A stretch of 64,000 nt of DNA from an uncultured Gammaproteobacteria bacterium (GTDB lineage Bacteria; Pseudomonadota; Gammaproteobacteria; Pseudomonadales; JAHEGP01), in assembly GCA_963808975.1 (NCBI GenBank), contig CAWEHR010000001.1, positions 229,908 to 293,907 of the forward strand, in the 5' to 3' direction. Each line of letters opens with the position of its first letter. Positions within the stretch are counted from its first letter, which is position 1. The notes beneath the pieces were generated by a model. That model did no database searches. It saw nothing but the letters and a program-made list of their open reading frames with translations, and was not told the DNA's origin. A program made the translations under genes and the position numbers. This document shows, piece by piece, positions 1-64,000 of this stretch.

Positions 1-896
1 CACAGCGAGCGATTGATGCCCCAGCGTGTCATCAATGGGATCGCCATCATGCCGCCGATTATTGATGGCCACAGCGCCGCATTCTTGGCAATGATACCAA
101 TCTCCTTCAGCTCGAAGCCCAGGTCGATGTAAAACGTGGTCGATAGCGCCGTGGCCATGTTGTCACCCAACTTGTAGAGGAACATGAACAGCAAAATCTC
201 AACACTGACCAGGCCGCCAAAGCGTCGCAGGAAATCCTTGAAGGGCTCTACCACGGCGATCCGGAGTGACGCAGGACGCTGCTCGGCCGGCACGGTGTCC
301 GTCACGCTCAAGGTCAATATCACCCCCACCGACATACAGCAGGCAACCGCCAGGAAAACGCTTTGCCAGGGAATGTAGTCGGCGAGGATCAGGGCCAGCC
401 CCCCGGGCACGAGACCGGCTATCCGATAGGCCTGGACATGTATCGAATTGCCCGTGGCCAGTTCGTCATCGCGCAGGTATTCGCGCCGAAAGGCGTCCAG
501 TACCACATCCTGGCTGGCACTGAGAAACGCCATGGCCAGGGCGATATAGGCGATGGGCCAGAGCGAGTCGCGGGGGTCGAGCCAGCCGATCAATGCAATC
601 GACACCCCGATTCCCAACTGGGTGATCAACATCCAGCCGCGTCGATGACCGAGCACCGGAAAAGAATAGCGGTCCATCAATGGCGACCAGATAAATTTCC
701 ACGAGTAGGGAATGCCGACCAGCGCGAAAAAACCGATCTCCTTGAGGCCGATGCTCTCGGTGCGCAACCAGGCCGGAATGAGCTGGTAGATCACATACAG
801 GGGCAGCCCGGAACTAAACCCGGTGAGTACACACACCAACATGCGACGATTGAATATCGTCGCCCAAAATTCACGCTGGGACTGTTTGGGGGGCAT
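1..896 (-). CDS. ampG: AmpG-family muropeptide MFS permease; N-terminal part only, gene runs off the left edge
   Basis: My own minus-strand translation from ATG (complement of 894-896): MPPKQSQREFWATIFNRRMLVCVLTGFSSGLPLYV...WKFIWSPLMDRY...ASQDVVLDAF...LYKLGDNMA. This matches the AmpG motif pattern GFSSGLPL / FLWSPLMDRY / SQD / LYKLGD. It is open to the window edge, so it is absent from the ORF track. Confidence 0.7.
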   Translation of the reverse strand, partial: MPPKQSQREFWATIFNRRMLVCVLTGFSSGLPLYVIYQLIPAWLRTESIGLKEIGFFALVGIPYSWKFIWSPLMDRYSFPVLGHRRGWMLITQLGIGVSIALIGWLDPRDSLWPIAYIALAMAFLSASQDVVLDAFRREYLRDDELATGNSIHVQAYRIAGLVPGGLALILADYIPWQSVFLAVACCMSVGVILTLSVTDTVPAEQRPASLRIAVVEPFKDFLRRFGGLVSVEILLFMFLYKLGDNMATALSTTFYIDLGFELKEIGIIAKNAALWPSIIGGMMAIPLMTRWGINRSL

Positions 897-1098
897 ATTG
901 AGGCGGGGGGAACTCCGGTTTCGATTATCCAATAGTGGCAAGCACGGCTCAGTTTGCAAGCAAAAAGCACGGGTTTCCGGCGCGGTATCAGCCCGCCGAA
1001 CCCGGGCCGCTGCGCGCTGGCCGCACAGCCGCTGCATGCCGGCAGCGGGAATGATACTTGCTTTGGCCCGGACGCGTCAGCAAAACTTCTTTGGGTCG

Positions 1099-1695
1099 TC
1101 AGTTACTGGCATCGTCGGCTCCTGCCGCCAAGTGGTGGGCAGCACTGCTGAATACCACCTCGGTCGTCGCCAGCCGCCGGTAGAGGGCCAGGTTTTTGCT
1201 CTTCGGCAGCCAATCAATCAGGAACCCGGCGAGGGATTCCCACAACGACACCCAGGCTGCGACCGTCAATCCCTCGCTGAGCACACTCGCCAGCGCGGAG
1301 GGTTCCTCGCCCAACCATTGCCTGAGCCAAACCGAAGCCAACAGAATCGTCACGCCCAGCGCAAAAAAGAGCAGTGAACGGCGAATCAACTGGGCGTGCT
1401 CGCGCTCCTCCACTGCAGCACGGTAGACAAAATAATTCCTTATCCCCCCCTTGATGCGGCCAAGCATCGTGTCATCGGGCGGGGCTGCCAGTGACACCCG
1501 AATCGCAAACGGTTCATCGCCCAATTCCCTGGCGCACTCAATGATGTAATTGACAAGGTCCTCATCGAGGTCGCGTCGGCTGTAGGGAGAACTGCGGTCG
1601 AAAACATTGTAAAGATCTTCAGCCCTGCTCGCAGAAACATCCACCAAAACGTTCCCGGCCAGGTCTTTGTTATAGCGATTAACACTCGTCGTCAT
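1099..1695 (-). CDS. hypothetical membrane protein with two C-terminal TM segments
   Basis: ORF 1099..1818. The internal start MTTSVNRY at 1695 avoids overlapping the upstream gene. Hydrophobic stretches LLFFALGVTILLASVWL and LTVAAWVSLWESLAGFLI. No family recognised. Confidence 0.45.
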   Translation of the reverse strand: MTTSVNRYNKDLAGNVLVDVSASRAEDLYNVFDRSSPYSRRDLDEDLVNYIIECARELGDEPFAIRVSLAAPPDDTMLGRIKGGIRNYFVYRAAVEEREHAQLIRRSLLFFALGVTILLASVWLRQWLGEEPSALASVLSEGLTVAAWVSLWESLAGFLIDWLPKSKNLALYRRLATTEVVFSSAAHHLAAGADDASN

Positions 1696-1745
1696 CGTTC
1701 CCGAGCCGGGCCGCACTCGCCCTTTGGGGTTAGCAACAATAAACC

Positions 1746-2981
1746 TCAGGTCAACAGGGCCAATTGCCAAAATCCCGCGCACAGGCCGAGAACGGCGCCC
1801 ACTGCTATCAATTTCCACTCGTCTTCTTCTATCACCGGGTGCAACAGTTCGAAAAACTCCTCCGGTGGCAGGTTGCCGACGCGCTCCGCGATGGTGTTTT
1901 CTATGTCGAACATCGCGTCGATCTGGCGATAGGCTCGCTTGTCGAGGTTCTGAAACTCGTCGAAGGCGCGCTCGGAAATGATGCTGCTGATCTTGGCGTA
2001 CTCCCTGGGGCCCATCGACATCACGGTAAGCGGCTTGAGCACACCCTGTGACTCCTCGATGGCAACCCTGACCTCGCGCTGGATCAGTTGTTGCAGGCGC
2101 GCCACTGAACTGGGCTTTTTCAGCATCTCGTTAATGACCACTTCGGCGGTAATCAAATCGTTGGCGAAGACCTCGCCGTAGTAGCGCGACACTTCCTTTT
2201 GGCGCTTGATAAACAGGCCCTGGATGGTGAAAGGACCGACCTTGACCGGGTTCAAGGGCTTTTGCACCATGTAGATTGCCAGGGCGTTGGTGATGTATCC
2301 CACCATCCCGCCAAACAACGGGAGCAGCCACCACGCGGGATAGTAGTACCAGATAAACATGACGGGAATGCCCAGCGGAAAACCGAAGTAAAACCCGCTG
2401 CGTTCGATGAACTTGAACTCCCGGTAGGCTGCAGTCATGAATATGTCGACCAGCATTTTCTTGTTGTCACCGAGCTTCTCAATGATCACCTCATTGATGT
2501 CCATCAGCTCGTCTGCGTTTTCCCGCATATCCTCAACGATGCTCTCCAGAACATCGGGCAGATTGCCTTTCACTTGCGAGTAGACTCTCTTTTTCACCCA
2601 GTGGGGCGAGGCACTCCAGACAAAATTGCCTACCGGCAAGCCGTAGTTGGACGTGCCGGTCATCACTTCGTCGACAATCTCCTCGATAACGGGCTCCAGT
2701 CGGTAGTTGACCTCTTTCATCCATTTAACCGCGTCAATGCGATCCAGCAACTCGTCCTGGGTCAACACCCGCTTGATGCTGTGGTCGACCACGACCCGCG
2801 CCATCTTTTCAGCGTTGGCCGGTACCACACCCTGCCAGCCGATGGGGCCGATACCCTTGAATTCCAGCGGCCACATCATCATTCTCACCGCCAGCCAATT
2901 GGTGATGTAGCCGACAAAGGCGCTGACCACGGGAATAGTGAGGTATGTCCAGTATTCCTGGAGAAAAGCTTGGATCGACAT
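1746..2981 (-). CDS. DUF445-family membrane protein
   Basis: 411-aa ORF. The GYITNWLAVRMMMWP and GYITNALAIYM motifs at both ends are typical of DUF445 (YjiN-like) proteins. Confidence 0.7.
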   Translation of the reverse strand: MSIQAFLQEYWTYLTIPVVSAFVGYITNWLAVRMMMWPLEFKGIGPIGWQGVVPANAEKMARVVVDHSIKRVLTQDELLDRIDAVKWMKEVNYRLEPVIEEIVDEVMTGTSNYGLPVGNFVWSASPHWVKKRVYSQVKGNLPDVLESIVEDMRENADELMDINEVIIEKLGDNKKMLVDIFMTAAYREFKFIERSGFYFGFPLGIPVMFIWYYYPAWWLLPLFGGMVGYITNALAIYMVQKPLNPVKVGPFTIQGLFIKRQKEVSRYYGEVFANDLITAEVVINEMLKKPSSVARLQQLIQREVRVAIEESQGVLKPLTVMSMGPREYAKISSIISERAFDEFQNLDKRAYRQIDAMFDIENTIAERVGNLPPEEFFELLHPVIEEDEWKLIAVGAVLGLCAGFWQLALLT

Positions 2982-3063
2982 AGTACTTTCCTAAAGACCG
3001 GTTGGTGGAGCCTGGTCGGGGGTCACCGCGTCCGCCGATAGACGAGGGCTAGAACCCCCGCTA

Positions 3064-4233
3064 TCACTTGCGGTTGCGACCGTATTGATCATGACTGGAA
3101 ACCCAGTCGCCCGCAACGATCGCGGCTCCCAAGGAAAACTCGCCGCACAAAACCGACGCCCCTATGATCTCGGCCAGCTTGAGGGCCTTGCCCTGACCAT
3201 AGCAACCGAGTAACTCCAGGCATTCGCGCTGCGACGGCAAGGCTGTGCCGCCCCCGTAACTGGCGCAGATGAGGGACGGTATCGTCAGGCCAACGTAGTA
3301 GTTGCCGCCCTCATCCAGCTCTGCGTAGGATACGATGGACGACGACTCGGCGACATTGGCAACATCCTGCCCGGTGGCAATGAAGATCGCGGTGATGCCG
3401 TTGGCGGAATGCAGGCCGTTGTTGACGGCCCCGGCCATGAACACGCCCTGCTGCCCGACCAACCGCATCCTCATCAGCGTCTCGGTGGGCAGACCCATTT
3501 CCTCGAGCATCAGGTCTCGGGGTATCGTCGCCTCGACGATCACCCGCTTGCCCCGGCTGTGAAGCGTATTAAGCTGCGAATGCTTCTTGTCGGTATCCAT
3601 CCCCCCCGACAACAGGTACCTCTGCACACCCGGGTAATGCTGCTTGATCCACTCACAGGCGAAATAGGTGGCCTTGCCCACCATGTTCTGGCCGGCGGCA
3701 TCGCCGGTGGTGAAATTGAAGCGGCAGTGAAGCATGCGAGCAGCCTGGTACTGCTCGATGTTGCGCAGCTTGCCCACCTTGGTGCTGCTTTCGGCAGCCG
3801 CCTTCACCCCATCGAAATTGTCGACCAGCCAGCGGCCAAACTCGCGGGCGGCGCGGGCGTCGTCGAAAACAAACACCGGCGCCCGCTGCATGGCATCATC
3901 CACCACGGTAGCCTTGACGCCGCCGGCCTTGCGCAGCAGCCGCATGCCACGATTGTAGCTGGCAACCAGGGTTCCCTCCGAGGTCGCCATGGGCACGTAA
4001 AACTCTCCCCTGGCATGCTCTCCGTTTACCACCAAAGGTCCGGCCAGGCCAATGGGGACCTGCGCGACGCCCATAAAGTTCTCAATATTGCCGGCAGTTA
4101 CCGCCGGGTCGAATGAATAGGCAGCGAGGTGCTCGAACTTGACTCCGCTTCGGGCCGATGCAAACTCGCGGCGCTGCGCCGCCATGGCCTCGGTATGGTC
4201 CTGTTGTTTGTCCCTCGGTATCCGGCTTCCCAT
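3064..4233 (-). CDS. hydroxymethylglutaryl-CoA reductase, soluble class-I-like (copy 1)
   Basis: 389-aa ORF with HMGR blocks GNIENFMGVAQVPIGLAGP, YVPMATSEGTLVASYNRG, TTGDAAGQNMVGKAT, DTDKK, YGGGTALPSQ and C-terminal WVSSHD. No membrane anchor. Confidence 0.85.
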   Translation of the reverse strand: MGSRIPRDKQQDHTEAMAAQRREFASARSGVKFEHLAAYSFDPAVTAGNIENFMGVAQVPIGLAGPLVVNGEHARGEFYVPMATSEGTLVASYNRGMRLLRKAGGVKATVVDDAMQRAPVFVFDDARAAREFGRWLVDNFDGVKAAAESSTKVGKLRNIEQYQAARMLHCRFNFTTGDAAGQNMVGKATYFACEWIKQHYPGVQRYLLSGGMDTDKKHSQLNTLHSRGKRVIVEATIPRDLMLEEMGLPTETLMRMRLVGQQGVFMAGAVNNGLHSANGITAIFIATGQDVANVAESSSIVSYAELDEGGNYYVGLTIPSLICASYGGGTALPSQRECLELLGCYGQGKALKLAEIIGASVLCGEFSLGAAIVAGDWVSSHDQYGRNRK

Positions 4234-4343
4234 GGTACTCTGACCTCATTATTGTTGTTGTCGGCTAGGCAGCTTGCTGCAGAAGTGGCACCTGCCGCGC
4301 TAAAAATGGCCTCAAAATGCTCATTGACTACGGGCGTACACTC

Positions 4344-4826
4344 TTAGTCGCGAAAGTTGACGAATTGCAGGGGCTGCCCCAGTTCCAGTTCCCGCAGGCT
4401 CGCCATCAATTGCTGCAGATCATCGCGTTTTTTGCCGCTAATGCGGACCTGATCGTCCTGGATAACGGCCTGTAGCTTGAGCTTGCTTTCCTTCACCTGC
4501 CGGACGATTTTCTTTGCCTGCTCCTTGTCCAGCCCATGTCGCAGGGTGATCGACTGCTTGACCAGCTTGCCCGACTGCTGGCTGTCGCCGATTTCCATCG
4601 CCAGGGGGTCGATCTTGCACTTCACCAGACTCGCCCTGAGCATATCGACCATTTGCTGCAATTGGAAATCCGCCTCCGCATGCAACGCGATCACCCGGTC
4701 GTCGAGCTCGAAACCGGCATCGATCCCCTTGAAATCGAAACGATTGTTAACCACCCGCGCAGCCTGATCAACCGCGTTGGTCAACTGGTGCGTATCAACT
4801 TCGGAAACAACATCAAAACTTGGCAT
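4344..4826 (-). CDS. yajQ: YajQ-family nucleotide / cyclic-di-GMP-binding protein
   Basis: MPSFDVVSEVDTHQLTNAVDQAARVVNNRFDFKG... is the canonical YajQ N-terminus. The start is taken at the internal M of ORF 4344..4868, giving 160 aa. Confidence 0.85.
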   Translation of the reverse strand: MPSFDVVSEVDTHQLTNAVDQAARVVNNRFDFKGIDAGFELDDRVIALHAEADFQLQQMVDMLRASLVKCKIDPLAMEIGDSQQSGKLVKQSITLRHGLDKEQAKKIVRQVKESKLKLQAVIQDDQVRISGKKRDDLQQLMASLRELELGQPLQFVNFRD

Positions 4827-4914
4827 AATAGCTATTCCGCTTGCTGTCCTGCTTTTTTCAGGATCCACCAGGGCCGTTGAAATATGTCGCTAACCGCCGA
4901 CACTGCTACGTTAG

Positions 4915-5889
4915 ATGAAAGCTAATCGCCAGTCAAAAGCCTGGCATTTTATCGGCGCCGGCGCGCTGGGCTGCCTGTGGATCCACCACTGCCGCGCAGG
5001 CGGCCTGGACCTGACCCTGCTGCTGCGCAATGAACAACGCCTGGCGCAGTTCAAGCGAGCCGGCGGGGTGGCGCTGGCGCAAAATGGCGGGACTGACCTA
5101 CAAAACTGCGTCGCCCGAACGATGGAGCAAGCAGCGGCGCTGCAACCGCCCCAGTCTGTTCGGCAGCTCATACTCTGTTGTAAGGCCCAGCAGACTGCCG
5201 CGGCTTTCGCTGCGATTGCCACACTGCTGGCAAACGATGCGACTGTGCTGTTGTTGCAAAACGGGATGGGTGTCGCCGAGGAGCTGCTCGCTGCCCGGCC
5301 CGGGCTCAGGCTCTTCTGCGGTGTGAGTACCGACGGCGCTCACCTGGTTGCGCCCTTCACCGTTCAACGGGCCGGAGTCGGTAACACACGAATCGGGCTG
5401 TTTCCCGAAGAGCCGACCCTGGTGGCAAGTCGTAAACTGTGTGGCCAGTTGGATGTGCCCGGACTGACCCTGGAGCCCTGCGCCGACATAAGGCTGGCCC
5501 AATGGCAAAAATTGGCGGTGAATGCGGTGATCAACCCGCTGACGGCGCTGTACGACATTACTAATGGCGCTGTACTCACCAGCGCGGAACCCAGCGCATT
5601 GATAGCGCCACTGTGTGCCGAAATTGCCCGGGTCGCTGCCGCTGAAGGCGTCGCGCTGGATGCGGGGTCGATCAGGAGCGACGTGTATCGCGTATGCCAA
5701 CTGACCCGTGCAAACATCTCCTCGATGTTGCAGGATACTCGCCAGAACCGTGACACTGAGCTGGATTACATCAACGGCTACCTCCTGGGCCGGGCCGCTG
5801 AACACCGAATCGATATGCCGATCAACCGGCAGCTGATTGACAGGCTCAGGGCGCATCGACCACCACCACGCTCTGCCCCCAGCGCCTGA
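4915..5889 (+). CDS. panE: 2-dehydropantoate 2-reductase (ketopantoate reductase)
   Basis: N-terminal Rossmann motif IGAGALGC, then LLQNGMG, and a C-terminal block SSMLQDTRQNRDTELDYINGYLL typical of the ApbA/PanE family. Confidence 0.8.
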   Translation: MKANRQSKAWHFIGAGALGCLWIHHCRAGGLDLTLLLRNEQRLAQFKRAGGVALAQNGGTDLQNCVARTMEQAAALQPPQSVRQLILCCKAQQTAAAFAAIATLLANDATVLLLQNGMGVAEELLAARPGLRLFCGVSTDGAHLVAPFTVQRAGVGNTRIGLFPEEPTLVASRKLCGQLDVPGLTLEPCADIRLAQWQKLAVNAVINPLTALYDITNGAVLTSAEPSALIAPLCAEIARVAAAEGVALDAGSIRSDVYRVCQLTRANISSMLQDTRQNRDTELDYINGYLLGRAAEHRIDMPINRQLIDRLRAHRPPPRSAPSA

Positions 5890-6019
5890 TCTGCCGCTGA
5901 CACTGACGCGATAATCCTTGCCAAAAGCAAGCATATTCTCTAGTATCCGCCGCCTCGCATAAGGTTATCGCTTGTTGCCAGGCGATCAACGGCCCTTTTT
6001 CCAACGCCACAGTTGGGCG

Positions 6020-6195
6020 TAAATAAGGTGCCAAGGGAAGTCGGTGCGCCACCAGGCAATTCCGACGCTGCCCCCGCAACGGTAGGTGAGTCAAGGCACG
6101 TCTCAAAGCCACTGTATCGCAACGCCGATATGGGAAGGCGACTGCCCCGACAGACACAATGTCACTCACAAGCCCGGAGACCGACCCGTGCGTTC
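6020..6195 (+). promoter_or_regulatory. cobalamin (B12) riboswitch in the btuB leader
   Basis: Conserved core elements read directly: GGTGCCAAGGGAAGTCGGTG, AATTCCGAC, GCTGCCCCCGCAACGGTA, GCCACTG, GGGAAGGC, and the B12 box AAGCCCGGAGACCGACC. A GC hairpin at 6209-6238 (GGGCGGT...ACCGCCC) lies before the start codon as a plausible expression platform. Confidence 0.8.
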
Positions 6196-6304
6196 CACAA
6201 GGCTGCGGCGGGCGGTCGAGTTGGCGCACCAACCGCCCTCTCACTCCCTCTGCAGTCCTCGAAGCCACGTCGGTACTCGGGCGGAGTATCCAGGGAGAGC
6301 CAAC

Positions 6305-8275
6305 ATGCCAATGCGCCGTGCGCCTTTTTGTTCCTGTCTTGTCATTTTCTTCAGTAGCCCGCAATTCGCCGGCGCAGCCAGCGCCGAAGAGGGCGAGCAG
6401 GCTCCGGAAGTCATGGTGGTCACCGCATCACGCAACCCGCTGCCGTTGCAGGACGTCACCGGATCAGTATCGGTGTTTGGTGACGCCGACATCGACAACC
6501 GCAAACCGCTGGTGGTGGCGGACATTCTGCGCAGCTCACCCGGTGTCGCCATCAACCGCGCCGGCGGGTTTGGCAGCTTTACCCAGGCCCGTATTCGTGG
6601 TGCCGAGGCCAATCATGTTCTGGTTTTGATCGACGGCGTGGAGGCGAATGACGTCGGCATCGGCAGCGAATTCAACTTTGCCAACGTGCTAGCCCAGGAT
6701 ATCCAGCAGATCGAAGTACTGCGGGGCCCGCAGAGCTCGCTCTGGGGCAGCGGCGCTGTGGCGGGAGTCATCAGTATTACCACGGCCCAGACCGAGCGGC
6801 CTTTCGTTGCCGGGGGCTACCTGGAGGGCGGCTCCTTCGAGACCTACAGTGCCGGCCTGAACCTGGGCGGGGCGGGAGAAAGATTCAACTACCGTATCAG
6901 TGCCGACTTTGCCGACAGCGAGGGCGAAAATATCGCCACCGAGGGAAGCGAAAAAGACGGCTATACCAACAAGACCCTCAATATCCGTGCCGGCTATGAA
7001 TTCACCGACAACCTTGACATCCGCGGCAGTTACCGCCGCACCGAGGCAGACCGGGATTTCGACGGTACCAGCTTCATCACTGGCTTGCCTGAAGACGCAG
7101 ACAAGAAAACCGAAGGCACATTCGACTACGCGGGATTGACCGCAAGCCTTGCGTCTTTTGACCGTAGCTGGGTCAACACCCTGGGCATCACCTACAACAA
7201 ATCCGTCAGCGAAAATATCAGCGAAGGACTGCTCGATACGGGCACCGAGGGAACCAAGACACGCAGCTATTGGCAGTCCACCTGGATGCCGGGGGGTGAC
7301 GATAACAACCGGCTGACAATGGTGCTCGAGCAGACCCGGGAAACGTTCCGACAATCTGCCACTGATACCAGTTTTGGTGATCCCAACCGCGACCTGTCGC
7401 AAACCAATCGCGCCCTGGTGGGTGAATACCTGCATGCCTGGAACAGCCCCTGGCGCCTGTCGCTCAGCGCCCGCCACGACGCCAACGAAGACTTCGAGGA
7501 TGCCAACACCTACCGCGCGGGAATCCTCTACGACCAACTGCAACAGCAGGGCTGGCAGCTTCGCGCATCCTACGGTACCGGCGTCAAGAACCCCACCTTT
7601 GTCGAACGCTACGGCTACTACGAGGTGGGTGGACCGGCCTTCGTCGGCAACCCGAACCTGAAACCGGAGAAGTCCCGCAGCTGGGAACTGGGCACCACCT
7701 TGAAGACCCGCAACGATTTCATGCAGTTGGATTTCACCTATTTCAACGAGCGCCTGGAGGATGAGATCAACGGTTTTTATTTCGATCCCTCCGTGGGCGA
7801 TGCGGGCGCCAACACCGCTGTCAACCTTGACGGCACCAGTAAACGGGACGGAATCGAGACCGCCGCCCGCTTTATTTTTAGCGAGGATCTCTCCCTCTAC
7901 CTCGCCTATACCTACCTCGACGCTTACCAGCCCGAGGTCGCTGGCAGCGCAGACCAGGAAATACGCAGGCCCCGCAATATCGCCAGCGGCAACCTCAACT
8001 ATCTATTTTTCAATCAACGCGGCAAGTTGAATATCAATGTCGACTACAACGGCAAGCAGGAGGATATTTTCTTTGGTCCGCCAACCTTCAACCAGCGGGT
8101 GACGCTGGATGCCTACACCCTTGTAGGTGCAATGCTTTCATACCGTGTGCTCGACAGCCTCGAAGTGTATGCCCGGGGCGAAAACCTGCTGGGCAAGGAG
8201 TACCAGGAGGTTTTCGGTTTCGACGGCCAGGGGCGCGCGGGTTACCTCGGCATCCGCGCCAATTGGTCGTTGTAG
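6305..8275 (+). CDS. btuB: TonB-dependent vitamin B12 / cobalamin outer-membrane receptor
   Basis: Start taken at MPMRRAPFCSCLVIFFSSPQFAGAASA (signal peptide), 73 codons into ORF 6086..8275. TonB-box-like EVMVVTASR, plug motifs IEVLRGPQSSLWGSGAVAGVISI, and a beta-barrel C-terminus. Sits directly downstream of the B12 riboswitch. Confidence 0.8.
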   Translation: MPMRRAPFCSCLVIFFSSPQFAGAASAEEGEQAPEVMVVTASRNPLPLQDVTGSVSVFGDADIDNRKPLVVADILRSSPGVAINRAGGFGSFTQARIRGAEANHVLVLIDGVEANDVGIGSEFNFANVLAQDIQQIEVLRGPQSSLWGSGAVAGVISITTAQTERPFVAGGYLEGGSFETYSAGLNLGGAGERFNYRISADFADSEGENIATEGSEKDGYTNKTLNIRAGYEFTDNLDIRGSYRRTEADRDFDGTSFITGLPEDADKKTEGTFDYAGLTASLASFDRSWVNTLGITYNKSVSENISEGLLDTGTEGTKTRSYWQSTWMPGGDDNNRLTMVLEQTRETFRQSATDTSFGDPNRDLSQTNRALVGEYLHAWNSPWRLSLSARHDANEDFEDANTYRAGILYDQLQQQGWQLRASYGTGVKNPTFVERYGYYEVGGPAFVGNPNLKPEKSRSWELGTTLKTRNDFMQLDFTYFNERLEDEINGFYFDPSVGDAGANTAVNLDGTSKRDGIETAARFIFSEDLSLYLAYTYLDAYQPEVAGSADQEIRRPRNIASGNLNYLFFNQRGKLNINVDYNGKQEDIFFGPPTFNQRVTLDAYTLVGAMLSYRVLDSLEVYARGENLLGKEYQEVFGFDGQGRAGYLGIRANWSL

Positions 8276-8415
8276 GCTAACTGGGACAGGATTTGACACA
8301 CCGCCTCATGAATCGTTTTCAGCGGCGGGTTACACTAGCCATAGGAGAGCTACCCTCTTCGTGGGAGTGATACTGCGCGCGCCAGGCAGCGCAACAAAAA
8401 TCAGGATATCAGGTC

Positions 8416-8979
8416 ATGGGAAACAGGCTCAGCAAGATCTATACAAGGACCGGGGACGACGGCACCACCGGATTGGGCGACGGCTCGAGGATTACCAAGA
8501 ACGCGCAACGCATGATCGTCATCGGAGCCGTTGATGAACTCAATTGCCTGCTGGGAATGTTGCGCTGCGAACTGCCGGCCAACGATCCATTCGACGAGCA
8601 GTTGAGCGCCATCCAACATGACTTGTTTGACCTCGGCGGCGAACTTTCCATCCCCGGCTACATCATGTTGACCGCGGCCCGCATCGACTGGCTGGAGCAG
8701 TGCCTGGATGATATCAACGCCGACCTGCCACCACTGAAGAACTTTATCCTGCCGGGGGGCAACAGGGCCGGTGCCTGCTGCCATCTCGCCCGCGCCGTCT
8801 GCCGCCGCGCGGAGCGCGACATGGTTGCCCTGATGCAGGACTCCCAGGTAAACGAATGCGGTAACCGCTACCTGAACCGGCTGTCGGACCTGCTCTTTGT
8901 GATGGCTCGCTCACTGGTCAGGCGCGATGGCGGCAAGGAAGTGTTATGGCAGCAGAGTGAGGGTCATACGGTTCCATAA
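8416..8979 (+). CDS. ATP:cob(I)alamin adenosyltransferase, PduO/MMAB type
   Basis: The N-terminus KIYTRTGDDGTTGL plus DELN, LQHDLFDLGGEL, FILPGG, HLARAVCRRAER and NRLSDLLF are hallmark PduO-type motifs. Confidence 0.85.
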   Translation: MGNRLSKIYTRTGDDGTTGLGDGSRITKNAQRMIVIGAVDELNCLLGMLRCELPANDPFDEQLSAIQHDLFDLGGELSIPGYIMLTAARIDWLEQCLDDINADLPPLKNFILPGGNRAGACCHLARAVCRRAERDMVALMQDSQVNECGNRYLNRLSDLLFVMARSLVRRDGGKEVLWQQSEGHTVP

Positions 8980-9297
8980 ACATCATATTTCACAGCTCTC
9001 TGCCAGGCCAACACAGAGAAGCTGCTGATGGAGTCCCGCGAGGCCAATGCCCCTGACCGCGAGCGCCTGCAATAGCTGCGCACCGAAATAGGGGCCCAGC
9101 GGGACGACTTCGATGCGGGTACCGCGCAGGGAATTGCTGATGAAATCGGCCGGATCACCGGGCGCATGGTGTATCGGGCCAGTGAAACCTGGCCCCAGGT
9201 GTACCAGCTATTGGACGCCGAACAGCGGGCCGACTTGGACGCCATGATGGTGAAACGCGATACGCATCGCGGCAGGTGGCACAAGTACGGCGAGTGA
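8980..9297 (+). pseudogene. possible remnant of a CpxP/Spy-like periplasmic protein (3' fragment with an in-frame TAG)
   Basis: Frame 1 reads ...EKLLMESREANAPDRERLQ*LRTEIGAQRDDFDAGTAQGIADEIGRITGRMVYRASETWPQVYQLLDAEQRADLDAMMVKRDTHRGRWHKYGE*. The LLDAEQRADLDAMM style resembles the C-terminal helix of CpxP/Spy/ZraP proteins. There is no start codon or signal peptide, and a stop lies at 9073-9075. Confidence 0.3.
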
Positions 9298-9489
9298 TAG
9301 CTTGCAACCAAAGCTGCCGCTTTGCAAGCACGTCGATGGGACTACTCGCAACGTGACTTAGCAGAAGATGAAGTCCCGAAACAGAACGTCCAGGCGGGGC
9401 CAACGCACGGCGATAACCCCGGCCCGGGCGAGCTATCGACTTCGCCGAGTCGGTGCATTATGGTAAGCACTCATGTGGGAGTCTGCTTT

Positions 9490-10614
9490 ATGACCGCCAG
9501 CTGCGCAGCTTATCGGGCGCGGGGTGTTACCCCCCTGACACTGGCCCGCCGCCAACCTCGGTCGGCAAAAACCCTGCTACTGGTGCTGGCATCTGCATTG
9601 CTGGGCGCCTGTAGCCTGATACCTCCCGGTGCGCCGGCCTACCCGCCCCTGACTGAGCGTACGCCGCGAGCGCCCATGGAGCAGCACGAGTTTGTGTTGT
9701 GGCACCCTGAACAAGCCGTCGTCGGCGAGCCACAGATAATTCTCAGTCGTTTTGAAGACACCTTCGCCGATATCGCGCTGGCCTACGGTGTGGGTTATGA
9801 CGAATTGGTTGCGGCTAATCCGGCAGTAGACCCCTGGCTGCCCGGCGAGGGCACGGCGGTGCTGTTACCGACCCAATATGTCTTGCCCCTCGGCCCGCGC
9901 GTGGGTTTGGTATTGAATGTCGCCGCCAAGCGATTGTTTTATTTCCCCCCGGTTGCCGACGGAGAGCCAGCCAGGGTATTGACCTACCCGATGGGCATCG
10001 GTCGTGTCGGCTGGGATACTCCGTTGGGGGAAACCCGCATTACAGCAAAGGCGACCGACCCTAGTTGGTACGTGCCGGCCTCGGTGCGCCGGGAGCATGC
10101 CAAGCGCGGTGATCCGCTACCCCCTGTGGTCCCGCCCGGGCCAGACAACCCGCTTGGCCGGCACGCCCTGCGACTGCAGATGCCCAGCTACCTGATTCAC
10201 GGCACCAATAAGCCCTACGGCGTCGGGATGCGGGTGAGTCATGGCTGCATCCGCCTCAACCCGGAGGATATCGAGCAATTGTTTGCCCTGGTGAGGGTCG
10301 GGGAACCGGTTACCATCGTCAACCAACCGTATCTGGCGGCCTGGGATAACGGCGAGCTTTATGTCGAGGCGCACGAGCCGCTCGAAGATGACAAGCTCAG
10401 CGCCGAGGAGCGCCAGCAAAAATTGCTGGCCGTCATCGCGACCCAATCGGACGCATTTGCTGATGATCGAAGCCGGGCCTCGCTGAAGGCCGTGGTCGAG
10501 GCAGCGCGCGGGGTGCCCGTACGGGTACTGCGGGAGGACGTTGGGCAAGTGCCCCGGCGCGCCCGCCTGGTGCAAAATATCGTGCCTGACGCAGCGACGG
10601 ACGCGGATGGATAG
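9490..10614 (+). CDS. L,D-transpeptidase lipoprotein with LysM domain (YkuD/ErfK family)
   Basis: Start at MTASCAAY..LLLVLASALLGAC (lipobox). LysM-like FADIALAYGVGYDELVAANP. Catalytic block LIHGTNKPYGVGMRVSHGCIRLNPEDI. Confidence 0.8.
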   Translation: MTASCAAYRARGVTPLTLARRQPRSAKTLLLVLASALLGACSLIPPGAPAYPPLTERTPRAPMEQHEFVLWHPEQAVVGEPQIILSRFEDTFADIALAYGVGYDELVAANPAVDPWLPGEGTAVLLPTQYVLPLGPRVGLVLNVAAKRLFYFPPVADGEPARVLTYPMGIGRVGWDTPLGETRITAKATDPSWYVPASVRREHAKRGDPLPPVVPPGPDNPLGRHALRLQMPSYLIHGTNKPYGVGMRVSHGCIRLNPEDIEQLFALVRVGEPVTIVNQPYLAAWDNGELYVEAHEPLEDDKLSAEERQQKLLAVIATQSDAFADDRSRASLKAVVEAARGVPVRVLREDVGQVPRRARLVQNIVPDAATDADG

Positions 10615-11835
10615 TCATTTTCCCGCTCTTGGCTGCAAACCCACCTTGATAAAGCGCGGATAATACAAGTCGCACTTGTCCTGAATATCCTCGAGGTCAC
10701 AGCTGTTGACCACATAGCTAGCCGCGATTCTATTGCGGCCCTGGCCGGTTAGCGCCGGATGCCACTTCGGCGCATACACCAGCAAGCGGCTTTGGGGGTA
10801 CCTGGCGAGCTCCGGTGGAGAGAATAAGACCCGGCATTCCCCGGGTGTGGCCCCGGAGTCACCGCTGCGATAACACAGTGTTGAGTTCATTACCTGGCGA
10901 CTCTGCAGCCACCACCAGCTTTGGGCGCGTTCTGGCCAAGGGCTGGGCACCACTGATATTTCATTGTTGCCATCGGCAACGATTACCGCCGGCTTGTTTT
11001 CCAGCATGGCCGATTGCTTTTTCCATCCGTCTGCGGTCAACCAGTAGGGCTCACTCAAGTCACCGCCGAGGGCCGCGTCGAGGGGCCAGCGCGCCAGGTA
11101 CACCGGGTTTCCACCGCGGTCCGCCGGCCCTGCCGACCAGGCGTAGAGGTGAGTATCATCCGCATTAACGGTTGATGACCCTACCAGCAGTTGCTGCCAG
11201 TAGTTGTCTTCCGGCAACCGCACCTTGCGCCATTGCCACTGCTCTGGCGTGGCGGCGCTGATTGTTGCGATTCGCGCCTGCCAGCCGAGGATCTCAAAAT
11301 CCAGTCCTGCGCAGGAAGACGGCGGTGACTGGACAGCTGCATCGATCGTCGAGCGCGCCTGCATCAGGAATACCAGTACCTGGTCACGGAAAACGCTCAC
11401 CCCGCCCATCCAGAACCAGCTCCCGTCCTGTTGGTCGGGCGCGAAGAAGGATTCAGGTTCGCCGCTATCACTCCGCCCCCAGAAATGGCTGATGGCTGCG
11501 GTGGTGGGGTTGCTGCCGGTCTGCAGTGCGATGGAATTGTGTACCGTTACCGTAAACTCATCGAAACGATCGCACCGGTTGGCACCGGGTTGTGCTACCA
11601 GGGTATCGCCGAACACCCAGAGTATGCGGTCGTCACCGAGGTCGACACTATTGGCAACGTCAGCGCCCTTCCACTGGGGCGTTTGGGGGTTGGCAAAAAA
11701 CAGGCGATCCGCCTCGGGCCAGGGTTCTGCTACCAGCATCGCAGCGACACCCTCGCCCCGGTGGGCAGGATTCACTGCAGCGCAAGCTGCCATAGCCAGC
11801 GCCACCAGCAAAAACGACCCGAATTTCGCGACCAT
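10615..11835 (-). CDS. secreted hypothetical protein, possibly a DUF4185-like beta-propeller
   Basis: Internal start MVAKFGSFLLVALAMAACAA (signal peptide) within ORF 10615..11949. W/G/D-rich composition (ILWVFGDT, WFWMGG). The family assignment is tentative. Confidence 0.5.
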   Translation of the reverse strand: MVAKFGSFLLVALAMAACAAVNPAHRGEGVAAMLVAEPWPEADRLFFANPQTPQWKGADVANSVDLGDDRILWVFGDTLVAQPGANRCDRFDEFTVTVHNSIALQTGSNPTTAAISHFWGRSDSGEPESFFAPDQQDGSWFWMGGVSVFRDQVLVFLMQARSTIDAAVQSPPSSCAGLDFEILGWQARIATISAATPEQWQWRKVRLPEDNYWQQLLVGSSTVNADDTHLYAWSAGPADRGGNPVYLARWPLDAALGGDLSEPYWLTADGWKKQSAMLENKPAVIVADGNNEISVVPSPWPERAQSWWWLQSRQVMNSTLCYRSGDSGATPGECRVLFSPPELARYPQSRLLVYAPKWHPALTGQGRNRIAASYVVNSCDLEDIQDKCDLYYPRFIKVGLQPRAGK

Positions 11836-12126
11836 ACTTTTCTGCTCCAGCGCCGTGCACACAGTCCAAATCAAAGACGACTCGCCCGAGTTATCAGGCC
11901 CGACCCTGTTTGCCGTCGCCCTCATACCCCAATCATCGCCCATGCCCAACTGGAGACGTATCGTATACCTCGCACGGTCGGATTACCCCACTATATATTC
12001 TTTTGCATAGGAGCAATGCTGGGATACGATGGGCGCCAGAACGAAGCGGCAAGCTTTGCCGCGCCCGCGACAAGGCGAAGCAGTGAGAATTAAAATGCGG
12101 CCACAGCCAATAGAGAGTACCGCGTA

Positions 12127-13458
12127 ATGACTGAATACCAGATTCTATGCGTGCTCGCCGCCGTGGCGTTTTTGATCGCTTTCCTGAGCGAAAAGATTCT
12201 GCGCCTGCAAACTACCATTGCCATCACGTCCGGAGCGCTGCTGCTCTCCCTTGTCTTGTTGGTACTGGGCAATACCTTGTTTCCAGAACTGCGAGCGTTT
12301 GCATTCGAATTCCTTGGGGGCATTGATTTTCAGGAGTTTGTGCTGGAGGGCGTGCTGGGATTCCTGCTCTTTGCGGGCGGCCTCGGCATCAATCTGCAGG
12401 CAATGCGCAGCCAGAAGTGGGAAATCACGGTGCTGGTACTGTTTGGTGTAGTGGCATCCACGGTGCTGGTCGCCGCCGGCGTCTGGGCACTGTGCAAACT
12501 GGCTGGCATGCCCATCGCCTTTGTTTACTGCCTATTGTTCGGCGCGCTGATTTCTCCCACCGATCCCATTGCTGTGCTGGCGATCGTCAAGAAACTGGAT
12601 GCACCCGAGCAAGTCGCCATTCAGCTGGAGGGGGAGTCGCTGTTCAATGACGGCGTTGGCCTGGTGGCGTTTCTCAGTATCTACGCAGTGGCATTCAGCG
12701 GTGAAGAGCCGTCGCTGGCCAACGTCGGCGGAATATTCCTGCATGAGGCCGTTGGCGGCATCACCTTTGGCGCGCTGGTGGGTGTGATCGCACATTTCAT
12801 GATCAGCGCGACCGACGAGGGCCCGATGGAGCTGGCAATGACCCTGTGCATCCCCACCGCGGGCTTCGCCTTTGCCAATATACTTGGCGTTTCCGGTGCG
12901 CTGGCCATGGTGATCGCGGGGATCATCGTGGGCAACTGGACGCGTCACAGCGGCTTTTCCGTCCAGAGCGAAACGTTCCTGGACCACTTCTGGTCCCTGG
13001 TTGACGAATTTCTCAATGCCCTGCTGTTTCTGATGATCGGGCTGGCCATGCTGGTCATCGAGTTCAAACCGCAGGAATACATTATATGCGCCTGCGCCAT
13101 ACCCATCGTGCTGCTGGCGCGGTTTATCAGCATGCGGCTGCCCTATCTCGTGTTTCAGCGCTATCGTGCCTACAATGAATATTCCGTTCGCATCCTGACC
13201 TGGGGAGGACTGCGCGGAGCGCTGTCGCTGGCTATGGCGGTCTCGGTTCCCGCCGGCGTGGCCATCGCGGGCGAGGACTCGCTGGATCTGCGCAATGTGC
13301 TGGTAGCGATGACCTACTGCATTGTGCTGTTTTCCATTATCGTGCAAGGCAGCACGATTGCGCCCATCATAAACAGGGCCAAACAAATGGAAAGCCCGAG
13401 CCAGCAAGCAGACGGAGCCCCGTCAATGCCCACGCAACCTGCAAGCCGGGAGCACTAA
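12127..13458 (+). CDS. Na+/H+ antiporter, CPA1 (NhaP-like) family
   Basis: 443-aa polytopic ORF with CPA1 motifs LFGALISPTDPIAV, ESLFNDGVG and TWGGLRGALSLAMA. Confidence 0.8.
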   Translation: MTEYQILCVLAAVAFLIAFLSEKILRLQTTIAITSGALLLSLVLLVLGNTLFPELRAFAFEFLGGIDFQEFVLEGVLGFLLFAGGLGINLQAMRSQKWEITVLVLFGVVASTVLVAAGVWALCKLAGMPIAFVYCLLFGALISPTDPIAVLAIVKKLDAPEQVAIQLEGESLFNDGVGLVAFLSIYAVAFSGEEPSLANVGGIFLHEAVGGITFGALVGVIAHFMISATDEGPMELAMTLCIPTAGFAFANILGVSGALAMVIAGIIVGNWTRHSGFSVQSETFLDHFWSLVDEFLNALLFLMIGLAMLVIEFKPQEYIICACAIPIVLLARFISMRLPYLVFQRYRAYNEYSVRILTWGGLRGALSLAMAVSVPAGVAIAGEDSLDLRNVLVAMTYCIVLFSIIVQGSTIAPIINRAKQMESPSQQADGAPSMPTQPASREH

Positions 13459-13668
13459 TACTGGCAACAGGACACCCCGGGCCAGCCCCCGTGTTCAACT
13501 TTCCTAAATCGACTTCCTTACCTACTATTAATTCCAACACTTTTCGTGGCGATGCAGAATCCGCCGTCGCGGCTTCAACCCATGGTGCGAGGCTGCATTG
13601 CGAAACCTCGATTGCACAGCAAACCAATGTTTTTAAAAAGCTCAATTGTCAATGGAGAACCCCCAACC

Positions 13669-14559
13669 ATGGTATTTGCAAAAACCAGAACCGCACTCAC
13701 TGGCGCAGCGGTCATGCTGCTCGCGGCTTGTGGGGGTGGCGGTGGCGGCAGTGACGACCCCCCGCCACCGCCACCTATCGTCAGTGGATCATTCATTGAC
13801 GCCCCGGTCGAGGGCTTGCGCTGGGAATCCGGCGAGCTGACGGGCATCACCGACGCCGAGGGCTCTTTCGAATACCGGGACGGTGACATAGTGAACTTTT
13901 ACCTGGGTGATATTCCATTGGGTGAATCCAAAGGTTTCAGGGTCATTATCCCGGTCGATATCGTTGCGGGTGCGCAGACTATCGATAACCCCCAGGTGCT
14001 CAATATAGCGCGCCTGATGCTGACCCTGGATGATGATGCGGACGCCGCCAACGGCATCGAAATAACACCCACCGTTGCCGACCTGACCGCAGGTGAAACG
14101 ATTGACTTTGCAGTATCCACCCAACAGTTCACCACCGACACCCAGGTTTTGGTCAATCGACTCACCGCCGCCACCACCGCAGGGGCGCGGGACCTGGTTG
14201 CAGCACCGGTGGCCCGGGAGCACCTGCGCCTGACAATCGCCCGCCTGCTGGCCGGAAATTACCGGGGCACCTATTCTGGCGACGGGGAGGGCACCTGGAC
14301 CGCCACCGTCAACCTGAACGGCGACCTCACCGGCACCGCGTTCCCGGCCAGTGGCGGGGAAGCGATCCAACTGGCCCAGGCAGGGGCAGTGTCAGGTGAC
14401 GGCAGCGGCAAGGCCGGCTTCGGAGCCAGCGGCGGTGCGCTGGACGATCGAACGATTACCTTCACCGGTATATTCAGGGCCGACGGCAGGGCATCCGGTA
14501 GTTGGAAGGACGACGACCGGGACGACAACGGCAGTTGGGAGGGCAATAAGATCCAGTAA
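13669..14559 (+). CDS. hypothetical lipoprotein
   Basis: Start MVFAKTRTALTGAAVMLLAACGGGGGGSDDPPPPPP (lipobox LAAC followed by a Gly/Pro linker). No family recognised. Confidence 0.6.
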   Translation: MVFAKTRTALTGAAVMLLAACGGGGGGSDDPPPPPPIVSGSFIDAPVEGLRWESGELTGITDAEGSFEYRDGDIVNFYLGDIPLGESKGFRVIIPVDIVAGAQTIDNPQVLNIARLMLTLDDDADAANGIEITPTVADLTAGETIDFAVSTQQFTTDTQVLVNRLTAATTAGARDLVAAPVAREHLRLTIARLLAGNYRGTYSGDGEGTWTATVNLNGDLTGTAFPASGGEAIQLAQAGAVSGDGSGKAGFGASGGALDDRTITFTGIFRADGRASGSWKDDDRDDNGSWEGNKIQ

Positions 14560-14662
14560 TTGCATCTATTCGGTGCAGCCGGGGGTCTTCCCCGGCCGCC
14601 TGATCGCGACGCCCTATCCCCATAAACCCCGGCCCGCTCTACTTCGAACCTGTAGAGGCAAC

Positions 14663-15886
14663 CTAAAACCCGTAGAGACGACGCGCCTGGCTGCGGCATT
14701 GCTCCACTTCGGCCTTTATAGGCTGATCCAGCGTCAAGTCGTCTTCCAGCAACAGCGTATATTTGACCTGGCCCACCGGTTCGATGCCGCTGGAAAGTGC
14801 ATTGATCAGGTCTGACAGCACGTTATAGGCCGCCCGGGTTTTCTTCACCGACTTGCGCTTCACCTCGCCATTGTTCAAGCCGGCGTGGTCACTGCAATCG
14901 ACGATTACCGCATTATGATTGCGGTAACCGGAGCCCGCAATAATCTGGCAACCCTCGGACCAGCGATTGACCGCCCGCCCTACTCCTTTACCGCCCCAGT
15001 GGACGTTAATTGTGGTGTTGGCCTCCAGGCCGTTGTCCAGGTCTTCCTCGGTCAGGCGATAATCCCCTTTCGACCTCACCACCAGAACCCCGTGCCTGGC
15101 CGGGCGCAGCGCATGGTAGCTGCCCTGGTGCAAACCAAACTGAAACTGGTGCTGGCCCTGAACCAGAAAGGGCGCTCCCCTGGGGTTTTTGGTGTAGCCG
15201 GGATCGGTAGAGGCCTGAAATTTGAAGCACAGCCCCTTGATCAACAGCACGAGCACATCATCAAACTTGTGGGTGGTCCGCGTTGCGCCGTAGCGAATTC
15301 CTACCACGTGGACATGCTGGGGAGAAAAATCCCAATCCGCAACCGGAACGGTATCGCTGGGTCGACGGTAGGCATCGACCAGCTTCAACATGGGCGATGG
15401 ATGGGCCAGGTAATGCGACTTGACCGCGCCCAGGTAGTCCAGCCAGCGATTGAATTCACAATCCATCCCGGGGAGGGAGCCATCCTCCCAGGCGTTCAGG
15501 GTCGCCAGCCAACTGGCCTTGATATTCTCGTTACGCCAGCGCTCCAGGTGCGCCAGCGTCGCCGGCCCGAGAATGCCATCCGGCAGGCATCGCTTGCCCT
15601 CGATGGAGCGAACATACTCCTGAAACAGGCGAATAGACGACTGGGTGCGGTAGCCACAGATGCCGTCGATTCTGCTCCCGGGTAGAAAGCCCAGGTCACG
15701 CAGCAGGGTTTGCGCCCCAGCCACGCTGATCGCGGCGCCCTGCGCCAGCGGTGTCAGGGCGACCGGCCCCTTTTCCCCCAGCAGTTTTCTGCCGGCAACG
15801 TTGCGGTCGAATTTTTCGATAAGCGCCAGATAGGATTCGATGGCGCCGCCGGGGATATCAGGGTCGTACTTGCCGAGAGAGATCAT
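14663..15886 (-). CDS. peptidoglycan-binding-domain protein with a YkuD-like C-terminal motif and no signal peptide
   Basis: 407-aa ORF. PG_binding_1-like repeat LLRDLGFLPGSRIDGICGYRTQSSIRLFQEY...DGILGPATLAHL. The C-terminal VHWGGKGVGRAVNRWSEGCQIIAG resembles the His-x(15-18)-S-x-G-C motif of the L,D-transpeptidase fold. Confidence 0.65.
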   Translation of the reverse strand: MISLGKYDPDIPGGAIESYLALIEKFDRNVAGRKLLGEKGPVALTPLAQGAAISVAGAQTLLRDLGFLPGSRIDGICGYRTQSSIRLFQEYVRSIEGKRCLPDGILGPATLAHLERWRNENIKASWLATLNAWEDGSLPGMDCEFNRWLDYLGAVKSHYLAHPSPMLKLVDAYRRPSDTVPVADWDFSPQHVHVVGIRYGATRTTHKFDDVLVLLIKGLCFKFQASTDPGYTKNPRGAPFLVQGQHQFQFGLHQGSYHALRPARHGVLVVRSKGDYRLTEEDLDNGLEANTTINVHWGGKGVGRAVNRWSEGCQIIAGSGYRNHNAVIVDCSDHAGLNNGEVKRKSVKKTRAAYNVLSDLINALSSGIEPVGQVKYTLLLEDDLTLDQPIKAEVEQCRSQARRLYGF

Positions 15887-16302
15887 GCCCTACTCCTGCG
15901 GTTTATTTTTATAGACGCATGGCCACGATAGCACAGTGGCAGGCACCGATGCAGCCATGGTGACAAACACGGGTCAGCCCGGATATTGCGCCAGTTGCCT
16001 GAGATAGCGCGCAGGTATCACGTTGCTTTTGCGTGCTCGCGAGCGTAAACGTAGCCATAGCTACGGCGCAGTGAGCATGTGCGCAAAATCGACGCGAGAT
16101 CAAGTGGTATCCAGGCAAACAGCAGTGGTGACATGTTGTACCCGGGTGAAAAACTCGCGATATCCCTTTTCTACAAGGGACAGATAAATAAATTGGCGTG
16201 TGCTGGTGCATGTATGCGGGCTAGCGCCAGCGAGCAGGGGGACGGGGCGGATCACGCGCCGCGGCGACGAGCAATTGCCTTTTCGATAAGCCGGCCTGAG
16301 TA

Positions 16303-16860
16303 TCAGCGGACGGGCTGACCACAGTTTGCCGGCGGTTCAGAGCCGGCGACGACCTGCCATGGTTTTGCCAGCCGCGTCAGCTCCCAGAACTCCCAGCCCA
16401 GACTGTTCTCAAGCGCCTGGTCCTCCCGGTCGCTATTCCCTGTATCAAGCATACCGAGCCATTTGGCGTCACAGCGCAGCAGCGCAAAGGGCATATAACT
16501 GTGCCCCGCCTCGGCCAGCAAATCGAAGGTATCCCTGTGCCGCTCGATATCGACACAGCCGAGATACCCGCACAACAGCGTTTGCCGTCTAAAGCTGATT
16601 TCCACGCGATGATGACCCTGTTCGACCTTCTGCGGCTCCCAGCTGATGATTTCCTTACCATCAATACGGGTTACCGAGGCATAGTCGGTCAGGTAAAAAA
16701 GGCCGGGACGATATTGGCTGTGGGGCCAGATCACCGCCGCAGGGGTATCTGGTGTGAACGCCGGGACAGGGTCCTGCGAAGTACAGCCGGCGACCAGTAC
16801 GAAAAGCATCGCGCCCGCGCCGGCAATGGCACCGCGAAGCCAGTAAAGTAGTGTATCCAT
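16303..16860 (-). CDS. hypothetical lipoprotein
   Basis: 185-aa ORF with N-terminal GAGAMLFVLVAGCTSQ (lipobox). No family recognised. Confidence 0.5.
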   Translation of the reverse strand: MDTLLYWLRGAIAGAGAMLFVLVAGCTSQDPVPAFTPDTPAAVIWPHSQYRPGLFYLTDYASVTRIDGKEIISWEPQKVEQGHHRVEISFRRQTLLCGYLGCVDIERHRDTFDLLAEAGHSYMPFALLRCDAKWLGMLDTGNSDREDQALENSLGWEFWELTRLAKPWQVVAGSEPPANCGQPVR

Positions 16861-17113
16861 GATTGCCTTTCCTCAGCAGCGGATACCGCACAGAAAGCCG
16901 GGAATGCAGTTGATTGTCACGTGCCAACGGTCTGCGGTAAAGCAATTTCTTGCCCCCGAACAAACGATTTTTCATTGGCACTGGTTGCAACTTATCCGGT
17001 TTTTTCGGTCGCTGTCGGCGGCTGGCCAATTCATCGCGCAGCGGTGCAGCAACGGATAAAAAACAGAAAAATCAACTGTTCGCAGCACCAACATCGGGTA
17101 CAGTGAAGCAGCG

Positions 17114-18514
17114 ATGGCAGGGTCCGAGTACCGCTCCCCGAGATTGGCGGACACTAATCCAGAATTACAACTGAGCCGAGGCCAAACCGTGACCACAGGT
17201 GCCACTCACCCCCCAACTACCCAGGACGAGCTATCCCGCCGCGTAACAGGCTACGGGCTGTTCATCCTGACCCTTGTCTATGCCTTCAATTTCCTCGACC
17301 GCCAGATCCTGGTGATCCTGCAGGAGCCCATCAAGCTGGAGATGGGGCTTAGCGATGCCCAGTTGGGCTTGCTCAGCGGGTTTTCCTTCGCTCTGGTCTA
17401 TTGCACCGCAGGCATACCCATCGCCTACTGGGCAGACCGCAGCAATCGTCGCAACATTATTGCCGCCGCACTCACCATCTGGAGCGGTATGACCGCCCTC
17501 TCCGGCCTGGCGCAGAATTTCACCCATTTGCTACTGGCGCGGATCGGCGTGGGTATCGGTGAAGCCGGTGGCAGCCCCCCCGCCCACTCGATGATCAGTG
17601 ATTATTTTCCACCCCACAAACGCGGCACTGCGCTGGCTATCTACTCCACTGGTGTCCACCTGGGCATTCTGCTGGGCTTTATCGCGGGCGGCCTGATCGG
17701 CCAGGCTTTTGGCTGGCGCGTGGCCTTCATGGCGGTGGGCATTCCCGGCATCATCCTCGCTGCGGTTTTGTTGTTCACGGTAAAGGAGCCCCAGCGCGGG
17801 CGCTGGGAGACAGCGGCAGAGGCAGCCTACAAACCGACGTTGGGAGAGACCATAAAACTATTATCGGCTTACAAATCGTTCTGGTATCTCGCCAGCGCCA
17901 CCGCGCTCGCCGCGTTCGCGGGCTACGGTACCGGCAATTTTTCGCCGTCGTACCTGATCCGCAACCACGGTTTCAGCGTTGGCGAGGTGGGCATCGTGCT
18001 GGCCATCTTCGGCGGTGGCGGCGGCCTGGTGGGAACCTTCATGGGCGGATTCCTCGCGGATCGGCTCGGGGTCAGGGACCGACGCTGGTATCTTTGGTTG
18101 CCGGCGCTGGCCGGGGCATTATCGATACCCCTGGCCTTTCCCTATTTCCTGCTCGACAATACCTACCTGGTGATCGGCTCATTGTTCCTGGTAACGATCA
18201 TGCTGAATACCTACCTCGGGCCCTGCCTCGCGATATCGCACTCGCTGGTGCCGCCTGCCATGCGGGCCTTGACCTCGGCGGTTCTGTTCCTGGTACTCAA
18301 CTTGATCGGGCTTGGCCTTGGGCCGCTGACCACCGGGATCCTGAGTGATCTCTACGCCACCCGACTCGGGGAAGACAGCCTGCGCTATGCCATGCTGACG
18401 ACGGCGCTGCTGAGCTCCCCATCCGTCCTGCTGTTCCTGTTGGCGGCGCGCCAGTTGCCAAAGGATCTCGAGCACGGTGCCCTGCAAGAGACCTCGCGCA
18501 GTCAGTCGGGCTAG
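17114..18514 (+). CDS. MFS transporter (Spinster-like subgroup)
   Basis: 466-aa polytopic ORF with FLDRQIL, GLLSGFSFALVY, WADRSNRRNIIA and LLLARIGVGIGEAG, the MFS signature between TM2 and TM3. Confidence 0.8.
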   Translation: MAGSEYRSPRLADTNPELQLSRGQTVTTGATHPPTTQDELSRRVTGYGLFILTLVYAFNFLDRQILVILQEPIKLEMGLSDAQLGLLSGFSFALVYCTAGIPIAYWADRSNRRNIIAAALTIWSGMTALSGLAQNFTHLLLARIGVGIGEAGGSPPAHSMISDYFPPHKRGTALAIYSTGVHLGILLGFIAGGLIGQAFGWRVAFMAVGIPGIILAAVLLFTVKEPQRGRWETAAEAAYKPTLGETIKLLSAYKSFWYLASATALAAFAGYGTGNFSPSYLIRNHGFSVGEVGIVLAIFGGGGGLVGTFMGGFLADRLGVRDRRWYLWLPALAGALSIPLAFPYFLLDNTYLVIGSLFLVTIMLNTYLGPCLAISHSLVPPAMRALTSAVLFLVLNLIGLGLGPLTTGILSDLYATRLGEDSLRYAMLTTALLSSPSVLLFLLAARQLPKDLEHGALQETSRSQSG

Positions 18515-18715
18515 CACGCTGCCCGATCTCAAGGATGGGATGCGGATACTTCTATCCCCATCGCCACACAGCATGATGCCTGCGCTTTTCGTTTGTGCGA
18601 GCACCGGGCCTGGGGCAGAATACTGACACGACAGTGTCGCGAGATAGCGTCCGGGGCGCAGGCCGGCTTGCCAGCGCCCCTTGATATTTACACCTGGGCT
18701 TGGGAGGGGTTAAAC

Positions 18716-19669
18716 ATGTCGAGTAAGCTGCGCAAGGAGCTGTCTGATCGCGTCATCGCAGATGCCGGGGAAGTCGCTTTTGTCGTCCACTCCGATATCA
18801 AGGGGCCGATCAGCGAACTGACCTTTTTGCAACGGGCGCTGCTGTTCGCCGAACTGTCGATGATTTCCTACAACGACCCGAAAGAAGCCCGGCGCGCCGC
18901 CAAACTGGCAGGCTTTACCAAAACAACCTTTTACGACAAATGCGGCTCCCAGGCTTATCAATTCAGCAATCGCTGGGACCGTGTTGTGGCCTGCCGGGGC
19001 ACCGAACCCAACGAGTGGAATGATATTCACGCCGACGCCAACGCCGCCGCGGTGCTGGCGGAAACCGTGGGTAAAGTGCACCGCGGTTTCAAGGGCGAGG
19101 TGGACGACCTGTGGCCGATGCTGGAAGAAGCTATTGTCGGCAGCAAAAAACCGCTTTGGTTTTGCGGCCACTCACTCGGCGGCGCCATGGCCACCATCTG
19201 CAGCAGTCGCTGCTTCCTTTCCCACATCGACCCCAACCCGGAGCAACTCTATACCTACGGTAGCCCGCGGGTTGGCGACAACACCTATATCAATCATGTC
19301 AAGCTCGATCACTTTCGGTTCGTCAATAACAACGACATTGTGACCCGGGTGCCACCGCTGTTATTCGGCTACCGCCATGGTGGCAGCGAGATCTACATCA
19401 ACCGAAATGGCTACATTCGCAAGCTCGGCATGCTGCTGAAACGGCGGGACCGGTTCAAGGGCTTTATTGACGGGATCTTCCGGGGCAAGATCGATCACTT
19501 CCAGGATCACTCCATTCACAACTATATTGCCGCACTGCAACGGGCGGTCGAAACCGAGCAGAAAAAACTTAACCGAGGCGGCAAATCCAAAACCGGCCAC
19601 GAATACGCCACCGGTGAGCGCGAGGTGGATGCCGAGGAGTCCGCGGCCAAAAAGACCGAAAAAGCGTGA
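18716..19669 (+). CDS. class 3 (fungal-type) lipase family protein
   Basis: Start at ATG 18716, preceded by GGGAGGGG. Nucleophile elbow CGHSLGGAMA and FVNNNDIVTRVP. Lys/Glu-rich C-terminal tail. Confidence 0.75.
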   Translation: MSSKLRKELSDRVIADAGEVAFVVHSDIKGPISELTFLQRALLFAELSMISYNDPKEARRAAKLAGFTKTTFYDKCGSQAYQFSNRWDRVVACRGTEPNEWNDIHADANAAAVLAETVGKVHRGFKGEVDDLWPMLEEAIVGSKKPLWFCGHSLGGAMATICSSRCFLSHIDPNPEQLYTYGSPRVGDNTYINHVKLDHFRFVNNNDIVTRVPPLLFGYRHGGSEIYINRNGYIRKLGMLLKRRDRFKGFIDGIFRGKIDHFQDHSIHNYIAALQRAVETEQKKLNRGGKSKTGHEYATGEREVDAEESAAKKTEKA

Positions 19670-19674
19670 CGGAA

Positions 19675-19704
19675 GCCAGGGCAAGCACCTGCGCTTGCCC
19701 TGGC
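19675..19704 (+). terminator. stem-loop downstream of the class 3 lipase gene
   Basis: Perfect 12-bp stem GCCAGGGCAAGC / GCTTGCCCTGGC with a 6-nt loop, starting 6 nt after the stop. No clear T-tract. Confidence 0.45.
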
Positions 19705-19739
19705 TGCTAGCTGACCGCGAAAACACACCCCAAGCTTGA

Positions 19740-19771
19740 CCGCTGCCGGTGCGGTCCCCCCTCGGCAGCGG
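19740..19771 (-). terminator. stem-loop downstream of the convergent lipoprotein gene
   Basis: 9-bp stem CCGCTGCCG / CGGCAGCGG lying just past the 19786 gene end. Confidence 0.4.
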
Positions 19772-19785
19772 CGCGCGTTGGCTCG

Positions 19786-20244
19786 CTAAAGCGCCGCAGC
19801 GATCACTAAAGTGGGCAACAAAATCCACAGCAAGGTAAAACTCCCAAGAACGGCGAAGCTCCCCGCCGCAGTTGCGGCTTTGCCGCCATCGGTCAATTCC
19901 GTCTTTTCGATGGCGACTATATCGCTGATGGGTATAGGTTCTTGTTCTGCCCGGTCGACCTCAACCGAGTAATCGGTTGCAAAGCTATTGTCCGGGTCGC
20001 CGCCCTTCCCCATGACCACGCTATCGCCGGTAATCGAGCGCACCCAGCAACAGTGGCGGGTGCCATCCCGCGTGGTAATCGTTGCGCTATCACCAGGGTC
20101 GATAACATAGCCATTGATAATTTTCTGCTGCAATTGCTCTGGCGTCATATCAACCGGTTTGGTGGTGGTGCAGGCAGTTAACGCCATGACCACCAGCATC
20201 GCCAACACGTTCACAAAACCCGTTGAACTTAGGTACCTGTTCAT
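19786..20244 (-). CDS. hypothetical lipoprotein with a C-terminal TM segment
   Basis: Start MNRYLSSTGFVNVLAMLVVMALTAC (lipobox). C-terminal hydrophobic FAVLGSFTLLWILLPTLVIAAAL. Confidence 0.5.
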   Translation of the reverse strand: MNRYLSSTGFVNVLAMLVVMALTACTTTKPVDMTPEQLQQKIINGYVIDPGDSATITTRDGTRHCCWVRSITGDSVVMGKGGDPDNSFATDYSVEVDRAEQEPIPISDIVAIEKTELTDGGKAATAAGSFAVLGSFTLLWILLPTLVIAAAL

Positions 20245-20490
20245 TGCTTTATCATCATCCTGAAGCCCTGTCACCGGCTGGTATTGCCCGGACCCCGGCG
20301 ACGCTATCCGCCTACCAAAACAGCAGCATAAGTTGTGCCAAAAATAACATAGTGTCGGGTTTCAATGGCTTGCATATAAGGCCACTGCGGGCGACAACCC
20401 GAGGTGTAAAGAAAATCGACAGTTTCGCCGTTCGCCAATCCATTTGCCGACACTCATCGTAATTGCGTCACACCGAGAGTGGCGGAATCC

Positions 20491-21201
20491 ATGGCAACCC
20501 CCCTGATTATCACCGGCGTGGGCAAACGCGTCGGCCTGGCGCTGGCACAACACATACTTGCCCGGGGCGAGGCCGTGGTGGGCACCTTCCGCAGTGACTA
20601 CCCGCAGCTTGACGAGCTGCGCGAGCAGGGCGCCGAACTCTATCATCTCGACTGTTATGACCCTTCCAGTGTGGCCGCGTTTATTGCCGCCATCGGCGCT
20701 CGCTACCCCCAGCTCAGGGGCATCGTCCACAACGCCTCGGACTGGTTGCCGGACCGTGGGGATATCCCGCCCTGCGACGTCATTACCCGCATGTTGCAAG
20801 TGCATGTACAGGTACCCTACCAACTGAATATCGCCTTTGAGGGCCAACTGCTGGCGGGTGAAGACCGGCCCCGGGACATCATTCACATCACCGATTACGT
20901 GGTCGAGAAGGGCAGCAAGAAACATGCAGCGTATGCCGCCAGCAAGGCCGCAATGGCGAACCTCACCCTGTCCTTCGCCGCGCGCCTGGCGCCCCGGGTA
21001 AAAGTCAACAGCATCGCTCCCGCACTCATCCTGTTCAACCCCCACGACACACCCGAATACCGAACAAAAGCCCTGAAAAAGAGCGCCCTTGGGCGCGAGG
21101 GCGGCTTGCAGGCGATGCTGGAGGCGGTGGATTATCTGCTGGCCAGCTCCTATATCACCGGCCGCAGCCTGGCCCTGGATGGCGGACGCAATATCCTGTG
21201 A
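20491..21201 (+). CDS. folM: dihydromonapterin reductase / alternative dihydrofolate reductase (SDR)
   Basis: Colinear with E. coli FolM as I remember it: LIITGVGKRVGLALA, HNASDW, VHVQVPY, IIHITDYVVEKGSKKHAAYAASKAA, VKVNSIAPALILFN, TGRSLALDGGR. An alternative GTG start lies at 20479. Confidence 0.8.
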   Translation: MATPLIITGVGKRVGLALAQHILARGEAVVGTFRSDYPQLDELREQGAELYHLDCYDPSSVAAFIAAIGARYPQLRGIVHNASDWLPDRGDIPPCDVITRMLQVHVQVPYQLNIAFEGQLLAGEDRPRDIIHITDYVVEKGSKKHAAYAASKAAMANLTLSFAARLAPRVKVNSIAPALILFNPHDTPEYRTKALKKSALGREGGLQAMLEAVDYLLASSYITGRSLALDGGRNIL

Positions 21202-21229
21202 AGCGGAGGCCCGCCCGGATGGGCTCACC

Positions 21230-22795
21230 ATGAAACCCGACGGCGGCAAGCGCTTTCGCAAGCTGCGGCTCATACTGGGTGACCAGCTCCACCGCGGGCA
21301 CTCCTGGTATCGCAGCCCCGATCCCGCTGTCCTCTACCTCATCGCCGAAATGCGGCAGGAAACCGACTACGTCAAGCACCATCAGCAAAAGTTGTGCGCA
21401 TTCTTTTTGGCGATGGAAGTCTTCGCCCGCGAGTTGCATATATCCGGCCATCAGGTACTACACCTGACACTGGATGATACCGCTGACTTTGCCGACTTGG
21501 CGGAATTGCTGGGCGCTCTGTGCCAGCGTTACACGGTAACAGAACTCGAGTACCAACAGCCCGACGAATACCGGCTGGCCCGGCAGCTGGAGACGCTGGG
21601 GATAGACGGCGTCGCGATCCGTTGCTGCGACAGCGAGCACTTCCTGCTGCCATTCGACGACATTCCGGAGCATTTTGCCCCGGGCAAACACCAGCGCATG
21701 GAAAACTTCTACCGCTGGATGCGCCGCCACCACCAGATTCTGATGGATAATGGCGAACCCCTGGGGGGACAGTGGAATTACGATGCGGACAATCGCAACA
21801 AACTGCGGCCAGCAGACCTGGCGGCCATTCCCGCACCCCTGCTGTTCGCCAATGCCGTCGGTCCCATCCGCCGTCGCCTGGAGCGCCACGGCGTCGAATC
21901 CTTCGGTGAGTGCACTGACACCCTGCTGTGGCCGATAAACCGGGAACAATCGCTGCAGCTACTGCGCTACTTTTGCCAACACTGCCTGCCCCGATTCGGC
22001 ACTTTCCAGGATGCGATGACTGGCCGCAGTGAGCACCAGTGGAGCCTGTATCACTCGCGACTTTCTTTTTCACTGAACACCAAGATGCTGCATCCGCTGG
22101 AAGTGATCGAGGCTGCCCTGGGCTACCAGGACAACGCCGGGAACGGGATCAGCCTGGCCCAGGTCGAGGGCTTCGTGCGCCAGATACTGGGCTGGCGCGA
22201 ACATGTCAGGGGGGTCTACTGGAGCAATATGCCCCGCTACTCCCAACTCAACGCACTGGCTGCCAGGCGCCCGCTGCCGGACTTTTTCTGGACTGCCAAA
22301 ACCCGGATGCGCTGCCTCGAGGCGGCCATCGGCCAGTCGCTGCAGTTTGGCTATGCCCACCACATCCAGCGACTGATGATTACCGGCAACTTCTGCCTGC
22401 TGGCGGGGATCGACCCGGCCCAGGTGGACGCCTGGTACCTCGGCATCTATGTGGATGCCATCGAGTGGGTCGAGCTACCCAACACCCGGGGCATGAGCCA
22501 GTTTGCCGACGATGGTATCCTGGCGACCAAACCCTATGCGGCCAGCGGCAATTATGTGCATAAAATGAGTGACTACTGCGGCGACTGTTTCTATCGGGTA
22601 AAACAAAAACACACCGAAGCCGCCTGCCCGCTGAACAGCCTCTACTGGAACTTCATGGTGCAGCACCGGTCCCGCCTGCAGGGCAATCCGCGCATTGGCA
22701 TGGTCTATCGGAACTGGGATAAACAAAGCGAGGAACAGCGCAGCGCCACCCTGGAGCGAGCCCAGTGGTACCTGCAACACATTGACAGCTTGTAG
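21230..22795 (+). CDS. cryptochrome/photolyase-family protein of the FeS-BCP / (6-4) photolyase (PhrB/CryB-like) type
   Basis: Start MKPDGGKRFRKLRLILGDQL. The 'deoxyribodipyrimidine photolyase-related' layout, with C-terminal cysteines (YCGDCFY...EAACPLNSLYW) as in iron-sulfur bacterial cryptochromes/photolyases. Confidence 0.75.
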   Translation: MKPDGGKRFRKLRLILGDQLHRGHSWYRSPDPAVLYLIAEMRQETDYVKHHQQKLCAFFLAMEVFARELHISGHQVLHLTLDDTADFADLAELLGALCQRYTVTELEYQQPDEYRLARQLETLGIDGVAIRCCDSEHFLLPFDDIPEHFAPGKHQRMENFYRWMRRHHQILMDNGEPLGGQWNYDADNRNKLRPADLAAIPAPLLFANAVGPIRRRLERHGVESFGECTDTLLWPINREQSLQLLRYFCQHCLPRFGTFQDAMTGRSEHQWSLYHSRLSFSLNTKMLHPLEVIEAALGYQDNAGNGISLAQVEGFVRQILGWREHVRGVYWSNMPRYSQLNALAARRPLPDFFWTAKTRMRCLEAAIGQSLQFGYAHHIQRLMITGNFCLLAGIDPAQVDAWYLGIYVDAIEWVELPNTRGMSQFADDGILATKPYAASGNYVHKMSDYCGDCFYRVKQKHTEAACPLNSLYWNFMVQHRSRLQGNPRIGMVYRNWDKQSEEQRSATLERAQWYLQHIDSL

Positions 22796-22842
22796 ACCGC
22801 TGTCAGCAAACACCATCCAACCCTGGGAAACACGACCACACC

Positions 22843-23331
22843 ATGAATCGAATAGCAAAAGCCAAGCTGCCTGCCGTTGGCAGGCTCGCAATGCTGGGCC
22901 TGACCGCTGCGCTGTTGTCCGGCTGTTCATCCAGTGCCCCGAGCGAAGATTCCGGCACCGTCAAATTGCACAGCCCCGGCCAACGCCTGGCACCCTGCCC
23001 TTCCTCGCCAAACTGCGTCAGCAGTCGCGACGGCGAAACGCCGCCATGGATGCTCAACGGTTCTGCCGCCGCGGCCTGGCCACAGGTGGTCGCTGCCCTC
23101 GGCGGTCTTGCGCGCACCACAATCGTCGTAGAAGACGGTTACTATCTGCATGCCGAGTCGCGCTCCAGGCTGTTTGGCTTCGTGGACGATGTTGAACTCG
23201 CCATCGATGAGCACAACGGCACCATCAATTTTCGCTCTGCGTCACGCCTGGGGTACTCTGACCTGGGCGTCAATAAACGACGCCTCGACGAGCTCTACGC
23301 TGAATTGCAGCAGCGGCAGGTGCTGCGGTAG
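22843..23331 (+). CDS. DUF1499-family lipoprotein
   Basis: Lipobox LLSGCSS. PCPSSPNCVSS and FGFVDDVEL...SRLGYSDLGVNKRR are typical DUF1499 motifs. Confidence 0.7.
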   Translation: MNRIAKAKLPAVGRLAMLGLTAALLSGCSSSAPSEDSGTVKLHSPGQRLAPCPSSPNCVSSRDGETPPWMLNGSAAAAWPQVVAALGGLARTTIVVEDGYYLHAESRSRLFGFVDDVELAIDEHNGTINFRSASRLGYSDLGVNKRRLDELYAELQQRQVLR

Positions 23332-23341
23332 CGGCCAGTTC

Positions 23342-24355
23342 TTACATCTTCAATACCAGGCGATAGCGCGCCTTGCCCGCCGCGAAATGCTCCAGGGCAT
23401 CATTGACGTCGCACAGATCGAACTGTTCGGTAACCGGCTCGATGTGGTGACGGGCGCAAAACTCGATCATCTGCCGCGTTCTTGCCGGGCTCCCCAGGGG
23501 ACTACCCGACACTGACAGCTGGCTGCTGATCAGCGCCCCGGCACTGGCCGGAATGGGATCGGGAACCATGCCGACGGTATGGAGTATACCGCCGGGCGCC
23601 AGCGCCTTGATATAGCCGGCCCAGGGCAGGTTGGCGTCGGTGGTATTGAGCACCATATCCAGCGACCCGGCGATCGCCGCCATCGCGTTTTCGTCTTTGC
23701 TGTTGACCACAGCGTGGGCGCCCAGGGATATCGCCTCAGCTGATTTGTCGGGACTGGTGGTAAAGGCAGTCACCTCGCAGCCCCACTTGTTGAGGAATTG
23801 CAGCGCCAGGTGCCCAAGCCCGCCGATCCCTATCACCCCAACCCTGTGAGTGGGGCGAATACCCAGCTCCAGCAGGGGATGAAATACCGTAATGCCACCG
23901 CACAACAAGGGGCCGGCCTTACTGCTGTCGATTGCCGCGGGAATCGGTGTCGCCCACGCCCAGTGGCAGCGAACCTTATCGGCAAAACCGCCATTGCGAC
24001 CGACGATGGTGTACTCGTTCTGGCGACACAGGTTGTGTTCGCCGGACAGACAGTGCATGCAGTGCATACAGCTACCGGCGAACCAGCCCAGGCCAACCTG
24101 GTCGCCAACCTTCACGCCCCGGGCCATTTCACCCGCCGCAATGACGGTGCCAATCACTTCATGGCCGGGCACAAAGGGATAGCGAGTGACCCCCCAGTCA
24201 TTGCGGATCATGCTGAAATCCGAATGGCAGATACCACAGTAGGCGACCTGGATATCTACCTGCTCCGGACCCAGTTCGGGCAGCTCGAACTCGTAGGGCT
24301 GCAACGGCTTGTCCGCGGCCACCGCCGCATAGGCTTTAACGATTGTCCTGCTCAT
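23342..24355 (-). CDS. zinc-dependent NAD(P) alcohol dehydrogenase (YahK / cinnamyl-ADH-like)
   Basis: GICHSD, PGHEVIG, structural-zinc cysteines CMHCMHCLSGEHNLC, and Rossmann GVIGIGGLGH. Start taken at MSRTIVKAYAA. Confidence 0.85.
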   Translation of the reverse strand: MSRTIVKAYAAVAADKPLQPYEFELPELGPEQVDIQVAYCGICHSDFSMIRNDWGVTRYPFVPGHEVIGTVIAAGEMARGVKVGDQVGLGWFAGSCMHCMHCLSGEHNLCRQNEYTIVGRNGGFADKVRCHWAWATPIPAAIDSSKAGPLLCGGITVFHPLLELGIRPTHRVGVIGIGGLGHLALQFLNKWGCEVTAFTTSPDKSAEAISLGAHAVVNSKDENAMAAIAGSLDMVLNTTDANLPWAGYIKALAPGGILHTVGMVPDPIPASAGALISSQLSVSGSPLGSPARTRQMIEFCARHHIEPVTEQFDLCDVNDALEHFAAGKARYRLVLKM

Positions 24356-24590
24356 TGAGGAATCTCCTGCTGAGGAAGTCACGGCGCGCCCAGCTGAACG
24401 CCTTTATTTTTGGGTAGTCGGCAAAATCGCACAATTCGGGGCGCAAGACAACCGGCCCGGCCCATGCGTCACCGGCGACAATCGGCTATGCCCTGTCGCC
24501 ACAAAGCGGCTGCAATCCCAAAAGGTGCTTGTATGGCATCCCATTACGCTTACATAATAGGGCCACGATTCACCGCCGGGAGTGAGGGCG

Positions 24591-25025
24591 ATGACCAAAC
24601 CATACCTCGGGATAGCCATCGTACTGGGGCTGCTTCTGGCACTTCCCCTGCGGGCGCAAAATGACATGGACATTTTGCGAACGGACTGGATCGAGCAAAC
24701 CCGGGGCTACCAGGAAACCGCGGTGGGGGCACAGGTGCGCGCCATAGATCCGTCGGGCTCCGGCGACAGTCACACGATAACACTCGCCATTCCCAAGAGC
24801 GCGATCTCAGACCCGGAGTATATTGAAGAGGTGGTGGTCGTGGGCAAAAAGCCCGAGGAACCGGAACCGCTACTGAACACCCGCTACCAGTGGCTGGATG
24901 ACTACGACAACGACAACTACGGCCTGGTTCTCCACCTGGGCAAAGATTCGACCTGGCCCCTGAGGGTCTACCTGAGCGCGAAGCACGGGTACCTCGCCAC
25001 TGAATCTCGACAGTTGATGAAATAA
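24591..25025 (+). CDS. hypothetical secreted protein
   Basis: MTKPYLGIAIVLGLLLALPLRAQ signal peptide. No family recognised. Confidence 0.45.
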   Translation: MTKPYLGIAIVLGLLLALPLRAQNDMDILRTDWIEQTRGYQETAVGAQVRAIDPSGSGDSHTITLAIPKSAISDPEYIEEVVVVGKKPEEPEPLLNTRYQWLDDYDNDNYGLVLHLGKDSTWPLRVYLSAKHGYLATESRQLMK

Positions 25026-25138
25026 AAATGGTGGAATGTTCCCCCCGCCGGGGTTGAACTGCCTCCTGCGAGGGGTAGAGCCGCACCGTTAAAAAAGGTA
25101 GGCTATTCCTATTCCTCGCATATTGCAGGTGATTTGAT

Positions 25139-25384
25139 ATGAATACCGGTGATAAACACAGCAAGCATGAACTGTCGCTGGTGCCCAAGGAGGGGCAAGG
25201 CCCCGCTGAGTTCGGCGCCAAAGACATCGAGCGTTTTGCCGAGCGCAGAAGCGATCGGGAAGATCGCCGCAGTGGTATCGAGCGCCGCAGCATGATTCGA
25301 TTCGAGCCGGGCAAACCCGCGGATCGCCGCTCTATGCTGGACCGGCGCAAGGGCAATTTGGGCTGGCGTGGCCGCGACCTGTAA
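25139..25384 (+). CDS. small Arg-rich repeat protein (hypothetical)
   Basis: 81-aa ORF with four (E/D)RRS units ([28 protein letters not shown]). Sits 74 nt upstream of the DUF3604 gene. Confidence 0.4.
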
Positions 25385-25457
25385 CCCCTGTCACCGGGAA
25401 TCCGTGGTCGTCACACCCTTACCCAAGTCTTGCACACTAAAAAAGGAACACCACTCC

Positions 25458-27377
25458 ATGACCAGAATCCGAACCCTTGTCTGCTTTTCTGCCGCCCTGG
25501 CTGCACCGCTGGCGCAGGCGCAAATCCAGCCCAGCGAAGCGTCGCTGCAGGACATCTATCCCGGAGCGGCGTACTCGCCCTATGCCAAGCGCGGCTTCCC
25601 CAGCCAGGTATTCTGGGGCGACACCCACCTGCATACGGGCATGTCCATGGATGCCGGCCTGTTCGGCAATACCACCGGCCTCGATACCGCCTACCGCTTT
25701 GCCCGGGGCGAGGAAGTGATGGCGGCATCGGGCCAACCGGCACGACTGGGCCGGCCCCTCGACTGGATGGTCCTCACCGACCATTCCGATGGCATGGGTA
25801 TGATACTCGACCTGGCCAGGGGTACCCCGAACGTCCTCAAGTCCGAACAGGGCAAGCGCTGGCACGAGGCGCTCAAAAAAGGCGGGGCAGAGTCGGCCGC
25901 TGCAGCCCTCGATCTGATCACGACTTTTTCCCAGGGTAAGATGGATCCCGCATTAATCGGCGATTACTCACCGGGCTCCCCCGCCTACGCCTCGATTTGG
26001 CAGAAGGTGATCGACGCCGCGGAAAAATACAATGAACCCGGCCGCTTCACTGCCTTCATCGGCTTCGAGTGGACCTCGCTGGTGAACGGCAACAACCTGC
26101 ATCGCAATGTGGTGATACGTGACAACGGCGACAAGGCCGGCCGTGTTGAACCGATGGTCACCCAGGGGCCCGGCGGCAGTACGGACCCACTGGATCTCTA
26201 CAAGTGGCTGGAGGACTACGAGAGTAAAACCGGCGGCAACGTATTTGCCATTGCCCATAACGGCAACCTGTCCAACGGCACCATGTTCCCGGTGGACAAG
26301 CGCATCAGCGGCGCGACGGTCGACCAGAACTATGTACAGCTGCGCGCCAAGTGGGAGCCGCTCTATGAATACACCCAGATCAAGGGGGATGGCGAGGCCC
26401 ACCCGCGCCTGTCCCCCGACGATGAATTCGCCAACTACGAAACCTGGGACGCCGGCAACCTCGATCTTTCAGAGGCCAAAACCCCGGATATGCTGGCCCG
26501 GGAATACGCCCGGGAAGCTCTCAAGACGGGCATGAAGCTGGAGAAATCCTTCGGCACCAACCCTTACCGTTTCGGCGCCGTGGGCTCTACCGACAGCCAC
26601 ACTTCGCTGTCGACCGCCGAGGAAGAGAACTTCTTTGGCAAGGCCACCAATGCCGAGCCATCGCCCAAGCGGATGCAGCACCCGTTCAGCAAGACCGACA
26701 AGGGCGTGTTCGAGGGTTACCAGTTGGTCGCATCCGGCTATACCGGAGTCTGGGCCATGGAAAACACCCGCGCGTCAGTGTGGGATGCCATGAAGCGGCG
26801 CGAAACCTATGCCACCACCGGCCCCCGCATGATGGTGCGGTTTTTTGGCGGCTGGAACTACACCGCAGAAGACCTGAACAGCCGCCAGCCCGCTTTTCGC
26901 GGCTATGAAAAAGGCGTGCCGATGGGGGGAGCGCTGGGTAAGGCCGGGGGCGATGCCCCCACCTTCATGGTGTATGCGCTGCGTGATCCCATCGGCGCCA
27001 ACCTCGATCGCATCCAGATCGTGAAGGGCTGGATGGATGCCGACGGCAAATTGCAGGAAAAAGTCTACGATGTCGCCTGGGCCGGCGATCGCAAGCCCGA
27101 CGCCAGTGGCAAGGTGCCGGCGGTGGGCAACACCGTCGATGTCAAGGCCGCCAACTGGACCAATACCATCGGGGCGTCAGAGCTTGGCACGGTGTGGACC
27201 GACCCGGATTTCGAAGCCGGTGATCCGGCGTTCTACTATGCCCGGGTGTTGGAGATACCCACGCCACGCTGGGTGGTCTACGACGCGTTCCGCTACGGTA
27301 TCGACATCCCCAAGGGGGCGGAGACGACGGGCCAGGAACGCGCCTACACCTCACCCATCTGGTATGACGCCAGGTAG
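25458..27377 (+). CDS. DUF3604-family secreted protein (PHP-like metal-dependent hydrolase fold)
   Basis: Start [22 protein letters not shown] (signal peptide). [15 protein letters not shown] and VLTDHSD metal-binding His/Asp motifs typical of DUF3604. Confidence 0.75.
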
Positions 27378-27435
27378 ACCAGTGCACTCCGGGTAGCGGG
27401 CATCGCCACATGGGCTTGGGCCCGTACCCGGGAGC

Positions 27436-28449
27436 TCACTCAAATAACACCACTTGTTCGAATCGCGGCAGGGTCTGGAGTTTAATGTGCGGGTTGGCTG
27501 CTTCTTGTTCGCGTAAAAATTCCAGGGTGGCCTCGCCGCTGCCCTCCACCAGGGCCAGTGCCGCCACCTGGCCGCGGAAGGCTCCCTCCAGGGGTGCAGT
27601 CAAACTGTCGTAGTGAACGGGTATCACCCGGCTTGGCGCTACTGCCAACACCGACTCGCGCCAGTAGCCCTCGCGGTACTTTTCAGTTTGCGAGCCCAGC
27701 GCACCGACGCCCAGAAACACCACGTCGGCACGCAAGCCCTCCAGGGCGCCCTCGACAAAACCCGCGCTGCCCGTGATTAACCAGCTCCCACGAGGGTGGC
27801 TGACGTGCAATACATAGGCCCTGCCCACGCGATAATCGAGCGCCCTGGCAGGTGGCACCAGGGGCGAGGCAATGCTGGGCGTGCCCAATACCTGCTCGCG
27901 TACCGTGGGATTCGGGAATTGGAAGTGCTGCGATTCGATCGGGGTAATCACGAACTTGCCCAGAGTTATCGGCTGGCGATCCGCAACCACCCGTATCTGC
28001 GATTCAGGCAAACCCCAGCCCCTGCCGATATTGGCGGTGGAGGGCGAGCCCAGCAGCACTGCGCCGGTGCGGCGGGCCACCTCCGGTGAATCCATCGCAT
28101 GGTCGTAGTGGGAGTGTACCGGGAACACGGCGCTCAGCTTGTCCACTTTCATGGCAGCCAGGCCACGCCCTATAGCATCCAGGTCGGGCGCAATTTCTCC
28201 CAACAACAGGCGCAGCGGCCCGGGGCGGCTGAACCAGCCATCCACCATCCACGCGGTTTCACCGTCGCTGAACAGGAGCGTCGTCGTACCCGCAAACCGC
28301 ACCGTTACCGCCGTGCCCGGCACCGGCTTGCTTCCCTGCACTTGCCAGGACGGATCGACCGGCGGGGGCGTGTAGACAAGCAAGCCATAGCCAAGCAGGC
28401 CAACCAGCACCAGCAGCAGGCACCCCGTGAAGATCATTACTTGTCGCAT
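27436..28449 (-). CDS. MBL-fold metallo-hydrolase with an N-terminal membrane anchor
   Basis: N-terminal TM segment IFTGCLLLVLVGLLGYGLLVY. VHSHYDHAMD resembles the HxHxDH motif of the metallo-beta-lactamase fold. Confidence 0.65.
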   Translation of the reverse strand: MRQVMIFTGCLLLVLVGLLGYGLLVYTPPPVDPSWQVQGSKPVPGTAVTVRFAGTTTLLFSDGETAWMVDGWFSRPGPLRLLLGEIAPDLDAIGRGLAAMKVDKLSAVFPVHSHYDHAMDSPEVARRTGAVLLGSPSTANIGRGWGLPESQIRVVADRQPITLGKFVITPIESQHFQFPNPTVREQVLGTPSIASPLVPPARALDYRVGRAYVLHVSHPRGSWLITGSAGFVEGALEGLRADVVFLGVGALGSQTEKYREGYWRESVLAVAPSRVIPVHYDSLTAPLEGAFRGQVAALALVEGSGEATLEFLREQEAANPHIKLQTLPRFEQVVLFE

Positions 28450-28721
28450 CGCGAACCAAGCCCCGCATGAAAGCAGAGTTGCAGCATAACCCCGCCGCTA
28501 GCTAAGAGGCCAGCCGGTGATAGCCGGCTCAGCAAAATTCGTGAACCCAAAAATGGTCCCCCTGGCCGTCTCGATCATGCGCCGTGACGTGGGAGTCACT
28601 GTGGTAGACGCGGTAAAAATCCGCGAGTATGCTAAGACGCTGGTAGTGGCCGCAACGCGTCACCAATAATGTCTGCGCAGCGCGCCACTGAAGGCAAACT
28701 GACGAGGCGATAATAATCACC

Positions 28722-29285
28722 ATGAAAAACCTTGACGTATTGAGCCTGCATCCCGAGGACCACCTGGTGCACCCGGAGGAATTCGACGAAGCGAAACTGG
28801 AGTCCCCGGCGCTCAGCATCTTCACCGATTTCAAGGTCCACCAGCCGGTGGAGATCGAAGGCGACACGCCGGCCGTGCAGGCTGAATTCCTGATGCGCAA
28901 GGCCCATGTGCACCTGCAGTTGGTGGTTGATAAAAGCGACGAACTAATCGGCTTGGTCAGCCACGATGACCTGAGCGATGGCAACCTGATTTCACAACAC
29001 GCCAAAGGTCACAGCCGGGAGGACCTGCTGGTCAAGCACCTGATGACACCGAGGGAACATATCAAGGCGCTGAGCTATCGCCAGTTGCAGAACTGCACCA
29101 TAGGCGATGTGGTTCATACCCTGCAGAAACAGCGCCAGCAACACTGCCTGGTACTGGACCAGGAGCTCCATCACATCCGCGGTATCGTCTCAGCCGGCGA
29201 CATCGCCCGGCGCCTGCACATAGCGCTGCATATCGAGAACGTGCCCACCTTCGTCGACATATTCCACGCAGCCAAACCTCGCTAG
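28722..29285 (+). CDS. CBS-domain protein
   Basis: Two CBS-like repeats (VHLQLVVDKSDELIGLVSHDDL and QHCLVLDQELHHIRGIVSAGDIARRL). Confidence 0.7.
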   Translation: MKNLDVLSLHPEDHLVHPEEFDEAKLESPALSIFTDFKVHQPVEIEGDTPAVQAEFLMRKAHVHLQLVVDKSDELIGLVSHDDLSDGNLISQHAKGHSREDLLVKHLMTPREHIKALSYRQLQNCTIGDVVHTLQKQRQQHCLVLDQELHHIRGIVSAGDIARRLHIALHIENVPTFVDIFHAAKPR

Positions 29286-29297
29286 GGGCCGATTGCC

Positions 29298-29720
29298 ATG
29301 TCAGTATGGAAGCGCACATTTACCCTCGCGGATATCCAGGCCAGTTCCACCAATACCCTGGTGGAACACCTTGACATACGGTTTATTGAGGTGGGCGACG
29401 ACTTCCTGCGCGCTTCCATGCCGGTGGATCCTCGCACCCACCAGCCGATGGGCATTCTGCATGGCGGCGCCTCGGTGGTGCTGGCCGAAACCCTGGGAAG
29501 TGTCGCCGCCAACATGGCTGTAGCACCCGGCCAGGCGTGTGTCGGACTGGACATCAACGCCAATCATCTCGCGGCGATCAGGACCGGGCTGGTCTTTGGC
29601 GAGACCAGGCCGGTGCATATTGGCCGCTCCACCCAGGTGTGGGCCATCGACATCAGGGATGCGAATGGCAAGGCCATTTGCGTTTCACGGCTGACCATGG
29701 CGGTGCTCGACCAGCACTAG
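29298..29720 (+). CDS. hotdog-fold acyl-CoA thioesterase, PaaI / YbdB family
   Basis: HQPMGILHGGASVVLAETLGS and HIGRSTQVW motifs. 140 aa. Confidence 0.8.
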   Translation: MSVWKRTFTLADIQASSTNTLVEHLDIRFIEVGDDFLRASMPVDPRTHQPMGILHGGASVVLAETLGSVAANMAVAPGQACVGLDINANHLAAIRTGLVFGETRPVHIGRSTQVWAIDIRDANGKAICVSRLTMAVLDQH

Positions 29721-29748
29721 GATGGCAATGCAAAACGCCAGCGCCAGG

Positions 29749-30798
29749 TCAATCAGCATTACCGGGATGTTTATCTTTTTGCGACCTGCCTCCGCTTTGC
29801 CGAAAGTTACCGGGGCTGGCACCCGTCCAGCTTTTGAAGGCACGGCTGAAGGCGCTTTGATCGGAAAAGCCCAGCAGTAGAGGTAACTCAGAGAGCCGGA
29901 GTGATGTACGCAATAAATAACGCTGCGCCAGTTCCTCCCTTACGCTATCCAGCAACGCCTGGTAGGAAAGGTTGTAGTGCTGGAGTTTACGTTGTACCGA
30001 CCGCGGTGAGCAGTGTAATTCCCTTGCGACCTGGGGCAGCGTGGTGCTGCCTTCCGGTATACCCTTGAGCAAGACATGCTGCAGGCGCAGGAGGAAGGGG
30101 TCTTCTATTCGAATCACGTTGGAGAAGGCTTCCTGTTGCTGGCACCGCATGGAATGAAAATCCCCGGGTGGCAGCCCGGGTGCGGCCTTGTAAACGGTAG
30201 CGGCGTTGAAACTTACACCCGGACTGGTGGACTCGAAGCTGACGGGGCAGGCAAAAAAGTCTTCGTAAATAGCGATATCATCCGGCGCGGTGCCGGTAAG
30301 GGACACCGCCACCAACTCGCAACCGTCGGGGAAGCGCTTGCGCAGGAAGGTCACCAGGGTACTCAGTGCAACCTGCACGAAAAGGGCGTTGTCATCCCCC
30401 AACGGGTCGGGCCAGGACAGCGTCCATGCTGTATCGGTACACAGGAGCCGCGCAAAGCTCACACCGTAGAAGTGGCGCTCACAGAGTAGATACGTTTCCA
30501 GGGCGTCGGCCAGCGACTCGCTGTTGAGCACCAGGTAGCCAAGCACACCAGTGTATGCCACCTGGACCTCGGCACCAATCTGGATACCGACGGGCTGCCC
30601 CGGTGCCAGAGCTGCGGCTTCGCCGAGCAGGGTGCGCCACTCTTCCACGCTGATCGCGTCCCTCCTGGCCAGTAAGCCCAGCCGGGTGCCCAGCTCAGGG
30701 CACTCGATTCCGTGGCGGATAATCCAGGCTTGAAGTGTTTGCGTGAAGCTTCCTGCAACTCGAATCATGACATCCAGCCTCAAGGCATCCCTGATCAA
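29749..30798 (-). CDS. AraC-family transcriptional regulator
   Basis: C-terminal double HTH (LPQVARELHCSPRSVQRKL ... GFSDQSAFSRAFKSWTGASP) with an N-terminal ligand-binding-type domain. Confidence 0.8.
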   Translation of the reverse strand: MIRDALRLDVMIRVAGSFTQTLQAWIIRHGIECPELGTRLGLLARRDAISVEEWRTLLGEAAALAPGQPVGIQIGAEVQVAYTGVLGYLVLNSESLADALETYLLCERHFYGVSFARLLCTDTAWTLSWPDPLGDDNALFVQVALSTLVTFLRKRFPDGCELVAVSLTGTAPDDIAIYEDFFACPVSFESTSPGVSFNAATVYKAAPGLPPGDFHSMRCQQQEAFSNVIRIEDPFLLRLQHVLLKGIPEGSTTLPQVARELHCSPRSVQRKLQHYNLSYQALLDSVREELAQRYLLRTSLRLSELPLLLGFSDQSAFSRAFKSWTGASPGNFRQSGGRSQKDKHPGNAD

Positions 30799-30850
30799 TC
30801 AAGTGCTATGCCTGCGGCGGGCAGGGCGCGTGACGCAATAAGTATAAATC

Positions 30851-31837
30851 ATGGCGCAGTATGTCAATCTTTGTTTCGTCCATGGCCCTATTCTGGTTAC
30901 ATGGTTTCTACCGGGAGTGGTGATCATGCTGTCCCTGTTTGACGCTACCAGCCAACTCAGCGCCATTGACCCCAAACAATGGCTGCTATTTGTCCTGTTT
31001 CCGGTTTTTCTGTTGGTAGCGGCCCTGGAGGCACTGCATTTTAGGGGCAAAGCGATTTATGCACTCAGGGACAGCGCCGCCAGCATGGCGCTCGGGGCAA
31101 GTTACCTGATTCTTGAACTGATACTGTATGCACTTTTTGTCTGGGCAATCTTCGACTGGGTCTACCAGTTTCGGCAGATGACCATCGAAATGAATCCACT
31201 GCGCTTCCTCGCCCTCTACCTGGCCGTGGATTTCCTCTTCTATGTCTACCATCGCACTGCCCACCGCGTGCGCTGGTTCTGGGCCAGCCACTGCGTCCAT
31301 CACGCCTCGGAACACATGAATTTCACCACCGCGATGCGTCAGAGCGCATTGTATCCCCTCGCCTTTGTCTGGGCCTTTTTCCTGCCACTGAGCCTGTGCG
31401 GCTTCGACAAGGAGTGGATTTTCTCTGCCCTGGCGCTGAACCTGGCCTACCAGTATTTCCTCCATACACAGTGGATCGACAAGCTGCACCCGGCGATTGA
31501 ATGGCTGTTCAACACGCCCTCGCACCACCGGGTCCATCATGGGAGGAACAAGCGCTACATCGACCGCAACTACGGTGGCACACTGATTGTTTTCGATCGC
31601 ATCCTGGGAACGTTCACGGAAGAAGATCCCCACGAGCGGCCGGACTATGGCATCACCCGGCAGGTTTACAGTTACAACCCGGTGTGGCTGACCTTACACG
31701 AGTGGGTAGACATGTTCCGGGACATGGCACGGCCAGGCCCCCTGCGCGCGCGATTGAAGCATCTTTGGATGCCGCCAGACTGGCAGCGTAATCCGTCATT
31801 GTTGGAGAGAAAAAGGACAGAACATGAGACACCATGA
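30851..31837 (+). CDS. fatty-acid hydroxylase / sterol desaturase superfamily membrane di-iron enzyme (alkylglycerol-monooxygenase-like)
   Basis: Histidine boxes HRTAHRV, HCVHHAS and HHRVHHG in a polytopic protein. An alternative start lies at 30926 (MLSLFD). Confidence 0.75.
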   Translation: MAQYVNLCFVHGPILVTWFLPGVVIMLSLFDATSQLSAIDPKQWLLFVLFPVFLLVAALEALHFRGKAIYALRDSAASMALGASYLILELILYALFVWAIFDWVYQFRQMTIEMNPLRFLALYLAVDFLFYVYHRTAHRVRWFWASHCVHHASEHMNFTTAMRQSALYPLAFVWAFFLPLSLCGFDKEWIFSALALNLAYQYFLHTQWIDKLHPAIEWLFNTPSHHRVHHGRNKRYIDRNYGGTLIVFDRILGTFTEEDPHERPDYGITRQVYSYNPVWLTLHEWVDMFRDMARPGPLRARLKHLWMPPDWQRNPSLLERKRTEHETP

Positions 31838-33509
31838 GACCAAGTCCATGCGCAGACCTCTGCGGTTCTGGGGCTGGGGATACCAGGACGAGAACCTGAC
31901 CGGGGAGGAAAACACCCTGGTGGAGTCGACCGTCAGCGCATTCGTTCCCGCGGGAGCGGTGGAGCTGGCGCCACCAACCGTCGATGAATTCGATCTTCCA
32001 GCATCCAGGGTCAAGATACCCGCTGCGCTGGCACCTATCCTTTCCGATTTGCCCTACGACCGCCTGGTACACACCTACGGCAAGTCGTATGCCGACATTG
32101 CCCGCATGTTCCTGCGCGACGTTCAAAATGCCCCCGACTGCGTCGCTTTCCCCCGCTCCGAGCAGGATATTGTCGATCTGTTCGATTACTGCCAGGCACA
32201 GGGCCTTGCCCTCATCCCCTTCGGCGGGGGAACCGGTGTTTGCGGCGGTACCGAGGCCGATGTAGGCGAAGCTTACCGGGGCGCCATCAGCCTCGACATG
32301 GAGAACTTCAATCGTATTCTGGAAGTTGACGAAACCAGCCGTCGGGCAAGGATTCAGGCGGGAATTCTGGGGCCGGAAATGGAAGCAGGTCTCAAGCCCC
32401 ACGGCCTGACGCTGCGCCACTATCCCCAGAGTTTTCCCTTCGTGACCCTGGGTGGAATGATCGCTACCCGGGCGGGGGGACATTTCGCCTCGCTTTACAC
32501 CCATATTGACGACCTGGTGGAATCGACACGCCTGTTGACACCTGCCGGCGTCATCGAGACCCGCGCCCTGCCCGGGTCCGGTGCGGGTCCCTCTGCCGAC
32601 AGGATGGTGATTGGTTCAGAAGGCAGCCTCGGCGTTATCACCGAGGCCACCATGCGCCTGCAAAAACGGCCGCAATGGCGCGCCACGGCCGCGGTCAGGT
32701 TTGCGGACATGCTGCAGGGAGCCGAGGCGGTCAGACACATCTCCCAGGCTGGCCTGTATCCCAGCAACTGCCGCTTGCTCGACGAAGCCGAGGTCGCCAT
32801 CAACCAGGTGGCGCCGGGGCGCTGTGCGGTGCTTATTCTGGGGTTTGAGTCAGCCGACCATCCCGTCAACCCTTGGATCGATCGCGCAGTGGACATTGCG
32901 CGGGAAAACGGCGGGCAGCTGGCCGCCGGCGGTGTGGTATACAACGCGTCGCACCAGGATGCCGGGGAGAATGAGGCCCAGTCCTGGCGCAATGCCTTTA
33001 TTCGCATGGCTTACTGGCGCAATCGCTTTGCGGCCTTTGGCGTCATAGCGGACGCGGTGGAGACGGCAATTACCTGGGACAGGTTCCCGGCATTTTACCG
33101 CGCGATCACCGGGGAAATGAACCGGGCGATCGCCGAAATCACCGGCCACGGCTGTTCATTCTCCTGTCGCTTCACCCATATTTACCCGGACGGGCCGGCA
33201 CCCTATTTTACGTTTTACGCCGTCGGGGATACCCGGGGCAACCTGCACAACGCGCTGGAAAAATGGAAGCGCATCAAGGCTCTCGCCATGCAGCTCATCG
33301 TCGACCATGGCGGTACCATCACCCACCATCACGCCGTTGGCCGGGACCATCGCCGCGGCTACGAGCGGCAAACATCGCCACTTTTTCGCAGCACCCTGGC
33401 CGCCGCCAAGGCCTGTGTCGACCCCGCCGGCTTGCTCAATCCTGGAGTACTATATGACCCCATCGGCAAAGAGGTGGGGATTACCGGCGTGTTTCGCGAG
33501 GACCGGTAG
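31824..33509 (+). CDS. FAD-linked oxidase, alkyl-dihydroxyacetone-phosphate synthase (AGPS)-like
   Basis: N-terminal RFWGWGY motif, FAD-binding PCMH block IPFGGGTGVCGG, and C-terminal THHHAVGRDH, as in the AGPS / D-lactate dehydrogenase family. The 14-nt overlap with the upstream gene suggests an operon. Confidence 0.75.
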   Translation: MRHHETKSMRRPLRFWGWGYQDENLTGEENTLVESTVSAFVPAGAVELAPPTVDEFDLPASRVKIPAALAPILSDLPYDRLVHTYGKSYADIARMFLRDVQNAPDCVAFPRSEQDIVDLFDYCQAQGLALIPFGGGTGVCGGTEADVGEAYRGAISLDMENFNRILEVDETSRRARIQAGILGPEMEAGLKPHGLTLRHYPQSFPFVTLGGMIATRAGGHFASLYTHIDDLVESTRLLTPAGVIETRALPGSGAGPSADRMVIGSEGSLGVITEATMRLQKRPQWRATAAVRFADMLQGAEAVRHISQAGLYPSNCRLLDEAEVAINQVAPGRCAVLILGFESADHPVNPWIDRAVDIARENGGQLAAGGVVYNASHQDAGENEAQSWRNAFIRMAYWRNRFAAFGVIADAVETAITWDRFPAFYRAITGEMNRAIAEITGHGCSFSCRFTHIYPDGPAPYFTFYAVGDTRGNLHNALEKWKRIKALAMQLIVDHGGTITHHHAVGRDHRRGYERQTSPLFRSTLAAAKACVDPAGLLNPGVLYDPIGKEVGITGVFREDR

Positions 33510-34113
33510 GGGCTTCGACGCCGCCACCGGTCTGTCTTCGCGGCGGGGATCCGCTGGTTCCGCCGCACCGGCGCTCCCCCGGCGGGCACCGGGCCACGCA
33601 GGGAGCCCACAGTGCCGATGCCATTACCAGTTTTGCAGGTACAGGTGCCGGTCATCGTCGGAACAGGCCGCCAGCACCAGTAGCGGCAGCACCGACAGCA
33701 GGCGCACAAACGGTTTATCAGAGGGACCCTTCGCGGGGGAGCAGACAAGCCTGGCCATAACTGTAGTCCTTATAATTTTATGGTTCTGATGAGTCGATGC
33801 GGCCTGGCAGGTTGCTGGTCGGACACTACCCCGTTTACGCCGCTGCCTCACAATCGAGTCGAGGATAATCTGCCAATTGCAGAAAGTCCATGGCTGACGA
33901 CGGGCTGACGACGGGCCGGCAGCTACCTTCATGCGATGCCCCCCCTCGCGCAAGCTGAAAAGGTTGCCCGGGCCATTGCAGGGCAGGCTTTGCAGGGGGA
34001 TGGTGCAGGCGATCCAATTACTGGCAGCAAACGCCAACCGTTTTGGGGTCGCTTCTGCTATGATTCGCGGCAGCAGATCGACTCGCACACAAACCAAGGG
34101 TTACCAGGCCAAC

Positions 34114-34851
34114 ATGACGTATTGCGTCGCGATCAAGGTTAAAAAAGGTATCGTTTTCTGTTCTGACTCGCGCACCAACGCCGGGGTGGACCAGATCAGT
34201 ACCTATAGCAAGATGCACCGGTTCGGCAGTGTCGGCGAGCGCCAGCTGGTGGTATTGACGGCGGGCAATCTGGCCACCACCCAGGCGGTGATCACCCAGT
34301 TGCGCAACGACATCAAGACCGGGGCCCCGGTCAACCTGATGACCGTGGCCAGCATTGACGAGGCGGCACAATACATCGGTCAGGTCAGCCTGCAGAAGCA
34401 GGCCAGGTTCGAGCAGTCGCCAATGCACGAGGCCAGTTTCATCATCGGCGGCCAGATTGCCGGCGGCCCCCTCTACTTGATGATGGTCTACGCCCAGGGC
34501 AATCACATAGCGACATCCAAGGACACCCCCTATTTGCAGATTGGTGAGAGCAAGTACGGCAAGCCTATTCTAGACCGCATCATCGAGCCCGGGCTGGAGT
34601 TGGACACCGCCGCCCTGTGCGCACTGGTGTCGATGGACTCGACCATTCGCAGTAACCTCACCGTGGGGCCACCAGTGGAGCTGGCGATCTACCAGGCCGA
34701 CAGCCTGAGTCTCGACCGCCATTACCGGCTGGAGCAGGACAGCGATTACCTGCGGCAATTGAAGACCAGTTGGGACCAGCGCCTCAAGGAGGCCTTCAGT
34801 TCGCTGCCTCCCATGCAATGGGCCACCCTGTCGGAGGGTGACGGCGAGTAA
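34114..34851 (+). CDS. proteasome-type protease (Anbu; Ntn-hydrolase beta-subunit homologue)
   Basis: Start MTYCVAIKVKKGIVFCSDSRTNAG, with Thr directly after Met as expected for an N-terminal nucleophile. About 245 aa, typical of the Anbu / COG3484 family. Confidence 0.7.
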   Translation: MTYCVAIKVKKGIVFCSDSRTNAGVDQISTYSKMHRFGSVGERQLVVLTAGNLATTQAVITQLRNDIKTGAPVNLMTVASIDEAAQYIGQVSLQKQARFEQSPMHEASFIIGGQIAGGPLYLMMVYAQGNHIATSKDTPYLQIGESKYGKPILDRIIEPGLELDTAALCALVSMDSTIRSNLTVGPPVELAIYQADSLSLDRHYRLEQDSDYLRQLKTSWDQRLKEAFSSLPPMQWATLSEGDGE

Positions 34852-34938
34852 CCAGCGCTGGAGGGCCGCGCAAGGCCGTATCCGGCAGGCACTCGTATAA
34901 AGACCTACCAGCCACACCACTGCAGGGAGGGACAGCGT

Positions 34939-35703
34939 ATGACCAGCCGGGCCGCCGAAGCGACACTTTCGACTGTCAATGCCGCGGAGATCGAACGATT
35001 CTCGAGACTCGCGGCGCAGTGGTGGGACCCGGAAGGCCCGATGTGGCCGCTGCACAAGCTCAATGCCCTGCGGGCACCGTTTATCGCCGAGACGATTGAA
35101 CGCCAGTGCGGCGGCGCAAACACCCGCGTCCGCGCCTCGTCCGGGCCGCTGAGCGGCCTGCGCATACTCGATATCGGCTGCGGCGCGGGCCTGCTGTCAG
35201 AGTCCATGGCGGCGCTGGGCGCCGCGGTTACCGGGGTCGATCCCGCCGCCAACAATATTGCCATTGCCCGCGCCCATGCCAGCACTGTGGGCCTGGATAT
35301 TGACTACCGCCAGGGAGCGGTGGAAGACCTGCCCGATGGCGAGTTCGATGTGGTGTTGAACATGGAGGTGGTCGAGCACGTCGAATCGCTGTCGACCTTC
35401 ATGGCACATTGTTGCCGGCTCACCCGCCCCGGCGGCTTGCAGTTCGTCGCCACCATCAATCGCAACCTGGTATCCCTGGTGGTGGCCATCATCGGCGCCG
35501 AGTACGTGCTGCGCTGGCTGCCCCGCGGTACCCACCAGTGGCGCAAGTTTGTTACCCCTGCCGAAATGACGGCGCTGCTCGCGAGCGGTGGACTGGATAT
35601 CGTCGAGGGACGTGGCGTTGCGGTCAACCCGTTCACCCGGCACTATAAGCTCACCCGAAGTGACCGCGTGAATTACATGTTGGCGGCCAGGCGCAGGGGA
35701 TGA
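34939..35703 (+). CDS. ubiG: bifunctional 3-demethylubiquinol 3-O-methyltransferase / 2-polyprenyl-6-hydroxyphenol methylase
   Basis: Colinear with E. coli UbiG as I remember it: FSRLAAQWWDPEGPMWPLHKLN, ILDIGCGAGLLSE, MEVVEHV, IIGAEYVLRWLPRGTHQWRKFVTPAE, VNYML. Confidence 0.85.
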   Translation: MTSRAAEATLSTVNAAEIERFSRLAAQWWDPEGPMWPLHKLNALRAPFIAETIERQCGGANTRVRASSGPLSGLRILDIGCGAGLLSESMAALGAAVTGVDPAANNIAIARAHASTVGLDIDYRQGAVEDLPDGEFDVVLNMEVVEHVESLSTFMAHCCRLTRPGGLQFVATINRNLVSLVVAIIGAEYVLRWLPRGTHQWRKFVTPAEMTALLASGGLDIVEGRGVAVNPFTRHYKLTRSDRVNYMLAARRRG

Positions 35704-35787
35704 TCGCGGCGCAGATCTGCATTGGCGGGCAATCCCTGCAAGGTTGCAGCCGAGCTCCGTGTCCAACCCCGGAAATTGGGTAGCGCG

Positions 35788-37089
35788 ATGCGCGATATCT
35801 ACTGGTTTCAAAATGACCTGCGCTTGCAGGATAACCCCGGTTTGCTGGCGCATGCAGATTCCAGCGCCCTGCTCTGTGTCTACTGCCTGAGCGAATCGCC
35901 TCCCTGGTGCCAACTCAGCGGCATGGGTGCGCACCGCCGGCGCTTCCTGCTGGAGAGCCTGCATGCGCTGCGCGCCGAACTGCGCGAGCGCGGGCAGGAT
36001 CTATTGCTGGTGCATGGCGATCCGGTCAACACCCTGCGGGAACTGGCGACGGTCTTCGACATCGACCGCATTGGCACCACCCTCACGCCCGGCTACTACG
36101 AAGGGCTGCGCTTCGAAACGGTGGTCCGGCGCCTGACTGTCGAAGTCATCGGCCACCCGGGCAACTCGCTGTTTACACCCGCGCAGATCGGTCCACTGCA
36201 GCAGCTTCCGCAACAGTACACCCCGTTTCGCAAAAACGTTGCGGCTTTGGCAATCGCCGCCCCGTTGGCGGCACCCGGGCGACTACCCCCAAAGCCTGCG
36301 GGTATAAGCTATCCGCCCCTGCCCGATGCCGACACCCGACCACACCCGAGTTTCGCATTTCGTGGTGGTGCCAGAGCTGGCGAGCATCGACTTCAGCAGT
36401 GGCTATTCCAGCGCCAGGCGGTGCTCACCTACAAGGACACCCGCAACGAGCTCACCGGTCTCGATAGCAGCAGTCACCTGTCACCCTGGCTGGCAAACGG
36501 CTGCCTTTCCGCACGCCAGTTGGCTCACCAATTGCGGCGATTCGAAGCCGGGTACCAGGCAAACGAATCCACCGAGTGGCTGTTGCGGGAGTTGTTGTGG
36601 CGCGAGTTTTTCCACTGGCGAGCCTACGCCGATGGCTACCACCTGTTTCGTGCCAGCGGCATCCGCGGGGTGAAAAAGCTGCGCACCTTTTCTGCCAGGG
36701 ACTTTGCCCGCTGGTGCCAGGGCGATACCAACTATCCCCTGGTGAATGCCCTGATGCACCAGTTGGTCGAGAGCGGCTGGATGAGCAATCGCGGCCGTCA
36801 GATTGTCGCCAGTTGCCTGGTCAATGAGCTCAACCACGACTGGCGATACGGGGCGGCGTTCTTCGAAAAGCATCTCATCGACTTCGACGTCGGCAGCAAT
36901 TACGGCAACTGGCAATACATTGCCGGGGTTGGCACCGACCCCCGGGGCGGGCGTCACTTCAATATGCAGAAGCAGGCCGATACCTTCGACCCCGACGGCA
37001 GCTTCACCGCCACCTGGCTTGGTCATCAGCCCGCGCAACCCCAATACGTTATCGACGCGGCAGACTGGCCGATCATACCCGACCCTTGA
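35788..37089 (+). CDS. DASH-family cryptochrome / photolyase
   Basis: Start MRDIYWFQNDLRLQDNPGL. TSHLSPWLANGCLSARQ, LLWREFF, GWMSNRGRQIVASCL and DWRYGAAFFEKHLIDFDVGSNYGNWQY are canonical photolyase FAD-domain motifs. Confidence 0.8.
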   Translation: MRDIYWFQNDLRLQDNPGLLAHADSSALLCVYCLSESPPWCQLSGMGAHRRRFLLESLHALRAELRERGQDLLLVHGDPVNTLRELATVFDIDRIGTTLTPGYYEGLRFETVVRRLTVEVIGHPGNSLFTPAQIGPLQQLPQQYTPFRKNVAALAIAAPLAAPGRLPPKPAGISYPPLPDADTRPHPSFAFRGGARAGEHRLQQWLFQRQAVLTYKDTRNELTGLDSSSHLSPWLANGCLSARQLAHQLRRFEAGYQANESTEWLLRELLWREFFHWRAYADGYHLFRASGIRGVKKLRTFSARDFARWCQGDTNYPLVNALMHQLVESGWMSNRGRQIVASCLVNELNHDWRYGAAFFEKHLIDFDVGSNYGNWQYIAGVGTDPRGGRHFNMQKQADTFDPDGSFTATWLGHQPAQPQYVIDAADWPIIPDP

Positions 37090-37268
37090 ATGCAAAATAA
37101 AGCGCGTTTTAAATATTAAAAAACAGTGTATTAGGCGTTACTATTGATGTAACTTCTACATTGGGGCGGGCACAACCCAGTCAACCGCCCCTTGGCGACC
37201 GATTTAATGTGAGGCGCTTAAACTTGAGCCGCCGGTTCGACTCATGTTGTCCGCTAAAAGTCTTGGCC

Positions 37269-37292
37269 ACAAAAAAGCGGCCGAAGCCGCTT
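37269..37292 (-). terminator. rho-independent terminator of the 37317..37628 gene
   Basis: On the minus strand: AAGCGGC-TTCG-GCCGCTT followed by TTTTGTGG. Begins about 25 nt past the stop. Confidence 0.65.
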
Positions 37293-37316
37293 CATATTGC
37301 ACGGTATGCAGTTCCC

Positions 37317-37628
37317 TCAGGCAAAGAAGCTCTTGACCTTGTCAGAAAGAGCTGCCCAACCGCCTTCCAGGGTATCTGATACCTTCTTGAAGTTTTCCTT
37401 GGTATCAGCCCACAGTTCGTCGAACTTCTCGTCAGAGGCGCCCTTGAGCTCCATGAATTTATCCTTGCCAGCAGAGAGTTTACTCTCTGCATCTGCCAGG
37501 GCGTTTTTCATCTCTGCGGAAGCATCGGACCCCGCCGCCTCCACTTTTTCTTTCAGTTCACTGACCTTCTTTTCGCCAGCAGCCAGCATATTTTCCATGC
37601 TTTGCTGAATTTCTTCTCGACTTGCCAT
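37317..37628 (-). CDS. small all-helical Lys/Glu/Ala-rich protein (stress/phasin-like, family uncertain)
   Basis: Start MASREEIQQSMENMLAAGEKK within ORF 37317..37700. Good terminator downstream. Low-complexity amphipathic composition. Confidence 0.5.
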   Translation of the reverse strand: MASREEIQQSMENMLAAGEKKVSELKEKVEAAGSDASAEMKNALADAESKLSAGKDKFMELKGASDEKFDELWADTKENFKKVSDTLEGGWAALSDKVKSFFA

Positions 37629-37851
37629 GAATCCGCTCCCTTTATTGTGTTGCTTTGCTTTCACATGAAATCCGGGCCGAGTATAAACCCCATCAGGCAC
37701 AGATCACAATAGTCAGACGGAAGCTCAATCCACGAACGTCGGTGCTGCCGCCCACCGGCGAAACTGCGGCTCACAAACTGTGTTATATTCCGCGCCTTGC
37801 CCGGGCAGTCCCGTGGCAATACCCGGCACCGCTCAGAAGGAGGCGCCTATT

Positions 37852-38979
37852 ATGCCCAGACTGCTGAACGCTCCCTGCCCAGCGCTGACTGGCTTGGCGA
37901 TGTTAATGCTACTTGCCGCCAGTACACCGGGGCAGTCTCAAACCAGTGACGGCGACCAGCCAACAGCCGAAAACCCTGGCGGTGATCCCCCGGCGCGCTC
38001 CCCCTGGCTGGGCACTCCGCTGGTAAGCAGCAACCCCAAGTTCGGCACGTCGATCGGCGGGCTGGGGGGCTACCTCCATAAGTTCGACAGCCGATCCCCG
38101 GTTTCCCTGTTTGGCCTGACCGCCTCCTACAGCAATACTGATTCCTACAAGGCCGTGTTATTTGCCAATACCTTTTTCGACGCCGACCGACAGCGCGTTC
38201 AAGCCGCTGCGATCTACGGCAACATCGAAAACGATTACGAGGATTTTCTCGGCAGCGGCCAGCAGGCGCAAACCACCGACAGCATCGATTTATATTTCTT
38301 GCGCTATCTCTATCGTGTCGGCGGCAACTGGTTTGTAGGCGCCCAGGGCGTTATCACCAACTTCAGCTCTTCCTCGGCCACCGACCTCGGCCAGGGCATA
38401 CTCGACATACTCGGGCTGGGAGGGTTTCAGTCCAATGGCCTGGGGGTAGCCTTATACTATGACTCCCGCGATAACACCCGCTCGGCCAGCCGTGGCTCGC
38501 AGTTTCTGGCTCACAATATTGGCTACCGCGAGGGCCTGGGGGGCGATGCCAGCTTCGATGTCTACAACGCGGAATACGATACCTACCTGCCGTTGCTCGG
38601 TTCGCAGGTCACCGCGATCCAGTTCAAGGGTCGATGGACAACCGACGCGCCCAACAGCTCGTTCTCCTCGGTGGAGTTGCCCGGCTATACCCGTGGCGAA
38701 TACCTGGCGCAAAACATGACTTTCGTGCTGGTCGACCAACGTATCATGTTCAACCAGCGCTGGGGCATGTCAGTGTCTGCCGGGGTGGGTTGCCTCTACG
38801 GCGACAGCGTGGTCGACGAGGACCTCGACTGTTTTGATCGGGACAACGCCTATCCGGCTATTTCGACGGGTGTTATTTACAGCCTCAAACCCGCTGAGAA
38901 AATCGTGATACGCGCCCAGGTGTCCGCCGGCAAATCGAACAACAGCGCTTTTGTGCTGTCCTTCGGGCAACCCTTCTAA
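37852..38979 (+). CDS. outer-membrane beta-barrel protein (Omp85 / surface-antigen-like, family uncertain)
   Basis: ATG preceded by AGGAGG. Signal peptide LTGLAMLMLLAASTPGQSQ, alternating beta-strand pattern, and a C-terminal ...VLSFGQPF with terminal Phe. Confidence 0.6.
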   Translation: MPRLLNAPCPALTGLAMLMLLAASTPGQSQTSDGDQPTAENPGGDPPARSPWLGTPLVSSNPKFGTSIGGLGGYLHKFDSRSPVSLFGLTASYSNTDSYKAVLFANTFFDADRQRVQAAAIYGNIENDYEDFLGSGQQAQTTDSIDLYFLRYLYRVGGNWFVGAQGVITNFSSSSATDLGQGILDILGLGGFQSNGLGVALYYDSRDNTRSASRGSQFLAHNIGYREGLGGDASFDVYNAEYDTYLPLLGSQVTAIQFKGRWTTDAPNSSFSSVELPGYTRGEYLAQNMTFVLVDQRIMFNQRWGMSVSAGVGCLYGDSVVDEDLDCFDRDNAYPAISTGVIYSLKPAEKIVIRAQVSAGKSNNSAFVLSFGQPF

Positions 38980-39012
38980 CCGCCGAATCGGTGAGCTATG
39001 GCGGCTAATCCC

Positions 39013-40380
39013 TCAGGTCAGCTTGCGGGGGTCGAGCAGGCGCGCCAGCTCCCGTTCGTCAATACCGGTCATCTCAACGGCAACGTCGAGGATAGCGCGA
39101 TTCTCGCGGTAAGCCCGCTTGGCGATTTCGGCCGCCTTGCTGTAGCCGATCCTGCGGTTGAGCGCGGTCACCAGGATGGGATTGCGCGCCAGGTTCAATT
39201 CCAGCACGGCATGGTTCACGGTAAAATCGCGGATTGCCGTGCCGGCCAGCGCCTCGCAGCTGTTGGCCAGCAGGGTGATGCTTTGCAGCAGGTTATGCGC
39301 GATCACCGGCAGCATCACGTTCAACTGGAAGTTGCCGGATTGCCCGGCCACGGTCACGGTGGCATCGTTGCCTATCACCTGCGCTGACGCCATCGCCACC
39401 GCTTCGGGTACGACCGGGTTGACTTTGCCGGGCATGATGCTGCTTCCCGGTTGCAGTGGCTTCAGACTAATTTCCGCCAGGCCCGCCAGCGGCCCGCTGT
39501 TCATCCACCGCAGGTCGTTGGCAATCTTCATCAGCGCGACTGCCAGGGCCTTCAGCTGTCCGGAGAGCTCGACCGCGGTATCCTGGCTGCTGATCGCGGC
39601 GAAGAAGTTATCCGCGGGGGCGAACCCCACCCCGCTCAATTCAGTCAGGTGATCGGCGAATGACGCCGCAAAATCATCGTCGGCGTTAATTCCCGTGCCG
39701 ACAGCAGTGCCACCCTGGGCCACTCGGCACAGGCGCTGCTGGGTATCGCCAATGCGCTGTTGTGCCAGCGAGAGCTGGGCACGCCAGCCGGAAAGCTCCT
39801 GGGCAAAACTCAGGGGCATGGCATCCATCAGGTGGGTACGACCGGTTTTGACAAACTCTCCCAACTCGCTCTCGCGAGCGGCTATCGCCAGCTGCAACTG
39901 CTGCAGTGCCGGCAGCAGATGATTTTCTATCGCCAGAGTTGCGCTGACATGAATGACGGTGGGAATCACATCGTTACTACTTTGGCTGCAGTTGACGTGA
40001 TCGTTGGGATGCACCCGCGCCTCGAGCTGTTCCGACGCCAGGGTGGCGATGACCTCATTCGCATTCATGTTGCTGCTGGTGCCGGACCCGGTCTGAAACA
40101 CGTCCAGCGGGAACTGCTCCAGGTAATCGCCATCGGCGATGGCCAGCGCCGCCGAGACGATGGCTTCGGCGATCTCCCCGTCGAGCAGCCCGAGCGCCTG
40201 GTTGGCCCGGGCGGCCGCCGCCTTGACCAGGCCAAGACTGCGAATGAACGCGGCCGGCATGGTTAAATCGCTAATACTGAAATTGGCGAGGGCTCGTTGG
40301 GTCTGGGCACCGTACAGCGCATTTGCCGGCACCTTGACCTCGCCCAGACTGTCGCGTTCTACACGATACCCATCGCCCAT
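39013..40380 (-). CDS. fumC: class II fumarate hydratase
   Basis: ERDSLGEVKVPANALYGAQTQRALANF, TGSGTSSNMNANEV and the signature GSSIMPGKVNP. Confidence 0.8.
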   Translation of the reverse strand: MGDGYRVERDSLGEVKVPANALYGAQTQRALANFSISDLTMPAAFIRSLGLVKAAAARANQALGLLDGEIAEAIVSAALAIADGDYLEQFPLDVFQTGSGTSSNMNANEVIATLASEQLEARVHPNDHVNCSQSSNDVIPTVIHVSATLAIENHLLPALQQLQLAIAARESELGEFVKTGRTHLMDAMPLSFAQELSGWRAQLSLAQQRIGDTQQRLCRVAQGGTAVGTGINADDDFAASFADHLTELSGVGFAPADNFFAAISSQDTAVELSGQLKALAVALMKIANDLRWMNSGPLAGLAEISLKPLQPGSSIMPGKVNPVVPEAVAMASAQVIGNDATVTVAGQSGNFQLNVMLPVIAHNLLQSITLLANSCEALAGTAIRDFTVNHAVLELNLARNPILVTALNRRIGYSKAAEIAKRAYRENRAILDVAVEMTGIDERELARLLDPRKLT

Positions 40381-40403
40381 GGCAGTCGTCCGCTCTCCCG
40401 GCC

Positions 40404-43079
40404 TTAACCGTTGCCCGCAATGCGCTCCAGCACATATCTCAACACCCCGCCTGCGCGGTAATACTCAACCTCGACCGCCGTGTCCAGACGCGAGTGCAGT
40501 TCGATTTCCCGCTCCTCACCCGACGGGTAATGGATAATGGCGGGGCAAACCTGCTTTGCTGTCAATTGACCGTCGAGCCCGAGAATATCGAAGGTTTCAT
40601 CGCCTTTGAGCCCCAGCGTTTTGCGACTGTCACCCGGCGCGAACTGCAGGGGCAACACGCCCATGCCCACCAGGTTGGAACGGTGAATGCGCTCAAAACT
40701 CTCCACGATCACCGCTTTCACGCCGAGCAGTAAAGTACCCTTGGCGGCCCAGTCGCGACTGGAACCGGTGCCATACTCGCTACCGGCCACGATCACTGTC
40801 GGCAGGCCCTTGTCCTGGTATTTCATCGCCGCGTCGTAGATAAACAGCGGCTCGGTTGTGCCGATCAGGCGGGTATAGCCACCCTCGATTCCGGGCGTCA
40901 TCTCATTGCGAATACGAATATTGCCAAATGTTCCGCGCATCATGATTTCGTGGTTACCGCGGCGCGCACCGTAGGAGTTGAAGTCGGGCTGGGACACCCC
41001 GTGCTCGCGCAGGAATTGCGCCGCCGGGCTATCAGCCGGGATGGCACCGGCGGGGGAAATATGGTCGGTGGTCACCGAATCCCCAAGCATGGCCAGCATC
41101 GGAGCACCCACGATATTGCCCTGGTTGCCACCGTACTGGTCTTCGAAAAACGGCGGCAATTGAATATACGTGGAGTCGTCGGCAAAGCTGTAGGTGTCAC
41201 CACTGCCGCTGTCGATGGCTCGCCAGTTGGCGTCGCCCTCGAACACCGCGCCGTACTCCCGCGCGAACATGTCCTTGTTGACGGTCTGTACCAACTCTGC
41301 AATCTCCGCATTGCTGGGCCAGATATCCCGCAAATACACTGGCTGGCCATTACTGCCAGTGCCGATCGGATCCTCGCCCAGGTTGATACGCGTGGTGCCC
41401 GCCAGGGCATAGGCCACCACCAGTGGCGGCGATGCCAACCAGTTGGCCCGCACCAGGGGGTGAATCCTGCCCTCGAAATTGCGGTTGCCCGACAATACCG
41501 AACAAACCACCATATCGTTCTGCTCGATGGTGGCTGCTACCGCCTCGGGTAACGGCCCCGAATTGCCGATACAGGTCGTGCAGCCGTAACCGACCAGATT
41601 GAAACCCAGCGTGTTCAGCGCACCCTGCAGACCGGCGCGGGCAAGATAATCGGTAACCACGCGGGAACCGGGGGCGAGGGAGGTCTTCACCCAGGGCTTG
41701 CGCTGGAGACCCAGGGCAACGGCCTTTTGCGCCAGTAGTCCGGCCCCCAGCATGACGGCGGGATTGGAGGTATTGGTGCAGGAGGTAATGGCGGCTATAA
41801 CGACATCGCCATGGTGCATAGACTGCTCGCTATCCGCCAGGTCGAATTCCTGCTCCAGCTGCCCACTCTTGCCCTCGAGTTCCAGAAAGCTGTCGATGGC
41901 GCCTTTGAGCTGTGTCATCGGAACCCGGTCCTGGGGCCGCTTCGGGCCGGCCAGATTCGGCTCCACTGTCGCCATGTCCAGGGCCAGGGTTGAAGCAAAC
42001 TCCGGGGTGGGTGAATTTTCGTCACGCCACATTCCCTGGGCCCTGCAATACGCCTCGACCAGTGCGATGGTCGCCTCGTCCCGGCCACTCAACCTCAGGT
42101 AATTGACAGTCTGGGCGTCGATCGGGAAAAAGCCGCAGGTGGCGCCATACTCCGGTGCCATGTTGGCAATGGTCGCTCGATCGGCAAGGGGAAGATGATC
42201 GAGTCCGGAGCCATAAAATTCGACGAATTTCCCCACAACCTTGTGCTCACGCAGCATCTGCACCACACGCAGCACCAGGTCGGTAGCGGTAATTCCCTCC
42301 GCCAGATGGCCGCTGAGCTCAAACCCGACCACATCGGGAATGAGCATGGAGATCGGCTGCCCCAGCATAGCTGCCTCGGCTTCGATCCCGCCGACCCCCC
42401 AACCGAGTACGCCGAGGCCGTTTATCATAGTCGTATGACTGTCGGTACCTACCAGGGTGTCAGGGTAGGCCAGGTTCTCGCCGTCCTGGGACTGCGACCA
42501 GACCCCCCGCGCCAGGTATTCGAGATTCACCTGGTGGCAGATACCGGTGCCCGGCGGCACCACGCTGAAGTTGTCGAAGGCGCCCTGCCCCCACTTGAGG
42601 AATTGGTAGCGCTCGAGGTTGCGCCCCATCTCGATGGCGACGTTTTCCTCAAAAGCCTGCTCTGTGGCAAAGCTGTCGATACTGACCGAATGGTCGATCA
42701 CCAGATCGACCCGGGACAGGGGATTTATTTTCCGGGGGTCACGACCTCGTTGCACCAGCGCATCCCGCATCGCTGCAAGGTCCACCACGGCCGGCACACC
42801 GGTAAAATCCTGCATCAGCACCCGCGCCGGATGATAGGCTATCTCCTGGTCACTGCCGCGCCCCCGGCTCGCCACGAGGGCCTCGATGTCGTCCCGGGAA
42901 CATGTTACCCCGTCCTCATGTCGCAGCAGGTTTTCCAGCAGGATCTTGCTCGACACGGGCAGGCGCGCCACCTCTTCGTGGCGGGCCAGGGCACCGCCAT
43001 TGACGGCAAAATAGCTGTAGGTCACACCGTCAACGACCAGTTCACTGCGGGTACCAAACGAATCATCGGAAGTAACCAT
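40404..43079 (-). CDS. acnA: aconitate hydratase A
   Basis: About 890 aa from MVTSDDSFGTRSEL (GGAGA upstream of the ATG). Fe-S ligand contexts ITSCTNTSNP and GCTTCIGNSGPL, plus the C-terminal swivel domain. Confidence 0.9.
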   Translation of the reverse strand: MVTSDDSFGTRSELVVDGVTYSYFAVNGGALARHEEVARLPVSSKILLENLLRHEDGVTCSRDDIEALVASRGRGSDQEIAYHPARVLMQDFTGVPAVVDLAAMRDALVQRGRDPRKINPLSRVDLVIDHSVSIDSFATEQAFEENVAIEMGRNLERYQFLKWGQGAFDNFSVVPPGTGICHQVNLEYLARGVWSQSQDGENLAYPDTLVGTDSHTTMINGLGVLGWGVGGIEAEAAMLGQPISMLIPDVVGFELSGHLAEGITATDLVLRVVQMLREHKVVGKFVEFYGSGLDHLPLADRATIANMAPEYGATCGFFPIDAQTVNYLRLSGRDEATIALVEAYCRAQGMWRDENSPTPEFASTLALDMATVEPNLAGPKRPQDRVPMTQLKGAIDSFLELEGKSGQLEQEFDLADSEQSMHHGDVVIAAITSCTNTSNPAVMLGAGLLAQKAVALGLQRKPWVKTSLAPGSRVVTDYLARAGLQGALNTLGFNLVGYGCTTCIGNSGPLPEAVAATIEQNDMVVCSVLSGNRNFEGRIHPLVRANWLASPPLVVAYALAGTTRINLGEDPIGTGSNGQPVYLRDIWPSNAEIAELVQTVNKDMFAREYGAVFEGDANWRAIDSGSGDTYSFADDSTYIQLPPFFEDQYGGNQGNIVGAPMLAMLGDSVTTDHISPAGAIPADSPAAQFLREHGVSQPDFNSYGARRGNHEIMMRGTFGNIRIRNEMTPGIEGGYTRLIGTTEPLFIYDAAMKYQDKGLPTVIVAGSEYGTGSSRDWAAKGTLLLGVKAVIVESFERIHRSNLVGMGVLPLQFAPGDSRKTLGLKGDETFDILGLDGQLTAKQVCPAIIHYPSGEEREIELHSRLDTAVEVEYYRAGGVLRYVLERIAGNG

Positions 43080-43326
43080 TTTTATCTCCATTGCAGTCCA
43101 GCCCAAAAGCGACCGCCTGCCCACTTTTCACGCCCGGGCCGGTTGCGGCGATCCCCGTCTGTGTGTCGATGCCCAAAACCTGACGCGATGACAGCTGTTT
43201 GCTTGCCAACGCCGACCTGTAAACAGTATCACTCTCGACGGGCAGTCTCAAATACCTCGATTGCAACTCTCGGCGCCCGTGGTCGCCGAGCACAGCTGGC
43301 AGGGGAACACGGTGGCTGGCCCGGGG

Positions 43327-44361
43327 CTACTGGAAGTTGATCCAGCTGTTGTAGGCGTCAAGGCGAAAGCGCTCGCCGTTGTATTCCAACACGATCCCGG
43401 GTTCGCTGATCTCGATCAAGCGGAGGCCGCCCACTACGGTGTCGCCCTCCCGGTAGAGATTACCATTGAGCACTACGTGTCGATCAGCCGCACGCTCCGC
43501 CGGCATATGCTCGCTGTACTTCATGCTCGGAATCTGGTGGCGCAAGTTCAGGGACAGGTCGGTGATCTGTTGCGTCCGCAAGAAAGCGCCTCCCTGGCGC
43601 TGCCGGGCGGAGCCGCTGGCGCCGTTCGCTGATGCCCCCTGCCTGGCACCATCGGGGCCTTCTTGCGGCGGGGAGCGATACAGCGATTCGACCCTTGGGT
43701 CGGGGGCGGGTTTTGCCGGCTCCTCTCGCTGCGCGACCAGGCCCGGCAGCGCCCCGGTATCGGGTCGGCCGGCATCAGCTTCATTGACGCTGGACACAGA
43801 CTGCACCGCGCTATCAGGCCCTGCACTGGATTCCCCCGCTGCCGCGCTAGGGGGCTCGTCTCGCCTCACGGTCTGCTGCGCCGCTACCCCCGGACGGGGC
43901 GTTGGCTCGACCGGGATCAGTCGCCTCGCTTCCACTGCCGTCACCCGGTCCGTCCGGGGAACCGGCGGCGCAGCCGTTTGCTTTTCTCCGGGAGCTTCAA
44001 CTCCCTCCACTTGCCGACTGATCGCATCCCCCCGTGTTGTTAAAGGCGGTGTCGTTGCAGGCGGTGTCGTTGCAGGTGGTGTTGTTGCAAACGGTGTTGT
44101 TGCAGGCGGCTTCGTTGCCACCTGTGCCTCGCCGGTGGACGGCGGTGCCACGGGTTCGGGGGCCTGCATCCGGGCGCGAAAAAAATCAAATACCAGGTAC
44201 ACCACCACCAGGGCTATTAACCAGCGCTCCAGGTGCAGGCGTTTCAACAGGGGGGGTTGCGTCTCGTCGCCGGAGCGGTGCACAGATTGCAGGGTCGGGA
44301 TATGGTTTTTCTCGTTGCGCTCCTGCTCGGCACGATTGAGAGCATCCAGAATCAGTGACAT
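43327..44361 (-). CDS. type II secretion accessory protein GspB / ExeB-like
   Basis: N-terminal MSLILDALNRAEQER, a single TM, a Pro/Thr/Ala-rich linker with a 15-nt tandem repeat, and a C-terminal GspB-type domain (VVLNGNLYREGDTV..LRLIEI). The start overlaps the exeA stop by 1 nt. Confidence 0.7.
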   Translation of the reverse strand: MSLILDALNRAEQERNEKNHIPTLQSVHRSGDETQPPLLKRLHLERWLIALVVVYLVFDFFRARMQAPEPVAPPSTGEAQVATKPPATTPFATTPPATTPPATTPPLTTRGDAISRQVEGVEAPGEKQTAAPPVPRTDRVTAVEARRLIPVEPTPRPGVAAQQTVRRDEPPSAAAGESSAGPDSAVQSVSSVNEADAGRPDTGALPGLVAQREEPAKPAPDPRVESLYRSPPQEGPDGARQGASANGASGSARQRQGGAFLRTQQITDLSLNLRHQIPSMKYSEHMPAERAADRHVVLNGNLYREGDTVVGGLRLIEISEPGIVLEYNGERFRLDAYNSWINFQ

Positions 44362-46544
44362 CAGCGCACTCCTTTGTCGGTGGCGGTTTCCACCTGCAAC
44401 ACCGGGCTCAGGCCAAGTAGCTGACGCACCCGCAAAACGGTGTTAGTTCCCGCAACGCCGTCTACCAGCAGCAACTGGTCGCTCTGGAACAGCTCCACCC
44501 GCTGCTGGAGTAATTCGTTATACCGCGAATCGGCAAGCCCTTTTGGCTGCCCATCCAACCGGGCAAAGCTCTGTGACAGCCAGCTAACCGCTTCGCCTTC
44601 GTCGTCGAGTCGCATCGGTCCCGCATAGCCCGGCGGCTTTTGCCAGGGCAGGATAAATGTTCCGGTCCAGCGCTCGCCCAATTGCTCCCTGGTTAGAGAA
44701 TAATCTTCCTGCTCACCGGCCAGCATCACCTTGTCTCCCTGCAGACCGGCCAACACTACCCAGGCCACATCCCCCGCCGTTGTCAGCACCTCCATCACCA
44801 CCGGGGATTTGTAAGTGAGCAACTGGGGCCAGCTTTGTGCCTGCAGGGTATCGCAGCGCCAGCGCTCCCTGGCAAGACGGCGACAGGGGTCGTCGAGGGG
44901 CGTATCGATAACCCCCCCATGCACCAGCAACGTGTTGAGGGCCGCCGCAGGATCCGTGAATACCATGACATCGAGCGCCGACTGCTGCTCACCTGCGACC
45001 GTGGCCCGGGATTCGGCAGCCGCCGGCGCTAGGGTATCGGTGAAGGCCTGCTCATCGCTGGTTTCAGCATCAGTCGCTTCACCTGGATCCGGCTCGGCTG
45101 CAGTCGGCTCGGTAGCACTGGGCTCAACAGCAGTCGGCGCAGTAACGGCCGTCTCAACCGCAGCGCTCTGGATTTCGGTCGCTGCAGCGTCATTCGCCGC
45201 AGTCGACGCGACTGTACTTGCATCAGCTTCAGTCGGTTTCAAAACGATCCCTTCAGCAATGCCCGGCTCGCTAGCGATCGGCTCAGCAACGACTGGCTCC
45301 TCGCCCCACGGGACAGGGGAATCGACGGCGCTTAGCGTGTCGCCCGCGGCACCGACGCCAACGCTTGCGGGCGGCGCCTGCACGCCAACCCCGGGCGCCA
45401 TCAAAGGCACCGTTACTGGCTCCGGCGGTGGTGAATCTACTGCAAGCGCAGTCGACGCTGGAGTCACCGGCACACCAGGCGTTTGCGCAATGACAACGGG
45501 CTGGGGGCCTGCCTCCCCGGGGGCAGGTTGTGAAGGCGAAGCCCTGGGCGCAGACTTCCCATCCGGGGCGGGGGCGACCCCCCGTGACAGCGGTTCAGCG
45601 TCACCCGCCAGGGTGGCGATGTCCGCCTGCTGAGCCTGCCACCAGAGAAAAGCACCCACGGCTGTCAGCGCCAGCAGTGCCCCAGCCGCGGGCCATACCC
45701 AGCGTGCACTGTCGACTGAGCGCGCCTCGTCCTCACCCTTGACCTCCAGCGTTGCCTGGCGCGCCATGGCCATATCGACGCGGGATTTGTTCTGCCCGTA
45801 AGTGCCCAGCAAAATGCGATCGCAGAGTACATTGATCAAGCGCGGTATACCCTGGCTCTCCCTGTGAATATGCTGCACGACCCTGGGAGGGAACAGCTCC
45901 TGGTTGGCGTGCAGACCAGCGACTTGCAGGCGGTGGCGTATGTACCCTGCGGTTTCGTCCAGGGACAGCGCCTTGAGCTGATAGCGGGCAGTGACCCGCT
46001 GCGACAACTGCCGCAACTCCGGCCGCGCCAAAATGACTTTCAGTTCCGGCTGGCCAACGAGGATAATCTGCAACAGCTTGCGGGTATTGGTTTCGAGATT
46101 GGTCAACAGGCGAATCTGTTCGAGTGCTTCGAATTGTAAATACTGAGCCTCATCGATCAACAACACCGTGTTACGACCGCGCTGGTGGTTCCCAAGCAGA
46201 AAGCGGTGCAGCTTGTCAGTTAGTTCCTTGAGGTTCCGCTCTTCGGCCCGGTAGTCGATATGCAGTTCATCACAGATCGCTGCCAGTAATTGGGCGGCGT
46301 CCAGCGCCGGGTTCAGTATCAATGCAACATCGGTCTTTGGTGGAAGTTGCTCGAGCAGGCAGCGGGTTATCGTGGTTTTGCCGGTACCCACCTCTCCCGT
46401 CAACAGGATAAAGCCGCCTCCGACCCCGACACCGTAGAGCAGGTGCGCAAGGGCGTCCCGGTGACGCTCACTCATGAAAAGATAGCGGGGGTTTACCGCG
46501 ATCGAAAAAGGCGCTTCTTCAAGCCCGAAATACTTATGATACAT
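44361..46544 (-). CDS. ExeA / GspA-like AAA ATPase with C-terminal peptidoglycan-binding domain
   Basis: MYHKYFGLEEAPFSIAVNPRYLFMSERHRDAL, Walker A GEVGTGKTT, Walker B VLLIDEAQ, one TM, a long acidic Ala/Pro/Thr linker, and a C-terminal PG-binding-like LLVDGVAGTNTVLRVRQL. Confidence 0.8.
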   Translation of the reverse strand: MYHKYFGLEEAPFSIAVNPRYLFMSERHRDALAHLLYGVGVGGGFILLTGEVGTGKTTITRCLLEQLPPKTDVALILNPALDAAQLLAAICDELHIDYRAEERNLKELTDKLHRFLLGNHQRGRNTVLLIDEAQYLQFEALEQIRLLTNLETNTRKLLQIILVGQPELKVILARPELRQLSQRVTARYQLKALSLDETAGYIRHRLQVAGLHANQELFPPRVVQHIHRESQGIPRLINVLCDRILLGTYGQNKSRVDMAMARQATLEVKGEDEARSVDSARWVWPAAGALLALTAVGAFLWWQAQQADIATLAGDAEPLSRGVAPAPDGKSAPRASPSQPAPGEAGPQPVVIAQTPGVPVTPASTALAVDSPPPEPVTVPLMAPGVGVQAPPASVGVGAAGDTLSAVDSPVPWGEEPVVAEPIASEPGIAEGIVLKPTEADASTVASTAANDAAATEIQSAAVETAVTAPTAVEPSATEPTAAEPDPGEATDAETSDEQAFTDTLAPAAAESRATVAGEQQSALDVMVFTDPAAALNTLLVHGGVIDTPLDDPCRRLARERWRCDTLQAQSWPQLLTYKSPVVMEVLTTAGDVAWVVLAGLQGDKVMLAGEQEDYSLTREQLGERWTGTFILPWQKPPGYAGPMRLDDEGEAVSWLSQSFARLDGQPKGLADSRYNELLQQRVELFQSDQLLLVDGVAGTNTVLRVRQLLGLSPVLQVETATDKGVR

Positions 46545-46789
46545 ACAGCCCGTTCACTCGCTGGATAAGTCCTACATTATCAGAAATCTGGCCCACACTG
46601 ACCACCGTTAAAATTATTGATCGCCAATCCAGGATTTGATGGCCGGCGAGAGCGACCGGGGATTGATCTTGCGATCGCCCGCCTAATCCGCAATACTCGC
46701 CGCACCATCAGGTAGAGGTCGCCAGCTATCGTTAACGACCGGTCTGCCCGGGAAGGTGGTCGACCAACGTCACCAGGAGGAAGTTCACG

Positions 46790-47965
46790 ATGAGCCAGGC
46801 CCCACGCATTCCACGTTCAAAAGACAATGATTACAGCGAGGAAATCGCCGCCGAACGTCGTGATTTCGTCACCCGCCAAACTGGCCAGGCGCTGCCGCAT
46901 ATCGGTCACTACAACCAGCCGGTAGACCAGCTCGCAGGCAATATCGAGAACTTTTTCGGCGTCGCGCAGATGCCCTTGGGCCTGGCGGGACCTATGCGAG
47001 TCAACGGCGAGCATGCCCAGGGCGACTTCTACGTACCCATGGCCACCACCGAGGGCACGCTGGTGGCGAGCTACAGCCGCGGCATGAAACTGCTGAACGC
47101 CTGCGGCGGCGTCGCCACAACGGTCGTTGAAAAGTATATGCAGCGTTCGCCGGTATTCTCCTTCGCCGACAGCCGCCAGAGCCGAGAATTTGGCGCCTGG
47201 GTCATAGCCAACTTCGATGCGATCAAAAAAGCCGCGGAAGCTACCACCAGTATTGGCAAACTGAGTCATATCGAGCAGTACCAGGTGGCCCGCCTGCGCT
47301 ACCTGCGCTTCAACTACACCACCGGCGATGCCGCCGGGCAAAATATGGTGGGCAAAGCCACCCTCGCCGCCTGCGAATGGATTCAGGACAATTACCCGGT
47401 GCCCTACAGTTGGACACTCTCCGGCAATATCGACACCGACAAAAAGCATTCGCAGATGAACCTGATGCATTCCCGTGGCACCAGGGTTGTGGCCGAGGCA
47501 ACGATTCCCAACGCAATTTTGAAACAGGTGATGGGCGTTGATACCCGCACACTGTACCGCCAGCGCCAGGTGTCCAACGTCGGTGCCATGCTGGCACACG
47601 CTGCCAACAATGGCGCCCATGCAGCCAATGGCATAGCCGCAGTGTTTATTGCCACCGGCCAAGATGAAGCCAACGTTGCAGAGTCGCACGCTGGCCTGGT
47701 GTACACCGAGTTGCTGGATAACGACGACTACTACTGGTCGATCACCCTGCCCTCGCTGATTGTAGCCACCTATGGCGGTGGTACCGGCCTTGGCACCCAG
47801 CGTGAGGCGCTGGAGATGCTTGGTTGTTACGGGCAGGGAAAGGCGACCAAACTCGCCGAAATTATTGCCGCCACGGTGCTGGCGGGAGATGTCTCGCTCA
47901 GCAGCGCTATCCTGGCCGGCGACTGGGTATCCAGCCACGACCGCCTGGGCCGAAATCGTCCGTAA
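46790..47965 (+). CDS. hydroxymethylglutaryl-CoA reductase, soluble class-I-like (copy 2)
   Basis: 391-aa ORF, colinear with the 3064..4233 product: GNIENFFGVAQMPLGLAGP, YVPMATTEGTLVASYSRG, TTGDAAGQNMVGKAT, DTDKK, YGGGTGLGTQ, WVSSHD. AGGAGG lies upstream of the ATG. Confidence 0.85.
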   Translation: MSQAPRIPRSKDNDYSEEIAAERRDFVTRQTGQALPHIGHYNQPVDQLAGNIENFFGVAQMPLGLAGPMRVNGEHAQGDFYVPMATTEGTLVASYSRGMKLLNACGGVATTVVEKYMQRSPVFSFADSRQSREFGAWVIANFDAIKKAAEATTSIGKLSHIEQYQVARLRYLRFNYTTGDAAGQNMVGKATLAACEWIQDNYPVPYSWTLSGNIDTDKKHSQMNLMHSRGTRVVAEATIPNAILKQVMGVDTRTLYRQRQVSNVGAMLAHAANNGAHAANGIAAVFIATGQDEANVAESHAGLVYTELLDNDDYYWSITLPSLIVATYGGGTGLGTQREALEMLGCYGQGKATKLAEIIAATVLAGDVSLSSAILAGDWVSSHDRLGRNRP

Positions 47966-48059
47966 AGCGGTTGGCATGCGGCGGGCTCTTGCCTGTGTAG
48001 TAATGATCTGGCCGCCATCAACAGCGGTACAATGAGGCAACTTTCAAGGAGTTGGCCAG

Positions 48060-48506
48060 ATGCTGCAAGCACAGGAAACATTTTCCACTGTCGAATCAAT
48101 TTTTTTCAAAAACCTCAATCGCATTGCCAGGCCGCTGATAAAGGCTGGTGTCGGCTCGCCGGGGCCTTTCCCCACCGGGCTTATCATACTGGAGACCATC
48201 GGCCGTAAAACCGGGCGCCAGTTCGAGACTCCGGTGGTGGCTTCCATGTTTGGCAGGTACCTGTTGGTGGGCACGGTTCGCAATCGCTCCCAGTGGATCA
48301 AGAACCTGGCGGCGCAGGCGGATGTCAATTACTGGATCAAGGGCGAAACCCGCACGGCCGACGTCACCGTTTTCCTGCCGGAAGACGAAGTTATCGGCAA
48401 ATGTGCTCAGCTGCCCCGTCTGCTGGCTCCGCTGGCCAGCGCGCTTTTCCTTTTCACCAGCCGCATTGGCGCCAGTTTCGCGATCCTGCAAACCCGACCC
48501 GAGTAG
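48060..48506 (+). CDS. nitroreductase / deazaflavin-dependent-oxidoreductase-like (DUF385) family protein
   Basis: 148-aa ORF. LETIGRKTGRQFETPV...RNRSQWIKNLAAQADV resembles the split-barrel Ddn/DUF385 family. Assignment tentative. Confidence 0.55.
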   Translation: MLQAQETFSTVESIFFKNLNRIARPLIKAGVGSPGPFPTGLIILETIGRKTGRQFETPVVASMFGRYLLVGTVRNRSQWIKNLAAQADVNYWIKGETRTADVTVFLPEDEVIGKCAQLPRLLAPLASALFLFTSRIGASFAILQTRPE

Positions 48507-48619
48507 GCCGCCTGCCCCGCCGTAATCACGGCATTAGGAGCGCCGGTGTGGGGGGGCCAGCATTGGGGTTGTGCTGCCCCCTGCAAATGACCAGCTTGCA
48601 GAGGTAATCCAGACATAAT

Positions 48620-48644
48620 GGCCCGCCCCAGGAAAAGGCGGGCC
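48620..48644 (+). terminator. candidate terminator hairpin
   Basis: GGCCCGCC-(9 nt)-GGCGGGCC followed by TTCAACGTTTGGTTTG. Lies about 115 nt after the 48506 stop. Confidence 0.4.
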
Positions 48645-49078
48645 TTCAACGTTTGGTTTGATGAGCAAGCCTGCCTCCCTCACGCAGTATCGCGGGTTGC
48701 GCACATCAGTGCGCCGATCCACATATAGAACGCCCGAGGTTGTAATCTACAACCAAACAGCAGGCAGACCATGAACAATACCGTTGCACGCTGGCTGCGG
48801 CGCATGAGTGACCGCCGGCGCTGGCCATCGACCATCGAGGCATCGGGCGCATCATTCTCGGCAATAGATAGCTGCTGGACCTCGGTGAAACGGATGGTTA
48901 ATCTTTCTCTACAGAGCACCACGTTTGACTTTAGGCAACTCTGATTAACTCGGTAATGCTTCAGCGGAGCCTCTGGCGTTCATTGGCAAGGCGCGCCCTG
49001 CAGGGCTTTGCGAACCGACCAAAGTTGCAGATTTACAACTTTCTCGAGGGAGATTTACGAACATCCCGGTGAAAATCA

Positions 49079-50251
49079 ATGGACGATAAAAATGATTCCG
49101 TTTTGTTGGTAGCAACCTGGGATTCAGGCACAGGCTATGCCTGGTGGCTAGTAGAAAGCTTCTGGGCGCAGTTAGGGTTCTATTTCTCGGAAAACTCAAG
49201 AAATGTTTATTTGGCATATCCGAGTATAAGTAAGATCTCCAATACGATATCCCAGTCGCCGATTAAGTTGACGCAACTGGATTTCAGAAAAAAAGATCTG
49301 AAGTCCGTAATTGGCCAGTGCAAGTTTTTACGACAAAAGAAAATCGGTACTATTTATTTCTCAGACTATCCACGTTGCCATTGGAGCTACCTCTTTTACC
49401 GGATGGCAGCAATAAAGTGCATTATCATTCATGACCATGCGCCGGGGATGAGGGAAAAACCACATCCAGTCAAGCGACTGCTAAAGCGCATGCTGGTTCG
49501 CCTCCCTGGAATTTGCGCTAACGGGCTCATCGGCGCAACGGATTATGTTCGAAAAAGGCATATTGAAGTGGACTGTTTTCCAGAAAAGAGATGCTTCAGT
49601 GCCCCTAACGGTTTGCCTGATCCGCCTGTCACGTTGCCATTGGATCTCCATAAAGTCTATGGCATCCCTGGCAACAGGAAGATAATGGTCACAACAGGAC
49701 GGGCAAGTCATTACAAGGGAGTAGATTTTGCGCTAGAAGTGCTCGCTATCCTGGTGAATAACGGGAATCGCAGAGACGTTCATTATCTATTTTGTGGTGA
49801 TGGACCAAATATTGATGAATTCAGGCGGTTAGCAAATAGATTGAACATACAGGACTATGTGACCTTTACGGGCTATATAAGTCACGTGTATTCCCATCTC
49901 CTCGCTTGTGATTTCGCCATTCATCCGTCCAAGGGGGAAGTCGGATATTCCCTGTCTATTCTGGAGTACATGCAGGCAGGTTTACCGGTGATTGTGCCTG
50001 ACAATCCGTCAGTGTGCGGTGCAAGCGTTTCTGGGATCAATGGCTTTGTATACAAAGAGGGTTGCACGCTCGATGCCGCTGACAAGGTCATAGAGCTATT
50101 AGATGATCCAATACTGGTCGAACGAATGGGCGAGCAGGCCAGACAATATGTGCAGGAAACACACAGGTTAGAAGTGACCCACCAGCGGCTGCTGAATGCG
50201 GTGATTGCGATTGAAAAGTCTACCTTCCTACATAGAGTCGACACAATTTGA
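49079..50251 (+). CDS. glycosyltransferase, GT-B fold (GT4-like)
   Basis: 390-aa ORF. The C-terminal half has the GT4 pattern (GRASHYKGVDFALE...PSKGEVGYSLSILEYMQAGLPVIV). Visibly AT-richer codon usage than the neighbours. Confidence 0.7.
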   Translation: MDDKNDSVLLVATWDSGTGYAWWLVESFWAQLGFYFSENSRNVYLAYPSISKISNTISQSPIKLTQLDFRKKDLKSVIGQCKFLRQKKIGTIYFSDYPRCHWSYLFYRMAAIKCIIIHDHAPGMREKPHPVKRLLKRMLVRLPGICANGLIGATDYVRKRHIEVDCFPEKRCFSAPNGLPDPPVTLPLDLHKVYGIPGNRKIMVTTGRASHYKGVDFALEVLAILVNNGNRRDVHYLFCGDGPNIDEFRRLANRLNIQDYVTFTGYISHVYSHLLACDFAIHPSKGEVGYSLSILEYMQAGLPVIVPDNPSVCGASVSGINGFVYKEGCTLDAADKVIELLDDPILVERMGEQARQYVQETHRLEVTHQRLLNAVIAIEKSTFLHRVDTI

Positions 50252-50799
50252 ATGGGGTCCCCGCTGGAGAAATCGGCCTCAACATTTCAAAGGGTCTGTT
50301 TCCACATTACCCTTCTAGCGACCTGCTCAGCGTTCACTGCACGCTACGGCCTGTCTACTCGCCGAGTCCCAAGAGGAGCCTCTACCAAGAGGAGCCTCTA
50401 CAATGAAAGCTTCGGTCACTTCGTGACCTCCGTAACCGCTCCAATTGCTGCCGGCTGGAACGCTACTTGCAGGGTGGGGATTTCACACCCCTGGGAATGG
50501 CGCCTTTGCACGGCGCACTCATATCCGGGTTGGCCAACCGCCTGCCTGGCAATCATCGTAGCTGCCAACGATGAAATAGAACCTTCCCCCGCCGCCGGAG
50601 TCTCAATTGTTAAGCGTGAGTGTTTGGTGTCGAATGTTAATAACCAAACACTCTAAGATCGTTTCTTAATAGAAAACCTTGGTCTTAATACGCCTGGGGA
50701 TCAGCAGCGTAAAGATCACTGAGAGGCCATGCAGCGACGCTGCAGACTTGGAACAGCACAAATAATGAAGCAGCACAACACCCAGGAGCGGTGACTATC

Positions 50800-51357
50800 A
50801 TGAAAAGACATTACTACATTTCAGATTCTTTAGACGAACTGTCCGCCGTGCAGCGGGAATTGACACAAAAGGGCGTAACCTCGCCGCAAATCCACGTTCT
50901 CAGCTGGGATGATGCGGAGGTGGCCCGTCGCGAGCTCAACGAAGTGGAGGCCGTACTGAAGAAGGACGTCGTCAACTCAATGAATCGCGGCGCCCTCGTG
51001 GGCGTGGCGGCATCCCTCGGCGTACTGCTGTTCGGCTATGTTTCCGGGTTCGCCGACTCCGCCCTGGGGTGGATGCCGATCATCTTCCTGGCTGTCGTGG
51101 TGCTGGGTTTCTGTACCTGGCTCGGCGGCTTCTACGGCATCCAGGAACCCCACCACCAGTTCAAACGCTTCCAACAGGATCTGGAGAGCGGTCGGCACGT
51201 GTTTTTTGTTGACCTTTATCCAGAGCAGGAAGCGGTAATGGACGAGTTAGTGGGGCGCACGATGGGCCTGCGCCACGCTGGTGATGATGCCTCGGTCCCG
51301 TCCTGGGTAGTGCAGTTCCAGAACCGCTGGCGCAACTTCGTCGAAGTCATGCCCTGA
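50800..51357 (+). CDS. hypothetical membrane protein with two central TM helices
   Basis: ATG at 50800 (MKRHYYISDSLDEL) downstream of GGAGCG. TM segments ALVGVAASLGVLLFGYV and IIFLAVVVLGFCTWLGGF. No family recognised. Confidence 0.5.
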   Translation: MKRHYYISDSLDELSAVQRELTQKGVTSPQIHVLSWDDAEVARRELNEVEAVLKKDVVNSMNRGALVGVAASLGVLLFGYVSGFADSALGWMPIIFLAVVVLGFCTWLGGFYGIQEPHHQFKRFQQDLESGRHVFFVDLYPEQEAVMDELVGRTMGLRHAGDDASVPSWVVQFQNRWRNFVEVMP

Positions 51358-51434
51358 CCGTCAGCGCTCTCCCCTCGCGCGTCGGCCCGGTGCCGGCGCG
51401 TTTTTTTGACCGGACATCGCTCACGGGCCCCTCA

Positions 51435-51656
51435 CTATGAGCTGGCGTCGACCACCTGAACCCTTTGGCCCGCATACGCGACCCACTGCCCAGAACCGAT
51501 CTTGCACCGACGACGCAGTTCCACGGCCCCATCCACCGCGACCTGGCCCGCATCGATGATCTGTTTGGCCTGTCCCCCGCTATCACACCAACCCTGCAGC
51601 TTGAGCAGCTTATTGAGTGTGATAAAGGGTTGGCCCTGCAAGTCGAATTGCTGCAT
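51435..51656 (-). CDS. ybcJ: S4-domain RNA-binding protein YbcJ
   Basis: 73 aa. ITLNKLLKLQGWCDSGGQAKQIIDAGQVAVDGAVELRRRCKI is the YbcJ/S4 pattern. The start overlaps the trhO stop by 1 nt. Confidence 0.7.
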   Translation of the reverse strand: MQQFDLQGQPFITLNKLLKLQGWCDSGGQAKQIIDAGQVAVDGAVELRRRCKIGSGQWVAYAGQRVQVVDASS

Positions 51657-52654
51657 CAGGTCTGCGCCTGGCTGCGCTGCGCATTTTTGTGCCGAAGCTT
51701 TTTCTCCCGGTTTATGCGTCGTTGCACGACCGCCGCATCGCCCAGGTGCTTCATGCCCCTGGACCTCGCCAAGCGCATCTGCTTTTCCCGCTGGGCGAAG
51801 CGCTGGCGCTGCAATTCAGTGGTCTTGTGGTAGCAGTGGGGACAACTCACGCCCGGCTCGTAGTGTTCACTCGCCATATCCTGCTCGGTAATTGGCATGC
51901 GGCAGGCATTGCACTGCCGATAGCTACCCTGTTGCAACTGGTGGTTGACCGATACCCGATTATCGAACACGAAGCATTCGCCCTCCCAGCTTGATTGTTG
52001 CTCGGGAACCTCCTCCAGGTATTTCAGGATACCCCCCTCAAGGTGATAAACCTCCTCAAAGCCCTGCTGCTTGAGATAAGCGGTGGATTTCTCGCAGCGG
52101 ATACCACCGGTGCAGAACATGGCGACCTTCTTGTGGCGGCAAGGGTCAAGATGCTGCTTGACGAAATCGGGGAATTCCCGAAAAGTGGTCGTCCCGGGGT
52201 TGACTGCATTCTTGAAGCTGCCGATTTGCACCTCGTAATCGTTGCGGGTGTCGACCAGCGTTACCTCCGGGTCGGCAATCAGCGCGTTCCAATCCGCCGG
52301 CTTCACGTAGGTGCCTACAATATGGTTGGGGTCGATATCCGGCTGCCCCATGGTGACGATTTCCTTCTTCAACTTGACCTTGGCACGCAGGAAAGGGATC
52401 GAATCGTCATAGGACTCCTTGTGGCTGAGATTTACCAGCCGCGGGTCCTGTCTGAGCCAGTCCAGCAACGTATCGATGCCCTCCCGGGGGCCGGCCACCG
52501 TGCCGTTGATGCCCTCCCGGGCGAGCAGCAGGGTGCCTTTGATACCGTTCGCATGCATGGCTTCGAGCAGGGGCTCGCGCATCCGGGCATAATCTTCAAG
52601 AGTGACAAACAGGTACATGGCCGAAACCACAATGTCGGAGGAACTGGTCATCAT
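51656..52654 (-). CDS. trhO: rhodanese-related tRNA uridine(34) hydroxylase (UPF0176 / YceA)
   Basis: [14 protein letters not shown], rhodanese active-site loop [11 protein letters not shown], and the C-terminal Cys cluster CNAC...CPHC. Confidence 0.8.
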
Positions 52655-52886
52655 TTTTTCCTTTCGGCAAGCTGGAGCGTAAATCCAGCGCATTAAACTC
52701 GGCGCGTATTATAGGAGAATTGTCCCCCTGGGTCAGCATGCCACCGTTTCAGGGATGCCAGCCCCCAACGTACCGCATCGGCACCCATTTTTTGGTCACG
52801 TCGGTTTTTTAAAACCGGGCATTTGCTGATAGACTTCCCGCCAAGCAATGTACTCAAGCTTGCTGCCTCACCCACAGGGACAACCC

Positions 52887-53513
52887 ATGAACAAATCGCT
52901 ACTCTTGCTTTTCGTGACTGCGCTGATTCAGGCCTGCACATCTTCACAACCCGCCGACCAGCAAGCCCACGGCGGTATCGACGACCTGTACGCACTCAAC
53001 GGCTGCTACGACAACCTGGCCGCAAGCAATGCCTCCACCCCGGCCAATCTTTATCTGAGCACCATTATCTGGCAGCAATTCACCCACTTGCCCCATAACG
53101 AGATCGCCCATGTCGACATCAACGCCATCTCCGACAAGACCATCGTGGCGACAGCCATTGGCCATTCCGGTGAGATCCTCCTCAAGAACGACCTGAGGAA
53201 CGGGGATGAATTCGTGCTGGAAAACGGATCGCTCAACTTCGCCACGTACCATGATTTTTCCTTCGCCTACCCGGCCGACTACCGCTTTGCGTCCGCTGGC
53301 TGTGATGCGGTAAGCCTCGGAGTTGATCCGGTATGCCATGCAGCCGGGTCGAAGGGCACGCTGGCGGGAGCCGCACTCATGGTCTGGCCCGATCCGAACC
53401 AGCCCCAGGCCGCCATGCGCTTTGTGCGCAACTGGGCCAGCTGTGAGCAGCACAAGTACGGCATCGACCCGGACCGGGGCTTGCGCGAGGTGGAACAACG
53501 CAAGCAGTTGTGA
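52887..53513 (+). CDS. hypothetical lipoprotein
   Basis: MNKSLLLLFVTALIQACTSS lipobox. No family recognised. Confidence 0.5.
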   Translation: MNKSLLLLFVTALIQACTSSQPADQQAHGGIDDLYALNGCYDNLAASNASTPANLYLSTIIWQQFTHLPHNEIAHVDINAISDKTIVATAIGHSGEILLKNDLRNGDEFVLENGSLNFATYHDFSFAYPADYRFASAGCDAVSLGVDPVCHAAGSKGTLAGAALMVWPDPNQPQAAMRFVRNWASCEQHKYGIDPDRGLREVEQRKQL

Positions 53514-53598
53514 GCGACGCCCCCCCGGACGATCTTCCCGGCACAGGGGGAGGCGCCAGTTCAGGTTCAGCGCAGGGCAAACAGGTTGGCTCCGGCCG

Positions 53599-54174
53599 AT
53601 GACGGTTTCGCTGCAGCACATTGAGCTGGCGCTGGCGACTCGCCAACCCCGCAGGCAATCCCTCAGGCGCTTGTTCAAGCGCGCCGCCGTCGCCCTGATT
53701 CTGCGTGAGGTGGATGGCGCTGCCGAAATACTGATGATTCGCCGCTCCCACAGCCAGGGCGACCCGTGGTCCGGCGATATGGCCTTCCCGGGGGGGCTTC
53801 TCGATACGGCCGACCGCCACGGACTCGATGCCGCCTGCCGGGAAACCGCCGAGGAAATCGGCCTGGAACTGGCACCGGACTTCTGCATCGGACGGCTGTC
53901 GGAGCTGACGGTGCCATTGCTGCCGGGCCGCCGGGGGCTGGTGGTCACGCCCTACCTGTTTCGGCTCGACCAGGAGGTAAGACTGGAGGGCAACAACGAG
54001 GTCGCCGAAATCGTCTGGGTACCGCTGGCGTTTCTCCAGGACCCCGCCAATCGTGAAAAGCTCATCTGGGGCAAACGCGGTATCGGCATTCCCATGCCCT
54101 GCTACCGCTACCAGGGTCGACCGATATGGGGCTTGTCGCTGCGCATGCTGCGGGAACTCATCACCCTGCTGTAG
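53599..54174 (+). CDS. NUDIX hydrolase, CoA pyrophosphatase (NudL-like)
   Basis: Start MTVSLQHIEL within ORF 53323..54174. Nudix box FPGGLLDTADRHGLDAACRETAEEIGL preceded by the CoA-type context ILMIRRS. Confidence 0.7.
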   Translation: MTVSLQHIELALATRQPRRQSLRRLFKRAAVALILREVDGAAEILMIRRSHSQGDPWSGDMAFPGGLLDTADRHGLDAACRETAEEIGLELAPDFCIGRLSELTVPLLPGRRGLVVTPYLFRLDQEVRLEGNNEVAEIVWVPLAFLQDPANREKLIWGKRGIGIPMPCYRYQGRPIWGLSLRMLRELITLL

Positions 54175-54263
54175 GACCGGACTCGCCCAAATTGGGCACG
54201 GCTACGGTCTGAGATTGCCGATACTCGGTCGGCAAAAGTAGCGAGGCAAGCGCCGCTATGGAC

Positions 54264-54905
54264 TCACCAACGCAACAGCGACGGCAGTAAAAAGCGCCCT
54301 ATCAACGCTCCCGCAAGCACCGGCGCGACATGCCAGATACCCAGGTGCACCACGCTATCAGCCGTACATGCCAGACCATAGGCGGCCGAACCCAGCGCGG
54401 TTGATGCAACACCGATATACAGGCCCGCCGTAGCGGGCGAAACCGGTGCGCCGCGGCGCAGCCAAAGGACCAATGCCGCTGCACACAGTAAGGAAGCTGC
54501 CAGACCAGCGCCAAAACAGCTCAGGCCATGGTGGTCGATGATGGACGCCAGGCCACGATCGCGCCCAAACAAAGCGACAAACGCCGCGAGCGGCAGCACA
54601 GCAACCATCGCCATCGCCCATTTCGGGCCGTCATGGCTATTGCCAACACCCGGGCAGGCCATTTTGAGAACACTATTGGTACTGGCGCTGCCAAGGATCA
54701 GCAGCAATCCGCTGGTGACCACAAAAAAAGCCGAGGCTTGCCCGGTCCAGGCACCACGCCACAGGCCGCTGAGCAGTTCGACGGCCAGCATTGTAATGAG
54801 CATGGCCAAACTGACAAGTACAAGACCATCGCGGTACTTGATTGAACGCACCGGTTGCAACTCTGCTGCCATCTGTTCGATTAAAGGATTAGGGGCCCGC
54901 TTCAT
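54264..54905 (-). CDS. nrsF: NrsF-like (DUF1109) membrane anti-sigma factor
   Basis: 213 aa with six predicted TM segments. N-terminal LIEQMAAELQPVR is typical of DUF1109. Starts 2 nt after the ECF sigma stop. Confidence 0.7.
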   Translation of the reverse strand: MKRAPNPLIEQMAAELQPVRSIKYRDGLVLVSLAMLITMLAVELLSGLWRGAWTGQASAFFVVTSGLLLILGSASTNSVLKMACPGVGNSHDGPKWAMAMVAVLPLAAFVALFGRDRGLASIIDHHGLSCFGAGLAASLLCAAALVLWLRRGAPVSPATAGLYIGVASTALGSAAYGLACTADSVVHLGIWHVAPVLAGALIGRFLLPSLLRW

Positions 54906-54907
54906 TA

Positions 54908-55438
54908 CTATTCTGCCTTTTCAACCAGTGTGGAGAGGTTTTTCAACCCGCGATGAATATTCACTTTGACAGCAGCCTCTGTCTGTCCGCTTTTTGCAGC
55001 GGCTTCCCGTATGGAAAGCCCCGCTATTTTGACCAGTTCAATTGCTTGTGCCTGTTTGTCGGGAATCTGGCCGAACATTCGATCCAGGCTAAGACGGGCC
55101 ATGATGGCCTCTTCATCACTGTCCTGAGTTGCATCGTGATCTGCCAGAGCATCTTCCGCATTGCGGTAAACGACACGTAGATGGTCAACCCAGCGGTAGC
55201 GCGCGATGGCAGCAAGCCAGGGCAGAAAGGGCCGCGTTGGGTCGTAGCTGGCGCGCTTGTTATGCACCGCTACCAGCACCTCCTGCACCAGATCGTCAAT
55301 CTGGCTCGGTGCGCAGCGGCGGCGGAAAAAGCGCTCCAGCCACAACTGCACCTCAGTGAGGAGTACCGTGTAGGCCTGCTTGTCGCCTTTCTGCGAACAG
55401 GCCATCAGGCGAGCTAAGGTTGGTTCATCTGCAATCAC
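54908..55438 (-). CDS. ECF RNA polymerase sigma factor (SigF-type by context)
   Basis: Region 2 (DLVQEVLVAVHNKRASYDPTRPFLPWLAAIARYRWVDHLR) and region 4 HTH (LVKIAGLSIREAAAKSGQTEAAVKVNIHRGLKNL). Confidence 0.85.
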   Translation of the reverse strand: MIADEPTLARLMACSQKGDKQAYTVLLTEVQLWLERFFRRRCAPSQIDDLVQEVLVAVHNKRASYDPTRPFLPWLAAIARYRWVDHLRVVYRNAEDALADHDATQDSDEEAIMARLSLDRMFGQIPDKQAQAIELVKIAGLSIREAAAKSGQTEAAVKVNIHRGLKNLSTLVEKAE

Positions 55439-55450
55439 AGTCCTTTCCCG

Positions 55451-55915
55451 CTATTTTACGCCCCGGCGCAACAGGCTTAACAGCGCGTCGACAGAAAAGG
55501 TACCGGCCCCGCGAGAGATCAAGATCAACGACATCGCCGCCCATAAACTGTGTGCTGCCCACCATGCATCAGGGTATACAAAAATCTGGATTGTCATTGT
55601 CATGAAAAACAGAGACAAGGCCGAAAAGCGCGTCGCAAAACCCAGAACCAACAGGATCGGGAAAACATGCTCAGCATAGGTCGCCAAATACATCGATAGC
55701 TCGGTCGGCAGCGGCACCGCACTGTATTCCTCCTGAAACAGGTAGCGCGTAGTGCCGCTAGGCTCCAGCCAACTGCCTTCCACCACTTTGGTCCGACCGG
55801 AGCGCCAAAACACACCGGCCAGCGCAAAGCGCGTGAGCAGCAGCGCAACGCTTTCAAAAGCGCGGCCCGACAGGATACCACTTAGCCGGTCGTACTGTTC
55901 GCTCAACCACTGCAT
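55451..55915 (-). CDS. DoxX-family membrane protein
   Basis: 154 aa with four TM segments. LLLTRFALAGVFWRSGRTK and SRGAGTFSVDALL are DoxX motifs. Confidence 0.8.
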   Translation of the reverse strand: MQWLSEQYDRLSGILSGRAFESVALLLTRFALAGVFWRSGRTKVVEGSWLEPSGTTRYLFQEEYSAVPLPTELSMYLATYAEHVFPILLVLGFATRFSALSLFFMTMTIQIFVYPDAWWAAHSLWAAMSLILISRGAGTFSVDALLSLLRRGVK

Positions 55916-55944
55916 ATTACGGACTCCTTATCGGCCTGGCAGTA

Positions 55945-56229
55945 TCAGCGCTTAATCGGCTCCAGCGAGCCCTTGCCTTTGGGAGTCTCAATGCTTTCAC
56001 AGCTACCCTTTTCGACCAGTTTCCAGGCATCACCTTGATAATCGCGGGTGGACGTTCCAGCGCAGCTCGTGCCCGGTCCAGCGGCGCAATCGTTGCCACC
56101 GGCCTTGGCCACGCCATAGCATTTTTCCATGGCGTCGCTTTGCGCAAGGGCCGGCGTGATGCTAAGACCAGCCGATATACCGGCTGCAAGTGCGAATCCG
56201 GCTATTTTTCCGATGTTGTTCCTGGTCAT
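55945..56229 (-). CDS. DUF2282-family Cys-containing secreted peptide (bufferin BufA1-type RiPP precursor)
   Basis: Start [29 protein letters not shown] (Sec signal, AxA site) with AGGAG upstream. Core [44 protein letters not shown] carries the four DUF2282 cysteines. Confidence 0.8.
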
Positions 56230-56289
56230 CTGTAATCTCCTGAAAAAAGAAAGGTAATGGGTCATTCCAGTGAATGGTGCCCTAAGTAG

Positions 56290-56315
56290 TTCGTCAGTCA
56301 GCGGTGATTGGTTAC
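56290..56315 (-). promoter_or_regulatory. candidate SigF-type ECF promoter for the DUF2282-doxX-sigma-nrsF operon
   Basis: The minus strand reads GTAACC-(16 nt: AATCACCGCTGACTGA)-CGAA, about 60 nt upstream of the 56229 start codon. Confidence 0.55.
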
Positions 56316-56349
56316 ACACACACGGAAAATAAATTTTTGCGATGATGTT

Positions 56350-56375
56350 GTAACTTTTGTTTGCGCCGCAGCGAA
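56350..56375 (+). promoter_or_regulatory. candidate SigF-type ECF promoter for the 6-Cys precursor-DUF692-DUF2063 operon
   Basis: The plus strand reads GTAACT-(16 nt: TTTGTTTGCGCCGCAG)-CGAA, about 62 nt upstream of the 56438 start codon. Confidence 0.55.
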
Positions 56376-56437
56376 TACCCTTGTGTCCAGACCGGGCATC
56401 ACATTTACGTGACAAACACCAAGAAGAGGAAAAACTC

Positions 56438-56719
56438 ATGAGCAAGCTATCTAATTTCGCCGCGACCGCCGCCGCCCTGGCACTGAGCTCTGCTGCAGTA
56501 TTTGCCGCAGATGCGCCCGCAGGAAGCAGTGGCCAGGCCTTGAACAGCGAAGACACTGTCCATTGCTATGGCCTGCACGACTGCAAAGGCAATGCAGACT
56601 GCGCAACTACCCAGAACGCCTGCAAGGGCAAAAACGCCTGCAAAGGCCACGGATTCAAAGCAATGGAAGCCGGCGCGTGCCTGACCAAGGGCGGCACCAT
56701 CGGTGACATTGGCCAATAA
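56438..56719 (+). CDS. 6-Cys CKG-repeat secreted peptide (bufferin BufA2 / BUF_6/12Cys-type RiPP precursor)
   Basis: ATG preceded by [30 protein letters not shown] signal peptide. Core [40 protein letters not shown] has six Cys in Cxx / CKG spacing. Confidence 0.75.
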
Positions 56720-56739
56720 ATGAAACCTGTAACCGCAAC

Positions 56740-56895
56740 GGCACTTAACTTAACGCCACTACAGCGATTTGCGCAGCCCCGGTGTGTTCGATCTGCGGGC
56801 GTCTGCGGCAGGGAAGCCGCAGTCGAGCCTCCAGGGACGGATTCACGGCGTACCGCGGATCGAACACACCGGATACAGCCGTTTAAGTAAGTGCC
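56740..56895 (+). other. long imperfect hairpin between the precursor and DUF692 genes
   Basis: Outer arms GGCACTTAACTTAA / TTTAAGTAAGTGCC. Inner 15-bp perfect arms CCGGTGTGTTCGATC (56779-56793) / GATCGAACACACCGG (56858-56872), extendable to 18 bp with one G-U pair. Apical sub-hairpin CTGCGGC-AGGGAA-GCCGCAG. A further 7-bp hairpin lies at 56913-56932. Confidence 0.55.
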
Positions 56896-56986
56896 ATTAC
56901 CTCTAACCAGCCGACTGTGTGAGCGCACAGTCGACCCCGACCCGCGCTTACACAGTACCGGGCCGCACTATTTTTTTGGAGCCATT

Positions 56987-57826
56987 ATGAGCAACATCGA
57001 TCCGTTTTCTGGCTTCGGCCTTGGCCTTCGGCGGGATCACTACAAGGATTTCCTGGAAGGTGAGGTGCCGGTCGATTTTGTTGAGGTGATATCCGAAAAC
57101 TATATGGTCGATGGCGGCAGGCCGTTGCGTGTTCTCGAGCAGGTCCGCGCAAAAATCCCGGTGATCCTGCATGGGGTCTCCATGTCGATCGGGTCCGCTG
57201 ACGGGCTAAACCCGGACTATCTGGCAAAGCTCAAAGCCCTCGCGGAGCGAATCGAGCCGCTGTGGGTTTCCGACCACCTATGTTGGACCGGCACCAGCGC
57301 CCACAACAGCCATGACCTGCTGCCCCTGCCGTATACACTCGAGGCGCTCGATATAGTGTGCGACAACATTGACCTGGCGCAGGAGACCCTGGGCCGGCCC
57401 CTGTTATTCGAAAACCCCTCAAGTTACATGACTTTTCCCGATGACGAGATGAGCGAATGGGAGTTTATATCCCACATGGCGCAGCGCAGTGGCTGTTACC
57501 TGTTGCTAGACATCAACAATGTTTTTGTCAGTGCGCATAATCATGGGTTTGCGGCCGAGGATTATCTCGCCGGCTTACCGCTGGACCACGTGCGGCAAAT
57601 CCACCTCGCGGGTCACACCGATGGCATAATCAAAATCGACACACATGACCAGCCGGTCTGCGAGGGCGTATGGCAGCTTTATGCCAAGGCCCGCGGCATG
57701 CTGCCTGCCAGCGTGGCGACCATGATCGAGCGCGACGATGACATCCCGCTGCTGCCCGCACTCCTCGATGAGCTGGAACTGGCGCGCCAGTACATCCCGT
57801 GTCAACAACAGTCGGGAGTCGCCTGA
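56987..57826 (+). CDS. DUF692-family multinuclear non-heme iron oxidative enzyme (MNIO; BufB/MbnB-like)
   Basis: Start MSNIDPFSGFGLGLRRDHY. FVEVISENYM, ILHGVSMSIGS, VSDHLCW, LFENPSSY, LLLDINNVFVSAHNHG and IHLAGH are the conserved TIM-barrel metal-binding blocks of DUF692. Confidence 0.9.
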   Translation: MSNIDPFSGFGLGLRRDHYKDFLEGEVPVDFVEVISENYMVDGGRPLRVLEQVRAKIPVILHGVSMSIGSADGLNPDYLAKLKALAERIEPLWVSDHLCWTGTSAHNSHDLLPLPYTLEALDIVCDNIDLAQETLGRPLLFENPSSYMTFPDDEMSEWEFISHMAQRSGCYLLLDINNVFVSAHNHGFAAEDYLAGLPLDHVRQIHLAGHTDGIIKIDTHDQPVCEGVWQLYAKARGMLPASVATMIERDDDIPLLPALLDELELARQYIPCQQQSGVA

Positions 57827-58605
57827 TGGTCAACACAACGCTGAGCGCACATCAGCAGGAATTTCTGGCACATATGCTGGACCATGAGCGCACGCTGCCG
57901 GGGGGTTGGAATGCGCGCCACGCTGCCGGCATGGACATCTATCGCAATGCCTATCGCGCCCGGCTGGTCGATGCCTTGCGCGATACTTACGAATGCACCG
58001 CGCGCTGGGTTGGCGAGGACGCTTTCCAGCAGTCGGCGGCGCATCATGTCATTACCCATCCACCCAACAGCTGGACCCTGGATGATGTGGGTCAGGCGTT
58101 TCCCGATACCCTGCGCGAGTTGTTCGCGGGCGACCCCGAAGTCGCCGAGCTTGGCTGGCTTGAATGGGCAATGCATCGGTGTTTTGTGGCTGCTGATACA
58201 GCCCCGATCGATGCCGCGGGTTTTCGGGCGGCCACAGCGTCGTTTGAAGAGCACGACTGGGCCACCATGCGCCTGACCTTTCTCCCTGGAACGTATCAGG
58301 CGCCTATCTCGCATGATATCGGCACGCTCTGGAAGGCCCTGAAGCAGGGAACGTCGGCGAGCCCAGACTACTCGGCAAAAACACCGCTGTATTGTGTCGT
58401 GTGGCGAGAGGAACTGAAACCGGTCTTCACCCAGGTCGATGCGGCTGAAGGAAAGGCACTTGCCACCCTGCTTGGTGGCGCAAGTTATGGCGAGGCCTGC
58501 AATGCCCTGATTGACCTTCTGGGGGAAGAAGCAGCAGTCACCCAGGCCGGCGCCATGCTGGGCCGCTGGCTGCACCACGGCATGATAGCTGGCGTCTCAA
58601 AGTAA
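57826..58605 (+). CDS. DUF2063-family partner protein (BufC/MbnC-like)
   Basis: The ATG overlaps the DUF692 TGA by 1 nt (TGATG). The N-terminal QQEFLAHMLD...GMDIYRNAYRARLVDALRDTY pattern is typical of DUF2063. Confidence 0.8.
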   Translation: MVNTTLSAHQQEFLAHMLDHERTLPGGWNARHAAGMDIYRNAYRARLVDALRDTYECTARWVGEDAFQQSAAHHVITHPPNSWTLDDVGQAFPDTLRELFAGDPEVAELGWLEWAMHRCFVAADTAPIDAAGFRAATASFEEHDWATMRLTFLPGTYQAPISHDIGTLWKALKQGTSASPDYSAKTPLYCVVWREELKPVFTQVDAAEGKALATLLGGASYGEACNALIDLLGEEAAVTQAGAMLGRWLHHGMIAGVSK

Positions 58606-58704
58606 CAGCTTCTGATGCACGCCAGCCTTGCGTGTGCGATAGCGGGCCGCCGTGCGGCCTTCAGCTTGCATTCGTGGGCGACTCGGTTTCGGGTCAGCTT
58701 ATGT

Positions 58705-59847
58705 CTATGCTGGCAGCGCCGCCAGGCGCTCGAACAGGCTGCGGTAAAAATTGGCCTGGGGGCCCACCTGCCAGGGCTCTGGCAGCGCCACGATGTCAAT
58801 ATGGTCGCAGTGCACCACATCGTGGTACCACTCCCCGGGCAGGAAATCGCTGCGCCCGGCTATCTCACCCCCCACCGGGTGGTCGCCGCTGATTCTCGGA
58901 TAGAGCTGGGAATAGACAGACACCAGCCCATCGTTATGCCACCAGTCGGATGAGCGGAAGCCGGGATAGAACTCTCGCTTGAAGCGTTTGCGGCCAATGT
59001 ACAGGGCGGTGGGGATAGCGAACGGGTTCATCCTGGGTTCGGGATAATGCTGCCTTGACAGGAAGCCCTCAAAAGTCTGCTCGGTTGCATAGGAAAAATA
59101 GTAGGTGCCGGGGTTGGTCCTGCACATCGCATTCTGTTCGAGCAAACCCTGGATGGTGAGGCCGTAGGCCGCATTGTCCTTGCCGCGAAACATGGGTGTT
59201 TCGGCGACCCGCTCCAGCTGGTGCTCCAGACTCTCGTCGGGATCGCAGTCTAGCCCCCAGTGATCGAGATCGAAGTCATACCAGCGGTCGAACAGGTCGC
59301 CGGTCAGGCGTATATTGAATTCGATCGCCTTTGCCAGAGTATCGCCGATACTCTTGGGGTTTATCAGGCCGGTCTTTTTACTGCAACCGAAGAAGTAGGT
59401 CGCAGTACTGCCATTGAGCACGCCGGAGATGGAGTTGAGTGACTTTACCCAGTTGGCGTTCGAGCCCCAGCCAAAAAAATCCTCGGCCAGCAGGTGCTGC
59501 AACATCCAGATGGTGGGGCCGCCCATGCTGTGCCCCACCAGGTGTACCGGGTTGTCCTCGGACCAGTCCGGGTGGAAAGCCCGGTCCGCGGCGTACTCCC
59601 GCCCAAAGCGATCATGGCCGGCCTGTTTCGCGTGGGATTTTCCGTAGTCAACCCGGCCGCCACGAATCTGGAACGCCAGTTCACAGGCGCGATCGTGCAT
59701 GCTGCTGATGGGCCCCACACTGGCAACAAAGCGTGGCAGCGGCGATTTTACGCTGGTGGCAGTGCCCCAGTAGGGAAAGCCGCCGACCTCACAGGGACCC
59801 CAGCCAAACAAGCCGTGGCACAGGACTACCGGATACTGGTTGGCCAT
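58705..59847 (-). CDS. alpha/beta-hydrolase lipase (triacylglycerol-lipase-like)
   Basis: Start MANQYPVVLCHGLFGWG (oxyanion-hole context). Nucleophile elbow LVGHSMGG. Confidence 0.7.
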   Translation of the reverse strand: MANQYPVVLCHGLFGWGPCEVGGFPYWGTATSVKSPLPRFVASVGPISSMHDRACELAFQIRGGRVDYGKSHAKQAGHDRFGREYAADRAFHPDWSEDNPVHLVGHSMGGPTIWMLQHLLAEDFFGWGSNANWVKSLNSISGVLNGSTATYFFGCSKKTGLINPKSIGDTLAKAIEFNIRLTGDLFDRWYDFDLDHWGLDCDPDESLEHQLERVAETPMFRGKDNAAYGLTIQGLLEQNAMCRTNPGTYYFSYATEQTFEGFLSRQHYPEPRMNPFAIPTALYIGRKRFKREFYPGFRSSDWWHNDGLVSVYSQLYPRISGDHPVGGEIAGRSDFLPGEWYHDVVHCDHIDIVALPEPWQVGPQANFYRSLFERLAALPA

Positions 59848-59942
59848 CTTCGCTCCCCTTGTAAGCACCGAATTGCGTGCGACAGTATCGCCCAATTTGT
59901 GATGTTACTCCAGAAGGGTTGCTAAGCAGGGGTTGCAGGCTG

Positions 59943-60389
59943 TTATGCCGGCGCATACTGCTCCACCGCGCCATAGCCCTGCACCCAGCGGTACTGGCTG
60001 ATCACGATGGCGAATATCGCCACGTCGGGGTTATCCAGTAAAGCGGCCAATGTGGGGTTGCGTTGGAGCAAGGTTGACGCTGCCGCTGCGCTTTCGGCGC
60101 CAAGCAGTCGCCGCGCCTGACCGGAGGCGCTAAGCGCCACACCCTGGATATGATCCTCGATTTGCCGGGTCCGGTTGTCCCACAGCAGCGCGACTGCAGG
60201 GTGGGCCAGCATATTTTGCACCTTGCGCGTATGAGCCATCGACGCCAGGAAAATTCGGTCCAGCCTCGGCGTTTTTGCAAACGCCATCAGGTGCAGTTCC
60301 GGTTGATTCCCACCCACGGTGGCCAACACGCACTGCACCTGTTGCTCCAGCAGCGCACCTATGCGTTGGGGCAGCCCAGCGCCCTGCAC
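59943..60389 (-). CDS. pyridoxamine 5'-phosphate oxidase-family (split-barrel flavoprotein) protein
   Basis: 148 aa. QCVLATVGGNQPELHLMAF...HPAVALLWDN is the pattern of the PNPOx-like fold. Confidence 0.6.
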   Translation of the reverse strand: MQGAGLPQRIGALLEQQVQCVLATVGGNQPELHLMAFAKTPRLDRIFLASMAHTRKVQNMLAHPAVALLWDNRTRQIEDHIQGVALSASGQARRLLGAESAAAASTLLQRNPTLAALLDNPDVAIFAIVISQYRWVQGYGAVEQYAPA

Positions 60390-60390
60390 C

Positions 60391-61002
60391 CTAGTGGCTC
60401 AGATATTCCGGGCCGAAGCCCATCGACCACAGCACCGCGGTCCCGGCTCGCAGGCTTACCAACAGTACCAGGGCCACGGTAATGACCGAAGTGGAGTACA
60501 TGAAGGCCCGCTCCGGGGGAATATTCATCAGAATGGGCATTCCCTTGTAGATGAGGTAGACGCTGTACATACCGGCGATAAACATGGTGACGCCGTTGAA
60601 CCAGACGTTGGGCCACAATCCCGCCAGGCCGGCGACGAACAGCGGCGCAGTGGCGTAAACCGCCATCGCCATACCCATGCGCGGGTCCGCGGGTTCCTCG
60701 CTGTAAGTCCTGCGCATCCAGTTGATCAATTCACCGAAGACCCAGACCCCGACCAGCGCGGCGATATAACTGAGCAGGCAAAGGATAAAAGCGCTCCTCA
60801 GGGTCAGGTAGGCGACGGTACCGCCATCGGAGAGCTGCCAACCCACCTGGGTGACCCCGATAAAAAATGCGATCGCCGGAATCAATGCCAGCCAGGGCAC
60901 GATGGAAAAAAACTCCGCCGCTTTGCTATCCCGCTCGCCACGAATTTCGAGCCATTCGCTGTTAGGATGGGAAAAGATTCCCGCAAGGTGGTTAAGTGCC
61001 AT
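60391..61002 (-). CDS. Yip1-domain membrane protein
   Basis: 203 aa with five TM segments. The N-terminal LAGIFSHPNSEWLEI region is as in bacterial Yip1/DUF1282 proteins. Only 1 nt separates it from the downstream gene. Confidence 0.6.
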   Translation of the reverse strand: MALNHLAGIFSHPNSEWLEIRGERDSKAAEFFSIVPWLALIPAIAFFIGVTQVGWQLSDGGTVAYLTLRSAFILCLLSYIAALVGVWVFGELINWMRRTYSEEPADPRMGMAMAVYATAPLFVAGLAGLWPNVWFNGVTMFIAGMYSVYLIYKGMPILMNIPPERAFMYSTSVITVALVLLVSLRAGTAVLWSMGFGPEYLSH

Positions 61003-61182
61003 GAGTGCGTCCTCTGTGTTACTGACCTAAGGTCATCTACGTAGCAGAGAAATTTTTGGACCTCGGCAGGCCATTGAAGACGCCGCTCAGCTGCGTGTCG
61101 TACCGGTTCAGCGTGCCCTGGTTATGCCACCCTGCCACTGCTCTTGCAGGCCCCCGGGAACCCTGTCCAGCCGTCGACGAGA

Positions 61183-61938
61183 TCATGCCTCAACAATGCG
61201 CTCCAGGCTGTCACTCTGCAGGATCGTAATGCCCCCATACTCGAGGGCGATCAGGCCGTCAACCCGCCATTGATTCAAAATCTTGCTTACCGCCTGACGC
61301 GAGGCCCCGAGCATGTTTGCCAGATCCTGCTGGGTCAGCGCCACCCGCGGCCCGGACTGCGCCGCCGGGGTCGCATTGACAAGATACACCAGCCGGTTGG
61401 CCATCCGTTGCTCCAGCGAGCGCAGGGTGACATCGGCGTAGAAATGCAGCATGTGCCTGACCCTGGCACAAAGCAGGCGATTAAGCTGCCGGGAGAATGC
61501 CGAATGTTGACTGTACAGGAGCTCAAAATCAGTTTTGCTCAATTCAGCGAGTTCACCCCGCTCAATAGCCACTGCCGTGTTCGGCGCGACCCCGCCATCG
61601 ATCAGGCTGATCTCCCCAAAGCAATCACCGGGACCAAAAATGGCGAACAACACCTCCCGCCCATCGGCTGTCTGGTTGGTCATCCGCACCGCGCCACTGC
61701 GCACTTGCCACAGCCCGCCAAGCACAGAAGACTCCGCGTAGATCATCTCACCCCGGGCCACCGGCCGGCGACGCATCCGCTCGCGGGTGTGCTGACGGAT
61801 GTCGTCCGGTAGTTGGTCAATCCAGTTACTGCCGGTGTAAGGTGCTACCACTGCCTGTCCCCCCTGCCCTGCCGGTATCGTAGTTGCCCGAGTATCACAT
61901 ACTGCGCAAATGTCATCCAGATGGCAGATTTTTGCCAT
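61183..61938 (-). CDS. Crp/Fnr-family transcriptional regulator
   Basis: cNMP-binding beta-roll (FGPGDCFGEISLIDG) and C-terminal HTH (LTQQDLANMLGASRQAVSKILNQW). Confidence 0.8.
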   Translation of the reverse strand: MAKICHLDDICAVCDTRATTIPAGQGGQAVVAPYTGSNWIDQLPDDIRQHTRERMRRRPVARGEMIYAESSVLGGLWQVRSGAVRMTNQTADGREVLFAIFGPGDCFGEISLIDGGVAPNTAVAIERGELAELSKTDFELLYSQHSAFSRQLNRLLCARVRHMLHFYADVTLRSLEQRMANRLVYLVNATPAAQSGPRVALTQQDLANMLGASRQAVSKILNQWRVDGLIALEYGGITILQSDSLERIVEA

Positions 61939-62000
61939 CGATCAGCGTAGTCTCAATATCCTTGCTTACAATCGAGCAAACACCAACGCGAGGAATCATT

Positions 62001-62795
62001 ATGAATACATCAACCAGATCCGCAGTGAGAAACCAGGGCGATACGGACATGGTATTTCCGCCCCAATTCGAGTCGCCAGAGGCGGAGCGTGAAGACCGCA
62101 AGCGCAAGTTGGCGACCGCCTATCGCCTGTTCGGCAAGTTCGGTTTCGATGAGGGCGTTGCCGGTCACATCACCGTGCGCGACCCGGAATTGACCGACCA
62201 TTTCTGGGTCAACCCCATGGGCGTATCCTTCAAGCAGATCAAGGTGTCAGACCTCATGCTGGTCAGTCACGCCGGCGATGTGGTCGAGGGCAACGGCCTG
62301 CTCAACGCCGCCGCCTTCGCCATCCACTCGCAGATTCACAAGCACCATCCGCGGGTAACAGCCGCCGCCCACTCCCACTCGGTGTACGGTAAGGCCTGGT
62401 CAGCGATCGGTCGCAAGCTCGACCCCCTCACTCAGGATTCCTGCGCATTTTACGAGGATCACGTGTTGTTCGACGATTTTACTGGCGTGGTGCTGGACCT
62501 CAGTGAAGGCGAACGAATCGCCGCTGCATTGGGCGACAACAAAGCGGCGATCCTGCGCAATCACGGCCTGTTGACGGTGGGCACCACGGTGGAATCTGCG
62601 GCCTGGTGGTACATCACCATGGAGCGAACCTGCCAGGCGCAGTTGATGGCCGAGGCTGCCGGTAAACCCGTTCTGATTGATCCCGCCAGCGCCAAGGCCA
62701 CCTGGGAGACGATAGGCAGCGAACTCGCCGGCTGGTTCAGCTACAAACCCCTGCACGATGTGATCTGTGCGGAACAGCCGGACATGTTCGATTAG
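62001..62795 (+). CDS. class II aldolase / adducin-family protein
   Basis: Start MNTSTRSAV. GVAGHITVRDP, AFAIHSQIH, AAAHSHS and ILRNHGLLTVG are class II aldolase zinc-site motifs. Confidence 0.8.
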   Translation: MNTSTRSAVRNQGDTDMVFPPQFESPEAEREDRKRKLATAYRLFGKFGFDEGVAGHITVRDPELTDHFWVNPMGVSFKQIKVSDLMLVSHAGDVVEGNGLLNAAAFAIHSQIHKHHPRVTAAAHSHSVYGKAWSAIGRKLDPLTQDSCAFYEDHVLFDDFTGVVLDLSEGERIAAALGDNKAAILRNHGLLTVGTTVESAAWWYITMERTCQAQLMAEAAGKPVLIDPASAKATWETIGSELAGWFSYKPLHDVICAEQPDMFD

Positions 62796-62902
62796 CGATG
62801 TTCGCCCAGGCGCACCCCTGCCTCATTCCGGGGCTCAAACGCAGCGGCCGGCCGTGATGCAGGCCATGCCCCTGCGACGACCACCAGGGAGCACAACCAG
62901 CC

Positions 62903-63313
62903 ATGACCCAAACCGTGATAGAGCAGTGGCATTCGGTAGTCGCCAGCGGCAATCCCGCCGGCCTCGACCAACTGCTGCACGACGACGTGGTATTTCACTC
63001 GCCGGTGGTGCATACACCCCAGCGCGGCAAGACCATTACCCGCCTCTACCTCGGGGCCGCCTTTTCAGTATTGGCCAATGAATCCTTTAACTATGTCAGG
63101 GAGGTGGTCGGGGAACGCGATGCGGTGCTGGAGTTCACAACTGTTATCGACGGCATCAGCATTAACGGGATCGATATGATTCGCTGGAACGAGAGCGGAC
63201 AGATTACCGACTTCAAGGTTATGGTCAGGCCGCTCAAGGCGGTCAATCTGCTGCATCAAAAAATGGCCGAAATGCTGCAGGCGATAAGCCAGGGGGCATC
63301 GGGCCGAAGCTAA
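62903..63313 (+). CDS. SnoaL / NTF2-like fold protein
   Basis: 136 aa. LLHDDVVFHSPVVHTPQRGK...FTTVIDGISINGIDMIRWNESGQI is typical of SnoaL-like domains. Confidence 0.6.
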   Translation: MTQTVIEQWHSVVASGNPAGLDQLLHDDVVFHSPVVHTPQRGKTITRLYLGAAFSVLANESFNYVREVVGERDAVLEFTTVIDGISINGIDMIRWNESGQITDFKVMVRPLKAVNLLHQKMAEMLQAISQGASGRS

Positions 63314-63325
63314 CACGGCAGCGGG

Positions 63326-64000
63326 CTAGCCCCGCAACAAACGCTTCTGCAAACCCAGGACCCGGCGGGAGGCGGCCGCCACCGACAATTCCGGGTTGGC
63401 CTGCCCTACCTTACCGAGTAGATCCAGCTGCGCATAGAACCAGTACTGCACGGCAAATGTCGCCACGGAGCGGACCGTCTTGAAGCGGTTCAAAGCGGAC
63501 AACCAGCCAGGCAACAGGTGTAGTTGGTTTTCGTAGCGCGGCAACTCCTCAGTACCGGACAGCAACCGCGAGGGGGCATTGGTCATCACACACATGGGTC
63601 TGCCCAAACCGATCACGTCGGCGGCGCCATCCTCGATTGCCTGCTCCATGGCCGCTCGCTGGCGAAAGCCCCCGGTCACCATCAGCGGTATCGACAACTG
63701 CTGGCGCATCGCCAGGGCGAAATCGACAAAATAGGCCTCACGCATCATGGTCGATTTGGCGACGTTCTGCGGCTCTTCCGCTTCGACACCCTCCACCCCC
63801 AACAGCTTGGGCTGCTCGTAGGTGCCGCCGGAAATCTCGATCAGGTCGACACCGGCATCCTGCAGCCATCGCGCAACCTGCAAGCTATCTTCAAAGGCGA
63901 AGCCGCCTTTCTGGAAGTCGGCGCTGTTGAGCTTTACCGCGACCGGAAACGTCGGCCCCACGGCCTTCCTCACCTCGGCGACCACGTCGAGCAGCACCCG
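63326..64000 (-). CDS. Old Yellow Enzyme-family NADH:flavin oxidoreductase; C-terminal part only, gene runs off the right edge
   Basis: VAVKLNSADFQKGGF, DLIEISGGTYE, PLMVTGGFR and DVIGLGRP are TIM-barrel OYE motifs. The ORF is open at 64000. Confidence 0.7.
   Translation of the reverse strand, partial: RVLLDVVAEVRKAVGPTFPVAVKLNSADFQKGGFAFEDSLQVARWLQDAGVDLIEISGGTYEQPKLLGVEGVEAEEPQNVAKSTMMREAYFVDFALAMRQQLSIPLMVTGGFRQRAAMEQAIEDGAADVIGLGRPMCVMTNAPSRLLSGTEELPRYENQLHLLPGWLSALNRFKTVRSVATFAVQYWFYAQLDLLGKVGQANPELSVAAASRRVLGLQKRLLRG

Follow-up and report, generated by a model that had tools for sequence, protein, structure and literature searches.

Seven intact genes in the 64-kb window (the whole stretch of DNA that was analysed) make up a real locus for copper-binding modified peptides (bufferins), whose gene identities, promoter motifs, conservation of layout and enzyme lineage were directly established. 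With a probability of about two in three, we read it as a self-contained bufferin module under sigma-F/NrsF control, formed by two divergent operons with back-to-back sigma-F-type promoters, in which the BufB/BufC pair most likely matures both precursors (table 1).

Table 1. Features of the bufferin locus, with positions in the window.
Feature	Position	Strand	Assigned by
nrsF, six-TM anti-sigma factor (DUF1109/NrsF)	54264..54905	-	PF06532
ECF sigma factor, SigF-like	54908..55438	-	Sigma70_r2, Sigma70_r4_2, Sigma70_ECF
doxX, bufD-like membrane protein	55451..55915	-	PF07681
bufA1, DUF2282 precursor, 94 aa, predicted signal peptide	55945..56229	-	PF10048
sigma-F-type promoter toward bufA1, GTAACC-N16-CGAA, exact	56290..56315	-	motif match
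sigma-F-type promoter toward bufA2, GTAACT-N16-CGAA	56350..56375	+	motif match
bufA2, Buf_6/12Cys (Cys-Lys type) precursor, 93 aa, predicted signal peptide	56438..56719	+	NF050166
nested palindromic insertion, about 175 nt, bufA2-bufB spacer	56725..56899	.	inverted repeats
conserved spacer: two hairpins and T7 run	56912..56977	+	RNAalifold
bufB, MNIO (DUF692) maturase, BufA2-linked lineage	56987..57826	+	NF050167, PF05114
bufC, DUF2063 partner protein	57826..58605	+	PF09836

Profile HMMs placed all seven genes in the families, and at the coordinates, proposed in a preliminary description of this DNA, the two small precursor ORFs included. BufB was recognized by the NF050167 MNIO_BufB model (360.7 bits, cut-off 310) and by PF05114 (345 bits, E 2.5e-103), and scored under the HvfB cut-off (233 versus 360). 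BufC matched PF09836 (72.3 bits, cut-off 27.2) and fell short of the HvfC equivalog (34 versus 142), as would be expected of a member of another subfamily. The bufB stop and bufC start codons have base 57826 in common (TGATG, a 1-nt overlap read directly from the sequence). The genes bufA2-bufB-bufC show the Buf2-type arrangement of a six-Cys precursor, an MNIO gene directly downstream and a coupled DUF2063 gene. The bufA1 operon carries a DUF2282/four-Cys precursor of the Buf1 type; MNIO and DUF2063 genes of its own are absent from it, and the minus-strand gaps, as calculated from the coordinates, are 29 nt (bufA1-doxX), 12 nt (doxX-sigma) and 2 nt (sigma-nrsF). Gene order and HMM matches thus bear out the initial view that bufA1 is grouped with doxX, the sigma gene and nrsF rather than with the enzyme genes, and that one MNIO/DUF2063 pair adjoins both precursor classes. 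This pair, the only one at the locus, lies on the strand opposite to bufA1 and is of the BufA2-linked lineage: BufB shares 57-79% identity with BufA2-linked enzymes and 39-48% with BufA1-linked ones, with a bootstrap value of 100/100 for the BufB1/BufB2 split in the tree.

The PF10048 match of BufA1 reached 85.8 bits (cut-off 22.4), and its four cysteines (KCYG, NDCAAG, SCAG, GSCE) form a conserved pattern. BufA2, in which six cysteines were counted, scored 96.4 bits with NCBIfam NF050166 Cu_RiPP_BufA2 (cut-off 60) and gave no match in a Pfam search. A basic n-region, a hydrophobic core and an AXA-type site (ALA/Q and VFA/A, the slash marking the cleavage position) were recognized in both precursors, by eye only. 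The cores had been called unrelated at first; this was not upheld, as the alignment of BufA1 and BufA2 spans 53 residues at 34% identity and keeps four Cys in register, the two have a CYG strand in common, and the BufA2 profile matches BufA1 at 1.4e-11. By sequence comparison the two are homologous, and the Caulobacter precursor pair had already been described as paralogous (PMC3511200).

The 208 bp divergent spacer between bufA1 and bufA2 contains two back-to-back GTAAC-N17-CGAA motifs, 34 bp apart and one per direction, each located about 55 nt upstream of the respective start codon. Three matches were found in the 64-kb window against 0.23 expected. Relative to GTAACC-N16-CGAA, the experimentally defined sigma-F site of Caulobacter (PMC3511200), the minus-strand copy is exact and the plus-strand copy differs at one position. 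The ECF sigma factor reached 150.7 bits with the best NCBIfam subfamily model (cut-off 171) and no equivalog, so that the designation SigF-like was assigned through its NrsF partner and the promoter motifs. NrsF was identified with PF06532 (122 bits, cut-off 26.8, E 3.5e-35) and lies under the NCBIfam NrsF equivalog cut-off (25 versus 300 bits). Its C130 and C180, conserved in 59/60 and 60/60 homologues, respectively, correspond to C131 and C181 of Caulobacter NrsF, the functional cysteines of that protein (PMC3511200). For DoxX, PF07681 gave 63 bits and the HvfX equivalog was not reached (52.6, cut-off 80).

The comparison with relatives was made on the 80 loci with the closest BufB among species-representative genomes. 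The split layout with both precursors occurs in 35 of these, and most of the nearest relatives have it; it is also present on a replicon of the cultured strain Sphingobium sp. RAC03. The architecture, initially regarded as unusual, is by this sampling a common conserved variant present in dozens of species and not a one-off. A further 19/80 loci, mostly labelled Erythrobacter or Qipengyuania, retain the divergent bufA1 operon and have no bufA2 within 20 kb: bufB directly follows the plus-strand promoter and bufA1 is the sole precursor gene at the locus, as verified by hand in L012 and L022. The divergent arrangement is therefore found in 54/80 related loci, across two proteobacterial classes, and the pair of sigma-F-type motifs, one each way in the divergent spacer, is present in 49 of the 54. 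The seven proteins diverge in parallel from those of L001, L003 and L004 (64-84% identity), and gene order is conserved exactly as far as the borders of the seven genes, so that the locus has the character of a portable module; relatives with 87-90% BufB identity have different flanks. The DNA around it seems to belong to a gammaproteobacterium resembling Halieaceae.

An accidental or degenerate juxtaposition, namely the remnant of a recent rearrangement or deletion devoid of functional coupling, might be suspected from the roughly 175-nt palindromic insertion between bufA2 and bufB, which can be taken as a sign of a disturbed locus. However, all ORFs are intact and tightly spaced down to the overlap of bufB and bufC, the 29-nt bufA1-doxX gap is too small for gene remnants, and the recurrence of the arrangement in so many related loci, with both promoters conserved across the two classes, speaks against chance. 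We consider this explanation highly improbable and effectively refuted by the conservation of the layout.

The enzymes of the split-layout loci, those without bufA2 included, are all of the BufB2 lineage in the tree, because of which BufA1 is most likely also a substrate of the local pair, besides BufA2. The initial proposal of a single pair maturing both precursors has thus gained comparative support from the 19 loci in which only bufA1 stands opposite bufB-bufC. It is unlikely, although the better of the remaining alternatives, that BufA1 is matured by dedicated BufB1/BufC1 proteins encoded elsewhere in the genome, with the local pair acting on BufA2 only and the divergent arrangement reflecting nothing but shared regulation. 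Caulobacter has one pair per precursor (PMC11626156), two complete enzyme sets stand side by side in six related loci (L052, L055, L058, L065, L069, L079), a second bufA1 and bufB are found about 9 kb away in L039, and this genome is seen through a 64-kb window. MNIO pairs are also known to be selective for motifs: the related pair FonBC did not process Cys-Lys-type motifs (PMC13097082), and therefore class-level selectivity exists in the family. However, dedicated enzymes elsewhere would leave those of the 19 bufA2-less loci without a local substrate, the seven genes travel as a unit into differing genomic contexts, and each of the seven families is found only once in the 64-kb window. In Caulobacter, modification does not require the signal peptide, and the core peptide takes part in recognition (PMC11626156).

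Less probable still is that BufA1 stays unmodified, as a Cys-containing periplasmic protein that, for instance, binds metal through its thiols or partners with DoxX or NrsF, or as a relic. That precursors unlinked to an MNIO gene may remain unmodified was left open in PMC12452194, and bufA1 is indeed grouped with doxX and the regulators, away from the enzyme genes. On the other hand, the BufA1 core, with a 15-residue segment around the two Cys modified in Caulobacter, is almost invariant, and it is near-identical to, and indistinguishable from, that of BufA1 proteins encoded beside their own BufB1; bufA1 has retained a sigma-F-type promoter of its own in some 50 species; and the enzyme pair is retained where bufA2 is missing.

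Returning to maturation of both precursors by BufB/BufC, we lean, by a small degree, towards a history in which a BufB2-lineage pair widened its range to the DUF2282/BufA1 precursor of the regulator operon and then lost BufA2 in the mostly Erythrobacter/Qipengyuania-labelled subgroup. Tree support is weak, with values of 4/100 for the split-layout enzymes as one clade and 45/100 for a single loss of bufA2. If true, a substrate take-over would be documented within the largest MNIO RiPP family, and loci with two sets, with one set and two precursors, and with one set and the 'wrong' precursor would form a natural series for mapping BufB/BufC recognition in the core peptide. The possibility that one MNIO-partner pair serves several precursors was already proposed in a 2025 survey (PMC12452194). 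No description of the mixed split layout was found in the literature. Action in trans, also singled out at first, is of little consequence, since maturase and substrate are separate polypeptides in every RiPP pathway.

For the operation of the module we infer the inducing signal, co-transcription, the chemistry and, above all, the modification of BufA1 by BufB/BufC. Metal stress, from copper if Caulobacter is a guide and also from chromate and cadmium, would act on the periplasmic Cys pair of NrsF, which would then release the ECF sigma factor. Leftward, the latter would transcribe bufA1-doxX-sigF-nrsF, with positive feedback being checked by the co-made anti-sigma factor, and rightward bufA2-bufB-bufC. 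In the cytoplasm, BufB with its DUF2063 partner BufC would convert the central cysteines of BufA2 into 5-thiooxazoles, and the homologous BufA1 would most likely be modified likewise. Both precursors would be exported by Sec, their signal peptides removed and the outer Cys joined in a disulfide, and mature BufA1 and BufA2 would buffer periplasmic copper. The positive autoregulatory loop put forward at the outset is partly sustained: a sigma-F-type promoter lies upstream of bufA1 and no additional motif of this type was found before the sigma gene, but sigF autoregulation was judged not strong when tested in Caulobacter, where a sigma-F-type promoter is present upstream of sigF (PMC3511200).

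The two operons resemble both Caulobacter vibrioides systems. In buf1, bufA1-bufB1-bufC1-bufD1/doxX (CCNA_03363-03366) with sigF-nrsF adjacent (PMC11626156, PMC3511200), the four-Cys DUF2282 precursor with a Sec signal (predicted here), DoxX, an ECF sigma-F, a six-TM NrsF with two conserved Cys and the GTAACC-N16-CGAA promoter are shared with the present locus, which, however, lacks bufB1 and bufC1 between bufA1 and doxX and has bufA1-doxX-sigma-nrsF as one apparent operon, without a separate motif in front of the sigma gene. The buf2 operon, bufA2-bufB2-bufC2 (CCNA_02999-03001), matches the right-hand operon in its three genes and their order, and likewise has a six-Cys Cys-Lys precursor, a BufA2-linked MNIO, a sigma-F-type promoter in front and no doxX; but in Caulobacter it is a separate locus with dedicated enzymes, whereas here it is arranged head-to-head with the operon of bufA1 and the regulator genes, and the locus has no other enzyme pair. 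The gig operons of Cupriavidus metallidurans and Legionella pneumophila, which are metal-induced (as cited in PMC11626156), contain the same core families (DUF2282, DUF692, DUF2063, DoxX), but each forms one operon with all genes in the same direction and a single precursor class. In other MNIO and DUF2063 'captophorin' systems, namely oxazolin/Hvf (Haemophilus), fontiphorin (Fontimonas) and gonophorin, the MNIO and its PME-type-1 partner turn Cys of copper binders that are exported by Sec into 5-thiooxazoles (PMC13097082). Their precursors carry EGKCG (Lys-Cys) repeats, unlike those of this locus. The use of one maturase for many precursors is known among RiPPs, as with ProcM and the prochlorosins. 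As in that case, one enzyme would act on genetically separate substrates, but enzyme family and chemistry are unrelated and here the substrates are only two, from sister families.

The bufA2-bufB spacer contains two kinds of structure. The palindromic insertion, with inverted repeats of 20-nt and 19-nt arms, lies within a stretch (56716-56990) with a calculated folding energy of -115.7 kcal/mol (z -5.96). It is single-copy within the 64-kb window, is also present in the related locus L082 and is absent from L084, L086 and L001; it is not a conserved part of the module. Downstream of it, two conserved hairpins (56912-56933 and 56938-56965) are followed by the T7 run (56971-56977), which immediately precedes the ribosome-binding site of bufB; this arrangement may be a read-through attenuator. 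For this conserved part of the spacer, RNAalifold on eight loci yielded 19 pairs, nine of which with compensatory changes.

The open reading frame listing and the profile HMMs bore out the gene identities given in the preliminary description for all seven genes (see table), and the locus is genuine, its annotation is correct and its genes make functional sense together. The BufA2 reading frame was without a Pfam match in the profile search. The bufA1 and bufA2 genes diverge from a 208 bp spacer; the intergenic gaps on the minus strand are 29, 12 and 2 nt, and the stop codon of bufB shares base 57826 with the start codon of bufC. Profiles built from relatives detected no further member of the seven families within the 64-kb window.

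Genes of the split bufferin locus and sigma-F-type motifs in its divergent spacer
Feature	Position	Strand	Assignment
NrsF	54264-54905	-	PF06532, E 3.5e-35
ECF sigma factor	54908-55438	-	Sigma70_r2 + r4_2
DoxX	55451-55915	-	PF07681
BufA1, 94-aa DUF2282 protein	55945-56229	-	PF10048, 85.8 bits
Sigma-F-type motif GTAACC-N16-CGAA	56290-56315	-	faces bufA1
Sigma-F-type motif GTAACT-N16-CGAA	56350-56375	+	faces bufA2
BufA2, 93-aa, six Cys	56438-56719	+	NCBIfam BufA2 model, 96.4 bits (cut-off 60)
BufB, MNIO	56987-57826	+	BufB equivalog, 360.7 (cut-off 310)
BufC, DUF2063 protein	57826-58605	+	profile search

In Caulobacter, buf1 and buf2 are separate operons, each with dedicated enzymes, and sigF-nrsF lies near buf1 (Leprevost et al., PNAS 2024, PMC11626156), whereas in the window one enzyme pair faces both precursor genes. 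The latter layout had been presented as a departure from the usual single operon. However, when BufB was used as the query against species-representative genomes, and the seven families were called with iterated profiles in each of the 80 best loci listed (57-78% identity), the window's arrangement, bufA2 included, was found in 35 of them, a few without an adjacent sigma factor or nrsF gene. The split arrangement is thus a widespread module rather than a singular architecture. Among the matches listed, its carriers comprise many Sphingomonadales genera along with Congregibacter, Halopseudomonas salina and Luteimonas, and it is found in the annotation of pBSY17_1, an 893-kb replicon of the cultured Sphingobium sp. 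RAC03, where the BufA2 gene is labelled ‘hypothetical protein’. A contig assigned to a Prosthecochloris vibrioformis MAG (L024) has nearly the same module as a Sphingomonas MAG (L016), and is probably mis-binned.

That the architecture is undescribed stands for the module itself, in that no description of a mixed Buf1/Buf2 split module, of its paired promoters or of a derivative devoid of bufA2 was found in the searchable literature. It does not stand for the core idea: the discussion of a 2025 survey (PMC12452194) reports that genomes with several precursors yet one MNIO-partner pair exist, and that a single complex might modify several related precursors, so that the concept had been anticipated. 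Searches of the literature for DUF2282, DUF692 or bufferins in connection with sphingomonads or Halieaceae gave nothing relevant, and a Microbulbifer paper was discarded as a precedent because it deals with a different precursor type.

From the comparison of these sequences, the best explanation of the locus is that a single BufB/BufC pair would mature both BufA2 and BufA1, with a probability of roughly 0.68, by taking into account the lineage of the enzymes, the loci without bufA2, those with two sets or with a single pair in another arrangement, the relatedness of the substrates, the mode of their recognition and the BufA1 cores. As to lineage, BufB of the window and of the bufA2-less loci shares 57-79% identity with BufA2-adjacent enzymes and 39-48% with BufA1-adjacent ones, and the BufA1-linked (BufB1) group was split off in 100/100 bootstraps: the split-locus enzymes, the window's included, are of the BufA2-linked (BufB2) lineage. 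Nineteen more of the 80 best loci listed (L006, L007, L011, L012, L017, L019, L021-L023, L025, L027, L029, L030, L032, L034-L037 and L063, most of them labelled Erythrobacter or Qipengyuania) carry nrsF-sigma-doxX-bufA1 opposite bufB-bufC and no bufA2 within 20 kb. Their bufA1-to-bufB gap is just 200-470 nt, with a plus-strand sigma-F-type motif immediately 5′ of bufB, and manual inspection of this gap in L012 and L022 revealed no Cys-rich secreted reading frame. In these loci the divergent BufA1 is the sole local substrate for an enzyme pair of BufA2 lineage. A single pair is also found, in another arrangement, in Undibacterium, Massilia and Pseudomonas sp. Bc-h (L042, L056 and L072), where bufA1, with or without doxX, is co-directional with bufA2-bufB-bufC and about 1 kb upstream of it, with no MNIO gene of its own.

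The two precursors had been described as unrelated cores. They are instead homologous: across 53 residues they are 34% identical, with four Cys aligned in register and a CYG strand present in both, and the BufA2 profile matches BufA1 at 1.4e-11; the Caulobacter pair had already been termed paralogous by Kohler et al. (PMC3511200). In the Caulobacter system, modification does not need the signal peptide and the core peptide is involved in recognition (Leprevost et al., PMC11626156). The BufA1 cores of split loci are indistinguishable from those found beside their own enzymes, BufA1 in split loci is, as judged from its sequences, under purifying selection, and the alternative that it remains unmodified appears quite improbable. 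Class-level selectivity is nevertheless real in the MNIO family, since the related pair FonBC leaves Cys-Lys-type motifs unprocessed (PMC13097082), a result that counts against maturation of both precursors by one pair. It speaks for a dedicated BufB1/BufC1 pair encoded elsewhere and acting on BufA1, as do the existence of loci with two complete enzyme sets and the fact that the host genome is known here from the 64-kb window only; such a pair is, on balance, unlikely. The two full sets adjoin in six of the listed loci (L052, L055, L058, L065, L069 and L079), possibly the ancestral state.

Of the BufB tree, the BufB1/BufB2 split alone was taken as firm evidence. In the neighbour-joining tree the bufA2-less group is nested inside the split group, but with weak bootstrap support, 45/100 for this subclade and 4/100 for the split clade as a whole. 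A clean nested history was dropped because these values fail to back monophyly of the split clade, and a single loss of bufA2 after substrate take-over is accordingly kept as a hypothesis. A residue signature at THD-x, beside the catalytic Asp, and at the GLGLRR site, sought after PMC13097082, gave no clean rule dividing the classes and was discarded as evidence; split-layout enzymes have mostly RR or RK at the GLGLRR site and Q, R or A after the catalytic Asp.

The regulatory reading is well grounded by analogy with the sigma-F/NrsF system of Caulobacter, where the sigma-F site GTAACC-N16-CGAA was defined by 5′RACE and reporter assays (Kohler et al., PMC3511200). The two motifs of the divergent spacer lie back to back, each about 55 nt upstream of the respective start codon; a relaxed form of the pattern is matched 3 times across the window versus 0.23 expected, and 49 of 54 split loci among the matches listed have one such motif per direction in the spacer. 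NrsF Cys130 and Cys180, conserved in 59/60 and 60/60 homologues, respectively, correspond to Caulobacter C131 and C181, whose substitution de-represses the regulon (PMC3511200), and the Cys pair, along with the paired motifs, argues for sigma-F/NrsF control of the locus. No additional sigma-F motif was found between bufA1 and the sigma gene with one mismatch permitted, so that the bufA1 promoter would have to be the starting point for sigma-F-dependent transcription of the sigma and anti-sigma genes. The precursor gene bufA1 would share a transcript with these two genes, driven by one of the paired sigma-F-type promoters; we infer both the co-transcription and the inducing signal. A generic sigma-70 promoter and terminator scan was discarded as evidence, its matches being no more frequent than in shuffled sequence.

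According to the 2025 survey, sigma and anti-sigma genes are present in Buf1 and absent from Buf2 gene clusters (PMC12452194). This statement conflicts with four of the listed loci, in which bufA2 is immediately preceded on its own strand by both the ECF sigma factor and nrsF genes (L052 and L055), by nrsF alone (L059), or by a sigma gene from which nrsF diverges (L054).

The bufA2-bufB gap is unusually long (267 nt) because of a nested palindrome of approximately 175 nt at 56725-56899, with inverted-repeat arms of 20 and 19 nt and a single copy in the window (z of −5.96 for the fold of 56716-56990). This hairpin was rejected as a regulatory element, since in the alignment one relative alone (L082) shares it, in nearly identical form, and L084, L086 and L001 lack it, indicating an insertion that looks like a MITE/REP-type element. 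In the native spacer (56912-56977), two hairpins are kept across eight loci, with compensatory changes in 9/19 pairs, and are followed by a T7 run just 5′ of the bufB ribosome-binding site; this spacer may be a read-through attenuator setting the precursor-to-enzyme ratio. An Rfam scan of the locus returned sub-threshold chance matches only.

Metagenomic relatives with 87-92% BufB identity have the same seven genes, of equal lengths, amid other flanking genes, and the flanks of the compared loci contain hardly any homologues of window reading frames that lie outside 54267-58602. The seven genes therefore behave as one portable module, its regulatory design being portable between Alpha- and Gammaproteobacteria. 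The closest named relatives of the module are in Erythrobacteraceae and Halieaceae. The aconitase AcnA of the window (40404-43124, minus strand) is 91% identical to MAG proteins and 78-80% to those of Halieaceae/Halioglobus, which makes a Halieaceae-like gammaproteobacterium the probable host.

Among RiPPs made by MNIO enzymes, bufferins form the largest known group, and they are a widespread copper defence. The module shows a compact regulatory design; it reveals no new enzyme class, chemistry or regulatory principle, and its value is that it lets substrate recognition by MNIO enzymes be tested in a well-defined natural case. One pair facing two sister precursor families offers a direct and cheap test of what an enzyme pair recognizes, the relatives that retain only the non-cognate family an equally direct one, and this comparison would likewise probe the published proposal that one MNIO-partner complex matures several precursors.

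Elsewhere in the window, a third exact GTAACC-N16-CGAA (30875-30900, minus strand) precedes an AraC-family gene (29749-30798, minus strand) by 77 nt and falls within the first codons of a divergent gene of the fatty-acid-hydroxylase family (30851-31837, plus strand); it may mark an extra sigma-F regulon member or be due to chance. At 48001-50000, GC content falls to 0.516 from a window mean of approximately 0.59, and this stretch, which overlaps a 390-aa reading frame (49079-50251, plus strand), may be foreign DNA.

Follow-up and report, generated by a model that had tools for sequence, protein, structure and literature searches.

Divergent ECF16 (SigF-type) promoters very probably control a mixed two-precursor bufferin cluster in a marine gammaproteobacterium

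The SigF-NrsF regulon of Caulobacter crescentus/vibrioides comprises sigF-nrsF (CC3253-CC3252), the divergently oriented CC3254-CC3257 (buf1ABCD), and CC2907-CC2905 (buf2). The sequence bound by SigF, GTAACC-N16-CGAA, was established by 5'RACE on CC3254 and CC2907 and by lacZ fusions that require sigF and the -35 element for activity (Kohler et al. 2012, PMC3511200). For the ECF16 group of sigma factors, the consensus is quoted as (T/C)GTAAC-N17-CGAA, and the 5'RACE-mapped ECF16 promoter of Brucella reads TGTAAC/GCGAAA (PMC8315932). The Brucella anti-sigma factor is a six-helix DUF1109 protein in which two cysteines, C129 and C179, are conserved (PMC8315932). Bufferin clusters of the Buf1/DUF2282 and Buf2/6-Cys kinds share a core of precursor, MNIO, DUF2063 and DoxX genes as well as sigma/NrsF control (PMC11626156, PMC12452194), and the 2025 bufferin survey places the sigma/NrsF genes in Buf1 clusters, not in Buf2 clusters. 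The presence of ECF16/SigF promoters at bufferin loci is already known, and the locus described here is a further example with modest local variations.

The locus is part of the window, by which we mean the whole stretch of 64,000 nucleotides that was analysed, and consists of two operons that diverge from a non-coding region of 208 bp (56230-56437) between their start codons. The minus-strand operon begins with the gene for a DUF2282 bufferin precursor (55945-56229; Pfam PF10048, 85.8 bits), the core of which is 75% identical to Caulobacter CC3254, followed by genes for a BufD-like DoxX membrane protein (55451-55915; Pfam DoxX, 63 bits; 47% identical to the Caulobacter buf1 DoxX), a SigF/ECF16-like ECF sigma factor with Sigma70_r2 and r4_2 domains (54908-55438), and an NrsF/DUF1109 anti-sigma factor (54264-54905; Pfam PF06532). 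The gaps between these four genes are 29, 12 and 2 nt, such that nrsF starts 2 nt beyond the sigma stop codon, and no terminator-like site was found at the operon gene junctions. The plus-strand operon begins with the gene for a 6-Cys precursor (56438-56719; NCBIfam NF050166, 96.4 against a cut-off of 60; no Pfam match) and continues with genes for an MNIO maturase, BufB (56987-57826; Pfam PF05114, 345 bits; NCBIfam MNIO_BufB, 360.7 against a cut-off of 310), and a BufC-like DUF2063 partner (57799-58605, with the start at either 57799 or ~57826; Pfam PF09836, 72 bits). In the nomenclature of NCBIfam and the bufferin literature, the DUF2282 precursor belongs to the BufA1 type and the 6-Cys precursor to the BufA2 type. 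The bufferin cluster core, i.e., precursors, MNIO (BufB), DUF2063 (BufC) and DoxX, is present, with Pfam matches of DUF2282, DUF2063 and DoxX above the cut-offs.

In contrast to the surveyed clusters, the window has a Buf2-type operon and a Buf1 precursor-sigma-NrsF operon on either side of one bidirectional control region, which in effect makes the locus a mixed cluster of two precursors and a single maturase pair. The operon of the BufA1-type precursor (55945-56229, minus strand) includes neither an MNIO nor a DUF2063 gene, and the sole local pair resides in the BufA2-type operon (56987-58605, plus strand); judging from gene content, a single maturase pair may serve two precursor classes. 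The spacer between the BufA2-type precursor and MNIO genes contains a sub-threshold match to Rfam Ysr224 (56796-56893, minus strand; 25.9 against 70 bits), which was taken as chance. A second MNIO cluster is located on contig C8 at ~91.3-93.4 kb and encodes a signal-peptide precursor with EGKCG repeats (oxazolin-type), an MNIO that is 38% identical to that of the window, and a DUF2063/NGO1945_C protein. No ECF16 box was found upstream of this cluster, which by motif therefore falls outside the regulon considered here.

The control region contains two outward-facing motifs, the letters and coordinates of which were all exact in the original prediction when the sequence was re-read. On the plus strand, GTAACT (56350-56355) is followed after 16 nt by CGAA (56372-56375), and on the minus strand GTAACC (56315-56310) is followed after 16 nt by CGAA (56293-56290). 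Both are preceded by a T, giving TGTAAC...GCGAA on the plus strand and TGTAAC...ACGAA on the minus strand, and both read TGTAAC-N17-CGAA, in agreement with the ECF16 consensus, each pointing at a target operon. For the BufA2-type precursor/MNIO/DUF2063 operon, we assign TGTAACT (56349-56355), which fits the ECF16 (T/C)GTAAC, as the predicted -35 element, and CGAA (56372-56375; GCGAA with the preceding G), N17 after GTAAC, as the predicted -10 element. The corresponding predicted elements of the DUF2282-DoxX-sigma-NrsF operon are TGTAACC (56310-56316), of the same kind as the Caulobacter CC3254 promoter, and CGAA (56290-56293). The -35 boxes are 34 bp apart. The distance from motif to start codon, put at about 60 nt by the original prediction, measures 60 nt from CGAA to the DUF2282 ATG at 56229 and 62 nt to that of the 6-Cys precursor, and a Shine-Dalgarno-like AGGAG/GAGGA is present at each of the two precursor ATGs. 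No sigma-70-like promoter was found in the 208-bp region, and no additional box with at most one mismatch in 54200-58700, sigma gene included. We consider it very probable that the two motifs represent divergent promoters, with TGTAAC as the -35 and CGAA as the -10 element, that are read by the locally encoded ECF16 (SigF-type) sigma factor. The observations behind this assignment are the sequence itself, the protein families, the N17 spacing, the conservation of the boxes across bacterial classes, and the match to the mapped arrangement in Caulobacter.

For comparison, the Caulobacter vibrioides locus was retrieved by means of a RACE primer from the supplement of PMC3511200. It contains GTAACC-N16-CGAA at 6290-6315 on the minus strand, upstream of a DUF2282-MNIO-DUF2063-DoxX operon, and again at 6380-6405 on the plus strand, upstream of sigF-nrsF; the consensus that the original prediction had given for SigF is indeed the published one. 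The two loci thus have in common the motif, an outward-facing pair of boxes in one divergent region, the DUF2282, MNIO/DUF692, DUF2063, DoxX, ECF sigma and NrsF families, both NrsF cysteines, and a small regulon. They differ in that the sigma and nrsF genes of the window stand at the end of the DUF2282-DoxX operon and lack a separate promoter, whereas Caulobacter sigF-nrsF is a divergent unit in its own right. Furthermore, the other promoter of the window drives a BufA2-type precursor and the only local MNIO/DUF2063 genes, while Caulobacter buf2 is found elsewhere on the chromosome, and the -35 boxes are separated by 34 bp in the window compared with 64 bp in Caulobacter. The CGAA-to-ATG distance of 60 nt in Caulobacter was measured in the type strain and the published start at -61 stems from CB15/NA1000, which precludes an exact calibration of the start site. 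The bcrXQP promoter of Brucella melitensis BcrS/AbcS (ECF16), with -35 TGTAAC and -10 GCGAAA (PMC8315932), is likewise similar to the boxes of the window; however, in Brucella the sigma factor targets a methionine-rich protein and MsrPQ (hypochlorite defence) rather than bufferins, and the motif scan of the present genome showed no msrPQ-type target carrying a box.

Shuffles of the window gave an expectation of 0.06 motif matches against the 3 present, but the real genome was taken as the fairer null. The 4.25 Mb assembly contains 13 exact matches to GTAACY-N16-CGAA, with control spacings of N10-N22 giving 5-22, and 29 matches to GTAACN-N16-CGAA, nearly all of which are within long ORFs. The motif alone is weak evidence, as N16 is not enriched genome-wide, and the assignment therefore rests on context and conservation. 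The proposal to define the regulon by scanning the genome for the motif did not hold up for the same reason: N16 is no commoner than other spacings, and the matches are mostly inside ORFs. Low information content and lack of genome-wide enrichment would also suit the notion that the two matches in the control region are functionless chance occurrences. However, at a rate of ~12 per 8.5 Mb of strand, an estimated ~6e-4 matches are expected per 208 bp on both strands, compared with the two that are present in correct orientation and position, 34 bp apart in one intergenic region beside a sigma/NrsF pair. Moreover, both boxes are kept in 41 of 44 related loci in which the spacers are not, and this conservation refutes chance, to which we assign practically no probability; the original prediction was right to regard coincidence as unlikely.

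Further matches in the genome include C1:315448(+) and C8:131936(-). The former (C1:315448-315473) is an exact GTAACC-N16-CGAA, apparently intergenic and 56 nt upstream of a 459-aa ORF (MQKLNFQDASFLRAEV...). The T and G that usually flank the conserved boxes are missing here, and the match is possibly an extra regulon member, possibly chance. An intergenic-looking match at C8:97577 was rejected as a regulon member, since it overlaps a start codon. The third copy in the window, an exact TGTAACC-N16-CGAA at 30875-30900 on the minus strand, lies directly upstream of a sigma-70-like TTGACA-N17-TATACT promoter of an AraC-type regulator gene (29749-30798), and overlaps the annotated start of a divergent fatty-acid-hydroxylase ORF. 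It was rejected as a functional box on the grounds that 6 of 10 core positions are changed in the congener G003, a weak test given that G003 lacks the sigma factor, and on sequence comparison this copy is probably due to chance.

Using the sigma protein as query, 80 related loci were collected, some in Halieaceae-like gammaproteobacteria, with identities of up to 93%, and others in alphaproteobacteria of the Erythrobacteraceae and Sphingopyxis, with identities of 57-83%. Going by its closest named relatives, the host itself seems to be a Halieaceae-like gammaproteobacterium. The divergent architecture is common to 44 of these, and in 41 of the 44 both boxes are exact; in other gene orders (e.g., Sphingopyxis), DUF2282-MNIO-DUF2063 and DoxX-sigma-NrsF each have a box in front. 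When spacing was left unimposed in the 44 regions (20 kb), GTAAC and CGAA were separated by N17 in 85 of 86 pairs and by N18 once, with no other spacing within 10-25. Among positions that were not imposed in the 41 loci, the T before GTAAC carries 1.6 bits and the G before CGAA ~1 bit, compared with ~0.1-0.3 bits for the 16-nt spacers. When the complete intergenic regions of eight gamma- and alphaproteobacterial loci were aligned with MAFFT without anchoring, the invariant columns were essentially TTCG, GTTACA, GTAAC and CGAA. The comparative data show that both boxes are under strong selection. By contrast, the CGAA-to-ATG distance varies across loci, from ~42 to 99 nt, and it is because of this wide variation that the shared 60 nt of the window and Caulobacter is regarded as coincidental.

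The two -35 boxes of the window form an inverted repeat (GGTTAC...GTAAC) with a conserved A/T tract in between, and could as such be taken for half-sites of an operator for a dimeric transcription factor. A fixed dimer site is, however, incompatible with the distances among relatives, where -35 boxes are 23 to 118 bp apart from GTAAC to GTAAC, while the distance from GTAAC to CGAA is fixed at N17. In addition, single boxes stand alone before single operons in the other gene orders, and the identical motif has been mapped by 5'RACE as a promoter in both Caulobacter and Brucella. An operator of this kind is extremely unlikely, and the variable box-to-box distance points to two independent promoters.

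The sixth position of the plus-strand box is a T where GTAACC has a C, which raises the question of whether one box alone is active, the plus-strand GTAACT or one of the sides being decayed or very weak. Position 6 lies outside the ECF16 group consensus, and its conservation depends on the side, with C carrying 1.6 bits on the DUF2282 side compared with a weak 0.8 bits on the MNIO side, where C, G and T alternate freely in 41 loci with an otherwise intact box. In the unanchored alignment neither box varies, and there is no alternative promoter-like site for the plus-strand operon. We therefore consider a single working box to be very improbable, and both boxes are best described as promoters.

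Over its full length, the sigma factor of the window shares 39% identity with Caulobacter SigF (E = 4e-35), and is the sole tblastn match of SigF in this genome. Among the NCBIfam models, PRK12539 (150.7 against 171) and PRK12536 (147.7 against 250) remained below cut-off, and the ECF superfamily model alone passed. NrsF is the single PF06532 protein of the genome and covers model positions 2-204 of 204 (122.1 bits against a cut-off of 26.8), but fails the NCBIfam equivalog AntiSigF_NrsF (NF042994) with 25.3 bits against a cut-off of 300. Its cysteines C130 and C180 align with C131 and C181 of Caulobacter NrsF, which have been functionally tested (PMC3511200), and these cysteines are invariant across Caulobacter and three other loci. 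A crude hydropathy scan of NrsF returned five clear segments and a Gly/Ala-rich sixth (~residues 158-178) below threshold. By these comparisons, sigma and NrsF of the window appear to be family members rather than close orthologues of the Caulobacter proteins. The 39% identity, the sub-cut-off sigma models, the failed NrsF equivalog and the T at position 6 of the plus-strand box were counted against the SigF-type reading.

Sigma factors of related ECF groups can share -35 elements of the GTAAC/AAC type. This, together with the 29 matches to GTAACN-N16-CGAA across the genome, would be compatible with ECF-type promoters that are read by a different sigma factor than the adjacent one. Against this, the genome has one NrsF and one SigF-like sigma, the remaining genome matches are almost all inside ORFs, and the boxes co-occur with this particular sigma in the 80 loci from two classes, moving with it as a cassette. 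Recognition by another sigma factor is accordingly very unlikely. The promoter interpretation of the original prediction, in which the adjacent sigma factor reads both boxes, is supported by the ECF sigma and Pfam NrsF neighbours, the published consensus and the conserved boxes.

Besides the boxes, two elements of the control region stand out. An A/T tract of 13 nt, AAAATAAATTTTT (56326-56338), is positioned midway between the -35 boxes, 11 nt from both, which puts it at about -43 to -58 relative to each predicted start, a distance suited to an UP element. At 68% AT, the segment between the boxes contrasts with a genome of 58% GC, and 29 of 41 loci have an inter-box 12-mer of at least 83% AT (background 0.26%); the tract may be a shared UP-like element. 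The second element is TGTCC (56384-56388, plus strand), 8 nt after CGAA and near the predicted transcript start of the BufA2 operon. All 10 BufA2-side promoters compared (gamma and alpha loci) have it unchanged, whereas it is missing on the DUF2282 side and in the sigF and CC3254 promoters of Caulobacter. RNAalifold gave no consensus pairs that would indicate a conserved RNA structure in the BufA2 5'UTR. The box-to-box gaps cluster at 23-24, 32-34, 44-47, 56, 65-70, 80, 89-91 and 103-106 bp. Helical phasing of the two promoters was considered and set aside: the best period is ~11.6 bp, not 10.5, and the p-value of ~0.005 (unique values) is untrustworthy as the loci are related.

The distribution of the sigma factor (E <= 1e-30) is sporadic: one of six congeners has it, 19 other families of the order yielded no copy, and copies that are ~80% identical occur in the alphaproteobacterial Erythrobacteraceae. 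Synteny with the congener G003 extends up to both edges of the cassette (window positions 54174 and 58705), and the cassette itself (54264-58605) fills a variable slot flanked by a NUDIX gene on one side and a lipase-like gene on the other. In G003 (C1:64000-78000, locus 4829-8997), the slot holds NmrA/DUF2867, a hypothetical gene, and an IS110-family transposase. The cassette is thus accessory and probably horizontally exchanged, and its distribution suggests horizontal transfer between classes; a module with its own sigma factor, anti-sigma factor and promoters is well suited to such exchange.

On the model of SigF/NrsF in Caulobacter, NrsF, a membrane protein of probably six helices, would keep the sigma factor at the membrane in the unstressed cell. 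A periplasmic or envelope signal, i.e., copper, another thiol-reactive metal or an oxidant, would act via the two NrsF cysteines to release sigma, which together with RNA polymerase would fire both promoters. The plus-strand promoter, with a predicted start at ~56381-56385, would then yield the BufA2-type precursor, the MNIO maturase and the DUF2063 partner, and the minus-strand promoter, with a predicted start at ~56280-56284, the DUF2282 precursor, DoxX, sigma and NrsF. In this scheme we infer the start sites, the dependence on sigma, the inducing signal and the co-transcription of the four minus-strand genes. With sigma and NrsF on the minus-strand transcript, the circuit would amount to positive autoregulation with a built-in brake. 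Autoregulation of sigma through the DUF2282 promoter, as the original prediction had it, fits the anatomy of the operon with its short gaps and lack of a terminator or another box, and is likely because no separate box precedes the sigma gene, which lies 12 nt behind doxX. It was counted against this scheme that a sole DUF2282-side promoter would not account for basal sigma expression.

A broader and more tentative proposal, which we rate as possible but rather doubtful, is that the locus represents a self-contained, horizontally mobile two-bufferin cassette, in which one MNIO/DUF2063 pair serves both the BufA2-type and the BufA1-type precursor under bidirectional ECF16 control, with a shared UP-like tract, promoters that are perhaps coupled via the box spacing, and TGTCC at the BufA2-side start. 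No new kind of regulation is revealed by the present analysis. What it provides is a confident regulatory annotation that places both bufferin (copper-peptide) operons and the sigma/anti-sigma pair in one small stress regulon, from which one would predict that copper, or envelope stress of a similar kind, induces this regulon in a marine gammaproteobacterium. Furthermore, the ECF16 sigma factor, anti-sigma factor, promoters and targets appear to move as a portable unit between bacterial classes, which helps to explain why the promoter motif is uniform across distant hosts.
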